This document shows, piece after piece, positions 1 to 64,000 of a stretch of DNA of 64,000 nucleotides. The DNA comes from Squalus acanthias (lineage: Eukaryota), in the NCBI GenBank assembly GCA_030390025.1, contig CM059434.1:110050001-110114000 (forward strand), in the 5' to 3' direction. The position numbers and the translations under genes are program-made. Below the pieces are notes generated by a model. The model did not search any database. It had not been told where the DNA came from and saw only the letters and a list, made by a program, of their open reading frames with translations. The stretch's first letter is position 1; each line of letters opens with the position of its first letter.

Positions 1-1646
1 CGTGGTCCATCTTGCAAGATGATTTCAGCAGAGAGGGTTAGGAAAGGGTAGGTTGAGAGATTGCAAGCCCTTGGGAGAGGAGATGAAGAATTGGAATTTT
101 TAAATTGTTGCTTCTGCTAAATGGTTAGGTTAGGTAAGTTCAGTGGCCTGAAGTGGTGGCGGGGTAGATCCCAGCATTGAAAACATTTTCAGTACACTAG
201 GAAGGGAGTCCATGTAGGAATATGTTTTGCATCTGTGTATGTGTGAGCACAGTTTCTCTGGGTTGTAATAGCAGAACCATGTGAATCTATGTTACAGAAA
301 TACTCATCTGCATGGTGATGAGCGGGTAGCCCATCGCAAGAGTCAAGAGTGTTCCATAGACATAACTAGCAGGCAGTTGAGTGGGATTAACATTACCTTG
401 ATGGACTAGATTCTTCCTGTGGTTGCCCAAAGTCCTAAAATATGAAACAGAGTACTGGCTACCTTTCCTCTCCCTCATCCCGCCAGGTGCTCTAGCAACC
501 ATTGGATATTTGTTAGTTCTATTAGCAGAGGTATGAGGAGTATGGTAAGATTGGTAAAGTATTCTGAGTTGACACTCCTCAGACTGTTGATTGGTAGTTG
601 TGTTGTTTCTATGCAAAAATGCTACTAGTTGGGCCTTTTTTTGTGCAATTTGTAGTAACTATTCTCATGATTAGTATGAATTTTCCTTATTTAATGTTTT
701 GTGAAAGGCAAGTGGTTTTGCAGATGGTATTTAGTGTTTAACTTTGAAGTGGGTCCTTAGCAACAGTAATGAATATATTGTGGCTGCTGCGAAACACGAA
801 TTAAGGCCGAGTCCATGTGTGGAACACAAAGCTTTTAATTACATCTGCCTGGTAAAATGGCTGCTAACAAACTGATCTGAAAACTCTGAGGCCACGCCCA
901 CTCCTTTTCTCCTGCCTTAAAGGCAGCATGCGCCTTAAAGGCAAGGTGCCCGATTTATTGTCCACAGACGGAAAAGTGGATTGCGCCCGTTTAGGTGGCG
1001 ATCCGCCACAATATTACACAAGTCACTCTCAGGTTTTGAGTAGAAATTCCACATTCAAAAGTCAAACTCCAAGTTTTGCATTTGTATCACAAATAAGATA
1101 TAAAAGATTAAAATGAGTTAATAACTTTTTTTTTTACTGTAGTTATATTAGGTGCAGAGGCACTTTAAATCTCACCGTTGCTTTATGCGCAGTGGATTTT
1201 TCTTTTCCAGAGGTACCTGCCTATTGGAAATCTCCATAAATAGGGATTGCAGTTAGAAATCAAATACTAGGTATAGATTTCAAAATTCTGATCGTCAGAG
1301 AATGGAAAAATTGGAGGGTAGGGCAAGTTACTCAAATGTTATTGTTGCACCGTGGACTGTTCATGAGCAGTGAGGCATGGAAGCTCCTATCTCGGATAGG
1401 GGATGGTGCATGCTGTGGGGACATCAAAGAAAGTTTTTTGGTCAGTTATGCTGCTTACTTGAAAATATGTCTTGGAAGTATTTTTAATGTGTGACCTATT
1501 TGATTTTTATGTGAATTATACTGCATTGTTGCAATACTACATAAATGCCTTTGTAGAAAACAAATGACAGTTTTTAAACAGTAGGACACGTATTGAGAAA
1601 GTGCTAATTTTATTGTACTGTTTTCCTTTGTTAACTTTTGTTGCAG

Positions 1647-1735
1647 TATCCAGATGTTTGACCTTGTTGATTGAAATTCATCCAGTAAATAATACAAAAG
1701 TCTTAAAAGCTGTTGACTCTCATGTCAGAGTTCAG
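1647..1735 (+). CDS. GSAP: GSAP internal exon (SRCLTLLIEIHPVNNTKVLKAVDSHVRVQ)
   Basis: ttgcag acceptor, gtattt donor; phase 1 to 0; strong match to GSAP peptide. Confidence 0.93.
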
Positions 1736-4700
1736 GTATTTATCACTAATTGTTCCCTTAATTTTGTTTTTATTAAGCTTTATAATAAATGTTTGGCAGT
1801 TAGCAGGCCTGGTGGCATTTTAAGCAGTGTTCCTTGCTGTTTGTTTTGGGCCTCAGTGATGGGAGGTAGATTTTCACCTACAAATCTCAGATACTTTTTT
1901 CAGTCCATTAGCCAGGTCAAAGGTGAAAAGCAGAACCAGAAGTGTTCCTTCCAAAACTGTTGGGAGAGTCCGAGTGGTCTTGCGTGATTCGTTACTGAGC
2001 AGCATTGGTAGAGGCCTGTGAGCAGGACTGCCCAGCGACTTCCCCTGGAAATTATTCATGATATAAAAAGAGGGTGAGAAAGTAACTTCTTTAAAAATTG
2101 AGTGTTCAGTAAGAGGATAATATAACAAAAGCTAGTGATCAGCAAATGTGTGTACAGTGAAGAACAGTTATAGGATTTAGGATAAAAAAGACCTTACGAT
2201 TAAATCTCTCAAACCTCTTGTGACCTAGTTGGGATAGTAGTAATACAAGAGGGAAACCTGTGTCTTTTGATATCCTTCACGTAATAACAAACATATTAGC
2301 CTGCAGTAGGTTTGATTATATTTTTAAAATTAATGAAGCATATTAAAAGGTTTACAACTTTTTTTCTGGTCTCGATGTTTGTTGGGGGAAAGAGTACCTG
2401 AGGGAGTGGTGTAAAATGTAGTACTTGTTAATACTTTTTCTAAATTTTCAGGTTCAAATCTTGGAGATACTTGTGTGACCAGTCAAAAAAAAAGGAATAG
2501 TGTTTAGTGGGCATGGATGTTTAGCTTTAGTGATATATACTTTGGATGTTGTATTTTGATTTTCCAGTGGATTTTTCATTATTATTGTGTCTATATTTGA
2601 GTTTTAATAGGTTTAACCTTGGCAAACCTCTCCTTTAATTTCACTAACTCAGCCATTGTGTTTGAAAATGGTTATTCTAATTATCTTGGCAGCGGGTGCA
2701 TTTAGACACTGTATGCACAAAGGGTGCAGTAATGAAAGATTACCATATCATAGTCTGCAATTCTGGAATCAACATTTGTGTAATGGCTAACAGTGCACCT
2801 CGTGACTTAAGCATTTTAACACTGGTGTATTGTAAACATAAGAGCAGACTTGCAAAGACAGTTGATTGTGTGGTACAGGTAGTTATTGGCACAGATTACA
2901 TGGAGGAATGTCTGATTTAAAGATGAAGTGGCATGTTGTATGTTAGTTATGACATAATTAGGTATCAGGGTTTGGAATGAATTTAGGAAGTAAACTTTAG
3001 GACAAATTTTATGACTCCTAAAATTGCTAAACTTCTGAAACTGTTTCAGGACCAGAATTTTCTACTGCTTGGAAATTAACTCAATTTGTGTTGCGGGAAG
3101 GTGGAGAGCAAACAACCAACCTATCATTACATAACATTTTCTGTAAACTACTGTAAAAACATGGTTTATTCAGATTTCTAGTAAAAGTAACAAATATGAC
3201 TGCATTTCAAATTAGAACAGAGACAAATGTCTGCAAGCCATGCATAAGTTTAACCAGTTTTGTTAAGTTTTGCTTATAAAAGTGACAAGGGAGTTAATGA
3301 GCAAGCTGAGAGAGCATTAAATTTGTCTGACTGTGTTTGTAGAAAGTCTGTCTCCTGTAAAATTGTGTGCACTCTTCAGTTGCTGAGAGAGATTAGGATT
3401 TCTTTAAGCATGTCTTTATAATTCTTAAGTATAAATGAATAGTCTGTGGCCCCATTCTGACTTTAGGATATGAATGGGAGGTGTTTTGAGTTCTGTTGGT
3501 TTCCAGAGAAAGACTGCAGGCTGCTTGGCTCCTCTTCACCACAACTAGCAGGGACAATTTCAGTATCCTGAGTGTTGCAGGCGGCCTTGCAGTCCAGTAG
3601 GTAGGTATAGGTGGCACAGGCCTGGCCTGCTTTCTGTGGCTTTTCTTCCCGGAATGGTTGATTGTGGGAACATGATCAGAATGTGTTTATTAATGTGCAT
3701 TTCTGGACACAGTCCCTCCATCAGTTATCGTGCAGAGAGAGGTACAATCTGTGAAGAATTGATATGCCTGTTATTTTATCCTGAGCTGGCTGTTGCACAT
3801 TCTATGGAATGTGGTAGTTGTGCTTCCATTCCTCATGTTATCTGGGATTCTTGGCCTTTTTCAAGCTTCTTTGTTGTTCTTTGGCTGGGAGGGAGACATG
3901 GTACAGAGGATCGAAATGTATTTGCGTGGGTCTGTTGGGGAGTGGAGATGCAGTCACAGGAGAGTTGGCCCACATTGGAATGTTTTTGAATGTGACCAGA
4001 TCTTGGAGGAAATGTTTAATTTGATGTGGCAGAATATGTCATGTTAGATTAGCTGGTATTTATCTACCAGTTATTGGAAGGACATAATTTGGCCTTGTTG
4101 AAGAGTTAGCTTGGCTTCTTGACTAGTGCCAGGTTCAGAATCCACTTGTGGTCAGTGTAGCTAGGAACTCCTTTGGTTTATGTCGGGTCTCATTTTTCTC
4201 TGATTGGTGCCTTTCATGACGGTATAGATGTCCTATCCTTTTGCTTCAGATCTTTATGGGTTTGGGATGTTCTCCTTTTTGGTAGAGGAGAAGGCAATAA
4301 TGTGGACACTGAACATGGTCTCCGTGTTTCACAAAGTTAGCTTTGGGGAGGTGTGGGTTTACCATTCTCCAATATACAGTGGGTGAGCTTCACCTGCAGG
4401 AAGGACATGAACTCTGGGTCACACAGGCTGAGGTCCAGCTTTGGAATAGTTTTTTTTTATTGATTGATTGAGTTGCAGGGTGACTAGAACATGGTCAGAG
4501 AAAGCTAGTTATAGGCCTTATTCGGCAGATCGCCACTCATGGTAGGTGTGCTTGATTCAGAAGAGATGGTCAGTTTTGGAGAATCTTTGTTTTATGTGGG
4601 TTTGAATAAAATATGAATCCCTTCTCTATTGGGTAAGTGGCTCTAATCAGATGTAAGTCATTGCATCGTTCTCGGTTTGTTTTTGGCTGCTTAGTAAGTC

Positions 4701-5465
4701 CATGTCCAGGAAGCCCCTCCAACGAGAATGTTTAGGTCTCATCCCATAATTACTGTCTTCCATGTGAGCCACGGTGGGTGATACAACGTATGCAATGGGT
4801 GAATTTCATTTCCATTCTGACCACTGAGGCCCAGATTGATGCCAGTACAGCCCTAATGCTTGCTAACCCAAGCTGGGTTGAATGGAATTGTGCAAACCTA
4901 GATTACTGCTGCAATCAGCATGCATACTTTGGCTACAAGGGCTCAAGACTTTTTACTGTGGAGGCTGACCTAGTTCAGGAGTTCAAGGTGCCCACATAAA
5001 TTCCGTAACTTATTATTGGGTCTCCCCTTTGCATGGTGGGTGGGGCCTCTGTTTCAGCAGCAGGCCCTGGTTATAGTTATGGCGATGGCTATCCTTGTCT
5101 TTATAAGTACCAACTGTTTTAGTGCCACTGCTGGCATTAATCACACAAGATGCAGAGGCAGTGTTCCTCCCGAGCAGGATCTGACCAGCTAAGATGATAG
5201 CTATTTCAGACTAAAGGCAGATTTCTGTCTGGGTCACAAAGGCCAGGCACATTAAACATCATGGAGGATTCTGCATCATCTTTTACTTTGCAAAGGTGAA
5301 TGGGAAAGAATTTTTTTTAGGATAAAGCACAAGTTTTTCTTTAAATTGAGAGACAAGGTGGCTTCATTCCACAGATGCTGCCTGACCTGAGTGTTTCCAG
5401 CAATTTCTGTGTTTATTTCAGGCTTTATTTTGATGTTTAGCTTTGAGTTATTGTAACTTCAACTC

Positions 5466-6213
5466 CAACAAGCGAGAGTCTAACCACGGCCTCTTGACAT
5501 TCAATGGCATTACCATCGCCGAATCCCCCACCATCAACATCCTGGGGGGTCACCATTGACCAGAAACTTAACTGGACCAGCCACATAAATACTGTGGCAA
5601 CAAGAGCAGGTCAGAGGCTGGGTATTCTGTGGCGAGTGTCTCACCTCCTGACTCCCCAAAGCCTTTCCACCATCTACAAGGCACAAGTAAGGAGTGTGAT
5701 GGAATACTCTCCACTTGCCTGGATGAGTGCAGCTGCAACAACACTCAAAAATCTCGACACCATCCAGGACAAAGCAGCCCGTTTGATTGGCACCCCATCC
5801 ACCATCTTAAACATTCACTCCTTCCACCACTGGCGTACTGTGGCTGCAGTGTGTACCATCTACAAGATGCACTGCAGCAACTCGCCAAGGCTTCTTCGGC
5901 AGCACCTTCCAAACCCGCGACCTCTTCCACCTAGAAGGACAAGGGCAGCAGGCGCATGGGAACACCACCACCTCCAAGTTCCCCTCCAAGTCACACACCA
6001 TCCTGACTTAGAAGTATATCGTCGATCCTTCATCGTCGCTGGGTCAAAATCCTGGAACTCCCTACCTAACAGCACTGTGGGAGTACCTTCACCACACGGA
6101 CTGCAGCAGTTCAAGAAGGCAGCTCACCACCACCTTCTCGAGGGCAATTAGGGATGGGCAATAAAAGCTGGCCTTGCCAGCGACGCCCAGATCCCATAAG
6201 CGAATAAAAAAAA
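5466..6213 (+). mobile_element. CR1-clade LINE (family B), 5'-truncated 3' fragment
   Basis: RT C-terminal peptide LNWTSHINTVATRAGQRLGIL...YKAQVRSVMEYSPLAW; 3' UTR ending in an A-rich tail; same family as 28026 and 53021. Confidence 0.85.
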
Positions 6214-6558
6214 ACTTATCAGGGGTCCACCTTAAGTTTTGTCAGACTGTTTTAACGTACTCTTATTTGTATCTGGAGATGGCCGAGCAAAGAAGAATGT
6301 TAGATTACTCATTGTAGGTGTAGTCTTGCTCATTGTTTAACTATGGTACAGTCTCTATATACACATACAGCTCCCTTATAGCCTTACCCCAATGTTCTCC
6401 ATCTGACCTATTGAGATGAAACTATTAGGATTTAAAGTTTAATCATGCCTTGTGGTGCCAATATATATGCACAGGGTTTTGCTGTGGCATCTGGTTCAAA
6501 GTAAGTGTGCCAGATTGCGATCGATATTGAGATGGGTAGAGATATATCTACAGATACA

Positions 6559-6777
6559 GGGCCCAAAATTCTGTCACTTTTGGTACAAAACTGGTGTAAT
6601 TCTGGCATAGGAGCCTGGAATTTTGGGTGTTAGTCAGATATGCCAGGGTTACACGTATTAACAGACACGCTAAATTCCAGTAGAACTGCCTGCTGCCAAA
6701 ATATGTGCCTGCCTCCCAGGTGGTGCATATATGACAAGATAATGAGGGCAAAAGCTGCTGATCCAGAAATTCTGCCC
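6559..6777. mobile_element. Possible degenerate Harbinger-type MITE
   Basis: Ends GGGCCCAAAATTCTG and CAGAAATTCTGCCC form an imperfect inverted pair resembling other MITE TIRs here; TSD unclear. Confidence 0.35.
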
Positions 6778-8339
6778 TTTACACCAGAATTGCACCTGAT
6801 TTAAGTTAAGCTTGTGTGGGAAAAGAAGGGCACAATTACTTGTGTGACTTGTCAAACCAGGAAGTGGTTGCATTCACAGGCTTTGAATGTCCAATTTTGT
6901 CTGAAACATCCTTTTGTGTAGTGGAGAGCTGTGTCGTGCTTATATCTTTGCTTTGGGGTTTGGCACGCTTGAGGGTTATAGGGCCTGGCCATCTATGGGT
7001 GGCATTGGGCTGCGGGTCCTGGCATGGGTGTTAGGCAGCTAAGAATGTTAATTGCTCATTGCAGCGGAAGGATGCTATTGTGTAGGTCGTCAAGGTCGAG
7101 TATGTTGAAGCAGCCCACGGTGGGGTAGGGGGGCACTCTGAACTTGTGTTGGGGCTCTTTGCCCTCTCTAGGGGAAGCTGTTGCATTTGCTGGCAAGTTT
7201 ATTGATTTCCTGTTTCCTCTGGGTGTGGGGTATGCTGCTTCCGCTGTTCAGGAGTGAGATCCCTGTTGTTCCAGTGAAGGAGTATTTGCACATATATATA
7301 TTCCATTTGCAAAGGGTTTTCTGGAGTTGTCAGCTGATTCCTCTGAGTTGAGTGAATTTCAGCACTAGTGCTCACCTTTTTATATATGAGACTCCTGTTC
7401 TGGGTCACAGCTACAATAATCAGGTCAGCTGACAGAGTTAGTACTTTAATGAGTGCTCCTGCTGACACCGCCAAGAATTATTCCAGAAACTGGCAGATTA
7501 GCTGAGGCTGTACTTGCTGATCCAGCTTGTATGAAAGGGATGCGAGCGATTGGTCTGGGGATTTACACACTCTATTTTTCCTGGTAGCAGGGTCTTTATG
7601 CTGGTGGCTCGAGTTTTGTTGGTCAGTGGGATTGGGAGCTGCTAATGGACCTTCGGCACAGAGACTCAAACGTATAAGCTGCTCCTCCTTTACTGAACAG
7701 AACATGAAAACTGCTTTTTATTTTTCCAGTATTCTTCCTCTTTGGTCCTGAAAGCACTGAGTCATGCCATGCTATGGTTCCATGGGCACCAGCAGTCCTT
7801 TGATACTTTCCCCAAGCTTACTTTTGTGTGATCTTGGATACTGAATAAACCTAATCCAGTCCTTGCCTGATACCCACACACATGCACTCTCTAACAGACG
7901 TCACTGGATAGTAGTCAGCAATAGGAACCCTCACTCATTTCTCCACACCCCCCCCCCTTTTTTCCTCTCCTCCCACGAGCCCAGGGTCACTGAGGCCAAT
8001 TGTTGTACCCAAAATGTTGTCCTGGCTGAGATAAACAAACTCGGGAGGAATTGGGAGCAAAAAATTCTGGCCTCAGTGACTTCATACTACAATGGGTGAT
8101 ACATAAGGTGAGTGGGGGAGCAGACTGTTCATAATTTAACCAAAATTGGCAATCCCCCTTAGTGAAAGGATGGCTGGTGTGGGGAAATTGAAATGGCACG
8201 ACTGAAGTAAAGGATGCTCTTCAAAGATTGGAATTTTTGGGGCAGCGTAGAATCGGTTTTCCTCTGCTGTAACTGACTGCAGAGTGTTTGGTGTTGACAC
8301 TGGGTGACAAGAGTGCAAAAATGTTTCATTCCCTAATTA

Positions 8340-8752
8340 CAGGAAACTTTCGTTTATCCGGCATCGACGGGACCGGCGTGGTGCCGGTTTATCGAAAGTA
8401 CCGGATAACAGAGAGTTATATCTACCGAGGCTATTTTTAACAAAGAGACTCCAAGCAGCACGGGAGAATCTATTCAAGCTACTGCAATGTTTCGGACTTG
8501 CGACAGCGCCAGGAGGCCGAGTAGTGGCACTTTTGAAAAGTACCCCTACTGACTAAATCGGCGTTCGCGGACTCGGGATCGGCAACATTGCCGGTTATTT
8601 GAGAGTATTTTTCGGAGCACTCGGCGTTCGCGGAGACTCGACTGCGACTCGGCAACATTGCCGGTTATTTGAGAGGAGTTTTCGGAGGATGATTTTTGCC
8701 GGTTAAGCGAGAATTCCGGATATTTGGGTGCCGGATAAACGAAAGTTTCCTG
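8340..8752. mobile_element. Tc1/mariner-superfamily (pogo/Tigger-like) MITE
   Basis: Perfect 24-bp TIR CAGGAAACTTTCGTTTATCCGGCA, TA on both flanks, CpG-rich, internal direct repeat of about 50 bp. Confidence 0.9.
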
Positions 8753-9116
8753 TACCTTCACCAAAAAGTAATTTTGGAGATTTTTCCTTTATTTTAGTCG
8801 GCCCTTTTCTGGTTGATCCCATATATTGCTTTTGTGTGTGATTTGAATAGAAAGATAGATATAGCTCTTGTATCTTGGGAAAAGCCTCAGCTAACTATGC
8901 ATAAATGAGGAATTATGGTATTTGTATAACTTTACACACCTAACAGCAATTACTACGCTTCAAAGTAATTCGGAGTATGTGAACCACTGAGAGGTTTGAG
9001 ATGTAATAAAGCAATTTGATTCGTCGAAAATCTATGTCGTAGCACATATAATAAAGTTTTAGAAGAAGTTTGTTTCTCACAATTAATCACTTGGTCAAAT
9101 TAAAAAAAAAATTAAA

Positions 9117-9217
9117 AGAAAGATTTGCATTTATGTAGCGCCTTTTACGACCACCAGTCGTCCAAAGCGCTTTACAGCCAATGAAGTACTTTTGAAGTGT
9201 AGTCACTGTTGTAATGT
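9117..9217 (-). mobile_element. SINE/L2-type 3' tail fragment
   Basis: Reverse complement ends ...AAAGCGCTTTGGACGAC...AAGGCGCTACATAAATGCAAATCTTTCTT, related to the tail at 47570-47630. Confidence 0.6.
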
Positions 9218-9474
9218 AAAAAAAATAACCTGGGAAGACTCGCAGTTTATGCTCGTGAAGAATTCGATGGCTCTCCATTTATTGTTGAAAAGATGGACCT
9301 TATTTTATTCTGTTTAATATATTATTTGGAGAGCTGTACATTTGCACTTCTGAGGCAATGTTTGCCTGCCACTGCAACTAACTTGTATATCAAAGTGTGC
9401 AAGTTTAAAAAAAAAAAGATATTCATGCTTGTAAGTTTCACAATGTCTCTTTTTAAAAAAAATTATTTTTGCAG

Positions 9475-9544
9475 TTCCTCTATCCTGCTTCAGATACGAG
9501 GCCATTTCCTGAAAGCCACTTGCTGGTAGTTTCAGAGGACCGAT
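9475..9544 (+). CDS. GSAP: GSAP exon (FLYPASDTRPFPESHLLVVSEDR)
   Basis: tttgcag / gtaagt; phase 0 to 1. Confidence 0.92.
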
Positions 9545-9645
9545 GTAAGTTGTGTGACCATGCTGAGTCGAATGCACCAAGGTGTGGTAGTGTCACCGAG
9601 TGATAGGATGTAGTTTTGTGCAATTTTCTCCCCGATTTATTTACA

Positions 9646-10281
9646 GGGGGGGAGGGAGCAGGGGAATGTGTTTGCCGGGGTGGGGGGGATACCTGGAAAT
9701 GCCGGGAATGCGGAGATCCTGCTGAATTTAATGGCAGGACCTTGTCGTCATTTCTTTTACCCCGTTTCCCACCCAGCAGCCGGCCAGATTGACAGGCTGG
9801 TCAACTGCCAGGCGGGAAAGCCAGCAGTAGAAGGCCGCAGTTGGGTCAGTCTCCGGCAACCGGGAAAGATCGCCGCATGTTGATGAGGGGGGTTAGACGG
9901 CAGGAGGGAGGGGTGACCAAGAGTGAGGGGGACCCGGGTGAGATTGTTGGTTTTTGGGGGGGGGGGGGGGGGGGGGCAAGTCAGCCAATCGCAGCAGCAG
10001 ACGATTCGCTTGAGGGGCTGTGAGGGGGAACACTCTTACTCCTCCTGGTCCACAAGCAGTGATATAAAAACACTTACCTGCTGGATCCCACTGCTCCTGC
10101 CTCCCTTTAGCTGCTGGGTTTCCTGAGTCCTGGGAAATCCGTGGAGCAGGCGTTAAATTCAAACCGCTGTGAAAATATCACAAACAGCCTCATTTGAATA
10201 TTATAATTACAGACTCGCCTCTCCAGAGTGGGTTACTTGGACACCCTGAAACCTGCCGCGGTTCAAGTTAAAATTAAACCC
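9646..10281. mobile_element. Probable non-autonomous DNA transposon remnant (GC-rich)
   Basis: GC/CpG-rich block in an AT-rich intron with a TIR-like right end TTAAAATTAAACCC; left end unclear. Confidence 0.35.
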
Positions 10282-10876
10282 ATAGAGTTACTGATCTCAG
10301 TTGTGAGAAGGCTGAAGATTAAGGCTGAAGATTAAGGCCCAAGTGCCTTTCCTAATGAGAGGGTTGGGGCGGTGGGGGGGAGGCAAATTAGTCACTCTGG
10401 AACGCTCATTTATTTTAATGGGTGTTTATAGACTGGCGCGGATTTGGAATATCCTGTGTGACATGGGAGACTTCTGAGGGCAAGAAAAGCCAATTTTAAC
10501 ATGAGATTTATTCTATGTTTCTTTATATGAGACAAATATTGGTCCCATTATTTTTGAATAAATTTATTGCATTTGGTATGTAAATTGATCAGTAGATATA
10601 TGCTTTTCATTTTATTCGTATAATTTACTAATGACTTTGAAGTTGAATACACATGCTGCTTTGCTCAACTACAACTGATAATTTGAATTTGCTGAGAATG
10701 TTCCTAATATGAGTGAGTGTGCATAGAAAAGTGTACAATAATAGAAGGCACATTTGATTGAAAACATGGGAATAATTTATGCACCTGTATTCCTCCAGTT
10801 GAGAGCTATGTGCAATGTAACACAATCGTCTCCCAATCCTATTGTATTTCTTCTCCAAATGTAATTATTTCTTCAC

Positions 10877-11730
10877 GACACCCTGGTCCACTCCTCCATC
10901 ACCCTCAACACCCCTTCCCCTTCGCCCAGCACCTTCCCGTGCAAGCGCAGGAGATGCAACACCTGCCCTTTTACCTCCTCCCTTCCCACTGTCCAGGGCC
11001 CCAAACACTCCTTCCAGGTGAAACAGCGATTTCCTTGTACTTCTTGCAATTTAGTATACTGTATTTGCTGCTCATGATGCGGTCTCCTCTACATTGGGGA
11101 GACCAAACGCAGATCGGGTGACCGCTTTGTGGAACACCTCCGTTCAGTCTGTAAGCATGACCCCGAGCTTCCAGTCGCCTGTCACTTTAATTCTCTGCTC
11201 CAATCCCACTCTGATCTGTTCGTCCTCAGCCTCTTGCACTGTTCCAATGACTCTCAACGTAAGCTCGAGGAACAGCATCTCATCTTTCTATTAGGCACTT
11301 TACAGCCTTCTGGACTCAACATCGAGTTCAACAATTTCAGCCCATAACCTCGGCCCCTTTTATAAAAAAAAAAATTTTTTTTCTCTCACATGGCAGCTGT
11401 TGATGATTCTGCCATTGCCATTTACACCTCATCTAGAGCCATCTTTTGTTTCTTAACTTGTCCCATTATCATCTCCTTTTGCCTTGCAACATCATCCCTT
11501 TTGTCTTTTAATCTCTCCTGCCTTCCATCCTATCACAGACCTTCCCTTTTGTTCTTTCCTCCTTTCCCCCCTTTCCCTGCCCCTACACTTGCTTAAAAAT
11601 CTGTTACATCTCTAAACTTTTTCCAGTTCTGACGAAGGGTCATCGACCTGAAACGTTACCTCTGGTTTTTCTCTCTCCACGGATGCTGCCTGACCTGCTG
11701 AGTGTTTCCAGCATTTTCTGTTGTTATTTT
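10877..11730 (+). mobile_element. Penelope-like element 3' part (GIY-YIG endonuclease, pLTR, hammerhead)
   Basis: Degenerate GTFPCKRRRCNTC / VYCI.CS.CGLLYIGET...R..EHL peptides; hammerhead motif at 11629-11657. Confidence 0.88.
11625..11660 (+). ncRNA. Minimal type I hammerhead ribozyme motif (PLE pLTR)
   Basis: agtt-CTGACGA-ag-GGTC atc GACC-t-GAAAC-GTT. Confidence 0.7.
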
Positions 11731-12066
11731 TTGTCATTATTTCTTTGTTTTGGTTTGTACGCTGGTGTGTCATTTTTCTACATACAAAAGTTGTACCTCT
11801 AGCATATTTGACACACTTTTAAAATGCTATGTTCAAAGTCTGCACCCGATTGGTTCAAATATTGCATTCATAAAACAGTAATAAATCACAACTGAAAAGA
11901 TGGAGAACCTAATGATGAACAGTTATCTTTAAAAAGATACAGAGAAAGAAAGTCAGTCATTTGCAGCTAGACCTGGAGCTGGGCATCTACGAGCAGCTGC
12001 CAATCTACAAACTTCCATCACCAGCCGGCGTGGTATCTAATTCACCTCCTAATATGCTTACTTTGT

Positions 12067-13760
12067 ACATAAGAGCATAAGAAACAGGAGCAGGAGTAGG
12101 CCAATTGGCCCCTTGAGCCTGCTCCGCCATTCAATAAGATCATGGCTGATCCAATCTTGGCCTCAACACCACTTTCCCGCTCTCTCCCCATACCCCTTGA
12201 CTCCCTTGTAGTTCAAATGTCTGTCAATCTCCGCCTTGAATATATTCAATGACTCCGCCTCCACAGCTCTCTGGGGTAGAGAATTCCAAAGATTCACGAC
12301 CCTCAGAGAAGAAATTCCTTCTCATCTCCGTCTTAAATGGGCAACTCCTTATTCTGAAACTATGCCCCCTAGTTCTAGATACCCCCACTAGGGGAAACAT
12401 CCTCTCAGCATCCACCCTGTCAATCCCCTTCAGAATCTTATATGTTGCAATAAGATCACCTCTCATTCTTCTAAACTCCAATGAGTATCGGCCCAACCTG
12501 CTCAACCTTTCGTCATACGTCAACCCCTTCATCCCAGGAATCAACCTAGTGAACCTTCTCTGCACTGCCTCCAATGCAAGTATATCCTTCCTTAAATATG
12601 GAGACCAAAACTGTACGCAGTACTCCAGGTGCGGTCTCACCAGCGCCCTGTAAAGTTGCATCAAAACTTCCCTACTTTTATACTCCATACCCCTTGCAAT
12701 AAAGGCCAACATTCCATTAGCCTTCCTAATTACTTGCTGTACCTGCATGCTAACTTTTTGTGTTTCATGTACAAGGACCCCCAGATCCCTTTGTACTGCA
12801 GCATTTTGTAGTCTCACTCCATTTAAATAATAATTTGCTTTTTCATTCTTCCTTCCAAAGTGGATAACCTCACATTTTCCCACAATATACTCCATCTGCC
12901 AAATTTTTGCCCACTCACTTAACCTATCTATATCCCTTTGCAGACTCTTTGTGTCCTCCTCACAAATTGCTAACCCACCTATCTTTGTATCATCAGCAAA
13001 TTTGGCTACAGTACATTCGGTCCCTTCATCCAAGTCATTAATATAGATTGTAAATAGTTGAGGCCCCAGCACTGATCCCTGTGGCACCCCACTAGTTACC
13101 GTTTGCCAACCGGAAAATTACACATTTATCCCGACTCTCTGTTTTTTGTTAGTTAGCCACTCCCCTATCCATGCCAATATATTACCCCCAACCCTGTGCG
13201 CTCTTATCTTGTGCGGTAACCTTTTATGTGGCACCTTATCGAATGCCTTCTGGAAATCCAAATACATTACATCTACTGGTTCCCCTTTATCCACACTCTA
13301 GCAAATTTGTCAAACACGATTTCCCTTTCATAAAACCATGTTGACTCTGCTTGATTGTCTTATGTTTTTCTAAATGTCCTGCTATTACCTCCTTAATAAT
13401 GGATTCCAGCATTTTCCCAATGACAGATATTAGGCTAACTGGCCTATAGTTTCCTGCTTTCTGTCTCCCTCCTTTCTTGAATAGTGGCATTACATTTGCG
13501 GTTTTCCAATCCGCTGGGACCTCTCCAGAATCCAGGGAATTTTGGTAGATTACAATCAACGCATCCACTATCTCTGCAGCCACTTCTTTTAAGACCCTAG
13601 GATGCAGGCCATCAGGTCCAGGGGACTTGTCGGCCTTTAGCCCCATTAGTTTGCCTGGTACTTTTTCTCTCGTGATAGAGATTGTTTTAAGTTCCTCTCT
13701 CCCTATAGCCCCTTGATTATCTATTATTATTGGGATGTTTTTCGTGTCTTCTACCGTGAA
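12067..13760 (-). mobile_element. CR1 LINE (family A-related), 5'-truncated ORF2 with an internal deletion
   Basis: ORFs 12224..13087 ([14 protein letters not shown]) and 13287..13802 (KSPGPDG, NYRPVSL); (TTCTTATG)-type tail. Confidence 0.92.
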
Positions 13761-14081
13761 GCCAGTTAAACGCTGCTCGACCTTAACAATAGAATGATAC
13801 ATTATGCATTATATAGTATAGTGCCCCTGTAATTAAAGAAACACGTTTATCCTCTGACACCATAACACCAAGGGAGAGTAGTGAGCGTTTTATGTATCAT
13901 CACCGTAACTACAGTGTCTCCATTCATGTACCTGTATTTTTTATTTTGTTGCCCTCTAACACTTTCACGTTTTAATATCGAATCCTGTCCAAGCTCCATT
14001 TTGTTTTTTTAAACTCAATTTTGCATGTCCATCAAAAACTGAGCACCCTAAAATTGATTTAAACATTTTTTTCTTGTTTAG

Positions 14082-14131
14082 GCATTGAGCATATTCACAT
14101 AAGAGTGGCCGTTGAAGAAGGTTACCGAGTG
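14082..14131 (+). CDS. GSAP: GSAP exon (CIEHIHIRVAVEEGYRV)
   Basis: gtttag / gtaagc; phase 1 to 0. Confidence 0.88.
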
Positions 14132-14756
14132 GTAAGCTAGATGTTTTGGAGCTGTAGTATGAGGTTGCAAGGATGCTGTGCAGTGGAGCGGAAACATGCT
14201 TTAGGAAGAAAGTTGGGCAAAGCCAGTCGCATTTGATTGTGGATTCTGGTATTTAGCTTCTTGGAAAATGCTGCTTGGGAATTGTATCTGCCTACAGTTT
14301 CATAGCCTGCTTCAGATGTTACCTGTCTTCACACATTATAATATACTTGTGTGGAAAGATCAATGTGAACTGCACCCCTTGAGATCTGTTTGGATTTAGA
14401 AACTATTCTGAAGGCTTTTATCAGGGGCTAAGCTGACCACTAACAAAAAGTACTTTGCAACTTCACATCCTATTTCAAGTTCATTGCTATGATCATAGTA
14501 TTGCAACATACAGCTATAATTTATCAATTAAAAAAAAAAAAAAAATTGCTGGACAGTTGTGAGACTATTGTAATTCTGTGAATATCCTCCCTCCTTCCTG
14601 CACCAGCCAACGATAGCTTCTGAGCAAAAAGAAACCTTTCCCAGGGAATAAAACGCATCAGAGTGTGAATAATTTTGATATAGTTAAATCATCTGCCATT
14701 TTGATACAGTTAAATCTGTTTTCTGGCAACATGCATTTGTTTTAAATTTATTTTAG

Positions 14757-14861
14757 ATTATTCAGAATCCTGATCGACTTCCCAAAGATATTGTGGCTGA
14801 AGATTTTTTGTGGGCACAGTGGGATACACAGGGACAGAGGCTGTTCTGTATTGTTGAAAAG
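14757..14861 (+). CDS. GSAP: GSAP exon (IIQNPDRLPKDIVAEDFLWAQWDTQGQRLFCIVEK)
   Basis: ttttag / gtaaaa; 105 nt; AEDF.WAQWD motif. Confidence 0.94.
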
Positions 14862-14974
14862 GTAAAAAAAAAAATGATTTGACCCGAGTGTCTATGTTTT
14901 GTTTATGGAATAAAAAAATCAAATATTTGAATAAACAAAGGGATAGCATGGAATTAATTGTTGCAATTTGACCC

Positions 14975-15285
14975 AGGTCCCACAAGCAGCAGTGAGCTAA
15001 ATGAGCAGATAATCTGTTTTTGACAGTGTTATTTGAGGGATAATTAATGACCAGGACACCGTGATGAACTCTGCTTTTCTTCCAAAAGTGTCATGGGATC
15101 CTATTACATCCACCTGCGAAGGCAGATTGGGCCTAGGTTTAATGTCTCATCCGAAAGACAGCACTTCCAGCAGTGCAGCACTCCCTTAGGGCTGCACTGG
15201 AGTGTCAGCCTAGCTTATGTGCTCCAGTCTCTGGTGTAGGGCTTGAATCCCACAACCTTCTGACTCTGAGGTGAGGGTGCTGACA
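14975..15285 (-). mobile_element. tRNA-derived Deu-domain-type SINE (SacSINE1-like)
   Basis: Minus strand shows a tRNA-like head with B-box-like GGATTCAAGCC, then GCTGTCTTTCGGATGAGACATTAAACC typical of Deu/LF-type SINE cores (recalled). Confidence 0.65.
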
Positions 15286-15290
15286 CCTAG

Positions 15291-16109
15291 GGGGCGATTT
15301 TGCAAATGGGGGCGCGTTGGAGGCGGAACTGCTGCTTGTCGGGTTTTAGTCCCGACTTCATCGACTTCTGGCCAACCCATGCTATTTTCCCTTGATTGGC
15401 CTTGTTAAGCCCGCCCAGCGGGTTTAGCAGGCCAATTAAGGGAAAGCCGGTTACAGAGAACGTCAGCGTATGACGTTTCATCTGTCAATTTTTGACTGAT
15501 GAATTGTCGTCGTTTGACAGCTCTGTGAAGCTGTCAAACACTGACATTCTATGTTGTTTGATGAGTCCTTGTATTCAAGACTCATCAAACCTCTTTCTTT
15601 AGCAGAAATTAGATGGATGTTGCATTGGAGAATGCAGCAGCCATCTGTCACCTCCGCCGGTGAGATGCGAGACTCTCCGCATCCCCAACTGTTGAAGCCT
15701 GCAGGAAGAAACAAAGGTAAGTAAACATTTTCTATCACTTTACACTCACCTCACACACTTACCTCTCCACACTTGCACCCATCACTTGCCTTCGCAGCTC
15801 ACTTTTGCACCCCTCTGACCCCCGCACACCCACTGCTCGCCTTGGTGACCCTGGCGGGGTTTCCCGACGTCGGGAAGCCCGCGCCTCTGTTGGAAAAATG
15901 GGGATAATCCTTTTAACTGCCTGGTAACTACCTGTTAATAAGCAGTTAAGTGGCTGTAATCCCCTTCCCGCCTTGAGGAGACGGGACCCGGCGCGGGTCG
16001 GCTACCCGCCTCCTGGGAAGATGGCACGGGGACGGGATGGGCACCCATCCCCAGATTCTGCCATTTTCCTGGCATACCCGCCTCCCCAGGGCTGGCAAGA
16101 TCGCGCCCC
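15291..16109. mobile_element. Non-autonomous PIF/Harbinger-type element
   Basis: TIRs GGGGCGATTTTGC / GCAAGATCGCGCCCC, 3-bp TSD TAG; internal similarity to 41390-41520 and 45290-46148. Confidence 0.75.
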
Positions 16110-16863
16110 TAGATTCAAAGGGAAGAAAAAAATATTTTCCCCTTCCCTTCCATTTAATGTGCTGGGGCACAATTCCATTGGTACCAACAGCCTTTCATGT
16201 TCATGGCTGTTTGTGCATGTGTACAGACATTGAACATTAGCAGGTTATTCTGTCCACGTACACTTTCCAGCATATGTCACTGGATAACAATAGAGAGAGA
16301 GAAATCCAGCTGTTTCAATTTTACTTCCCTAGTCTGGGTACATGAAGTTAATTATAGCACTTGTGTTGCCAATGGGACCACCTGACATGTATGGCTCAAA
16401 GAAAACTGCTCGTGGATTTCATAATATAAATGAGCCATGAAAATCTATGCTGGTAACAAAATGTGACCAACCCAATAGTGTGATTTTGTATATTTTTTGC
16501 TTGTGTTTGAACCTGTAACCGAGGTAATATTGTACAAGTATGGCATTTTTTACTCGAAGTTTAAATGGACTACTTAACAGCTTCATGACAGAAAGGCACT
16601 TGTAGAGCATAAGGTAGTTTTGCAGTTGAATGGCTTCACTACATCTAGTAAATTGGATAAAATGTGCACTGCAACAGTTTGCATTTTTGTATTAATGTTA
16701 AAGTACTGAGGACAGTCGATCTACAGCTGTAGTTATGAAAATGTCCTTTTGCTATGTATAGCAACTGTTTCATGGTTTGCATGTAAAATTAGACTCCAGT
16801 AGCTGTTTTATTTTCACAACCCAGAGACATCCTTGACGATAATGACTTGTTTATTTTAATTAG

Positions 16864-16923
16864 GGAAGCAATGCAGTTCTGATGTGCATTCAGTTTTACC
16901 CCGACAGGAACTATGAAATGTTG
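16864..16923 (+). CDS. GSAP: GSAP exon (GSNAVLMCIQFYPDRNYEML)
   Basis: aattag / gtaagt; CIQFY motif; phase 0 to 0. Confidence 0.92.
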
Positions 16924-17745
16924 GTAAGTCAGTTGTGTACTTTATATCTGCCATCCATGCCCTTTTCTTTCTAGCATTTTTGAACTGCCCACTATTGTAA
17001 ATGGCTAATTTTGTGTGTTTTCCACTAAAATATATGTGGTGTAAGTAAGGTCTGTAAAATTATTTTACAGCAAAGTTAAGAACCGGTTCTGGGGGAGGTG
17101 GGACCAGTACAAACTGGATGGTTTGCACCTGGGTAGGACCGGGACCGATGCCCTAGGGGGAGTTTTTGCTAGTGCTGTTGGGGAGGGTTTAAACTAAAAT
17201 GGCAGGGGGTTGGGGACCTGTGCAGGAAGACAGAGGAAAGGGAAGCAAGGATAGAAGCAAAAGACAGGAAGGAAAAAAGCAAAAGTGGAAGTCAGAGAAA
17301 TCAAGGGTGTAAATCAAACATGGCGACAGTAAACAATAATTATAAAAGGTCTAACAGTGTTTAAAAAAAACAAGCCTGAAGGCTTTGGGGGAAAAATTAG
17401 GTCGCGCCCCGTTTGGGGCGCAAATATCGTCTGGACGCAAATATTAGCGCCTGGCGCTAATTATCGCCACTGACTGGAAACTTCACTTTTACCGCCCCGG
17501 GAGGTGAGTGGAGCGCTAAATCAGGCGCTGCACACCTGTCTTAAGGCGCAAAGGCCGAGCAGTGAGGCGCTAACTCAGCGCGCGAGCGCAGCGCAGGTGC
17601 TGCCAGTTAGCGAGGGAACACAGACACACTGGCGCCGGCCAGTTCTTAAAGCGGGGGGGGCCAACTTGCTCCCCAGCCACACCCTGCTCATTGCAGCCTT
17701 GAATCTCGACCTGGAGAGACCTGTGAATCCATTTTGCTGCCAAGG

Positions 17746-19261
17746 ATGGAGAGGGTGAGAGAACGAGCTCAGCGCTTCACCGAGCGGGCCTTGGATGCTC
17801 TGGTTGGCGCGGTGGAGCGCAGAAGATGTATGCTCTTCCCTGAGAGTGGCAGGAGGCCTTTGCCACGCGAGTACAGAAGAGTGTGGAGGGAGGTGGCTCA
17901 GAGCGTCTCCTCCAGGAGCATGGTGCCCAGGACCCATGTTCAATGCCGCAAAAAGTTCAACAACCTCACTCGGGTCGTCAGGGTGAGTGGCTTTTTCTCA
18001 ATACCTCTCCATCCCTCCATCTCAACCTCACTCTATGGCCAGAGGGTCTTAAAACCCCAATGCACAACACTCGGTGATCGGTCCCGTCGCCACTGGAGAC
18101 GCCGACCCCGTTCTGGACAGCAATGGTAAGGTCATCACCTTTTTGTCCTCTGTCCTTCCACTTGTCCCTCACAACACCAGCCTTTGACACTTTCAATCCA
18201 ACTTGCTAACTCGCTGCACTTATTCCTCCCTTACTGCCACCCTGTCCTCACGCTAAAGCCACTCTTGTACCTCCCTGCTTTCAGATGGTGATTCACCAGC
18301 TGAGGAGACGGGCCTTGAAGCTGCCAGTGGGAGTGAAGCTGCAGCCGAGGAGGAAGAGGAAGCCGGAGCATCAGTGCCACCCTCTCCCGAGGAAGCCCAT
18401 GCCCACACTGGGAACACGCCTTCCCTGGAGGGGAGCAGGGGGGAAGGGTCTGATGAGGGTGAAGCTCCAGGACCCAGCGGGCTGCAGCAACGCCATGGGG
18501 GTAGGGAAGAACGGGGGCCTTCTCCCCAGAGGGAGAGTATGCCAGAGACTCCTACTGCAATGGACGCAGAGGAGGAGCGGCTGATTGCAGAAATGAACAC
18601 CCAGGTGGTGGGCATGCACACTGAGCTCATGGGTGCAGTGGGAAGGGTGCCCGAATGCATTGAGTCACTGGCAAGGAGTGTGGAGCACTTCGCTGTAGCA
18701 CAGGCGGATGCCACACTAAAGCTTAGTGCTGCAATTCAGTCACTGACTGCCGTGATCCCATCTCTGACTGCTCTCATGCAGACTCAGATTGAGGCCACGC
18801 GAGCACTGACTGCTGCCAACCTCGATGGTTCGTTCACATGTCCCCGGGGCGCTCACCGCACCGCAGCAGGCCAGCAATCTGTTCTCCAGCAGATTGCTCC
18901 GGATGCTGAAGTGCTGCCCCGTGGGAGTGCCAGTGTGTCGGGCGAGCAGGGAGTTGCTGTCCTCTCTCACGATGACAGCATTCCTGCTGCCAACACTGTC
19001 ACTTCTCCACTGCACTTGCCACCGCCTGTAGGACAGACTGCTGCCTCCCATGCAGAGTTGGTGCAGTCTGCAGCCGGGCCCTCCAGGCCCAGAACTGGTC
19101 GAGGCCGTCCTTCAGGGGCATCTGCAGTGTCAGGGTCTGACGATCAGCAGCCTTCCACCAGCCTTGCTGCAGCCACTGAGGTCCCATTACGGAGGAGCAG
19201 TAGGGTTAGAAGGGGGGAAGTGCGCAAGGGAAGGAGATCACCCTCGAAGGGCAAAAAGTAG
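17746..19261 (+). CDS. Harbinger Myb/SANT (trihelix) DNA-binding protein, spliced; middle exon appears damaged
   Basis: Exon 17746..17982 (RFTERALDALV...W.EVA......R...QCRKKFNNL, donor gtgagt); partial exon ending 18125 (gtaagg); last exon 18285..19261 with acidic, helical and basic (NLS-like) segments. Confidence 0.8.
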
Positions 19262-19571
19262 GAGGTGTGACAAAATGCTGGTCATTTTTTTATTAAAGGC
19301 CGAGGTTCGTGGTCCAACTTTTGTTTAGTGTTTTGGACATTATCTCCAGGTTGTGAGAACCAGTTATGTTACTGACTTTTTTTGTGTTTATTTCTATGAG
19401 TTTGTCATGAGGAAATGACACACACAGAGTTTGTAAAATAAATAAGTTTTTGTATTCAAAATATACATGTTTGGTGTTTGGAATTATTGGTGCCTTGCCC
19501 GGCTTAGGGGTTGCGTGCTGGGTTCATTGATGTTGTTAGCAATGGCAGAAGCCATTTCCACAGCAGGGGCC

Positions 19572-20730
19572 CTAGAAGCGGCTTGCTATCAGCCGTTGAC
19601 GGACAGCCCTTGCAGTTTCACCATTGTGGGCCGCCCTCCCGCCTTGGTGCTGCTGATGATCATCCTCCTCGTCCTCTTCCTCCTCTTCCTCCTCCTCCTC
19701 TGGTGGTGCTCTAAGGCCTGGTGGCATTGGCTGGGTCTTGACGATTGCCATGTTATGCAACATGCAGCACACAACTACGAAGTTGGATACTCGCTCAGGC
19801 GAGTACTGCAGGGCTCCTCCAGAATGGTCGAGACAGCGGAACCGTTGCTTGAGCACGCCGATTGTGCGCTCAATGATGTTCCTGGTAGCTTGATGGCTCT
19901 CATTGTACCGCAGCTCAGCAGGGGTGTTGGGCGTACGGAGCGGTGTCATCAGCCAGGTGCTCAATGGATACCCCTTGTCCCCGAGAAGCCAACCAACTGG
20001 CTGATGCGGTGCCTCAAAGTTCTGCCACAGTAGTCTGGCACAGGATAAAAGCATCGTGGCAGCTGCCAGGATAGTGGGCATTGACAGCGAGTATCAGCTG
20101 TCTGTGGTCACAGACCAACTGAACATTCAAGGAATGGAACCCCTTTCTGTTCCGGAATTCCTCGGCATTCTCATGTGGAGCACGCAAAGCCACATGCGTG
20201 CAGTCAATGGCGCCCTGCACCATGGGGAAGCCCGCTATCCTCGCAAAGCCCAGAGCGCGGTCACGCTGCTTGTCTGGGGTCATGAGGAAAGAGATGAACT
20301 CTCGTCTCCTTTTAAAGAGGGAATTTGTGACCTGCCGGATGCAGCAATGCACCGCGAACTGGGAGATATTGGCGAGGTCCCCAGCAGCAGCTTGAAATGA
20401 GCCAGTAGCATAGAAGTTGAGAGCCACTGTGACCTTCACTGCCACCGACAGAGACGTCCTGGACCTCAGTTGAGGCTGCAGATCTGGCTGCAGCAGGTGG
20501 CAGAGCTCAGTGACCACCTCCTTGCTGAATCGCAGCCTTCGCAAACACAGCTCCTCAGACATATGAATGTAGGAAAGCTGTTCGCGATATACCCTGGGAG
20601 GGTAAGCTCTCCTGTACATACGCCTGTTGACCCTCCTCCGTCTGGCCATCATTGCCACTCTCTCTCTGCGTCTCTGTGTCCTCCGATTCAGCTGGAGCAG
20701 GACGACGCCCCCAATCAGTGCAGCCCCCAT
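19572..20730 (-). pseudogene. Harbinger (HARBI1-like) DDE transposase with one frameshift near 20018
   Basis: ORFs 20014..20799 and 19572..20081: [56 protein letters not shown]. Confidence 0.9.
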
Positions 20731-20849
20731 AGTCTCTCTGCAAGCAAAGTAATGAAGGACAGCAACCAAAGTAGCAGCGAAGTTAGGATCAGTAGGCAAA
20801 ACTACCTCACAAAGCGTTGACTCAATGCAGAAGTCTCTCTTTCTCTCCG

Positions 20850-20851
<2 letters not shown>

Positions 20852-20879
<28 letters not shown>
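20852..20879 (+). repeat. (CT)n microsatellite inside the Harbinger
   Basis: Direct reading. Confidence 0.9.
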
Positions 20880-20880
<1 letters not shown>

Positions 20881-23800
20881 GAACGAGTGGTGCAAAAATG
20901 TCAACCATAGAAAAAGACAGGAAGAGGCCCCCTTTAAATAGCGCCCCCCCCAGCCCCACAGCGATTGATAGCGTTCCAGTCTTCCGGTCGTTTGATGCGC
21001 CAGGCGGTAAGGCAGGGGACGCCACTCAATTTCCGCTCCGGGGCGCCACAAGGGCGTTGCACCATGGAATGACGTCACAATCTGCGCGCGCAGGTGGTCG
21101 CGGCGGTAAGGTTTAGCGCCGCCGCACAATGTCTAGTTAAGTTCCCGAGCGGCGCAAACATCGCTGCGCCCGGGCGCTAGCGGCTTTGCGCCCCATTAGC
21201 GCCCTCTTAAGGCGCTAACGGGAGGCGCAACCAACTGAATTTTTACCCCTTTGTGTCTTAATGCAAGGAGCATTCGTAATAAGGTGGATGAATTAGCTGC
21301 GCAAATAGATGTAAATGGATATGATATAATTGGGATTACGGAGACATGGCTCCAGGGTGATCAAGGCTGGGAATTCAACATCCAGGGGTATTCAATATTC
21401 AGGAAGGACAGGCAAAAAGGAAAAGGAGGTAGGGTAGCATTGCTGGTTAAAGAGGAGATTAACACAATAGTAAGGAAGGATTTTAGCTCTGATGATGAGG
21501 AATCTGTATGGGTAAAGCTGAGAAATACCAAGGGGCAGAAAACGTTAGTGGGAGTTGCATACAGACCCCCAAACAGTAATGCTGAGGTTGGGGATGGCAT
21601 TAAACGGGAAATTAGAGACGCGTGCAATAAGGGCACAGCAGTTATCAAGGGTGACTTTAATCTACATATAGATTGGGCTAACCAAATTAGTAACAATACT
21701 GTGGAGGGGGAATTCCTCGAGTGTATACGGGATGGTTTCCTGGACCAATATGTCGAGGAACCAACTAGAGATCAGGCCATCTTAGACTGGGTATTATGTA
21801 ATGAGAAAGGATTAATTCGCAATCTTGTTGTGCGAGGCCCCTTGGGGAGGAGCGATCATAATATGATAGAATTCTTTAAGATGGAGAGTCAAGTAGTTGA
21901 CTCAGAGACTAGGGTCCTGAATTTAAATAAAGGAAACTACGATGGTATGAGGCGCGAGTTGGCTAGGATGGATTGGGGAATATTACTTAAAGGGTTGACG
22001 GTGGATAGGCAATGGCAAACATTTAAAGATTGCATGGATGAACTACAGAATTTGTTCATCCCTGTTTGGCATAAAAATAAAACAAAAAAGGTGACTCAAC
22101 TGTGGCTAACAAGGGAAATTAGGGATAGCATAAGATCCAAGGAGAGGACATATAAATTGGCCAGAAAAAGCAGCAAACCTGAGGATTGGGAGCAGTTTAG
22201 GATTCAGCAAAGGAGGACAAAGGGATTAATTAAGAAGAGGAAAATAGAGTATGAGAGTAAGCTTTCAGGGAACATAAAAACTGACTGTAAAAGCTTCTAT
22301 AGATATGTGAAGAGAAAAGGATTGGTGAAGTCAAGCGTAGGTCCCTTGCAGTCAGAATCAGGGGAATTTATAATGGGGAACAAAGAAATGGCAGACCAAT
22401 TAAATACATACTTTGGTTCTGTCTTCACAAAGGAGGACACAAATAACCTCCCAGAGATGTCGGGGAACATGGGGTCTAATGAGAGGGAGGAACTGAATGA
22501 AATCAGTATTTGTAGGGAAATGGTGTTAGGGAAATTGACGGGATTGAAGGCCGATAAATCCCCAGGGCCTGATAATCTACATCCTAGGGTACTTAAGGAA
22601 GTGGCCCTCGAAATAGTAGATGCATTGCTGGTCATCTTCCAAAATTCTATAGACTCTGGAACAGTTCCCATGGATTGGAGGGTAGCTAATGTAACCCCAC
22701 TATTTAAAAAAGGTGGTAGAGAGAAAACGGGGAATTATAGACCGGTAAGCCTGACATCAGTAGTGGGGAAAATGCTAGAGTCCATTATAAAAGATGTAAT
22801 AGCAGAGCCCTTGGAAAACAGTGACCGGATCGGACAAAGTCAACATGGATTTACAAAAGGTAAAAATCATGCTTGACTAATCTACTGGAATTTTTTGAGG
22901 ATGTAACTGGTAGAATAGATAAGGAAGAACCAGTGGATGTGGTGTATTTGGATTTTCAGAAGGCTTTCGATAAGGTCCCGCATAAGAGATTAGCGTGCAA
23001 AGTTAAAGCACATGGGATTGGGGGTAAGGTACTGACTTGGCTAGAGAACTGGTTGGCAGACAGGAAGCAAAGAGTTGGAATAAACTGGTCTTTTTCTGAG
23101 TGGCAGGCAGTGACTAGTGGGGTACCACAGGGATCGGTGCTAGGACCCCAGTTATTCACAATATATATTAATGATCTAGACGAGGGAACTAGATGTAATA
23201 TTTCCAAGTTTGCAGACAACACAAAGCTGGGTGGGCGTGTGTGCTGTGAGGAGGATGCAGAGAAACTCCAGTATGATTTGGACAGGTTGGGTGATTGGGC
23301 AGATGCATGGCAGATGCAGTATAATGTGGATAAATGCGAGGTTATCCACTTTGGTGTCAAAAACAGGAAGGCAGATTATTATCTGAACGGCAATAGATTG
23401 GGAAAAGGGGAAGTGCAACGAGACCTGGGTGTCCTTGTGCACCAGTCGCTGAAGGTAAGCATGCAGGTGCAGCAGGCGGTTAAGGCGGCAAATGGTATGT
23501 TGGCCTTCATAGCGAGAGGATTCGAGTACAGGAGCAAGGATGTCTTGCTGCAGTTGTACAGGGCCTTGGTGAGACCACACCTTGAGTATTGTGTGCAGTT
23601 TTGGTCGCCTTATCTGAGGAAGGATGCTCTTGCCATGGAGGGAGTGCAGCGAAGATTCACCAGACTGGTACCTGGGATGGCAGGAATGACGTATGAGAGA
23701 GATTGGGTCGATTAGGCTTATATTCGCTAGAGTTTAGAAGAATGAGAGGGGATCTCATTGAAACTTATAAAATTCTAACAGGACTAGACAGACTAGATGC

Positions 23801-24179
23801 AGGAAGGATGTTCCCGATGGCGGGGGAGTCTAGAACCAGGGGTCACAGTCTAAGGATAAGGGGTAAGCCATTTAGGACTGAGATGAGGAGGAATTTCTTC
23901 ACCCAGAGAGTGGTGAACCTGTGGAATTCTCTACCACAGAAGGCAGTTGAGGCCAATTCATTAAATATATTCAAGAAGGAGTTAGATATATTTCTTAAGG
24001 CTAAAGGGATCAAGGGATATGGGGAGAAAGCAGGGACAGGGTACTGAATTTGGATGATCAGCCAGGATCTCATTAAATGGCGGAGCAGGCTCGAGGGGCC
24101 GAATGGCCTACTCCTGCTCCTATCTTCTATGTAACAGTCTGTTACAGTGAGGGCTGTGGGGTATATCACTGTTACGGTG

Positions 24180-24753
24180 TGGGGTGTGGTTATATGTCCG
24201 AGGCCGGGACCCAGGAGCGAGGACGAGCCCAGCAGCGAGGTCAAGGCCCAGGAGTGGCGCAGCGTGGACCAGCAGTGGGGTCGGGGCCCAGGGAAGGTGC
24301 AGCATAGGCCAACAGCGAGGTCGGGAGGACCACAATGCATCCTACGAAACCCAGGCAGAGAGGACCTGCGGGAAGGAGGGAGGAGGACAGTAGGAGTATG
24401 TTTGTGTGTGTGTGTGCTAGGCCGCTGTAGCAGAGCCTGGTCTCCAATCGTCTTGGATCCCCTTGCCATTGGACCAAGACCTTGCTCTGTCAAGCCCGTC
24501 TGGTAGCTGGTGTGCAACGGCCACCCCACGTTAAAAGAATTCACGCACAGGCATCTTCCACCCTTTAAAATGAAGTTCGGGACCTGGAACGTCAGGACCC
24601 TCATGGACAACCCCAGCAGTTTCAACCACCGTCTGCCCCACCTGTGACAGAGACTGTAGGTCCCGCATTGGACTCATCAGTCACCTGTGAACTCATTTTT
24701 AATGTGGAAGCAAGTCATCCTCGGTTCTGAGGGACTGCCTAAGAAGAAGATGA
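24180..24753 (+). mobile_element. Internally deleted RTE-clade retrotransposon (5' UTR and APE start fused to the 3' end)
   Basis: ATG at 24570 gives MKFGTWNVRTLMDNPS, joined directly to TTVCPTCDRDCRSRIGLISHL; (AAG)n tail; left boundary approximate. Confidence 0.8.
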
Positions 24754-25194
24754 TTCTGTATAGGTATGGACCCATCAGACACGGCTCGGGGTGCAATCCA
24801 TGCTCACGAGCAGCTCGCTACCAGAATAAACCATATACTGTGTTCTAAAAATACTTTGTACGTTCTTAAGTTCTTTGGGGCACAACTTATCTTGCAACAG
24901 AAAATTGAGAATTTAAACACCATCTCGTTTAATTGCCTGGAGTGAATATTTGCAGTAAGATGTATGTTGACTTGATTTTAATAGCTGTAAGAGTAGGAAG
25001 GCGTCATTCAGCATTTTCGTCATTCACCTGACTTCTTAATTTTAATCAGGAGGGTGTGTGTGAAGTGCCAATCTGCATGACTAGATAGGTCCCAGGCATC
25101 AAAGGATGGAGGTATAAGGAAAGACTGGTGAAACTGGCTCTTCAACCTTCGAAAGAAGTGACTGAAAGGGAACCTCATAGGAATATACAAGATA

Positions 25195-25221
25195 GATATA
25201 TATATATATATATATATATAT
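25195..25221 (+). repeat. (TA)n microsatellite
   Basis: Direct reading. Confidence 0.9.
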
Positions 25222-25616
25222 GGCAATTTAAGACTGATGCCAGGAAGAACTTATTCAGAGTGATCGCTATTTGGAATGGTCATCTGGGTACTTTTAAATT
25301 TGTTTGGGATACAGTTCGATAACATTGTGAAGGGCACTGTTTGTTTTATTTGTGTGATGGCCTCCCTCATCTGTATTTATCTTCTGACTGAGCCATGGCA
25401 ACAGATCAGAAGGGGATGTTCATTATGTAAGAAGAACTGAGAGCTCCTTAATGAGTTGTTCTGAAAGTGAATGAAGAAATCTAAAGGATGTAGAAACAAA
25501 CAGCTGGTGTTTCTAGTGTGGAAATCGTACTGTATCTTGGTTCCCCAAATGCAGACTGGTCAATAACCCCATAGCCATTGTATCTGTACTCATGTTAATT
25601 TAAGTCCCTCACAGTG

Positions 25617-26196
25617 GAACATAAGAAATAAGAGCAGGAGTAGGCCATACTGCCCCTTGAGCCTGCTCCGCCATTCAATAAGATCATGGCTGATCATTGA
25701 CCTCAACTCCATTTTTCCGCCCGATCTCCATATCCCTTGATTCTCCTAGAGTCCAAAAATCTATCTGTCTCAGCCTTGAATATACTCAAAGACTTGGCAT
25801 TCACAGCCCTCTGGGGCAGAGAGTTCCAAAGATTCACAACCCTCTGAGTGAAGAAATTCCTCTTCATCTCAGTCTTAAATAGCCTACCCCTTATCCTGAG
25901 ACTATGCCCCCTAGTTCTAGATACTCCAGCCAGGGGAAACAACCTCTCAGCATCTACCCTGTCAATCCCCTTCAGAATCTTGTATGTTTCAATGAGATCA
26001 CCTCTCATTCTTCTAAACTCCAGAGAGTATAGGCCCATTCTACACAATCTCTCATCATAGGACAGCCCTCTCATCCCAGGAATCAATCTAGTGAACCTTC
26101 GTTGCACCACCTCCAAGGCAAGTATATCCTTCCTTAGATAAGGAGACCAAAACTGTGCACAGTACTCCAGGTGTGGTCTCACCAAGGCCCTGTACA
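25617..26196 (-). mobile_element. CR1 LINE short 3' fragment
   Basis: ORF 25703..26185 VRPHLEYCAQFWSP...RVVNLWNSLP; CR1 3' UTR. Confidence 0.9.
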
Positions 26197-26593
26197 GGAG
26201 GGGTCAATACTTCTGAAAATCACTTCTATTTAATCAGAAATATTTCAGAAATGAACTTGGGGGTGGGAGGGAGAAAAGCAGAGGCAAGAGAAATTACTTG
26301 GTGGTTATTCTCAGGAACTGATTTTTAAGGAAGTTACACTAATCTTGAGAGTTCTTCTTTAGTTCTGTAGAAGTGGTCTGTCACGAAGCTGCATTAAGCA
26401 ATGTGCCTATGTTTCTCTTTTGGAAGATTTGTTTACGTTGCTTTTACTGAATAAATGAACGTCATTGAGTATTTAACGATGGAAGTTCTTCCCTTTTTTT
26501 CTTTGTAGTTGTTATCTGCTGCACATCCAGTTAGTGATAAATCATCTTTATGAAACTGGTTATAATGACATTTCTTTCTTTCTTCCATGGTAG

Positions 26594-26637
26594 CTTTCAT
26601 TTCCTCTTGGATTCTCTTTAACAGTTACAAGATTACG
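26594..26637 (+). CDS. GSAP: GSAP small exon (LSFPLGFSLTVTRLR)
   Basis: tag / gtaggc; the 44-nt phase 0 to 2 exon bridges its neighbours exactly; weaker sequence similarity. Confidence 0.75.
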
Positions 26638-26764
26638 GTAGGCTGTGATTACTATTTGCTTTACATATAACCTGTAGTTATAATTTTTATCCCAATATCC
26701 CCACCAATACTGAGAATACAAGCATGATCTTGGGCTATATGAATTTACTTATAAAAATTTAGTG

Positions 26765-27001
26765 CAGTAAACTCTTTCTTATCCGGCACCTATGGGACCA
26801 GGATGGTGCCGGTTGATGAAAAATTCTGGATAACAGAGAGGTATACCTACCAAGGCAATTTTTAACACAAACAAAAATAAAAACCACTGACTAATTCGGC
26901 CACCGCGGGAGACATGGATTCGGCAAGATTACCAGTTATCTATTTTGCCGGTTATTAAAGTATTCCGGATGATTAAGTGCCGTTTAAACAAGAGTTTACT
27001 G
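26765..27001. mobile_element. Tc1/mariner-type MITE related to 8340..8752, more diverged
   Basis: TIRs CAGTAAACTCTT..TTATCCGGCA / TGCCG..TAAACAAGAGTTTACTG; flanks TG/TA; shared internal sequence. Confidence 0.8.
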
Positions 27002-28025
27002 TACATATAATTTTACATCTAGTTTATACCCTGTAAAGTTATCGGATGAGATTTTTTAAAACCGGCCACTAATGTTTGTTTTTATCAATTATAATTATTT
27101 CTCATTTGTTTAACCTCTGCATACAGGGGAGGGGAGGTTCCTTTATGCATTTCCTTTACTCCCCTTCATATTAGAGACAGAAAATATTTGGAGAGAGATG
27201 CATCAACTACTCGAGACAAGATCACACACAACTCAAGTGGCTGGTGCTGTCTTGTTTCTGAGCCCACGACAACCATATTGGTCATATCGAATTGCCTGAT
27301 GAAAATCATCTTTGTGATGTCTAACTAATCAAGGAAGACCTGGATCTTGAACCTTCTAGTCTTTGAGGCACATCAGGATCCTGACTCTAATGGACAGGTT
27401 CCTCTTGCTCGCAACCTAAGAAATTCTCTACTCTGAAGGCTTATTATGCCATTTGAAAGCAGTTTGTCCATCAGTGCCACAACCCCAACCTGTTAAAATG
27501 TTCTGTGCCAGTGACCTATGTCTAGATAGAATACTAAATCAGGAACTCACCAAGTTCCCCGAGAGTCTAGCTTCTGGCTATCGTCAACCTCTGGGGGCCA
27601 GCAGTTGGGAGCAGAGCACTCCAAGGTGTGGAGTCTTACAAAAAGTGCCTGCAAAGTATGTTCTTTTGTTTCTCTGATTGCTCTTATTTGGGATTTGAAT
27701 TTTATTCTAATTAAATTGATATCACAACCCTATGAGTCTAGGTGGTCTTTTAAGCTTAGATTAATTTCACTCAAAACAATTACTTCACAAGCTCTCATCT
27801 TGGCACTAAAGATTAGAGAGCTTGATGGTTGTAAACCCACATTATTTTGTTTTGTATGTCAGTCGATGAGGGCTAAAATAAATGACGGGCAATAATAGTT
27901 ATTGTCTATTTTGTCCATATAGTTATGGTCAGTGCTCTTCTGAACTTCTCTGTCTTGTTCCTCAAGATGTAAATGTGCTGTCCTATATTTTTAAATATTC
28001 AAAAAATGTCTTCATTCTTGGGATT

Positions 28026-29385
28026 TTACTGCTGGCAAGGCCAACGTTTATTGCCCATCTCTAGTTGCCCTTGAGAAGGTGGTGGTGAGCCGCCGTCTTG
28101 AACCGCTGCTATCCATGTGGTGAAGGTATTCTCTCAGTGCAGTTGGGTAGGGAGTTCCAGGATGTTGACCCAGCGACGATGAAGGAACGGCGATATATTT
28201 CAAAATCAGGATGGTGTGTGACTTTGAGGTGGTGGTGTTCCCATGCACCTGCTGCCCTTGTCCTTCTAGTTGGTAGAGGTCGTGGGTTTAGGAGGTGCTG
28301 TCAAAGAAGCCTCGGTGAGTTGCTGCAGTGCATCTTGTAGATGGCACCACACTGCAGCCACAGTGCGCCGTTGGTGGAGGGAGTGAATATTTAAGGTGGT
28401 GGATGGGGTGCCGATCAAGCAGACTGCTTTGTCCTGGATGGTGTCGAGCTTTTTCAGTGTTGGAGCTGCACTCATCCAGGCAAGTGGAGAGTATTCCATC
28501 ACACTCCTGACTTGTGCCTTGTAGATGGTGGAAAGGCTTTGGGGAGTCAGGAGGTGAATCACTCGCCACAGAATACCTAGCCTCTGACCTGCTCTTGTCG
28601 CCACAGTATTAATGTGGCTGGTCCAGTTAAGCTTCTGGTCAATGGTGACCCCCCCCAGGATGTTGATGGGGGATTTGACAATGGTAATGCCATTAAATGT
28701 CAAGGGGCGGTGGTTAGATTCTTTCTTGTTAGAGATGGTCATTGCTTGGCACTTGTATGGTGCGAATGTTACTTGCCACTTATCAGCCCAAGCCTGAATG
28801 TTGCCCAGGTCTTGTTGCATGCGGGAATGGACTGCTTCATTATCTGAGGAATTGCGAATGGAACTGAACTGTGTGCAATCGTAGCAAACATCCCCACTCC
28901 TGACCTTCTGATGGAGGGAAGGTCATTGATAAAGCAGCTGAAGATGGTTGGGCCTAGGACACTGCCCTGAGGAACTCCTGCAGCGATGTCCTGGGGCTGA
29001 GATGATTGTCCTCTAACAACCACAACCATCTTCCTTTGTGCTAGTTATGACTCCAGCCAGTGGAGCGTTTTCCCCTTGATTCCCATTGACTTCAGTTTTA
29101 CTCGGGCTCCTTGATGCCACACTCGGTCAAATGCTACCTTGATGTCAAGGGTGGTCACTCTCACCTCACCTCTGGAATTCAGCTCCTTTGTCCATGTTTG
29201 GACCAAGGCTGTAATGAGGTCTGGAGCAGAGTGGTCCTGGCGGAACCCAAACTGAGCATCAGTGAGCAGGTTATTGGTGAGTAAGTGCTGCTTGATAGGA
29301 CTGTTGACTACACCTTCCATCACTCTGCTGATGATTGAGAGTAGGCTGATGGGGCGGTAATTGGCCAGATTGGATTTGTCCTGCT
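28026..29385 (-). mobile_element. CR1-clade LINE family B, RT fragment
   Basis: ORFs with [39 protein letters not shown]. Confidence 0.88.
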
Positions 29386-29980
29386 ATAGTCTCCCCCCGC
29401 CCCCTGTTAAAATCAAGAATCATTGCACTGTTTCTTATTCTTGACTCATTCTTAGGACTTCAAAACTATGAAATTCCTTACCTTTTGTTCTTTTCTTCTT
29501 CTTACAGACTTTTAAAAGCCAAGCTTGGCATCACTAATTACTGACTACTCAGGGTGTAAAATTCTTAGACATGGCCCATAGGTAATTTTCCTGGTGGGGT
29601 GATGTATCTTGTTTGTATGTGGGGGTTAAACATGTTTTAAAGAATAAGGAAGATCATACCTACAGCAGGTACTTTTAACATTTTTTTTGAACTCTTTCAG
29701 CAGCATGCTTCAGTAGGTTATATTTGTTATATTTTGTTTTTTCTCAGTGAATTAATTGTTAAAGAACAAAATCTGTAACAGTTGTCCTTTGTTCTTGTTA
29801 ATGGGCTCTGGCACAAACCTGGCACAATTGCTACCGATGTGCATTCTTCCAATTATAATACCAGCAATCTTGGTTATAAATGTACAAAAGCAAAATACTG
29901 CAGATGCTGGAAATCTGAAATAAAAACAAAAATGCTGTAAATACTCAGCAGGTCAGGCAGCATCTGTGGAGAGAGAAACA

Positions 29981-30016
29981 GTTAATGTTTCAGGTTGATG
30001 ATCCTTCGTCAGAACT
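29981..30016 (-). ncRNA. Degenerate hammerhead motif
   Basis: Reverse complement CTGACGA-aggatcatcaacct-GAAACATT, with stem II and helix III mutated. Confidence 0.5.
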
Positions 30017-31086
30017 GGAAAAAGTTAGAGATATAACAGATTTTTAAGCAAGTGCAGGGGCAGGGAAAGGCGGGAGGGGAGGAAAGAACAAAAGGGAAGA
30101 TCTGTGATAAGATGAAAGGCAGGAGAGATTAAAAGACAAAAGGGATGATGGTGCAAGGCAAAAGGCGATGGTAATGGAACAAGTGAAGAAACAAAAGATG
30201 AGTCTAGATGAAGTGTAATTGGGAATGGCAGAATCATCAACAGCTGCCATATGGAAAAAGTATTGGGGGCAGAGGTTATGATCTGAAATTGTTGAACTCA
30301 ATGTTGAGTCCAGAAGGCTGTAAAGTGCCTAATCGAAAGATGAGGTGCTGTTCCTCGAACTTACGTTGAGCTCCATTGGAACAATGCAAGAGGCCGAGGT
30401 CAGAATGGGAGTGGAGCGGAGAATTAAAGTGACAAGCGACCAGAAGCTCGGGGTCACACTTACGGACTGAACAGAGGTGTTCCGCAAAGCGGTCACCCAA
30501 TCTGCATTTGGTCTCTCCAATGTAGAGGAGACCGCATCGTGAGCAGCGAATACAGTATACTAAATTGCAAGAAATACAAGTAAATCGCTGTTTCACCTGG
30601 AAGGATCCACAAACAGGACTGCCCTGGTAGACCCATCGTTTCAGCCTGTTCTTTCCCCACAGAACTGATTTCTTCCTATCTCGACTCTATTTTCTTCATC
30701 CCTTTTCCAGTCTCTTCCCATCTACATCCGCGACTGTTCCGACGCCCTCTGCCACTTCAACAGTTCCAAGTTTCCTGGTCCCAAATGTCGTCTTTTCACT
30801 ATGGACGTCCAATCCCTCTACACCTCCATCCCCCACTAGGACGGCCTGAGGACGTTCTGCTTCTTCCTTGAACAGAGGCCCAACCAGTCCCCATCCACCA
30901 CCACCCTCCTCCGCCTGGCTGAACTTGTTCTCTGTTGAACATTGAACAACTTCTCCTTTGTCTCCACTCACTTCCTCCAAATAAAAGGTGTTGCTATGGG
31001 AACCCGCATGGGCCCTAGCTATAATAACAACAGAAAATGCTGGAAATACTCAGCAGGCCAGGCAGCATCTGTGGAGAGAGAAACAG

Positions 31087-31123
31087 AGTTAACGTTTCAG
31101 GTCTGGGACCCTTCATCAGAACT
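31087..31123 (-). ncRNA. Minimal type I hammerhead ribozyme motif
   Basis: Reverse complement agtt-CTGATGA-ag-GGTC cca GACC-t-GAAAC-GTT-aact. Confidence 0.72.
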
Positions 31124-33555
31124 GGAAAAAGCTGGAGATGTAACAGATATTAAGCAGGTGCAGAGACAGGGGGGCGGGGGGGGTGATTTAGGAGGGGAGG
31201 AAGGAGTTGAAAGAACATACTGTGCTTATGTAAGAGGCAGGAAAGATAAAATGTTGCAAATTGGAATGGCAAAATCATACAGCATGAAAAATGGGGGCAG
31301 GGATTATTGCCTGAAATTGTTGAACTCGATGTTGAGTCCGGAAGGCTATAAAGTGCCTAATCGAAAGATGAGCTGCTGTTCCTCGAGCTTACGTTGAGCT
31401 TCATTGGAACAATGTAAGAGGCCGAGGACAGAGATCAGAGTGGGAGTGAAGCGGAGAATTAAAGTGACAGGCGACCGGAAGCTCCGGGTCACCCTTACGG
31501 ACTGAACGGAGGTGTTCCGCAAAGCGGTCACCCAATCTGCGTTTGGTCTCCCCAATGTAGAGGAGACCGCATCGTGAGCAGCGAATACAGTATATTAAAT
31601 TGCAAGAAGTACAAGTAAATCACTGTTTCACCTGGAAGGGGTGTTTGGGGCCCTGGACAGTGGGAAGGGAGGAGGTAAAAGGGCATGTGTTGCATCTCCT
31701 GCGCTTGCAAGGGAAGGTGCCAGGCGAAGGGGAAGGGCTGTTAGGGGTGATTGAGGAGTGGACCAGGGTGTCGCGGAGGGAGCGGTCCCTGCGGAATGCT
31801 GAAAGGGGAGGTGAGGGGAAGATGTGTTTGGTGGTGGGATCACGCTGGAGGTGGCGGAAATGGCGGAGGATTATCTGTTGAATGTGGAGGCTGGTGGGAT
31901 GACAGGTGAGGACAAGGGGAACCCTATCGTGGTTCTGGGAGGGAGGGGAAGGGGTGAGAGCAGAAGTGCGGGAAATGGAACGGACACGGTCAAGGGCCGT
32001 GTCAACCACAGTAGAGGGGAATTCTCAGTTGAGGAAAAAGGAAGACATGTCGGAAGCACTGGTATGGAAGGTGTCTGAAATAACAACAGAAAATGCTGGA
32101 AATACTCAGCAGGCCAGGCAGCATCCGTGGAGAGAGAAACAGAGTTATCTGAAATAACATAGCCCTAGCTATGCCTGCCTTTTTGTGGGATATGTGGAAC
32201 ATTCTTTGTTCCAGTCCTAATTGGGTCCCCTCCCTCACCTCATTTTCCGGTACATTCATGACTGTATCGGTGCTGTTTCCTGCTCTCTCCCTGAACTAGA
32301 AAATTTCATTCACTTTTTGCTTCCAATTTCCACCCTTCCCTCGCCTTCACATGATTCATCTCTGACTCTTCTCTTCCCTCCCTCGACTTCTCTGTCTCCA
32401 TTTCTGGGGATAGGCTATTGACAAACATTCACTGTAAGCCCACTGACTCCCACAGCTACCTGGACTACACTTCCTCCCACCCCGCTTCCTGTAAGGACTC
32501 TATTCCATTCTCCCAGTTTCTCTGTCTCCGTCGCATCTGCTCTGATGATAACCACCTTCCATACTAGTGCTTCCGCTATGTCTTCCTTTTTCCTTAACTG
32601 AGGAATCCCCTCTACCATGGTTGACATGGCCCTCGACCGTGTCCGTTCTATTTCCCGCACTTCTGCTCTCACCCCTTCCCCTCCCAGAACCACGATAGGG
32701 TTCCCCTTGTCCTCTCCTTTCACCCCACCAGCCTCCACATTCAACGTGCCATTTTCGCCACCTCCAGCGTGATCCCATCACCAAACACATCTTCCCCTCC
32801 CCTTTCAGCATTCCGAAGGGACCGCTTCCTCCGTGACACCCTGGTCCACTCCTCAATCACCCCCAACACCCTTTCCCACGGCACCTTCCCGTGCAAACGC
32901 AGGAGATGCAACACCTGCCCTTTTACCTCCACCCTTCCCACTGTCCAGGGCCCCAAACACTCCTTCCAGGTGATACAGCGATTTACTTGTATTTCTTGCA
33001 GTTTAGTATACTGTATCGCTGCTCACGATGTGGTCTCCTCTACATTGGGGAGACCAAATGCAGATTGGGTGACCGCTTTGCGGAACACCTCCGTTCAGTC
33101 CGTAAGCGTGACCCCGCGCTTCCGGTCGCCTGTCACTTTAATTCACCACTCCATTCCCACTCTGACCTCTCTGATCTCGGCCTCTTGCGCTGCTCCAGCG
33201 AAGCTCAATGTAAGCTCGAGGAACAGCACCTTCTCTTTCGATTAGGCACTTTACAGCCTTCTGGACTCAACATTGAGTTCAACACTTTCAGACCATAACC
33301 TCTGCCCCTATTTTGCTTCACGTGGCAGCTGTTGATGATTCTGCCATTCCCATTTACACCTCATCTAGACTCATCTTTTGTTTTTTAACTTGTCCCATTA
33401 CCATCTCCTTTTGCCTTGCACCATCACCCCTTCTGTCTTTTAATCTCTCCTGCCTTCCATCCTATCACAGACCTTCCCTTTTGTTCCTTCCTCCTCCCCC
33501 TCCTTTCCCTGCCTCTGCACCTGCTTAAAAATGTGTTGCATCTTTAACTTTTTCC

Positions 33556-33591
33556 AGTTCTGACGAAGGGTCATCGACCTGAAACGTTAAC
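33556..33591 (+). ncRNA. Minimal type I hammerhead ribozyme motif
   Basis: agtt-CTGACGA-ag-GGTC atc GACC-t-GAAAC-GTT-aac. Confidence 0.72.
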
Positions 33592-33895
33592 CGTGTTTCT
33601 CTCTCCACAGATGCTGCCTGACCACCTGAGTATTTCCAGCATTTTCTGTTGGTTGTAAATGTGTCGGGTTAAGGGAGGAGCAAACATAGGTTCTCGATCC
33701 TGTACAAATCTTAAATGTAATGTACCTTTTACGCGCTGCACGTCACCTGGGAGGAACTGTGTATATAATGCCTGTTGCACAAAAAGAGGATCACGATTGT
33801 CTTGTGAAATATGTTATAAATAGATGAGTAAATTTCATTTGTAATGTTCTGTGACTGTCTCCTCCATTTAACTACATTGTGTTGCCTTTTTTCAG

Positions 33896-33981
33896 CCTTG
33901 TAAATTTTGGGTACAATCATTTTCAAGAGGAAGAGGAATCTTCTGAATCATTGAATCTGCAAGTTTTCACAAATCATACAG
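33896..33981 (+). CDS. GSAP: GSAP exon (LVNFGYNHFQEEEESSESLNLQVFTNHTG)
   Basis: tttcag / gtagca; phase 2 to 1; LVNFG and VFTNHTG motifs. Confidence 0.92.
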
Positions 33982-34903
33982 GTAGCAAGTATAAGCAGGT
34001 CGATTTGTTTTACCTTTTTGTATGTTGTGAAATACACGTATTCCAACAATGTTACTTAAGAGTTTCCTGATTAGAGAGTGATCTAAAACAGTGCAATCCA
34101 TCACTTTGGATAACAAGGTAATTTCCATGCCCTCTTTATTCATTCTCCCCTCCCAAAATAGTGAGGATACAAAATTATTTAGTTTAGATTTACGTAGAGT
34201 AATCTGAGGTGGGTGTGGATAGACTAACTGCTCTGTTACGAGTGACGATAACTGTAACTCAGAAGATTGTGATGACCTTTAATGCTCCCATAGTCACATG
34301 AGGCAACTTTCACTTCTTTTCATCACTGATTCAAAACTCTCCCAAATGTTGACTTAGGTTAGAAGGCAAACAGTTGCTGTAGTCTCATGAATTCATAATT
34401 GGTCACAGCATTAACTTAAAGTTTGGGCTCTCAGAATAATTTTGCAGATGAAAAATAAGGACTATTTGCAGTACCAACTGCATACCACCAGGTAGAGATA
34501 TTGCACTTTTTGGCCTGTGTCGACTAAATATTAACATTTGTCTTTTGCAGAGAAATGCAGAAATCCTATCTGAACAGAAGTGGGCAAACAAATTAAAATT
34601 AATGGAGAAACTGGAAAAGCGAGCTTTTAAGAAAGTTCAGTCTTGCTCATAGTCAGCAATTGTAATGTTCTGCAAACCCTGTCTCAGTCCAGTATTACAC
34701 TGGGAGGGGGCAGGCCTTGAATTTTTTTGCAAATGTGCGGGAGCCTTTATTTTTTTGCATGAAAATCTAGCATAATCTGTATGTGGGGATCTAGCTTTTT
34801 CTGTGTATGGAGAATCATTTTTATGAATGGGGGTTTGTATGTATGCAGATTAAAATCAAAGGTAGAAAGCATGACTTCTATAATTTTTTTGTTGTTGTTG
34901 TAG

Positions 34904-34981
34904 GTACCCTGTCTGTGTGCTACAGCCATCCTGTACGAAATGAGCAGGAATTCACTTATTCGGTGATTCTTCTGCCTCATG
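34904..34981 (+). CDS. GSAP: GSAP exon (TLSVCYSHPVRNEQEFTYSVILLPH)
   Basis: ttgtag / gtaaat; 78 nt, phase 1 to 1. Confidence 0.9.
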
Positions 34982-35372
34982 GTAAATCTGGTTTCAATTT
35001 TTTTTACTGTAAATTTTTACCACCTAAAATTCTCCCTCCTTTTTGACTATACGGCACTCGGCCAGTCTTTTTCTTCGTTTTCGGGAGGGCAGGATAGACT
35101 GAGGCAGATTTTTATAAACACCAGCATAGCTGCTCTACTGTCGACCTGCAGGATGCCCCCTTAAAGCAAGGCCATCTGTTTCTCTTGCCTTAAAGTGGTA
35201 TTCCACCTGGAAAGCTGGTCTGAAACTGTCTCTCAATATTGGAGCATTCTGGTATTTGAAGCAATGGTCATCAAACTTGCAGGCAAGTGCTCTGTTGCCT
35301 TTGCTATTGATTGGGCTTTTCAACATGTTTAAAGGGATTGTAAACCAGTTACAGAACAGATAATTTTGGAAC

Positions 35373-35478
35373 AGATAGTTCTGACGAAGGGTCATCGACC
35401 TGAAACGTTAACTCTGTTTCTCTCTCCACAGATGTTGCCTGACCAGCTGAGTATTTCCAGCATTTTCTGTTTTTATTT
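35373..35478 (+). mobile_element. 106-bp PLE-derived insertion: hammerhead plus short tail, with a 16-bp TSD
   Basis: CAGATAATTTTGGAAC at 35357..35372 and 35479..35494; intact motif agtt-CTGACGA...GAAACGTT-aact at 35377..35413. Confidence 0.85.
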
Positions 35479-35540
35479 CAGATAATTTTGGAACTTTTTT
35501 TTCCCAAGTCAGGATTGACTAGTCTTGTTTAAAATATATA

Positions 35541-36252
35541 GGCCTAGAAATTCCGTTCCCTACGGGTGTGTGTACACGCTGTGTACTCGCCCGTAGGGCT
35601 AACGGAAGTGCCGGTTTTACGCATGCACTGCGCATGCGCTGGAAACTGGAACTTCCGTTCTCTGCAGAAAGGGCTTGACTGGACAAACGCCTGTGCCGGA
35701 TAGGCAGCGCGTACGTCAGAAACTTCCATTTTTTTCCACAGTTTTATCAGTCCAGGTAAGTCGGGAACAGTTTAAGAAAGTAAAAAAAAAAATTTTCCCA
35801 CTGATTTATCATTTTAAAATACTTTAAAGAAAGGTAAGTTTATTTTTAGCCCCGTTAAAAACTTTAATTTTTTTCAAAAATTTAAATTTTTGTTTAAAAT
35901 AGTTAATTTATGTCATTTATAGTCATTTTAAAAATGTGATTTAAAAAAAAAAAAATTTATGTGAAGTTTTACTTATGTTTTGGGGTTCATCTCTATTCAT
36001 AGATTTGACAGGTCTTCCTGTCAAATCTATGAATGGAGATTCCCTGCTCTGATTGGCTCCCCATGGCCCACGTGATCCCAGGGACGCTGTGATCCGCCTG
36101 CGCCCCTGGGATACGCAAGCACTGCACACCGGCAGTTTGAAGAGGCCCAGCAACGGAATTCTGCGCCTCCCAGGAGCCCTCCGGTCCAGGCACAGATCTT
36201 TCCGGATTGCAGCCCTCGCCCGCGGGAGGGCTGCGAACGGAATTTCTAGGCC
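35541..36252. mobile_element. Harbinger-type MITE with an internal hairpin
   Basis: Perfect 18-bp TIR GGCCTAGAAATTCCGTTC; TSD ATA. Confidence 0.88.
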
Positions 36253-36594
36253 ATAATGTTACTTGAACCTACAGTATTTATTTCCTGGAAGGCCTTTTTT
36301 TCTTCTAAAATTAAAAGTGCAGACTATTCCTTTTGATGTTTCAAATATTTGGGTATTTTGACCATCCATACTCTGAAAGAGTTGTGATCAAGTTAAGTGG
36401 AATTTTCTTTTAATGAGAATGGTTTGATGCAGTGTTATGAAATGCATAGCAGCCTTAACTTGCAAATTGATAAGTTTTGATTTGCATTTGTCTCTGACCC
36501 TAGTATAAATAAAGATTTGGGTCACTAAACAATCTGAATGGAACTCGAGAGTGCAGAACTGGTCACATTTTAATTTTTTAAACTTTTTTTACAG

Positions 36595-36672
36595 GTTGGA
36601 GAAAAACATTTATTGTTTCTTTGGAGGCTTCCGAATGTGCCCATATAAGTGAATCAACCTTCATAAATATTG
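36595..36672 (+). CDS. GSAP: GSAP exon (WRKTFIVSLEASECAHISESTFINI)
   Basis: ttacag / gtacgc; 78 nt, phase 1 to 1. Confidence 0.88.
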
Positions 36673-37249
36673 GTACGCTGATGGTAAATTTATAGATCAG
36701 AGAATCTGCACATTATGTAGATTTATTTAAACATACAAGGGCTGGATTTCCTTGCCATTCTCTGCATATTTCCTGTGTCTGATTTAGGGCAAGTAAATTT
36801 TTGTGCCAGGAAGATTCTGCAAAAGTCATTTCCGCCAGTTTTCTAACATAAAATTGCTCCTCCTCTTCCTCCCTCCGCCCCCCCCCCCCCCCATTCCCTC
36901 GCAATTTGACTCTTCCCACAATCCACATGTCGAGTGGTGAGTGCCCTCATTTAATTATATTAAAGAGAATTTCCTGCTTTTACACTCACCATGCATTCAG
37001 GATAACTTAGACCAAGAATTATAAGATGCAGCTGTTGCCAGGATCGTCTGAGGCGGGCAAAAGTGAGGAGTTCTGAGTCTGGAGAGTTTCAGTCGTAATA
37101 TCGGCAGCTGGGAAACACTTGTTGCAGTGATTTTATATTTGTATAGCCTACACAGACCTGGACTTGCTCCTCAGTGCTTCTGACCGGGTAAGACCACAAG
37201 CAGACTTTCACCCCACATCCTACCCACAGTCAGGGCTTCCTGGGAGTAG

Positions 37250-38530
37250 GCATGGCATTGTCTTTAGGCATATCCTTGTGTGCCATTATCGTGGAGGAGG
37301 AGGAGGAGGAGCAGTTGCACAGGATGGAGGAAAGGGGAGTCGGGCAGCATCTAGTAGGATGCAGACCATCGGATATCACTTCTCCCCTATAGAATATACC
37401 GGCAGTACAAGTCATATGAAGACCTTACTGAGGCGATGTGTCTTTTCTTCTTAGGCGGTCCCTCGGAACCGAGGATGACTTGCTTCCACATTAAAAATGA
37501 GTTCTCAGGTGACTGATGAGTCCAATGCGAGACCTACAGTCTTTGTCACAGGTGGGGCAGATGGTGGTTGAAGGGGCGGGTGGGTGGGGTGCTTGGGTTG
37601 ACGTACGCTCCTTGTGCTTGGCTTCCGCTTGCTCCCGGTGAAGAATTCGGTCACCTGAGGAAGAGAGTGTTTGAAGACCAGGACCTCAAACCCGGCACCA
37701 AGCTCGTGGTCTACAGAGCAGTAGTGATACCCGCCCTCCTGTATGCCTCAGAGACATGGACCATGTACAGCAGGCACCTCCAAGCACTGCAGAGGTACCA
37801 CCAACGCTGCCTCCATAAGATCCTGCAAATCCATTGGCAGGATAGGCGCACCAACGTCAGTGTTCTCGCTCAGGCCAACATGAGGCGATGTGTATAAGCG
37901 TGTACTTCACCAAAGAGGCAATAGGGCAGGTCTGTCACCTACTGCATAGGGACCTGTAGCCATGCTTATCTGCCTGCGCTCTCTCTGGCTAAGAATGTGT
38001 TTACTACACTCAACTTTTATGGCACAGGCTCTTTTTCAGGCAGCCACATGTGATGTCTAATATTAGCCAGGCTGTAATATGGGCATGCATTTGCTAAGTG
38101 ACTGACTAACTTTACAGGAGAGCTGGGGAATTCATCACCTTTTGGCATCACAGAAAGGCGCCGAGATAGGACAGTCCAGGTGCAATCTCTGGCACCCACA
38201 TTGCTTTGCGAGTTTCCACAGAACACCCCTACCTCCCAACAGGAAGGGCTTCCATTCCCTCAATCCATAGATTGTGTGTGGCAACATGCAGCGGATCCTA
38301 TATGTCAACACCAGATATGCTGGGTTGTCATCACCCGTTGAAATTTGGCCTTCCCTGACCTCTTCAGGGAAGAAAATCACTTCTGCGATGGCTTCCAGAT
38401 GATGAAACCTACTCCGTGCTCCAGTGGATAATGATCCGACTAAGAGTGGCTGAACAGCAGCAGCGCTACAATGAGGGACATGTCCCTACAAGATGGGTCA
38501 TCGCGAGCACCATTGGGGTCTTGGAGGAAA
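37250..38530 (+). pseudogene. Old degenerate Harbinger/HARBI1-like transposase remnant, interrupted by an RTE
   Basis: Broken peptides SYEDLTEAMC, FTKEAIGQVCHLLHRDL, LNFYGTGSF, NRKGFHSLN, RYNEGH..TRWVI that align in order with the transposase at 19572..20730. Confidence 0.75.
37442..37880 (-). mobile_element. RTE-clade insertion, 5'-truncated with an inverted 5' segment
   Basis: 13-bp TSD TGAGGCGATGTGT; 3' end on minus (37442-37640, same as the 24620-24750 tail); RT-downstream peptide on plus (VYRAVVIPALLYASETW). Confidence 0.88.
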
Positions 38531-39033
38531 GGAATGACAGCTATTCTGTATCTTTTTAACGATGCCTTTAAAATGCATCCATATAATGCTTATCTTTATT
38601 TTAATCAATCATCCAAATAACTTCTGATGTAGAATACATGTGTGTGCAAACTGCAGATTCTTGGTGAAACTCTGCCATTAAGTGGTCAAACTCCAGAAGA
38701 AGTAACATGTACCATTTCATTAGCAGCAGAGAGTAAATGATTCCAGATGCAATCAAATCTTGGCTAAGTTGCCTACATTTTATTACAGTTAATTCAAGTT
38801 CCAAATGACCAGATAAATTGACATTCCTGTCCATTATGGTCAATTGCTTTAAATGTGTTTGGTTTGGGAAACCTGTTTCTGATATGGCTCCCCAGTTGTC
38901 TGGACAAACAATGTCAGGTTTAAGTGGAGTACACTGTAATTTAATAATTGGACACTAAAGCATTTAACTTAGCCCATGGTATAAATTGAAATAACCTTGT
39001 AAAATGATTATAATGCATTTATTTTCTTTACAG

Positions 39034-39126
39034 GTTATTATATAGCCGTTTACATGCCTGGATATTTTTTACACCTCATTAATACACAACACCCTCATTT
39101 GGCTTGTCATAGTTTGTTTTTGTCAG
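39034..39126 (+). CDS. GSAP: GSAP exon (YYIAVYMPGYFLHLINTQHPHLACHSLFLS)
   Basis: ttacag / gtaaga; strong match to GSAP YYVAVYLPGHFFHLLNVQHP. Confidence 0.94.
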
Positions 39127-39862
39127 GTAAGAATGTTTTATATAACCTTTTAAGTAATGCCTCGTAACAATTTTTTAAACTTAAAAAGACATTTCTCAAC
39201 AGTCACATTGTTGGGTGGATTGGCACTACTTCAGATTGGTGCACTGCGGCACTGTACTATAGAGTGGTAGGACTTTGAACTCTTTCTTGTGGAGAATCGT
39301 AGGCATTACTCGCAGCCTCGTTGGTTCAGGCAGGTGCTGAATAGTAAGCAAGTCTCCCTTGAGCTGCTCATGCAGGACCTCCTGGTGATTAACGGGTTAC
39401 ACTTTTAAGATTTGCCTGAAGTCTGGGAGCCAAGTGCCTTCCTACTCTCTTAGCTGATGGTGGTTTTGGGGGTGTGTGGTGGGGGCGGGGTGGCGATGGG
39501 GAGGAAATAACCTGAAATAGCTGGGGACAATTGTAACACCCGGATTTCTGGGGGCAGCTTGGCAGACAGGAATTAAACCTGGCACTTTTTTATTTGTTTG
39601 GCTGTGCCACACCATAGAGCTCAGGTTAGCTGTAATGTTGTTGAACTTTTCTTGAATTAAAATAAAATCACTTGAGAGATTGCTGGGTATTTGCTTACAT
39701 CAAAACATGTTTATTAAAGTTCTTTTTGAGATTGCTGAGGCAATAAAGTTATAAACTATCATTCCTGTGGTAGTGTTCAGCAAAGTATTTATTTTTGGCA
39801 AATTCATCCTTTCTAATTGCTGGTGGTCTTGTTTATCCAAACTTGAGAAGCACAAATATAAA

Positions 39863-41604
39863 GGGGGTATTTTTCGGGGGGTCAGCAGGCGCGTTCGGTC
39901 GTGGGTCAGGTGGGAAAAAAAAATCCCGCCGCCATGCGCCTTTCCCAGATGTTGGGTCTGTCGGTGCTGAACAGACCCGACACGCAGCGGCAGAGGAGGC
40001 AATTCAGGTCATTATGACCTTGTTAACAGCCCATTAAGAAGTATTTTGAGCTCACCTTTACATTTTACGAGGTCGCCCATGGGGTCCACGCTGCTCGGGG
40101 ATTTCATCAGGTAAAGAGGTCGGGAGTTGTATGACCATGGAAGCATCTCATTACTTGACAGCTGCAAATGTGCTATAAAAGCTCCCATCTCACAGCTGTT
40201 CCCTTTCCAAGCTCAGAAGCTGTTGCTTACTGCATTTGGAAGACAGATTGAGTTTTATGCAGGTTGCAAGTGTTTGGAGCAAACTCTCTATCCAGTGTCA
40301 CCTCATTGGAACAACCTCTCTCACCATTGACTGATTGCTTCTGTCATCTCAAGTTCACCTGCCATCTATTCCATCCACATCGGTGCCTTTGAAACTATCT
40401 CACCTGGTCCACAGAATCCTACCACGATCAGCCCCCAACACCAGTAGCACCAGACACACCAGCAGCACCAACACCACCAACCTTCTCTGCAATCAACTGA
40501 TGCTGGACAGGGCATCAACATCAGAGCACATTGCTGCCCGGGAGGCCAGGGATGGCCTCACCATGGCCAGATTCACTTCACTTGATGCTGTTACACCCTG
40601 GCTGCCACATAATGCGCCAGGTTGGCACCACCCCACACCAGCACTATAAAGCATCCCTACAATGACCAAGCCATTCCTTTCGCACTCATCACCATTGGGG
40701 GGGGGGGAGGGTACCGTTATGTCTCACCATTCACTGCAACTCATTAAGCCACTTCCAAAGGTTCACACAAATCTGTCCAAGAACGCAAAGTGTTGAAAAT
40801 AAAGATTTCAATGTTTGACAGCACATTAAGAGAAACTTCACATGAACATTGGCTAAAACGCACAAGTGCAGACCCTTGTGTGTTAGTTGGTATGACTGGA
40901 CTGGGATGAGGTGAGTGTGAGGGGTGGCTAGTGAAATGGGAAATTAATAATGTAGATAGAGGGATTGGTGAGGTCCAAGCTAAGTTGGTGTGAATAAGGA
41001 TGTGCAGTAGTAGGGTAGAGAAGGCAGAGTGATGGGGATGTGATGAGTGGCACTGCAGGATGAGGTTGAGTGTGGCTTTGCAGTAACTTTTCGTAATCTA
41101 CTGAGATCATTGAAAGGTTTGCGGCACTGCAGCCTGGTCCTGACGACATCCCTGCTTGTGCCCTCCTGTGCAATGTGCCACCAGGCTGCGTTGGTCTCCT
41201 GGGGAGGTCTCTTCCACCCATTGGAAGGGAAGAGAACCTCCCTGCGTGCTGTGACTCCCTCAATAAGCATATGGAGGGAGTCATGGGAGAGCCTGGGTGC
41301 AGCCGTGCACCTCTGTGCAGTGCTTGTCAGTGTTTGAAGCACCTCAGTGCTGTAGAACACTGACCGCACAAATGTCAAAATTAATTTGCGCATGGTCCCT
41401 TTAAGGAAACCGACTGATGACGCGTCATCGAATGACGTCATCAGACCCACTTCCTTCAATTGGCTGGCAAATGCGCTGAGCGGGCTTAACAAGCCCAATC
41501 AGGGGAAAATCATTTTGGACAGCGGGCTGGAGCCGGCAGCAAGACCGGGACCCGCCACCGACGTCGCCCGCCATGGAGCTGCCGTGGTTGGTAAAATCCA
41601 GCCC
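39863..41604. mobile_element. Deleted Harbinger derivative with a Myb/SANT remnant (-) and a possible transposase C-terminal remnant (+)
   Basis: Imperfect TIRs GGGGGTATTTTTC / GTAAAATCCAGCCC, TSD AAA; ORF 40980..41498 contains RREVLFP...W.HIA...RTRLQCRKPFNDL. Confidence 0.78.
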
Positions 41605-41834
41605 AAAGAGTTTGGTTCTGTGCATCATTTAAAGCTACAGTGGACACAAAGGATAAGGTTCGTCCTACCATTAAATCTGGTTGTTGCTTACTTGAGTAAG
41701 TGACTGAATAGGATCACTTGTGAGTTTCAGTTGGACTATTGATGGGCCATACATTTTGCAGGAATGTATTCAATGATCTATTCATGATGATTGTAATTAT
41801 TTTAAGGGAGGGTTCAATTTTGTTAAAAATTTCA

Positions 41835-42128
41835 GGGTGATCTGATCGAGGTGTTTAAAATGTTAAAGGATCTGATAGGATAGATAAAGAGAAACTATTT
41901 CCTCTGATGGGGGAATCAAGAACAAGGGGACACAATCTTAAAATTAGAGCTAGGCCATTCATGAACAAAATCAGGAAGCACTTTTTCACACACAGGGTAA
42001 TAGAAATCTGGATATCTAGGGATATGGAGCAAAGGTGGAAAAATGGAGCTGAGGTGCAGATCAGCCATGATCTAATTGAATGGCAGAGCAGGCTCGAGGG
42101 GCTGAATGGCATACTCCTGTTCCTGAAT
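41835..42128 (+). mobile_element. CR1 3' fragment
   Basis: ESRTRGHNLKIRARPF...FFTHRV; CR1 3' UTR. Confidence 0.8.
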
Positions 42129-42174
42129 GACCATGATTTTATTAAACCAGAATAATAAGCTATATGTTTACTAG

Positions 42175-42392
42175 GCAAAGATGCCAAAGTGAAGCCCTGG
42201 AATTGCCAACGCTATATATTGTCATTGTCTGACTCGCTACTGGACTGTCAGTTGGGGAAAATGTATAAAGCTGACCTCGACCCACTGTTGTTGATGTTGT
42301 TCATGCACAGCAGTAAACTGGATTGCCATCAGCTCGCAGCGATGCATTGTGCAGTCTTGTATCTCCAGAGCAATTCAGAAACCGAAACGCAG
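42175..42392 (+). CDS. GSAP: GSAP exon (KDAKVKPW...LDCHQLAAMHCAVLYLQSNSETETQ)
   Basis: actag / gtactg; 218 nt, phase 1 to 0; overlaps ORF 42189..42488. Confidence 0.92.
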
Positions 42393-42720
42393 GTACTGGA
42401 TTATAATCTTGATCTAATCCGATATACACACCTCATTGCTCAACTTAGCATGTTTTTGGAACAAAATATAAAATGTTGCTCTGTTTAATAATAATACTGA
42501 ATATTCTTTGGAAACTGCAGTTGTATTCTTTGGTTTACAAATTAATTGTAGCATCCCTTTTCTTTTAGCCAGAAGTCACTTTTGAGCAAGTGTCTGGTTT
42601 ATGCAGGGTGCACTGTGGTATACAACAAGGGTAAATTTTATGAATTTGTGCTCCTGCTGAACAGCTTAAAATGGACAGCTAATTCTGTGGGTCTCATTGA
42701 CTTCATTGCCCAAACACCTC

Positions 42721-42909
42721 GGCCCAGAAACTCGTCCTGGGCGGGATCGGATCGGATCGGATCGGATCGGATCGGCCGCCCGTTATACGCAGTGCCTGAT
42801 ATTCAGTTGCATTGACTGCAATAGAACTGAATATCGGGTGCTGCGTATAACGAGTGGCTGATCCGATACCACCCGTTTTGTGCCACTGCCCGAGAGGAAT
42901 TTCTAGGCC
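42721..42909. mobile_element. Short palindromic MITE containing (GATCG)6
   Basis: TIRs GGCCCAGAAACTC / GAATTTCTAGGCC; internal imperfect inverted arms of about 45 bp. Confidence 0.75.
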
Positions 42910-43377
42910 CTAATGTTCCACATTACTGATACACTCCTGTTTGGTAAAGCTCCATGCTGGATGTGCAAATTTGTAATGTTTACTCTATTGTGTTTGGATT
43001 AGTGTTGATTTATTAGAGTTTCTCCCAGGCCTTATGATTTTTTTAAATTGATGCACCCATGTAGGTGAGTGCATCTGCCATTCAAATGGCGGTTGGTTTG
43101 GCTCTGTTCTTAAAACAAAATAGTTGAAACTTTGAAAACTATATCTTTATAATATTTCTTGCTTGTATTGACTACTTTAAATCTTTGTCCACATTGAGCC
43201 ATTGGTTAATTTTCTTACTAACTAAGTGTTTTAAGCCTTTTTATTTCCTCCTTTGGTTAGTTCGCTTTGAGGAGCAAATAGAAAAATAACAGTGTAATTT
43301 AATATATTAAAATAGTTTAGACCTAGTTAACAGCAATTATATAAATAATCACCGTGTATCTAAGTGTTTTTTTTTTT

Positions 43378-44232
43378 AAGCTGCGCCATGTGGGAATTTC
43401 AGGAAGCTTCATGTGTCCCGGATGCCCACGTGTGCAGGAAGTGCTTCCAGCTGCTCAAACAGAAGCTGAGGGTTTCTGAGCGTGAGGGGCAGCTGGATTC
43501 ACTACAGGGCATACGGGTGGCTGAATGTTTCCTGATCGCAGGTTCCAGGAGGTGGTCATCCCACAGCCAGATAGAGTTCAGAATAGCAAGTGGGTGGCCA
43601 TTCGGAAGGGTAGGAAGAGGCAGATCAGTATATTTCCTGCCCAACAAGGAAGGAGGCATTGCTGGATCTAGTTCTGGGGAATGAAGTGGGTCAAGTGGAG
43701 AATGTAGAATGTCACAGTGGTAGAGCATCTTGGGCATAGTGATCATAGTATCATGAGGTTTAGATTAGTTATGGAGAAGGACAAGGAGCAATAGAGAATT
43801 AAAAATACTTAACTGGAAGAGGGATAATTTCAGTGAATTGAGGGATTTAGCCCAGGTAAATTGGAGTCGAGGACTGGCAGGCAGAATGTAATGGAGTAAT
43901 GGGCGGCCTTTAAAGAGGAGATGATTCGGTTACAGTCTAGGTACAATCCCATGCGTGGGAAAGGGAAGGCCACCAAAGCCAGAGCTCTCTGGATGACGAA
44001 GGACTTGGAGAGTAGGATGAAGCAGAAAAAGGGGACTTATGACCGATGTCAGCTTGATAATACAAGGGAGAATCGGGCTGAATATAGAAAGTGCAGAGAA
44101 GTGAAAAAGGAAATAAGAGGGGCAGAGACAGTACGAGAATAGATTGACGGCTAACTTGATAAATACTTGAAGGAGAAAAGTTGCAGGGATATGGGGAAAG
44201 AGCCGCAGAGTGGGACTAACTGGATCGCTCTT
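43378..44232 (+). mobile_element. Fragmented old CR1 (ORF1 zinc-finger region plus ORF2 pieces)
   Basis: C.MWE...HVCRKC..L...LRVSE.E; LDLVLGNE; LGHSDHS; CR1 3' end. Confidence 0.7.
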
Positions 44233-44649
44233 TGAAAATTAAAAACATATACTGCAAATAGATAAGCACATCATTTAGAAGCCAATGCAGTTTGTTACAT
44301 ATAAAGATAAATGCAATTTTGCAGTAGGAAACCTTTCAAAGCAACAGAAAGAATCCTCAGAGAAGCATGAATACATTGAGTACAAAAGTAAACTGAGGAT
44401 AATCAAATATTAGAGAAGACATTTAAAAAATGTAAATAGTATAGAGAGCAAAGTACAAATAAGGGATTACGTAGATTACTTTTAATTCCATTCAATATTT
44501 TAGATGTGAGCAATGCCAAGGAAGATCAGCTAGTGTATGTAAATATGTTTTTAATATAAAAAGGTCAATTATGTATTTGAATGTTAGGAAAATAAAACGT
44601 TGAAAATTTGTCCTCCTGTTAATTTTTGATTTGACTTTTCCTCCATCAG

Positions 44650-44716
44650 ATTATTCACTGGCTGTGTGGCTTGTCTGTCTCTGGCTCTTATGATCTTATC
44701 CAGGAATTCATCCTTG
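44650..44716 (+). CDS. GSAP: GSAP exon (IIHWLCGLSVSGSYDLIQEFIL)
   Basis: catcag / gtaaga; DLIQEFI motif. Confidence 0.92.
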
Positions 44717-45289
44717 GTAAGAGGGTCCATTTAAGAGTAAATTCTAAGAATTGTTATTTTGGTGCTAAAACCTAATACTGTACCAACTAACCCCAGAATG
44801 GTTTTGAGGGATCATAGATTGTAATCTGTCTTTTAAAAAAATAAAATTATCGATATTAAGCATGTTGGTTGAAAAGCAGAGACAATATCAAGAAATTTAA
44901 TCAATGGTTCTGTGATACGTGGCTTCCAAAATGTTAATTTTCTAATACTTGTAAACTGGGTCAGGTATGTAATGCTGAACAAGTGTGCACACTTTCCTAA
45001 TGCTCCACATGGCAGAGGCACGTTTTCTGAGTGTAATGCAAGAAGCAAGCTGAATCCAATGACTAAGAACAGGACACATCATTCCTCAGTCCACCCGCCA
45101 ATGCACTCATGTGAATATGTAACAATTCCTGTATATACAGCTAAGGAGAGCATTTTATTGTAATTCACTGCCCAGAAGAACCTAGTTACTCTAAAAGGTC
45201 CTTGATCATTTTTGCATTATAGCCCAATGGCGATGGTAGAGATTTTTTTTAAAATACAGACTGGGAGCAGATTTAAGGACAGCAACATA

Positions 45290-46148
45290 GGCCGCTATTT
45301 TATTAATGGAGGCGGGTTGGGTGCGGGTCAGGTGGTTTCTGGCTTCCAGTCCCGCCCCCAGCTGCATCCACTCCAGATGTGATTTTGCCTTGATTGACCT
45401 TGTTAAGCCCATCCTGCGGGCTTGCCGGCCAATAAGCATGTCAGATGACATCATTTGATGATGCATCATCTGCCGGTTTCCTTAAAGGGACCACGCACAA
45501 TTTTATTTTGACTTCTCCGTGTTTGACAGCATTGAGGTGCTGCAAACATTGACAATCACTGTACAAAGGTGACCTCTTGCACCCAGGCTCTCCAATGACT
45601 CCCTCCATAGGCTGGAATAGATGGCAGCTGCAGGTGAGGTGACAGAAGTGATCTGTCACTGGTGAGAGAGGATCTCCCAATGAGGTGGCACTGGACATGG
45701 ATTTAAAAACTTGTAACCTAAAGAAATGTGTAAATGTATTAAAAATGTACTACCCAACATTTCTTTTCCTCTGAGACTCACCATGTGCAACATTGGATCC
45801 TTCACACCACTTCTGCAGCTGTCATCAATCCAGAAACATTACAGCAGACTCAACACGCCACACTTACCTGGCGTGGTGTCCGGACGTCTGGAAACCCGAG
45901 ACAGAAGCGGCAAAATTCAAAAATAGGCTAACAATTACTGGCAAGTACCTGTTAATAGGCAGGTAATTGCCTTTAATCCACTTCCCGCCGCTAAGTGTCG
46001 GGTCCATTCGCGAATCGGGGACCCGACACTTGGGAAAGCTGTTTGGAGGCGGGTTGATGGCGGGATCGCAACCCGCTGTCAATCAAAACGATTTTAACCT
46101 GTGATCCGCCTCCAAACCCGCCCTCTGAGCGCCGGCAAAATCGCGGCC
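45290..46148. mobile_element. Non-autonomous Harbinger-type element
   Basis: TIRs GGCCGCTATTTT / AAAATCGCGGCC; TSD ATA; subterminal sequence shared with 15291 and 41390-41604. Confidence 0.82.
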
Positions 46149-46580
46149 ATAGTCTCTCACTCGGATGAGAGACTGTGCTGCTGTCCTTCAATTTACTTCG
46201 TCGATAAATAAGCCTGCTTGAGTTCATTATGTTGTTTGATTTGATTATAATTCACTTCCACCTATCAAATGTTCCTTCTTCATATTTTCTATTGTAAATT
46301 ATGTGAGACCAGTAAATGAGAAGTGTGACATCACTCTGGATCGATGTTTTCACTTAAGTATGAAAATGCATGCGGATTTTACTGAAGTGGACACCATAGT
46401 CAATGATTAACTACTTTCCAGCGCTACTTAAGTTTGTATGAATTATGGTAAATAATGCTGCAGATCAGAAAAAACTTGTCTCCATATTTCACTTCATGCT
46501 GATTATTTTTTCTTAAATTGTACAAATGTTTTGGTTCTCTGGTAAAACTTTTATCTGCGTTCAAAATGAATTTGTTTCAG

Positions 46581-46663
46581 GTACTTTGTACAGGAAAGCT
46601 ATCTCAGAAACAAACACCATTGATAAACTGCTACCATACTCGTCCTTATTTAACTGGGATGGG
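46581..46663 (+). CDS. GSAP: GSAP exon (TLYRKAISETNTIDKLLPYSSLFNWDG)
   Basis: tttcag / gtaaga; DKLLP.SS motif. Confidence 0.92.
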
Positions 46664-46774
46664 GTAAGACTAATCTTGCAAATAATAAAACAAAATTGAA
46701 ACTGTTTTTGAAAATATGCAGATACCATTTTGTTAAATATAGGAAGCTAATCATTTCTTTCCAATTATCAATAG

Positions 46775-46834
46775 GAAATTGCTGGAGTAACCTACAGTAC
46801 AGAAAATATTTCACAACCTGTTGTTGGAGAAAAG
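46775..46834 (+). CDS. GSAP: GSAP exon (EIAGVTYSTENISQPVVGEK)
   Basis: aatag / gtgaga; follows a 111-nt intron; phase 0 to 0. Confidence 0.87.
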
Positions 46835-47457
46835 GTGAGACTACTGTACAATGCAGTTATAGTTTTAAGCATTCAACGACTGTTCATAATAAAACTGTAA
46901 ACATTGTTTTCACTGTTTTAATGGCATTGCGTCTCCCGGTAAGCCATTTAACACTCCCGGTGACCCACGGTAAATATTGAAGTGCTCCCAAACGATCTCC
47001 TGCCATAACTTCCGAAAGACTGTCCCTTAACTATAGGAAAGCGGTGTCACCATTGGAGAAAGCATTTTTATTAAAATACATGGCAGCTAGTGTATCAACA
47101 AATCAAGAAAAATACAGAATTCTTGAGATGGTGCTCATGGTGTGCAGTACGCCTGGCCTCGGGTGAACTGAAATACGACATTGTAGACTTCGAGAGTTTG
47201 AAAACCAATTAGTTAGTGCTAAAGACTCTCTTGTGACTTCTGGTTCACCGTACTATACTATGATTCAGTCGCACATATTTTCTGTTAGACTGACAATTCT
47301 CCCCTGTTCCCTCTTTCTCCACCCCACTCCCAACACACACAAAAAGCAAATTTCTTTGCTTCACTGAAAACTAACCAGATCCTCTAAGCGTACAGATTAG
47401 CAAGTTTGAGGGTCAGATGTTGGTATGACTATTATTTGTGACTTAAGTGATGTAATG

Positions 47458-47631
47458 TGTCTCCTCCTTTTAAGATGCTCCTTAAAACCTACCTTTTTGA
47501 CCAAGCTTTTGGTCACCTGCCCTAATATCTCCTTATGTGGCTCAGTGTCAAATTTTGTTTGATAATCGCTCCTGTGAAGCGCCTTGGGATGTTTTACTGT
47601 TAAAGGCGCTATATAAATGCAAGTTGTTGTT
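47458..47631 (+). mobile_element. L2-type LINE 3' end
   Basis: SFKMLLKTYLF-like terminus and GTGAAGCGCCTTGGGA...GGCGCTATATAAATGCAAGTTGTTG tail. Confidence 0.65.
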
Positions 47632-47714
47632 TGCCACTCTGGAGTTGTTATATTATACAGTATTTGATTATTTGCTTGTCAATATTTTTACTAGTGTATG
47701 CATTCCCTTTCCAG

Positions 47715-47849
47715 ATTCCAAATCTTAAAGGTTTTTGGGAAGAGCTGAACAGGAATGTGGAATCTGTGAAGAATTTAGAAAATTTACATAGTCCACGGTA
47801 CAATAATAGTTCCTTGAGAAGAATCAAAGCAAAGCTATTTTCAGAAATG
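47715..47849 (+). CDS. GSAP: GSAP exon (IPNLKGFWEELNRNVESVK...KLFSEM)
   Basis: ttccag / gtaaga; 135 nt; KGFWE.LN and YNNS motifs. Confidence 0.92.
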
Positions 47850-48109
47850 GTAAGACAATTTTGGTGAGCATTCATAGTTTTTAATGTAACCAGTAAGCAA
47901 TTTAACACTTTGGAAACCTTTGAAAGTGGCTTGTAGGTGGCATTTAATTTTAATAAAACTATTTTAAAATCAGGAGCATATATTGATCTTGAATAATTTT
48001 ATTGAATCTGTAAAGTGAGGTTAATGGTTTTAGGAAAGAAAGTATTGGCTCCATAAATACACACAGCTTGCAGGTGGCGGAGTGGGTGTTGGGAACCTCC
48101 ACTCCTCAT

Positions 48110-50720
48110 GAATGCATAGATGCATTCAAGGGGAAGCTAGATAAGCACATGAGGGAGAAAGGTATAGAAGGCTATGTTGATGGGAACATAGGAGCAGGAG
48201 GAGGCCATTCAGCCCCTCGAGCCTGCTCTGCCATTTAATGAGATCATGGCTGGAAAACAGTGACCGGATCGGACAAAGTCAACATGGATTTACAAAAGGT
48301 AAATCACGCCTGACTAATCTACTGGAATTTTTTGAGGATGTAACTGGTAGAATAGATAAGGGAGAACCAGTGGATGTGGTGTATTTGGACTTTCAGAAGG
48401 CTTTCGATAAGGTCTCGCATAAGAGATTAGCGTGCAAAGTTAAAGCACATGGGATTCGGGGTAAGGTACTGACTTGGCTAGAGAACTGGTTGGCAGACAG
48501 GAAGCAAAGAGTTGGAATAAACGGGTCTTTTTCTGAGTGGCAGGCAGTGACTAGTGGGGTACCGCAGGGATCGGTGCTAGGACCCCAACTATTCACAATA
48601 TATATTAATGATCTAGATGAGGGAACTAGATGTAATATCTCTAAGTTTGCAGACAACACAAAGCTGGGTGGGCGTGTGTGCTGTGTTGAGGATGCAGAGA
48701 AACTCCAGTATGATTTGGACAGGTTGGGTGATTGGGCAGATGCATGGCAGATGCAGTATAATGTGGATAAATGCGAGGTTATCCACTTCGGTGGCAAAAA
48801 CAGGAAGGCAGATTATTATCTGAACGGCAATAGATTGGGGAAAAGGGGAAGTGCAACGAGATCTGGGAGTCCTGGTGCACCAGTCGCTGAAGGTAAGCAT
48901 GCAGGTGCAGCAGGCGGTTAAGAAGGCAAATGGTATGCTGGCCTTCATAGCGAGAGGATTCGAGTACAGGAGCAAGGATGTCTTGCTGCAGTTGTACAAG
49001 GCCTTGGTGAGACCACACCTTGAGTATTGTGTGCACTTTTGGTCGCCTTATCTGAGGAAGGATGTTCTTGCCATGGAGGGAGTTCAGCAAAGATTCACCA
49101 GGCTGATACCTGGGATGGCAGGAATGACGTATGAGGCGAGATCAAGGGATATGGAGAGAAAGCAGGGACCGGGTACTGAATTTGGATAATCAGCCATGAT
49201 CTCATTAAATGGCGGAGCAGGCTCGAGGGGCCGAATGGCCTACTCCTACTCCTATCTTCTATGCTTCTATGCGACCTAACTCCATATACCCGCCTTTGAC
49301 CCATATCCCTTAATACCTTTGGTTAACAAAAATCTATCAATCTCCGATTTAAAATTAACAATTGATCTAGCATCAATTGCTGTTTGCGGAAGAGAGTTCC
49401 AAACTTCTACCACCCTCTGCGTGTAGAAGTGTTTCCTAATTTCACTCCTGAAAGGTCTGGCTCTAATTTTTAGACTATGCCCCGAGTCCCAGAATCTCCA
49501 ACCCGTGGAAATAGTTTCTCTCTATCTATCCTATCTGTTCCCCTTAATATCTTGAAAACTTTGATCCGATCACCCCTTAACCTGCTAAATTCTAGGGAAT
49601 ACAACCCTAATTTGTGTAATCTCCCTCGTAACTTAACCCTTGAAGTCCAGGTATCATTCTGGTAAACCACGCTGCACTCCCTCCAAGGCCAATATATCCT
49701 TAAGGTGTGGTGCCCAGAACTGCTCACAGTACTCCAGGTGTGGTCTAACCAAGGTTCTGTATAGCTGCAGCATAACTTCTACCTCCTTGTATTCTAGTCC
49801 TCTAGATATAAAGGCCAGCATCCCATTAGCCTTTTTGATTATTTTCTGTACCTGTTCATGACATTTTAATGATCTATGTACCTGGACCCCCAAGTCTCTT
49901 TGGACCTCCACTATTTTTAGCCTTTCACCATTTAGAAAGTACTCTGTTCTATCCTTTTTAGGTCCAAAGTGGATGCCCTCACATTTGCCTACATTGAAAT
50001 CCATTTGCCAGTTTTGCCCATTCACTTAATCTGTCGATATCCCTTTGTAATATTATGCTTCCATCCAACTGCCTACAATTCCACCTATTTTTGTGTCATC
50101 GGCGAATTTGGATATTTGACTTTCTATGCCATCATCTAAGTCATTAATAAATACTGTGAATAGTTGAGGCCCCAACACAGATCCCTGCGGGACACCACTA
50201 GTCACCTCCTGCCAATTTGAGTACCTGCCCATTATCCCTACTGCCTGTCTCCTGCCACTCAGCCAATTTCCGAACCAGGTCAATAATTTTCCCTCAATTC
50301 CGTGGGCTTTTACCTTAGTTAAAAGTCTCTTCTGTAGGATTTTATCAAATGCCTTCTGGAAGTCTATATAAATAACGTCCATAGACATTCCCCTGTCCAC
50401 TACTTTAGTCACATCTTTAAAAAATGCAGTCAGGTTTGTTAGGCATGACCTACCTTTCACAAATCTCTCTGATCAACTGAAAATTTTTGAGGCGTTCAGT
50501 CACCTTATCCTTAATTATAGACTCTAGCAATTTCCCGACAACAGATGTTAGGCTAACTGATCTATAATTCTCTGGTTTCCCCTCTCACCATTTTTAAATA
50601 GTGGAGTTACATGCGATGGGGTTATAGATGATGAGGTGTGGAGGCTCATGTGGAGCATAAACACTGGCATAGACCTGTTGGGCCAAATGGCCTGTTTCTA
50701 TGCTGTAAATATTCTGTAAG
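48110..50720. mobile_element. Three-layer CR1 nest: outer (+) fragment, middle (-) copy 48185..50614, inner (+) copy 48252..49271
   Basis: ORF 48238..48921 is nearly identical to 22820-23410; ORFs 49654..50025 and 50053..50460 on minus; GATGGG repeated at 48179 and 50615. Confidence 0.82.
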
Positions 50721-50830
50721 TTGGTGGTCACCTAATTTGAATTGAAACAGTCGACACCTTTGGGTGCTTCTTGGGTGCTTGGTGGGGGAAGGAGGAGCAG
50801 GAAAAACAGTGCAGGCAAGCCACTCTTTGG

Positions 50831-51200
50831 AATAACAACAGAAAATGCTGGAAACACTCAGCAGGTCAGGCAGCATCTGTGGAGAGAGAAACAGAGTTAA
50901 CGTTTCAGGTCTGTAACCCTTTGTCAGAACTGGAAAAAGTTAGAGATGTAACAGATTTTAAGCAGGTGCAGAGGCAGGAAAAGGGAGCAGGGGAGGAAAG
51001 AACAAAAGGGACGGTCTGTGATAGGGTGGAAGGCAGGAGTGATTAAATGTTGCAAATGGGGATGGCAGAATCGTCAACAGCTGCCACCTGAAAAAATAGG
51101 GGCAGAGGTTATAGTCTGAAATTGTTCAACTCAATGTTGAGTCCAGATGGCTGTAAAGTGCCTAATGGAAAGATGAGATGCTGTGCCTCGAGCTTACGTA
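50831..51200 (-). mobile_element. Penelope-like 3' fragment with a core-mutated hammerhead (CTGACAA)
   Basis: RKLEAQHLIFPLGTLQPSGLNIE; motif at about 50895..50931. Confidence 0.8.
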
Positions 51201-52679
51201 GAGCTCTTTGGGTTGTCCATGTAAAGGTTTCCTTTGCTTCCCAAACTGCTTCCTTTATACGGGGTTTTGTCCCAAAAACACTCTGATGGATATTCAAGGT
51301 CTGGGCTGGGACCTGGCTGATTATTCTGACCCTGTGGATTTCTCGGGGCATTGTCTCAACTCCTGAAGACCAGGACAATTTTTTTCTTGATCACTTTTAT
51401 TTTTGTGTAGGTAATTTATCTCCTAGTGTGTTCTGTCAGATGGCGCATGTGAAAAGTAAAATTAGCATTGTTAACAAAATTAACTGAATCATAAAGGTGG
51501 ACAGCAGGTGGAACAAAAACATCAAGATTAAATATAAGAGATTTAGAGGAGAGATCAGGAGAAACCTTTTATACCGAGGGTTGTGAGGATTGTGGAATGC
51601 ACTACTGGAGCTAGTGATTGAAGCAGAGACCATGTCAATATTTAAGAATGACTTGGGTAGGTAGGTGGTAGGTAAAGAGATATGGGAACAGGGCGGGCAC
51701 GTGGGTTAGGAGCACTGCTTGTGTGAAGGATAAACATATGAAAAAGATGGACAGTAAAAAGACCAGCTAGTCCATCGAGTGTGTCCCATTCAATCGTGTA
51801 GTTACTGAACAACATGACTCCCCAGCCACCAACAGCCATGCAATCTCCTGTAAGAAGCCAAAAAAAGCTTTTTCTTTAACAAAGCAAACCCTAGACCAAT
51901 TTACGGAAAAAATAATTCTGGGAACTTCCTCTCCAACCCCCAAAGGTGATCAAAAACGAGTTCCAGGAGATAACCATGACAATGAGGTACGTCACCCAAC
52001 ATCCTACCTACCCTTTGTATGCTGTGATGGCCGCTTTCTCCAGGAACTTATCCAGCTGCCTTTTGAATGCAGCAAATCTGCACCTATTGCATGAGCTGGT
52101 AACCTATTCCAAAGATCAATGATCCTCTGGGAAGGAAAATCCTCTTGCAGCTAACCTAGTTCTATGGCTACATATGTATGTCCCCAACATAGACTATTTC
52201 CATATTGTAACTTCTATGTACTAATTTTATTGAGTGTTTTTAGTATTTCCTGACTTCAGAAAATTTATTTGCAAGTCTGGTCATGTCATAGCTGGTTTGA
52301 GATTCTGTAGCTGATAGCTGTTTTTTTTTATTGAGGAACAGCTTTCTGGCCTCAGTATGTATATTTTAAATGAATTGCTTATTTGTACGATTCTCTGAAT
52401 AGAAGGTACTCATTTTAATTGTTTCTGCTGGAATATTAAGTTAGTCCAATGTACTTTAGTGCAGGAGGATAGATTTTTCTCATGTATCCTCTCATCAGGT
52501 GTTACTCGAGTAACGTGTTGTTAGTACCCACCTGACCATTAGGTGTGAATCCTGTCTGTGTGATCTCTGCTTCATTGGTCGAACTTCTGGATCATATTGG
52601 ATTTGGCATTGAGAGTTTGCTGGGGAGAGAGGGGGTGGGGTGGGGTGGTGCATAAGGGTTAAAAAGGTAAAAAAACACA

Positions 52680-54590
52680 AAAATGTTTCCTCATGTTGCC
52701 TCTGGTTCTTTTGCCAATCACCTTAAATCTGTGTCCTCTGATTACTGACCCTTCTGCCACTGGAAACATGATTTTGAACACCTCTATCATATCTCCCCTT
52801 AGCCTTCTCTGCTCTGAGAGAACAACCCCAGCTTCTCGAGTCTCTCCACATAACTGAAGTCCCTCATCGCTGGTACCATTCTAGTAAATCCCTTCTGCAC
52901 CCTCTCTAAGGCTTTACATCCTTCCTAAAGTGTGGTGCCCAGAATTGAACACGATACTCCAGCTGAGCCCTAATCAATGTTTTATAAAGGTTTAGCATAA
53001 CTTCTTTGCTTTTGTACTCTTTATTTTATTCGTTTTTATGGGATGTGGGCGTCGCTGGCAAGGCCAGCATTTATTGCCCATCCCTAATTGCCCTTGAGAA
53101 GGTGGTGGTGAGCCGCCTTCTTGAACCACTGCAGTCCGTGAGTTGAAGGTACTCCCACAGTGCTGTTAGGTAGGGAGTTCCAGGACTTTGACCCAGCGAC
53201 GATGAAGGATCGGCGATATACTTCTAAGTCAGGATGGTGTGTGACTTGGAGGGGAACTTGGAGGTGGTGATGTTCCCATGCGCCTGCTGCCCTTGTCCTT
53301 CTAGGTGGAAGAGGTCGTGGGTTTGACGAGTTGCTGCAGTGCATCTTGTAGATGGTACACACTGCAGCCATGGTGCGCCGGTGGTGGAGGGAGTGAATGT
53401 TTAAGGTGGTGGATGGGGTGCCAATCAAGCGGGCTGCTTTGTCCTGGATGGTGTCGAGCTTCTTGAGTGTTGTTGGAGCTGCACTCATCCAGGCAAGTGG
53501 AGAGTATTCCATCACACTCCTTACTTGTGCCTTGTAGATGGTGGCAAGGCTTTGCGGAGTCAGGAGATGAGACACTCGCCGCAGAATACCAAGTCTCTGA
53601 CCTGTTCTTGTTGCCACAGTATTTGTGGCTGGTCCAGTTAAGTTTCTGGTCAATGGTGACTCCCCAGGATGTTGATAGTGGGGGATTCGGCGATGGTAAT
53701 GCCGTTGAATGTCAAGGGTAGGTGGTCTCGCTTGTTGGAGATAGTCATTGCCTGGCACTTCTGTGGCGCGAATGTTACCTGCCACTTATCAGCCCATGCC
53801 TGAACATCGTCCAGGTCTTGTTGCATGCGGGCATGGACTGCTTCATTATCTGAGGAGTTGTGAATAGCACTGAACACTGCAGTCATCAGCGAACATCCCC
53901 ATTTCTGACCTTATGTTGGAGGGAAGGTCATTGATGAAGCAGCTGAAGATGGTTCGGCCTAGGACACTGCCCTGAGGAACTCCTGCAGCATGTCCTGGGG
54001 CTATGATGATTGACCTTCAACCACCGCAACCATCTTCCTTTGTGCTAGGTATGACTCCAGCCAGTGGAACGTTTTCCCCCCCGATTCCCATTGTCTTCAG
54101 TTTTACTAGGGCTCCTTGATGCTATACTCGGTCAAATGCTGCCTTGATGTGAAGGGCAGTCACTCTCACCTCACCTCTGGAATTCAGCTCCTTTGTCCAT
54201 GTTTGGACCATAGCTGTAATGAGGTCGGGAGCCGCGTGGTCTTGACGGAACCCAAACTGGACATCAGTGAGCAGGTTAATAAAGCCAAGGATCCCATATG
54301 CTATTTTAACAGCCTTCTCAACTTGTCCTGTCACCTTCAAAGATTTACATACACCCCCAGGTCTCTCTGTTCCTGCACCCCTTTAAAATTGTACCATTTA
54401 GTTTATGTTGCCTCTCCTCATTCTTCCCACCAAAATGTATCACTTCACACTTCTCTGCATTAAATTTCATCTGCCATGCGTCTGTCCATTTCACCAGTCT
54501 GTCTATGTCCTCCTGAAGTCTGTTACTATTCTCCTCATTGTTTACTACATTTACAAGTTTCGTGTCATCTGCAAATGTTACTATCCACTT
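52680..54590 (-). mobile_element. CR1 fragment interrupted by a family-B LINE (53021..54275)
   Basis: ORFs 53084..53785 and 53650..53886 are family B; chimeric ORF 54122..54340 spans the junction. Confidence 0.8.
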
Positions 54591-54922
54591 TGAATATCTT
54601 ATCCAAGTCCACTACATTCAATCCTTTCATAATTTTGAAAACCTCAGTCATATCTCCTCAAGTTATTCATCTTGGGCAGACATAGGCCTAACTGTTTAAG
54701 CCTATCCAAGTAAATAAGAAATCTAGCTTTAGTTATCATTCTTGCTGGTGTCCACTGCGCCCCCTCCAGATCCTCAATATCTATCACCAGATGTGGGAAT
54801 CCAAACCAATACTCCATGTGTGGACCTGCCAAAGCCTTATAACCCAAGTACAGCGCTCTTACTTTGTTGTAAAAGAAACAGTTTGAATTTGATTTCTAAA
54901 AGTGCTTTTTCAATTATTTCAG

Positions 54923-54978
54923 AAAGTAGATGAAAGGGCGATCAGGCACTTCAGAAATGTCTTAGAAAATGCCAAAAC
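54923..54978 (+). CDS. GSAP: GSAP exon (KVDERAIRHFRNVLENAK)
   Basis: tttcag / gtaagt; phase 0 to 2. Confidence 0.88.
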
Positions 54979-55254
54979 GTAAGTGAAATTTTCTAACTTT
55001 TTAAGAATATTGATGGGGTATTAATTTCCACAGGGATTCTTCTGCTCACCCACTGTAAATTTAGCAGATGAATCGCAGAAACCCCGGAAAAATTAGTTTT
55101 TCCAGAGTTTCCGGCTCTTCCACTGAAGTTACAGCAAATGAGTGGGAGAACTTCCAAGGAAATTGATGCCCTCGATTTTTTATTTTTTATTTTATTTTAT
55201 TGACCAGTCTACTGGTTATTTGAGGATGCTTCAGTTCTGGTTTAATTTGTGCAG

Positions 55255-55286
55255 GATTCTTTCACAAGTGGATACATGGCCCTCAG
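55255..55286 (+). CDS. GSAP: GSAP small exon (ILSQVDTWPS)
   Basis: gtgcag / gtagga; 32 nt, phase 2 to 1, bridges its neighbours. Confidence 0.82.
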
Positions 55287-55774
55287 GTAGGAAAAGATGG
55301 ATTGATTTTACTTGTATAGAGATTATATACCTCACTGATGATGGATTTGCAGTGCTATACTTCTAGCGTAACTACTCGTAAGACTTAAGTAAGCAATGAC
55401 TGTCTGTCTTTTTACAGTAGATAAATGAGTCAAACTTTCCATCACAAATGAGATGCCAATTTTATACTATGGGTATAAGATCCTGGTAGATCCTTAATCA
55501 TATGTTTTGCATTATATTTGAAACACTTCTTGCAGTTGTTAAGTGATATTTCACATGTAAATTTTTCCTTTTGAATTTTCACACATGCAAAATATTTGCT
55601 TTGCAGACAATCATACCCTAGAACACATAGAGGTTATTTGAACAGGAACAGGTGTTTTGCCTTGGTGGCAATTAATTTAGGAAAAAAAAATGTGCAGCAG
55701 TTTTTCTTTATAACTAGGGGTGTGTGTAGCTGAATAAAGGTTAACAAGTGCATCAACTTTTCTTTTAATAACAG

Positions 55775-55836
55775 AACAGCCAGCGGTTCCCTTGTTTCAG
55801 GAAGAAGACTGCCAGCAGATGGTACTAATAGGACTG
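55775..55836 (+). CDS. GSAP: GSAP exon (QPAVPLFQEEDCQQMVLIGL)
   Basis: taacag / gtaagg; PL.QEED motif. Confidence 0.9.
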
Positions 55837-56477
55837 GTAAGGAGCCCAGGTGGTGGTGTACTCTGTATATTGTATGCTGGAATACTGAAGGAAAAAGTAA
55901 TAAAATTGATTCAAGCTTTTCATTTATTTAAACAAAAAACCTGTACTGATAAATTACTTCTTAAAAGAATTTTTAGTACATGGAGTTCACACTTAATCCT
56001 CATCGACACCCACAGATTTGTTGCCTGGGGCACATGTAACCTGCCATACTGTATAAAATATGATGCATATGCTGGCACTACAATTTATGCCTTGAAAACG
56101 CAGCTCTCCTTTCACTCACTAATACATTACAACTTGGTTGAGCATATGCCTGTAAAACAGTTAACCTGTAACAACATCAGGCAGTTTCTAGATCCCTCCC
56201 CCTCCCCTTCAAAGTTTGTGGGTTTTTTTTAAACAAAGGTCACAAAAGACCAGAAAAATCATGGTTGTGACTGAAACAGTAGAAATTCTTGATTATATAG
56301 TAATAGATTTTGCCTGAGTCTTAACCATCAGGTTGATCTGCTTATCCTTAATTCCCTGGACCAGTACAGCTAGTCATGCACTATTACTGAGATAATACAG
56401 GTACAAGGGGGTATATCAAAAAGGGTTTGACTGGTACAATCTCTCTTGATTTTTCTTGTGAAACAACGAAAGTTATT

Positions 56478-57220
56478 GGGCCAGAAATTCGGCTCTCCGG
56501 CTTCCTGCGGGTGCAAGCATCGCGCGCATACTTACTTCGGGCCCACGAGGAATTCGGGTCCTGGTCTTCTCCAGCTGCCGGTGCGCAGTGCTTGTGTATC
56601 CCAAGGGCGCAGTTAGTTCGAAGCGTCCACTGGGATCACGTGGGCCATGGAGAGCCAATCCTAGCAGGGAATTTTCATTCATAGATTTGACAGGAAGACC
56701 TGTCAAATCTATGAATAGAGATTGGCTCCAAAACCACACTAAAACTTCAAATAAATTTTTTAAAAAACCATCACATTTTTAAAATAACTATAAATTACAT
56801 AAGTTAACTACTTTAAACAAAAATTTTAATTTTTGAAAATATTAATTACACTTTTTAACGGTGCTAAAAATAAACTTACCTTTCTTTAAAGTATGTAAAA
56901 AAGATAAACCTGTTGAAAAAATGTTTAAATTTTAATTAATTAACCACTTACCTTGTTTAAAAAAAGGCGTTGCGCTTCCTTTTTAAATGTGCAACTTCTC
57001 CATACTTACCCTCACGGAGAAACCTGAAAAAAAACCAAGTTCGCTGCGTGCACGCTGCCTCTCCCGTGCACGCGTTCGACTTCTGAACCCCTTCCTTCAG
57101 GGGAACGGAAGTTCTGGTTTCCAGCGCATGCGCAGTGCATGCAGGAAACCGACACTTCAGGTGGCCTTACGGGTGAGTACACAGCGCGTACTCACCCGTG
57201 GAGAGCCGAATTTCTGGCCC
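56478..57220. mobile_element. Harbinger-type MITE, same family as 35541..36252 in the opposite orientation
   Basis: Perfect 21-bp TIR GGGCCAGAAATTCGGCTCTCC; flanks ATT/AAT; shared hairpin and internal blocks. Confidence 0.86.
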
Positions 57221-57341
57221 AATATTAGCTTTCCTCATATAGACTAATGTGCACAAAACTGATGGACCATTGACTAGTTACTGTAATGTTTTAGACATTG
57301 AATGGTTCATTGAAAAAAATTATTACGTGCATCACTAAGTA

Positions 57342-57943
57342 CGGTCCCCACCATTTAAAATGCCCACGTTTAAAACGGGCAGTCGCTTATATCGGCCAAA
57401 AAGTGTTAAGTATTAGCCATTTGCATTAACATCAGTTTCAAAGTTGATGGTTATAGTGTCGTAAGTGTTCTGTTTATTTTGAGCTTACTCACTAGTTCGC
57501 TCCTCGTTAAGTGGGTTAATCTTCCATGGCAGATGTGTAAGTGACATTCATCAGATATTTGGGTTGTTTAAATGGCTGATCGGTAAAGGCGAATTCCATG
57601 GGGAATGACTTGTTTTTGAATGACGGGTCCTGCTCCCTGTTCCCTTCAGTTTCCTGATGACCGCAGCCAGGGTGAGTTGATGCTGCGGAGCTCGGGGTCC
57701 TTGGTCAAATACGTGCTTCAGTTTGGCTGAATGCTACCCTTATACCTTTTGCCCAGGTTACACAGCTTCGTCACAGATCCAGTTTATATTGCACTCTGTG
57801 ACCTTCAGCATTACATGTCTAATGATGAGCATCTCTCTACATTCTTCAAAATGCAGTATAGCGCTACCACGTTATACCGGCCATCGCGTATAACGGGCAA
57901 ATTGGGTTCGCACGAACGTGCCTTCTATAAGCGGTGGGGACTG
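57342..57943. mobile_element. Tc1/mariner-type non-autonomous element
   Basis: TA-C(G/A)GTCCCCACC ... GGTGGGGACTG-TA imperfect TIRs with TA flanks. Confidence 0.7.
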
Positions 57944-58092
57944 TACTGTTGTTAAAGACCAGTGTCGAGCTGCTCAATGTTTTGGTTGCAAAATGACAGA
58001 TTACTTCATTGCAATTTTTGTTGCTAGTACTTGGTAAATAGTGAAAAAAATTTAATGCAAGTTAATTGTCATAAATACCTTCATTTCTATAG

Positions 58093-58188
58093 ATGGTTGA
58101 GAAACTGAAGGAACATCTACTGAAATATCTTCATTGTGTAGGAAAGAAGAAGATTGACCTGATAGTTAACAACTATGTTGTGAACTTG
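58093..58188 (+). CDS. GSAP: GSAP exon (MVEKLKEHLLKYLHCVGKKKIDLIVNNYVVNL)
   Basis: ctatag / gtttgt; 96 nt; matches GSAP MVSELKDHFLRHLQGVEKKKI. Confidence 0.9.
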
Positions 58189-59321
58189 GTTTGTGATGCT
58201 TTCTTTACTTTTAACGCTAAGTGGTTGAATACTAATTAGACAGTTATAAGTTATAAAGCACTTGGATATTTTCCTGCCATGTCACAGTTTGGTATTTTAG
58301 CACGGCTAAACTGTTTTCAGATTATTTTGAAGGGGGAATCAGGAACAGAAAGACACAATGTAAAGAGCAGTCACAGGGCAAATTTTCTGAGCTTGTCAAG
58401 ATGTGAAATAGTCATATAAGGAACAACAATTGGACCAAGCTGAAGTGCTCTTGACACATTTAAATTTACATAATTTCACCATTTGTTAAAATAGAATTGC
58501 ACTATAAGCTTTACCACTCTATGAAGTGGGTAAAAAGAGAAGCTTAGTCCATTAAGAAGGCCTTAAAAGGGCAGAGGCTCTTTTATGTTGCATATTTTGT
58601 GGCATCAGAGAAGTGAGCGTTTATGTAGAAATGAAAACAACCGAATATTGGCTGGAAAATCTCTAGAAAGCCGATATAATAGAAGCATTTATAAGGGTTA
58701 AGCAGAGGGAGTAAAAGAAGAAATATATAAACTGAGGCTATTAAAATACAAACTTTCATTACAACATAGGGAGTGACTAGTCATCTAACTGCATGCTAAA
58801 GAAGTTGGCAAGTCAATTAAAATTGACTGGGGGTTTCTTTTTGGAGTGCCCCAAATACAGTATTTTATGGTTGAAGTTGTACAAGATGAAAGAAAATATG
58901 CCAGGGAGATAGCTGGCACCAGAACTGGACTGGCTGCATCTGCTGTTATACCACTCTCCATATCTGCAAGCCTTGATTCACCTACCTGGCAGTGATCGAG
59001 GACAGCTGACTCCACATGCTCCAGGTGAGCAGGGTGGAAGGTACAGAGCTGTGTGATCTGCTTTAAGGACAACTGCAGCCAACCTGAGACATAGCCACTG
59101 GCAGTCCTATATTTCTGGGTCATCTCCTCTATCAACTTTTCTTCCTGTGCCTTCTTCCAGGCTAACGGAGATCATCCGTAATATCAACAGCAGCAACTTT
59201 CATAGGAATAGGAGTAGGCCATTCAACCCCTCAAGTCTGTTCCGCCATTCAGTTAGCTGATCTGTATTTTAACTCCATCTACCCACCTTGGTTCCGTAAC
59301 CCTTAATACCCTTGCCTAACG

Positions 59322-61921
59322 AAACATAGAAACATAGAAGATAGGAGCAGGAGTAGGCCATTCAGCCCCTCGAGCCTGCTCCGCCATTCAATGAGATCAT
59401 GGCTGATCATTCAAATTCAGTACCCTGTCCCTGCCTTCTCTCCATATCCCTTGATCCCTTTAGTTTTAAGAAATATATCTAACTCCTTCTTGAATATATT
59501 TAATGAATTGGCCTCTACTGCCTTCTGTGGTAGAGAATTCCACAGGTTCACCACTCTCTGGGTGAAGAAATTCCTCCTCATCTCAGTCCTAAATGGCTTA
59601 CCCCTTATCCTTAGACTGTGACCCCTGGTTCTGGACTCCCCGGCCATCGGGAACATCCTGCATCTAGTCTGTCTAGTCCTGTTAGAATTTTATAAGTTTC
59701 AATGAGATCCCCTCTCCTTCTTCTAAACTCCAGTGAGTATAAGCCCAATCGACCCAATCTCTCCTCATACGCCATTCCTGCCATCCCGGGTATCAGCCTG
59801 GTGAATCTTCGCTGCACTCCCTCCATGGCAAGAACATCCTTCCTCAGATAAGGCGACCAAAACTGCACACAATACTCAAGATGTGGTCTCACCAAGGCCC
59901 TGTACAACTGCAGCAAGACATCCTTGTTCCTGTACTCGAACCCTTTCGCTACGAAGGCCAACACACCATTTGCCTTCTTAACTGCCTGCTGCACCTGCAT
60001 GCTTACCTTCAGCGATTGGTGCACAAGGACACCCAGGTCTTGTTGCACTTCCCCTTCTCCCAATCTATTGCCATTCAGATAATAATCTGCCTTCCTGTTT
60101 TTGACACCAAAGTGGATAACATCGCATTTATCCACATTGGGCAGAAGCATGGCAGATGCAATATAATCACCCAACCTGTCCAAATCATACTGGAGTTTCT
60201 CGGCATCCTCCTCACGGCACACACTCCCACCCAGCTTTGTGTCGTCTGCAAACTTGGAGACATTACATCCAATTCCATCGTCCAGATCATTAATATATAT
60301 TGTGAATAGCTGGGGTCCTAGGACCGATCCCTGCGGTACCCCACTAGTCACCGCCTGCCACTCGGAAAAAGACCCATTTATTCCAACTCTTTGCTTTCTG
60401 TCTGCCAACCAGTTCTCTATCCAAGTCAATACCTTGCCCCCAATCCCATGTGCCTTAACTTTACACGCTAATCTCTTATGCGGGACCTTATCGAAAGCCT
60501 TCTGAAAGTCCAAATACACCACATCCACTGGTTCTCCCTTATCCATTTTACTAGTTACATCCTCAAAAAATTCCAGTAGATTAGTCAAGCACGATTTGCC
60601 TTTTGTAAATCCATGTTGACTTTGTCCGATCCTGTCACTGTTTTCCAAGTGCTCTGCTATTACATCTTTTATAATGGACTCTAGCATTTTCCCCACTACC
60701 GATGTCAGGCTTACTGGTCTATAATTCCCCGTTTTCTCTCTACCACCTTTTTTGAATAGTGGGGTAATATTAGCTACCCTCCAATCCATGGGTACTGTTC
60801 CAGAGTCTATAGAATTTTGGAAGATGACCAGCAATGCATCTACTATTTCTAGGGCCACTTCCTTAAGTACCCTAGGATGTAGATTATCAGGCCCTGGGGA
60901 TTTATCGGCCTTCAATCCCATCAATTTCCCTAACACCATTTCCCTGCAAATACTGATTTCTTTCAGTTCCTCCCTTTCATCAGACCCTATGTTCCCCGAC
61001 ATCTCTGGGAGGTTATTTGTGTCCTCCTTTGTGAAGACAGAACCAAAGTATGTATTTAATTGGTCTGCCATTTCTTTGTTCCCCATTATAAATTCCCCTG
61101 ATTCTGACTGCAAGGGACCTACGCTTGACTTCACCAATCTTTTTCTCTTCACATATCTATAAAAGCTTTTACAGTCAGTTTTTATGTTCCTCGCAAGCTT
61201 ACTCTCATACTCTATTTTCCCCCTCTTAATTAATCCCTTTGTCCTTCTTTGCTGAATCCTATACTGCTCCCAATCCTCAGGTTTTCTGCTTTTTCTGGCC
61301 AATTTATATGTCCTTTCCTTGGATCTTATGCTATCCCTAATTTCCTTTGTTAGCCACGGTTGAGTCACCTTTTTTGTTTTATTTTTATGCCAAACTGGGA
61401 TGAACAAATTCTGTAGTTCATTCATGCGATCTTTGAATGCTTGCCATTGCCTCTCCACCGTCAACCCTTTGAGTGACATTCCCCAATCCATCCTACCCAA
61501 CTCGCGCCTCATACCATCGTAGTTTCCTTTATTTAAATTCAGGACCCTAGTCTCTGAGTCAACTACTTCACTCTCCATCTTAATGAAGAATTCTATCATA
61601 TTATGATCACTCCGACCCAAGGGGCCTCGCACAACAAGATTGCTAATTAATCCTTTCTCATTACATAATACCCAGTCTAAGATGGCCTGATCTCTAGTTG
61701 GTTCCTCGACATATTGGTCCAGGAAACCATCCCGTATACACTCCAGGAATTCCTCCTCCACAGTATTGTTACTAATTTGGGTAGCCCAATCTATATGTAG
61801 ATTAAAGTCGCCCATGATAACTGCTGTGCTCTTATTGCATGCTTCTCTAATTTCCATTTTAATGCCATCCCCAACCTCCGTATTACTGTTTGGGGGTCTA
61901 TACACCACTCCCACTAGCGTT
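59322..61921 (-). mobile_element. Young CR1 (family A) with a 783-aa open ORF2 segment, inserted into an older CR1 (59200-59320 and 61922-62575)
   Basis: ORF 59611..61962 with APE C-terminal half and RT (FADDTK); frameshift near 59655; (TTCTATG)n tail. Confidence 0.93.
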
Positions 61922-64000
61922 TTCAATCTCAGTTTTGAAATTTTCAATTGACTTAACCTCAACAGCTTTTTTTGGGGTGGGGGGGAGGGGAAGAGTTCCA
62001 GATTTCCACTATCATTTGTGTGAAGAATTGCTTCCTGATGTCATGATGTCCTGAATGGCCTAGTTCTAATTTTAAGGTTATGCCCTCTTGTTCTGGACTC
62101 TACCACCAGAGGAAATTAGTTTATCTCTGTCTACCTTATCAATTCCTTTAATCATCTTCAAAACCTCAATTAGATTACCCCTTAATCTTCTATACTCAAG
62201 GGAATACAAGACTAATCTATGTAACCTTTCCTCATAATTTAACTCTTTTAGCCCACGTATCACTTCTGGTGAATCTGCGCTGCACCCATTCCAAGGTCGA
62301 TATATCCTTCCTGCGGTGCGATGCCCAGAACTGAACACACTACTCTAAATGGGGTCTAACCAGAGCTTTATATAACTGCACCAGAACTTCCATTTCTTTG
62401 TATTCCAGCCCTCCTGAGATAAAGGCCAATGTTCCATTAGCCTTTTGAATTATTTATTTGTACTTGTCCAATAGCTTTTAGTGACCCATAAATATCTCTG
62501 CTCCTCCGCAGTTCCTAGCTTCTTCCCATTTAAAAAAAATACTCTGATCTATCTTTCTTGGGTCCCAAGTGGACACTGAAGTGGATAGGGATGGCAGGAC
62601 GAGAGGTAATGCCTATAAAATCATATGCAGAGTTAGGTTTGATTTAAGCAAGTATGTCTTTTCACTGAGAATCCTTACTCTCTGGAACAAATTTCCACAA
62701 CATGAGGTAGAGGATAACTTTGGTCCTTTTTATAAAAAAAGAAATTGACAGGTTGCTGAGAAGAGATCATTGCTAGGAAAAGGGGTAACTAGCTAGTTTA
62801 GATTGTGATGTGACATGGGCAATCGTGGTATGGAGGTTGCTTGATTGCCTTAGGTGGTCGGTGAGGAATTTCCTGAATTGGCCATTGCCTCTACTGAGAC
62901 CACCTTGCTTGGGTGTGGGTGATTGGGGTTTGAGGTTACGGTCCGTTGCATGGGCAGTTTCATGGACCTCATGGTTTTTTTTTTTTTACACCTTTTTTGA
63001 TTTTGTATGTTTAATCCTCCCGCATCATGTAGTAGCAGCTTTACTTCTCCAATCATCAGACAGGGTTTGGGTGCTGCATCCCTCCATTGCTTGATCACAG
63101 ATTCAGTTTCCTGACTCCACCTTTCTTTTATAATCCACTGGATTTGGCCAGCAACTCCTTTTTGCTCCACACACTCTTCAGTCAGTCAACCAAAAATTAT
63201 TGATCCCACATTGCCTTTAAATGCCAGCTGCAACCCTTATAGAGCTAATGCGATGGATATTCCACCTCCTCCATTTGGTGAGCTTCCAGTGTGGAGTTTA
63301 GGCCAGGCCAGAAGCTTGCTGTGTATATGCAATGAGGGCTGGCTTTGGAAGATCTGATGGGGTTGGCTGTGCGATGATTGTGCAGTTGCAAAACCCACGG
63401 TACACCAATCTTAATGAAAAATTGCAGGATCATAAAACTTGTGTTCATGTCATTACGTTGAATAATTTTGTGATAAATTGTCCTTTCTTTTAGCTTGAAT
63501 GCATCCGGCAGATTGCAGATAGGATATGGAAAAAATACGGCCTCGACACCCACATCCTGTGCTTGTAAGTGATGGTCATTTTAAAGCAGAACAATTTGTA
63601 GCACCAAATGTGGCACATTATCAAGTGAAGACTAAGAATATTCATTTTATTTATAGTAAAAATTCGGAGAAAACTAACAGTTGGCTATTAAAATTGTAGG
63701 TCAAGTTTTTTATATAATAGTTATAATATTCTAACGTTTTTTAAAAAGTGGAATTTGAAACTTGAGATGCTAAAATGGAAATGTGTACGTAGGTATGCAG
63801 ACGATCGAGAATATGTGTGTGTCAGATAGGGATAGTAGAAGCTTCCTCCGGTGGCTCCTGTTCCACTAAAACCACATGTGAAGGAAGGCAGTCTTTTGGG
63901 AGCAGAAGATAACCACTAAGGGCTCACTTTCATTTTGTTTGTAGGAATGTTAATTTAAAACAAACTTTATTAAAAAAAAAAGTACCCAGAACAGATCTAA

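What the first reader, a model, noticed from the sequence alone, without database searches (positions are those of the whole stretch)
35357..35494. Hammerhead-only mini-insertion with a perfect 16-bp target duplication
Seen: a 106-bp insert flanked by identical CAGATAATTTTGGAAC repeats. It consists almost entirely of an intact minimal hammerhead (AGTT-CUGACGA-stem II-GAAAC-GUU-AACU) plus about 65 nt of tail, and the PLE-matching part starts at the 5' strand of helix I. Known: PLE pLTRs carry minimal type I hammerheads. Inference: this is either an extreme 5' truncation or a tiny non-autonomous ribozyme-bearing retroelement (retrozyme-like). It is in sense orientation within a GSAP intron, so the pre-mRNA carries the ribozyme.
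Basis: partly seen in the sequence, partly recalled or inferred. Interest (0 to 1): 0.7.

Follow-up and report, generated by a model that had tools for sequence, protein, structure and literature searches.

The report
Penelope run-off stub marking RNA start
This tiny insertion is a real stub of an abundant Penelope-type jumping gene, one of many copies that begin at the same few bases, likely because copying ran off the capped start of the element's own messenger RNA while its small ribozyme was still uncut.

Summary
The insert is bases +1 to +102 (+1 = A of AGTTCTGA, window 35377) of the pLTR/ORF start of an abundant Neptune-type Penelope-like element (PLE). Intact 3.2-kb units exist; their 971-aa ORF starts at an ATG inside the hammerhead core.

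The 5' boundary is not random: 29 of 124 copies sampled without regard to 5' end start at -3..+3, 14 times the upstream rate. There is no peak at the cleavage site (4 copies at +31..+38). Short copies form no lineage of their own and no tandem arrays were found, so neither random truncation nor a retrozyme fits.

Best reading (0.7): internally primed reverse transcription ran off the capped 5' end of uncleaved sense RNA. Support: a TATA-like motif at -30, an Inr-like CCAGTTC, and G before +1 in 25 of 36 cases (a cap signature), with no spliced junctions. No RNA start was measured.

The insertion is shared with two related species. A lone copy cannot close stem III.

The parts
35357..35372 (+). 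5' copy of the 16-bp target-site duplication
   Evidence: one substitution at 35362 in organism C
35373..35376 (+). 4-nt filler (5 nt if A35377 is included) repeating target bases 15 nt upstream; end-joining scar (inferred)
   Evidence: direct-repeat family D4; similar fillers at other junctions
35377..35413 (+). Minimal type I hammerhead of the PLE pLTR: helix I 4 bp, core CUGACGA, unpaired A, stem II 5 bp with G.U at 10.1-11.1, palindromic ACGU stem III without loop; predicted cut after 35409 (GUU); 35377 is the inferred transcription start
   Evidence: sequence; architecture as in PMC4209133; boundary peak
35384..35478 (+). First ~32 codons of the PLE ORF (ACG here where the young intact subfamily has ATG)
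   Evidence: frame open for 971 aa from +8 in L466 and L467; the insert translates in the same frame
35479..35494 (+). 3' copy of the duplication; its first 5 nt are also element +103..+107 (microhomology at the first of two 3'-end clusters)
32553..33651 (+). Longer 5'-truncated copy of the same PLE (endonuclease end, pLTR, hammerhead at 33556), same strand, 1.8 kb upstream
34904..34981 (+). Candidate host exon (AG/GT-bounded) upstream of the insert, probably GSAP
   Evidence: GSAP-16 exon on the + strand 4 kb beyond the window; assignment of this exon recalled

Best explanation
The insert is the first 102 bases of a Penelope-like element's pLTR/ORF start, and it is likely a complete run-off copy of the 5' end of the element's capped, uncleaved sense RNA. 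SHOWN: the parent is an RT + GIY-YIG element with 3.2-kb pLTR-ORF-pLTR units; copy 5' ends pile up at -3..+3 and 3' ends at about +100-106 and +135-140; copies cross the cleavage site; G is in excess before +1. INFERRED: (1) Pol II starts at +1 from a TATA-like motif at -30 and an Inr-like CCAGTTC, so the hammerhead occupies the first 37 nt of the mRNA and the start codon (+8) lies in its core. (2) The element's protein nicks target DNA and primes inside the RNA at either of two sites, as shown in vitro for Anolis Poseidon. (3) That priming signal occurs twice in a unit-plus transcript. Priming on the downstream pLTR gives long copies that carry the promoter; priming on the cap-proximal copy runs off after 100-140 nt, sometimes copying the cap as an extra G. 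(4) The cDNA end is joined by microhomology or filler to the target (giving a TSD) or to a second cDNA from the other strand (giving a fold-back). The stubs lack the TATA motif and are probably dead ends. In GSAP the copy is likely a neutral intronic passenger.
For: Parent: Pfam RVT_1 E 3.8e-5 and GIY-YIG E 3.7e-4, both under the curated cut-off; 971-aa ORF from +8 in 2 of 2 full units fetched. Peak: 29 of 97 copies at risk end at -3..+3, i.e. 0.050 per nt, against 0.0036 (-60..-4), 0.0063 (+4..+30) and 0.0041 (+31..+38) (the window was chosen after looking). Genome-wide: 1,432 of 8,465 exact 26-mer copies have non-T at both -5 and -4. Hand tally of the 100 listed: +5: 8, +4: 16, +3: 4, +2: 28, +1: 18, -1: 9, -2: 12, -3: 5. 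Cap signature: the base before +1 is G in 25 of 36 non-C cases against 0.287 expected (p 5e-7); no such excess before +2 (33 of 100, p 0.35). In 8 ends the G is explained by neither the target nor the inverted arm, including both arms of L413 (read by eye). Untemplated G is the accepted cap mark for L1 and SVA (PMC4859970). A TTAAA-like motif lies at -29..-31 in 42 of 44 long copies and keeps its place between two subfamilies without gaps. 3' ends are bimodal, 51 and 59 of 124, matching two RT start sites (PMC11167929).
Against: No RNA 5' end was measured; only contigs were available. The mode is +2, not +1, and 21 of 100 extend to -1 or -2, so the start must be heterogeneous or the ends trimmed. 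About two thirds of the G cases are ambiguous (G shared with the target or inverted arm, or no TSD visible), and an RT habit of adding C could mimic a cap. The window's own copy has T, not G, before +1. The TATA-like motif is not canonical, and its conservation among related copies is weak evidence. In D. virilis Penelope the start lies 46 nt upstream of a 75-nt intron (PMC2377424) whose 3' end maps to helix I (PMC4209133), so there this position is a splice acceptor.
Confidence: 0.7

Rival explanations
1. The boundary is set during integration: the RT stalls at a protein-bound or folded hammerhead on a longer RNA, or the endonuclease trims the intermediate at a fixed site beside helix I.
For: The edge coincides with the 5' strand of helix I. 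The mode at +2 and the spread to -2 fit a stall or trim as well as a start site. In vitro the Anolis protein interacts with the hammerhead RNA (PMC11167929).
Against: It does not predict G excess specifically before +1 (25 of 36). An RT moving 3' to 5' on RNA has already unwound the ribozyme when it reaches +1. The TATA/Inr-like spacing would be a coincidence.
Confidence: 0.14
2. The boundary is a 3' splice acceptor (pyrimidine tract, CAG|TTCTGA), as in D. virilis Penelope, and the stubs derive from spliced RNA.
For: A pyrimidine tract and CAG precede TTCTGA, with CTAAC in part of the copies. Precedent in PMC4209133. RNA-guessed contigs show loose ends before +3 in 2 of 4 runs (11 and 6 contigs), which is weak.
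Against: Only 4 of 100 start at +3. None of 104 peak-region copies has an upstream pLTR exon joined (3 are contiguous long copies; the other hits are inverted arms). There is no GTRAG donor in 300 nt upstream in the three copies listed. CTAAC is absent in the young subfamily. TSDs usually abut the start within a few bases, so no exon was copied. No GT..AG joint ending at +3 appears among the joints listed.
Confidence: 0.08
3. A discrete non-autonomous, retrozyme- or SINE-like family of about 105-140 bp amplifies from its own master copies.
For: Sharp 5' end, two fixed 3' ends, TSDs of 9 or more matches in 9 of 28 stubs against 3 of 150 shuffled flank pairs. Contig joints that go back 100-106 nt occur in all 4 DNA runs.
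Against: No diagnostic column (best nominal p 0.018 among 125) and no clustering (146 of 1000 shuffles). The head-to-tail pattern gave 2 hits, one locus, and the one read is not a dimer. The two adjacent pairs fetched were head-to-head. The hammerhead core is intact in only 9 of 28 stubs against 29 of 52 long copies.
Confidence: 0.06
4. An ordinary random 5' truncation that happened to stop at helix I.
For: 5' truncation is the rule for PLEs, and other stops are spread along the element.
Against: The rate at -3..+3 is 14-fold the upstream rate.
Confidence: 0.02

Closest known systems
EN+ Penelope-like elements, Neptune type (PMC8557442, passages read; PMC3846280, passages read)
   Same: RT followed by GIY-YIG with a Cys linker (C-x4-C-xx-C); pLTRs in partial tandem; optional 30-40 nt tail; inverted 5' arms (36 of 104 peak-region copies); pLTR overlapping the ORF start; TATA/Inr-like motifs noted in the A. 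vaga pLTR.
   Different: The passages read describe no preferred 5' end of short copies and no cap signature. PMC3846280 favours an antisense template; the G before +1 points to a capped sense template.
Poseidon_Ac of Anolis (PMC11167929; main text read, parts 1-2 of 4)
   Same: Two internal RT start sites near the ORF start give the tail; uncleaved RNA is the template; the ORF starts within the hammerhead; no reads end at the cut.
   Different: That work is in vitro with chosen template ends and does not treat 5' ends of genomic copies. It reports initiation without homology, whereas short microhomology is common at 3' junctions here (not tested against chance).
Minimal hammerheads of metazoan PLEs (PMC4209133; parts 1-2 of 4 read)
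   Same: Short helix I, unpaired base before stem II, palindromic loopless helix III, mostly dispersed single motifs; the monomer tested there was inactive.
   Different: Pair 10.1-11.1 is G.U or A-U here, not G-C. That paper ascribes single motifs to truncation and proposes cleavage and circularisation; no ends at the cut site are seen here.
Non-LTR retrozymes (bioRxiv 10.64898/2026.07.22.740005; parts 1-3 of 5 read)
   Same: Short, non-coding in effect, pLTR-derived, carrying a type I hammerhead.
   Different: Retrozymes are defined there by tandem units, each with a hammerhead. This is a TSD-flanked monomer with no own lineage and no arrays found.
Full-length L1/SVA insertions with untemplated 5' G (PMC4859970, passages read)
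   Same: An extra G at a fixed 5' end, read as a copied cap.
   Different: There the complete copy is kilobases long and primed at the 3' poly(A); here priming is internal and the complete product is 100-140 nt.

Membership tests
EN+ Penelope-like element (parent) | Single ORF with RT and C-terminal GIY-YIG | tested here: met
   971-aa ORF; Pfam RVT_1 and GIY-YIG hits below the curated cut-offs
EN+ Penelope-like element (parent) | pLTRs from partial tandems, optional 30-40 nt tail, inverted 5' arms | tested here: met
Neptune clade | Zn-finger-like Cys linker between RT and EN | tested here: met
   C-x4-C-xx-C motif in the ORFs; definition in PMC8557442
Neptune clade | Placement in an RT phylogeny | not tested
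   No reference set was fetched and no tree was built
Minimal type I hammerhead | Core CUGANGA / GAAA, helix I and II, NUH triplet, palindromic helix III | tested here: met
   sequence; no Rfam hit
Minimal type I hammerhead | Conserved G10.1-C11.1 pair | tested here: not met
   G.U here, A-U in other copies
Minimal type I hammerhead | Self-cleavage as a dimer | not testable with these tools
   needs an in vitro assay
Non-LTR retrozyme | Head-to-tail tandem units, each with a hammerhead | tested here: not met
   monomer here; pattern search gave 2 hits, one locus, not a dimer; rare go-back joints in contigs. The pattern was strict and may miss diverged dimers
Non-LTR retrozyme | Circular or multimeric RNA | not testable with these tools
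   only contigs were available
Discrete non-autonomous (SINE-like) family | Fixed ends | tested here: met
Discrete non-autonomous (SINE-like) family | Own lineage with diagnostic bases | tested here: not met
   28 stubs against 52 long copies

The most novel reading that the evidence does not exclude
Tens of thousands of such stubs are a fossil 5'-RACE of a vertebrate Penelope element. They show a capped, uncleaved sense mRNA whose first 37 bases are the hammerhead and whose start codon sits in the catalytic core. Cleavage after +33 would remove both cap and AUG and needs two copies of the motif, so the ribozyme would be a dose-dependent off-switch for the element's own mRNA rather than a maker of replication templates.
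Probability: 0.22. Interest if true: 0.75.

Novelty: new variant of a known kind. Interest (0 to 1): 0.43.

Why it matters
The single insertion is an ordinary dead PLE stub. The class it belongs to bears on three open points in the papers read: whether the PLE template is sense or antisense (left open in PMC3846280), what the hammerhead does (dispensable in vitro, PMC11167929), and whether internal priming operates in vivo. If the reading holds, the stubs give the transcription start, show the template is capped and uncut, and explain how solo hammerheads become abundant without a retrozyme cycle. Each point can be tested with CAGE and the existing in vitro system.

Tried and rejected
Rfam scan of the window: one irrelevant hit, E 0.72. 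Pfam on three window ORF fragments: 0 of 3.

The first genome search was biased toward T before +1 by the query and was not used for the histogram.

Ends at the cleavage site: 4 of 124 at +31..+38. A targeted pattern gave 2,418 hits; at most 3 of the 100 listed could start at +34, and 0 of 30 loci read did.

Spliced copies: none in 104. Tandem dimers: not found.

Empty site: none seen. B and C carry the insert. One organism-A contig stops at 35361 with 31 letters unplaced, which is inconclusive, and 44 joints were not shown.

RNA: no holder is listed as RNA; guessed-RNA contigs cannot show starts.

Folding: the lowest-energy fold pairs the core with the stem III strand (-17.4 kcal/mol) against -14.4 for the open-core fold with flank-extended helix I; not taken as evidence on activity. 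The energy for the hand-built structure was mis-paired and is discarded.

Rows dropped before counting, 10 of 134: six stubs carried inside another repeat (L105, L106, L112, L115, L116, L120), two duplicates (L196, L197) and two second arms of fold-backs (L177, L189).

Orientation of the 8 copies in the window is 4 plus and 4 minus, too few to judge selection.

Literature searches listed no paper on a start-site peak or cap G in PLE copies. The library is incomplete and no supplements were read; those of PMC11167929 (Fig. S2, genomic ends) may bear on novelty.

Full report
Numbering: +1 is the A of AGTTCTGA (window 35377); the predicted hammerhead cut is after +33.

OBSERVATION. The two 16-mers are identical and enclose 106 nt. 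The insert is 4 nt of filler plus element +1..+102. The first five bases of the right-hand repeat are also element +103..+107. The filler repeats target bases 15 nt upstream (D4) and may include the +1 A. All core hammerhead bases are present. Stem III is the loopless palindrome ACGU, which cannot close in one molecule; PMC4209133 (parts 1-2 of 4 read) found a comparable monomer inactive and dimers weakly active. Rfam has no hit. A GSAP-16 exon lies on the + strand 4 kb past the window and a candidate exon 375 nt upstream of the insert, so the sense-intronic setting is likely. Contigs of organisms B and C, whose flanks differ at 15-16 letters in about 560, run into the insert from both sides. 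The insertion is therefore older than that split, and no empty site was seen.

PARENT. Seven more copies lie in the window. Thirty matches of 40 nt or more in 600 kb of arbitrarily chosen blocks extrapolate to about 186,000 genome-wide (125,000-265,000); one exact 35-mer has 14,409 hits. Long copies encode RT and GIY-YIG with a Cys linker typical of Neptune (PMC8557442, passages); no tree was built. Two full units, L466 and L467, are 3.2-kb pLTR-ORF-pLTR elements with a 971-aa ORF starting at the ATG at +8, inside CUGAUGA. The insert is thus the ORF's first ~32 codons, with ACG in place of ATG.

BOUNDARIES. I took 134 copies found by exact patterns lying downstream of +45 (44 of 175 hits; 90 of 14,409 hits; the first listed places) and extended each against real long copies. 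After dropping 10, 29 of 124 start at -3..+3. The rate is 0.050 per nt there, against 0.0036 upstream, 0.0063 at +4..+30 and 0.0041 at +31..+38 (nominal p below 1e-17, window chosen after looking). The sample favours young copies. Genome-wide, 1,432 of 8,465 exact copies of +5..+30 have non-T at both -5 and -4 (17%; up to about a third after allowing for flanks that carry T), while 4 of the first 30 loci were such stubs. Scaling 23% gives very roughly 40,000 stubs. A hand tally of the 100 listed peaks at +2 (28) and +1 (18), with -1 (9), -2 (12), -3 (5), +3 (4), +4 (16) and +5 (8). 3' ends are bimodal: 51 at +97..+110 and 59 at +131..+148. This is the PLE tail, which PMC11167929 (main text read) traces to two internal RT start sites.

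WHAT SETS THE 5' END. Cleavage does not: the copies cross the cut, and no peak lies there. Splicing is unlikely: +3 is rare, none of 104 peak-region copies carries an upstream pLTR exon, and no consensus donor was seen. The D. virilis intron does end at this position (its start site is 46 nt upstream of the intron, PMC2377424, passages). A transcription start fits best. A TTAAA-like motif lies at -29..-31 in 42 of 44 long copies, at the same place in two subfamilies, and CCAGTTC matches the initiator consensus (recalled). PMC3846280 (passages) notes TATA and Inr motifs in a rotifer pLTR. Among the 100 listed of 877 copies, the base before +1 is C 64, G 25, A 8 and T 3; G is 25 of 36 non-C against 0.287 expected (p 5e-7), with no excess before +2 (33 of 100). 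Reading all 25 G cases (24 independent, as L422 and L423 are duplicates), 8 have a G that neither target nor inverted arm supplies, among them both arms of fold-back L413; the rest are ambiguous. Untemplated G is the accepted cap mark for L1 and SVA (PMC4859970, passages). Against this: no RNA start was measured, the mode is +2, a fifth of the stubs reach -1 or -2, and this copy has no G.

NOT A FAMILY. Stubs and long copies are equally distant (0.073, 0.073, 0.072; 146 of 1000 shuffles), with no diagnostic column. The insert's nearest sampled relatives are one stub (1%) and several long copies (2%). TSDs occur in 9 of 28 stubs (3 of 150 in shuffled pairs), and 36 of 104 have an inverted 5' arm. 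Head-to-tail dimers, which define non-LTR retrozymes in bioRxiv 10.64898/2026.07.22.740005 (parts 1-3 of 5 read), were not found in the assembly, though rare go-back joints appear in contigs.

MECHANISM (inferred). The priming signal lies 100-140 nt from the cap and again in the downstream pLTR. Priming downstream copies the promoter and ORF and gives long, variably truncated insertions. Priming near the cap runs off at once and gives the stubs, joined by microhomology or filler, or head-to-head with a second cDNA. The stubs lack the TATA motif and are probably terminal. Odds: start-site run-off 0.70, stall or trimming 0.14, splice acceptor 0.08, discrete family 0.06, chance 0.02.

EARLIER NOTES. 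I recorded the start-site reading, before seeing that other agents had reached it on other shark DNA. These are unchecked notes, not support. Two of them suggest ends at the cut site, which prompted. In this genome that signal is absent, and the GUU triplet is instead a frequent target of GC-rich inverted-repeat elements, which could mimic it.

VERDICT. A real feature and a known kind of element, with a regularity not found in the eight literature searches run. It makes the template question testable but lacks RNA evidence. Interest 0.43.

Noticed in passing
L437-L463; 2,418 pattern hits: GC-rich elements with terminal inverted repeats (about 750-860 bp where both ends were seen) insert precisely at the hammerhead's GUU triplet (+31..+33) and duplicate those 3 bases: 21 of 30 loci read, 8 with the upstream half of the ribozyme visible. 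PIF/Harbinger-MITE-like by recall. This strong site preference could be mistaken for '5' ends at the cleavage site'.
   Followed up: partly
L466:2400-5599 (minus strand of the fetched stretch) and L467:2227-5427: Two intact full-length PLE units with 971-aa ORFs; copies 98-99% identical over 2 kb suggest recent activity of this subfamily.
   Followed up: partly
window 33556-33592 and 35377-35413: Two same-strand hammerheads with intact cores lie 1.8 kb apart on either side of the candidate exon at 34904-34981; in nascent RNA they could in principle form a double hammerhead. Untested.
   Followed up: no
window 35440-35481: In sense orientation the insert offers a branch-point-like CTGAC, a pyrimidine tract and CAG, i.e. 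a possible cryptic 3' splice site in the host intron.
   Followed up: no
window 35368-35374 with 35414-35420: Target plus filler bases can extend helix I by 7 bp at this site, probably by chance.
   Followed up: partly
L105, L106, L112, L115, L116, L120: A PLE fold-back stub carried inside another dispersed repeat and spread with it.
   Followed up: no
window 17650-20877: ORFs resembling a Harbinger transposase and its Myb/SANT-like partner (names recalled, not searched).
   Followed up: no
window 21239-24132 and 59332-62040: Near full-length CR1-type LINE ORF2 copies, 94% identical and in opposite orientation (family name recalled).
   Followed up: no
window 35302 and 35361 (run X1): One organism-A contig has a 12-nt insertion at 35302 and stops at 35361 with 31 unplaced letters; a variant allele at the insertion site is possible.
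   Followed up: no
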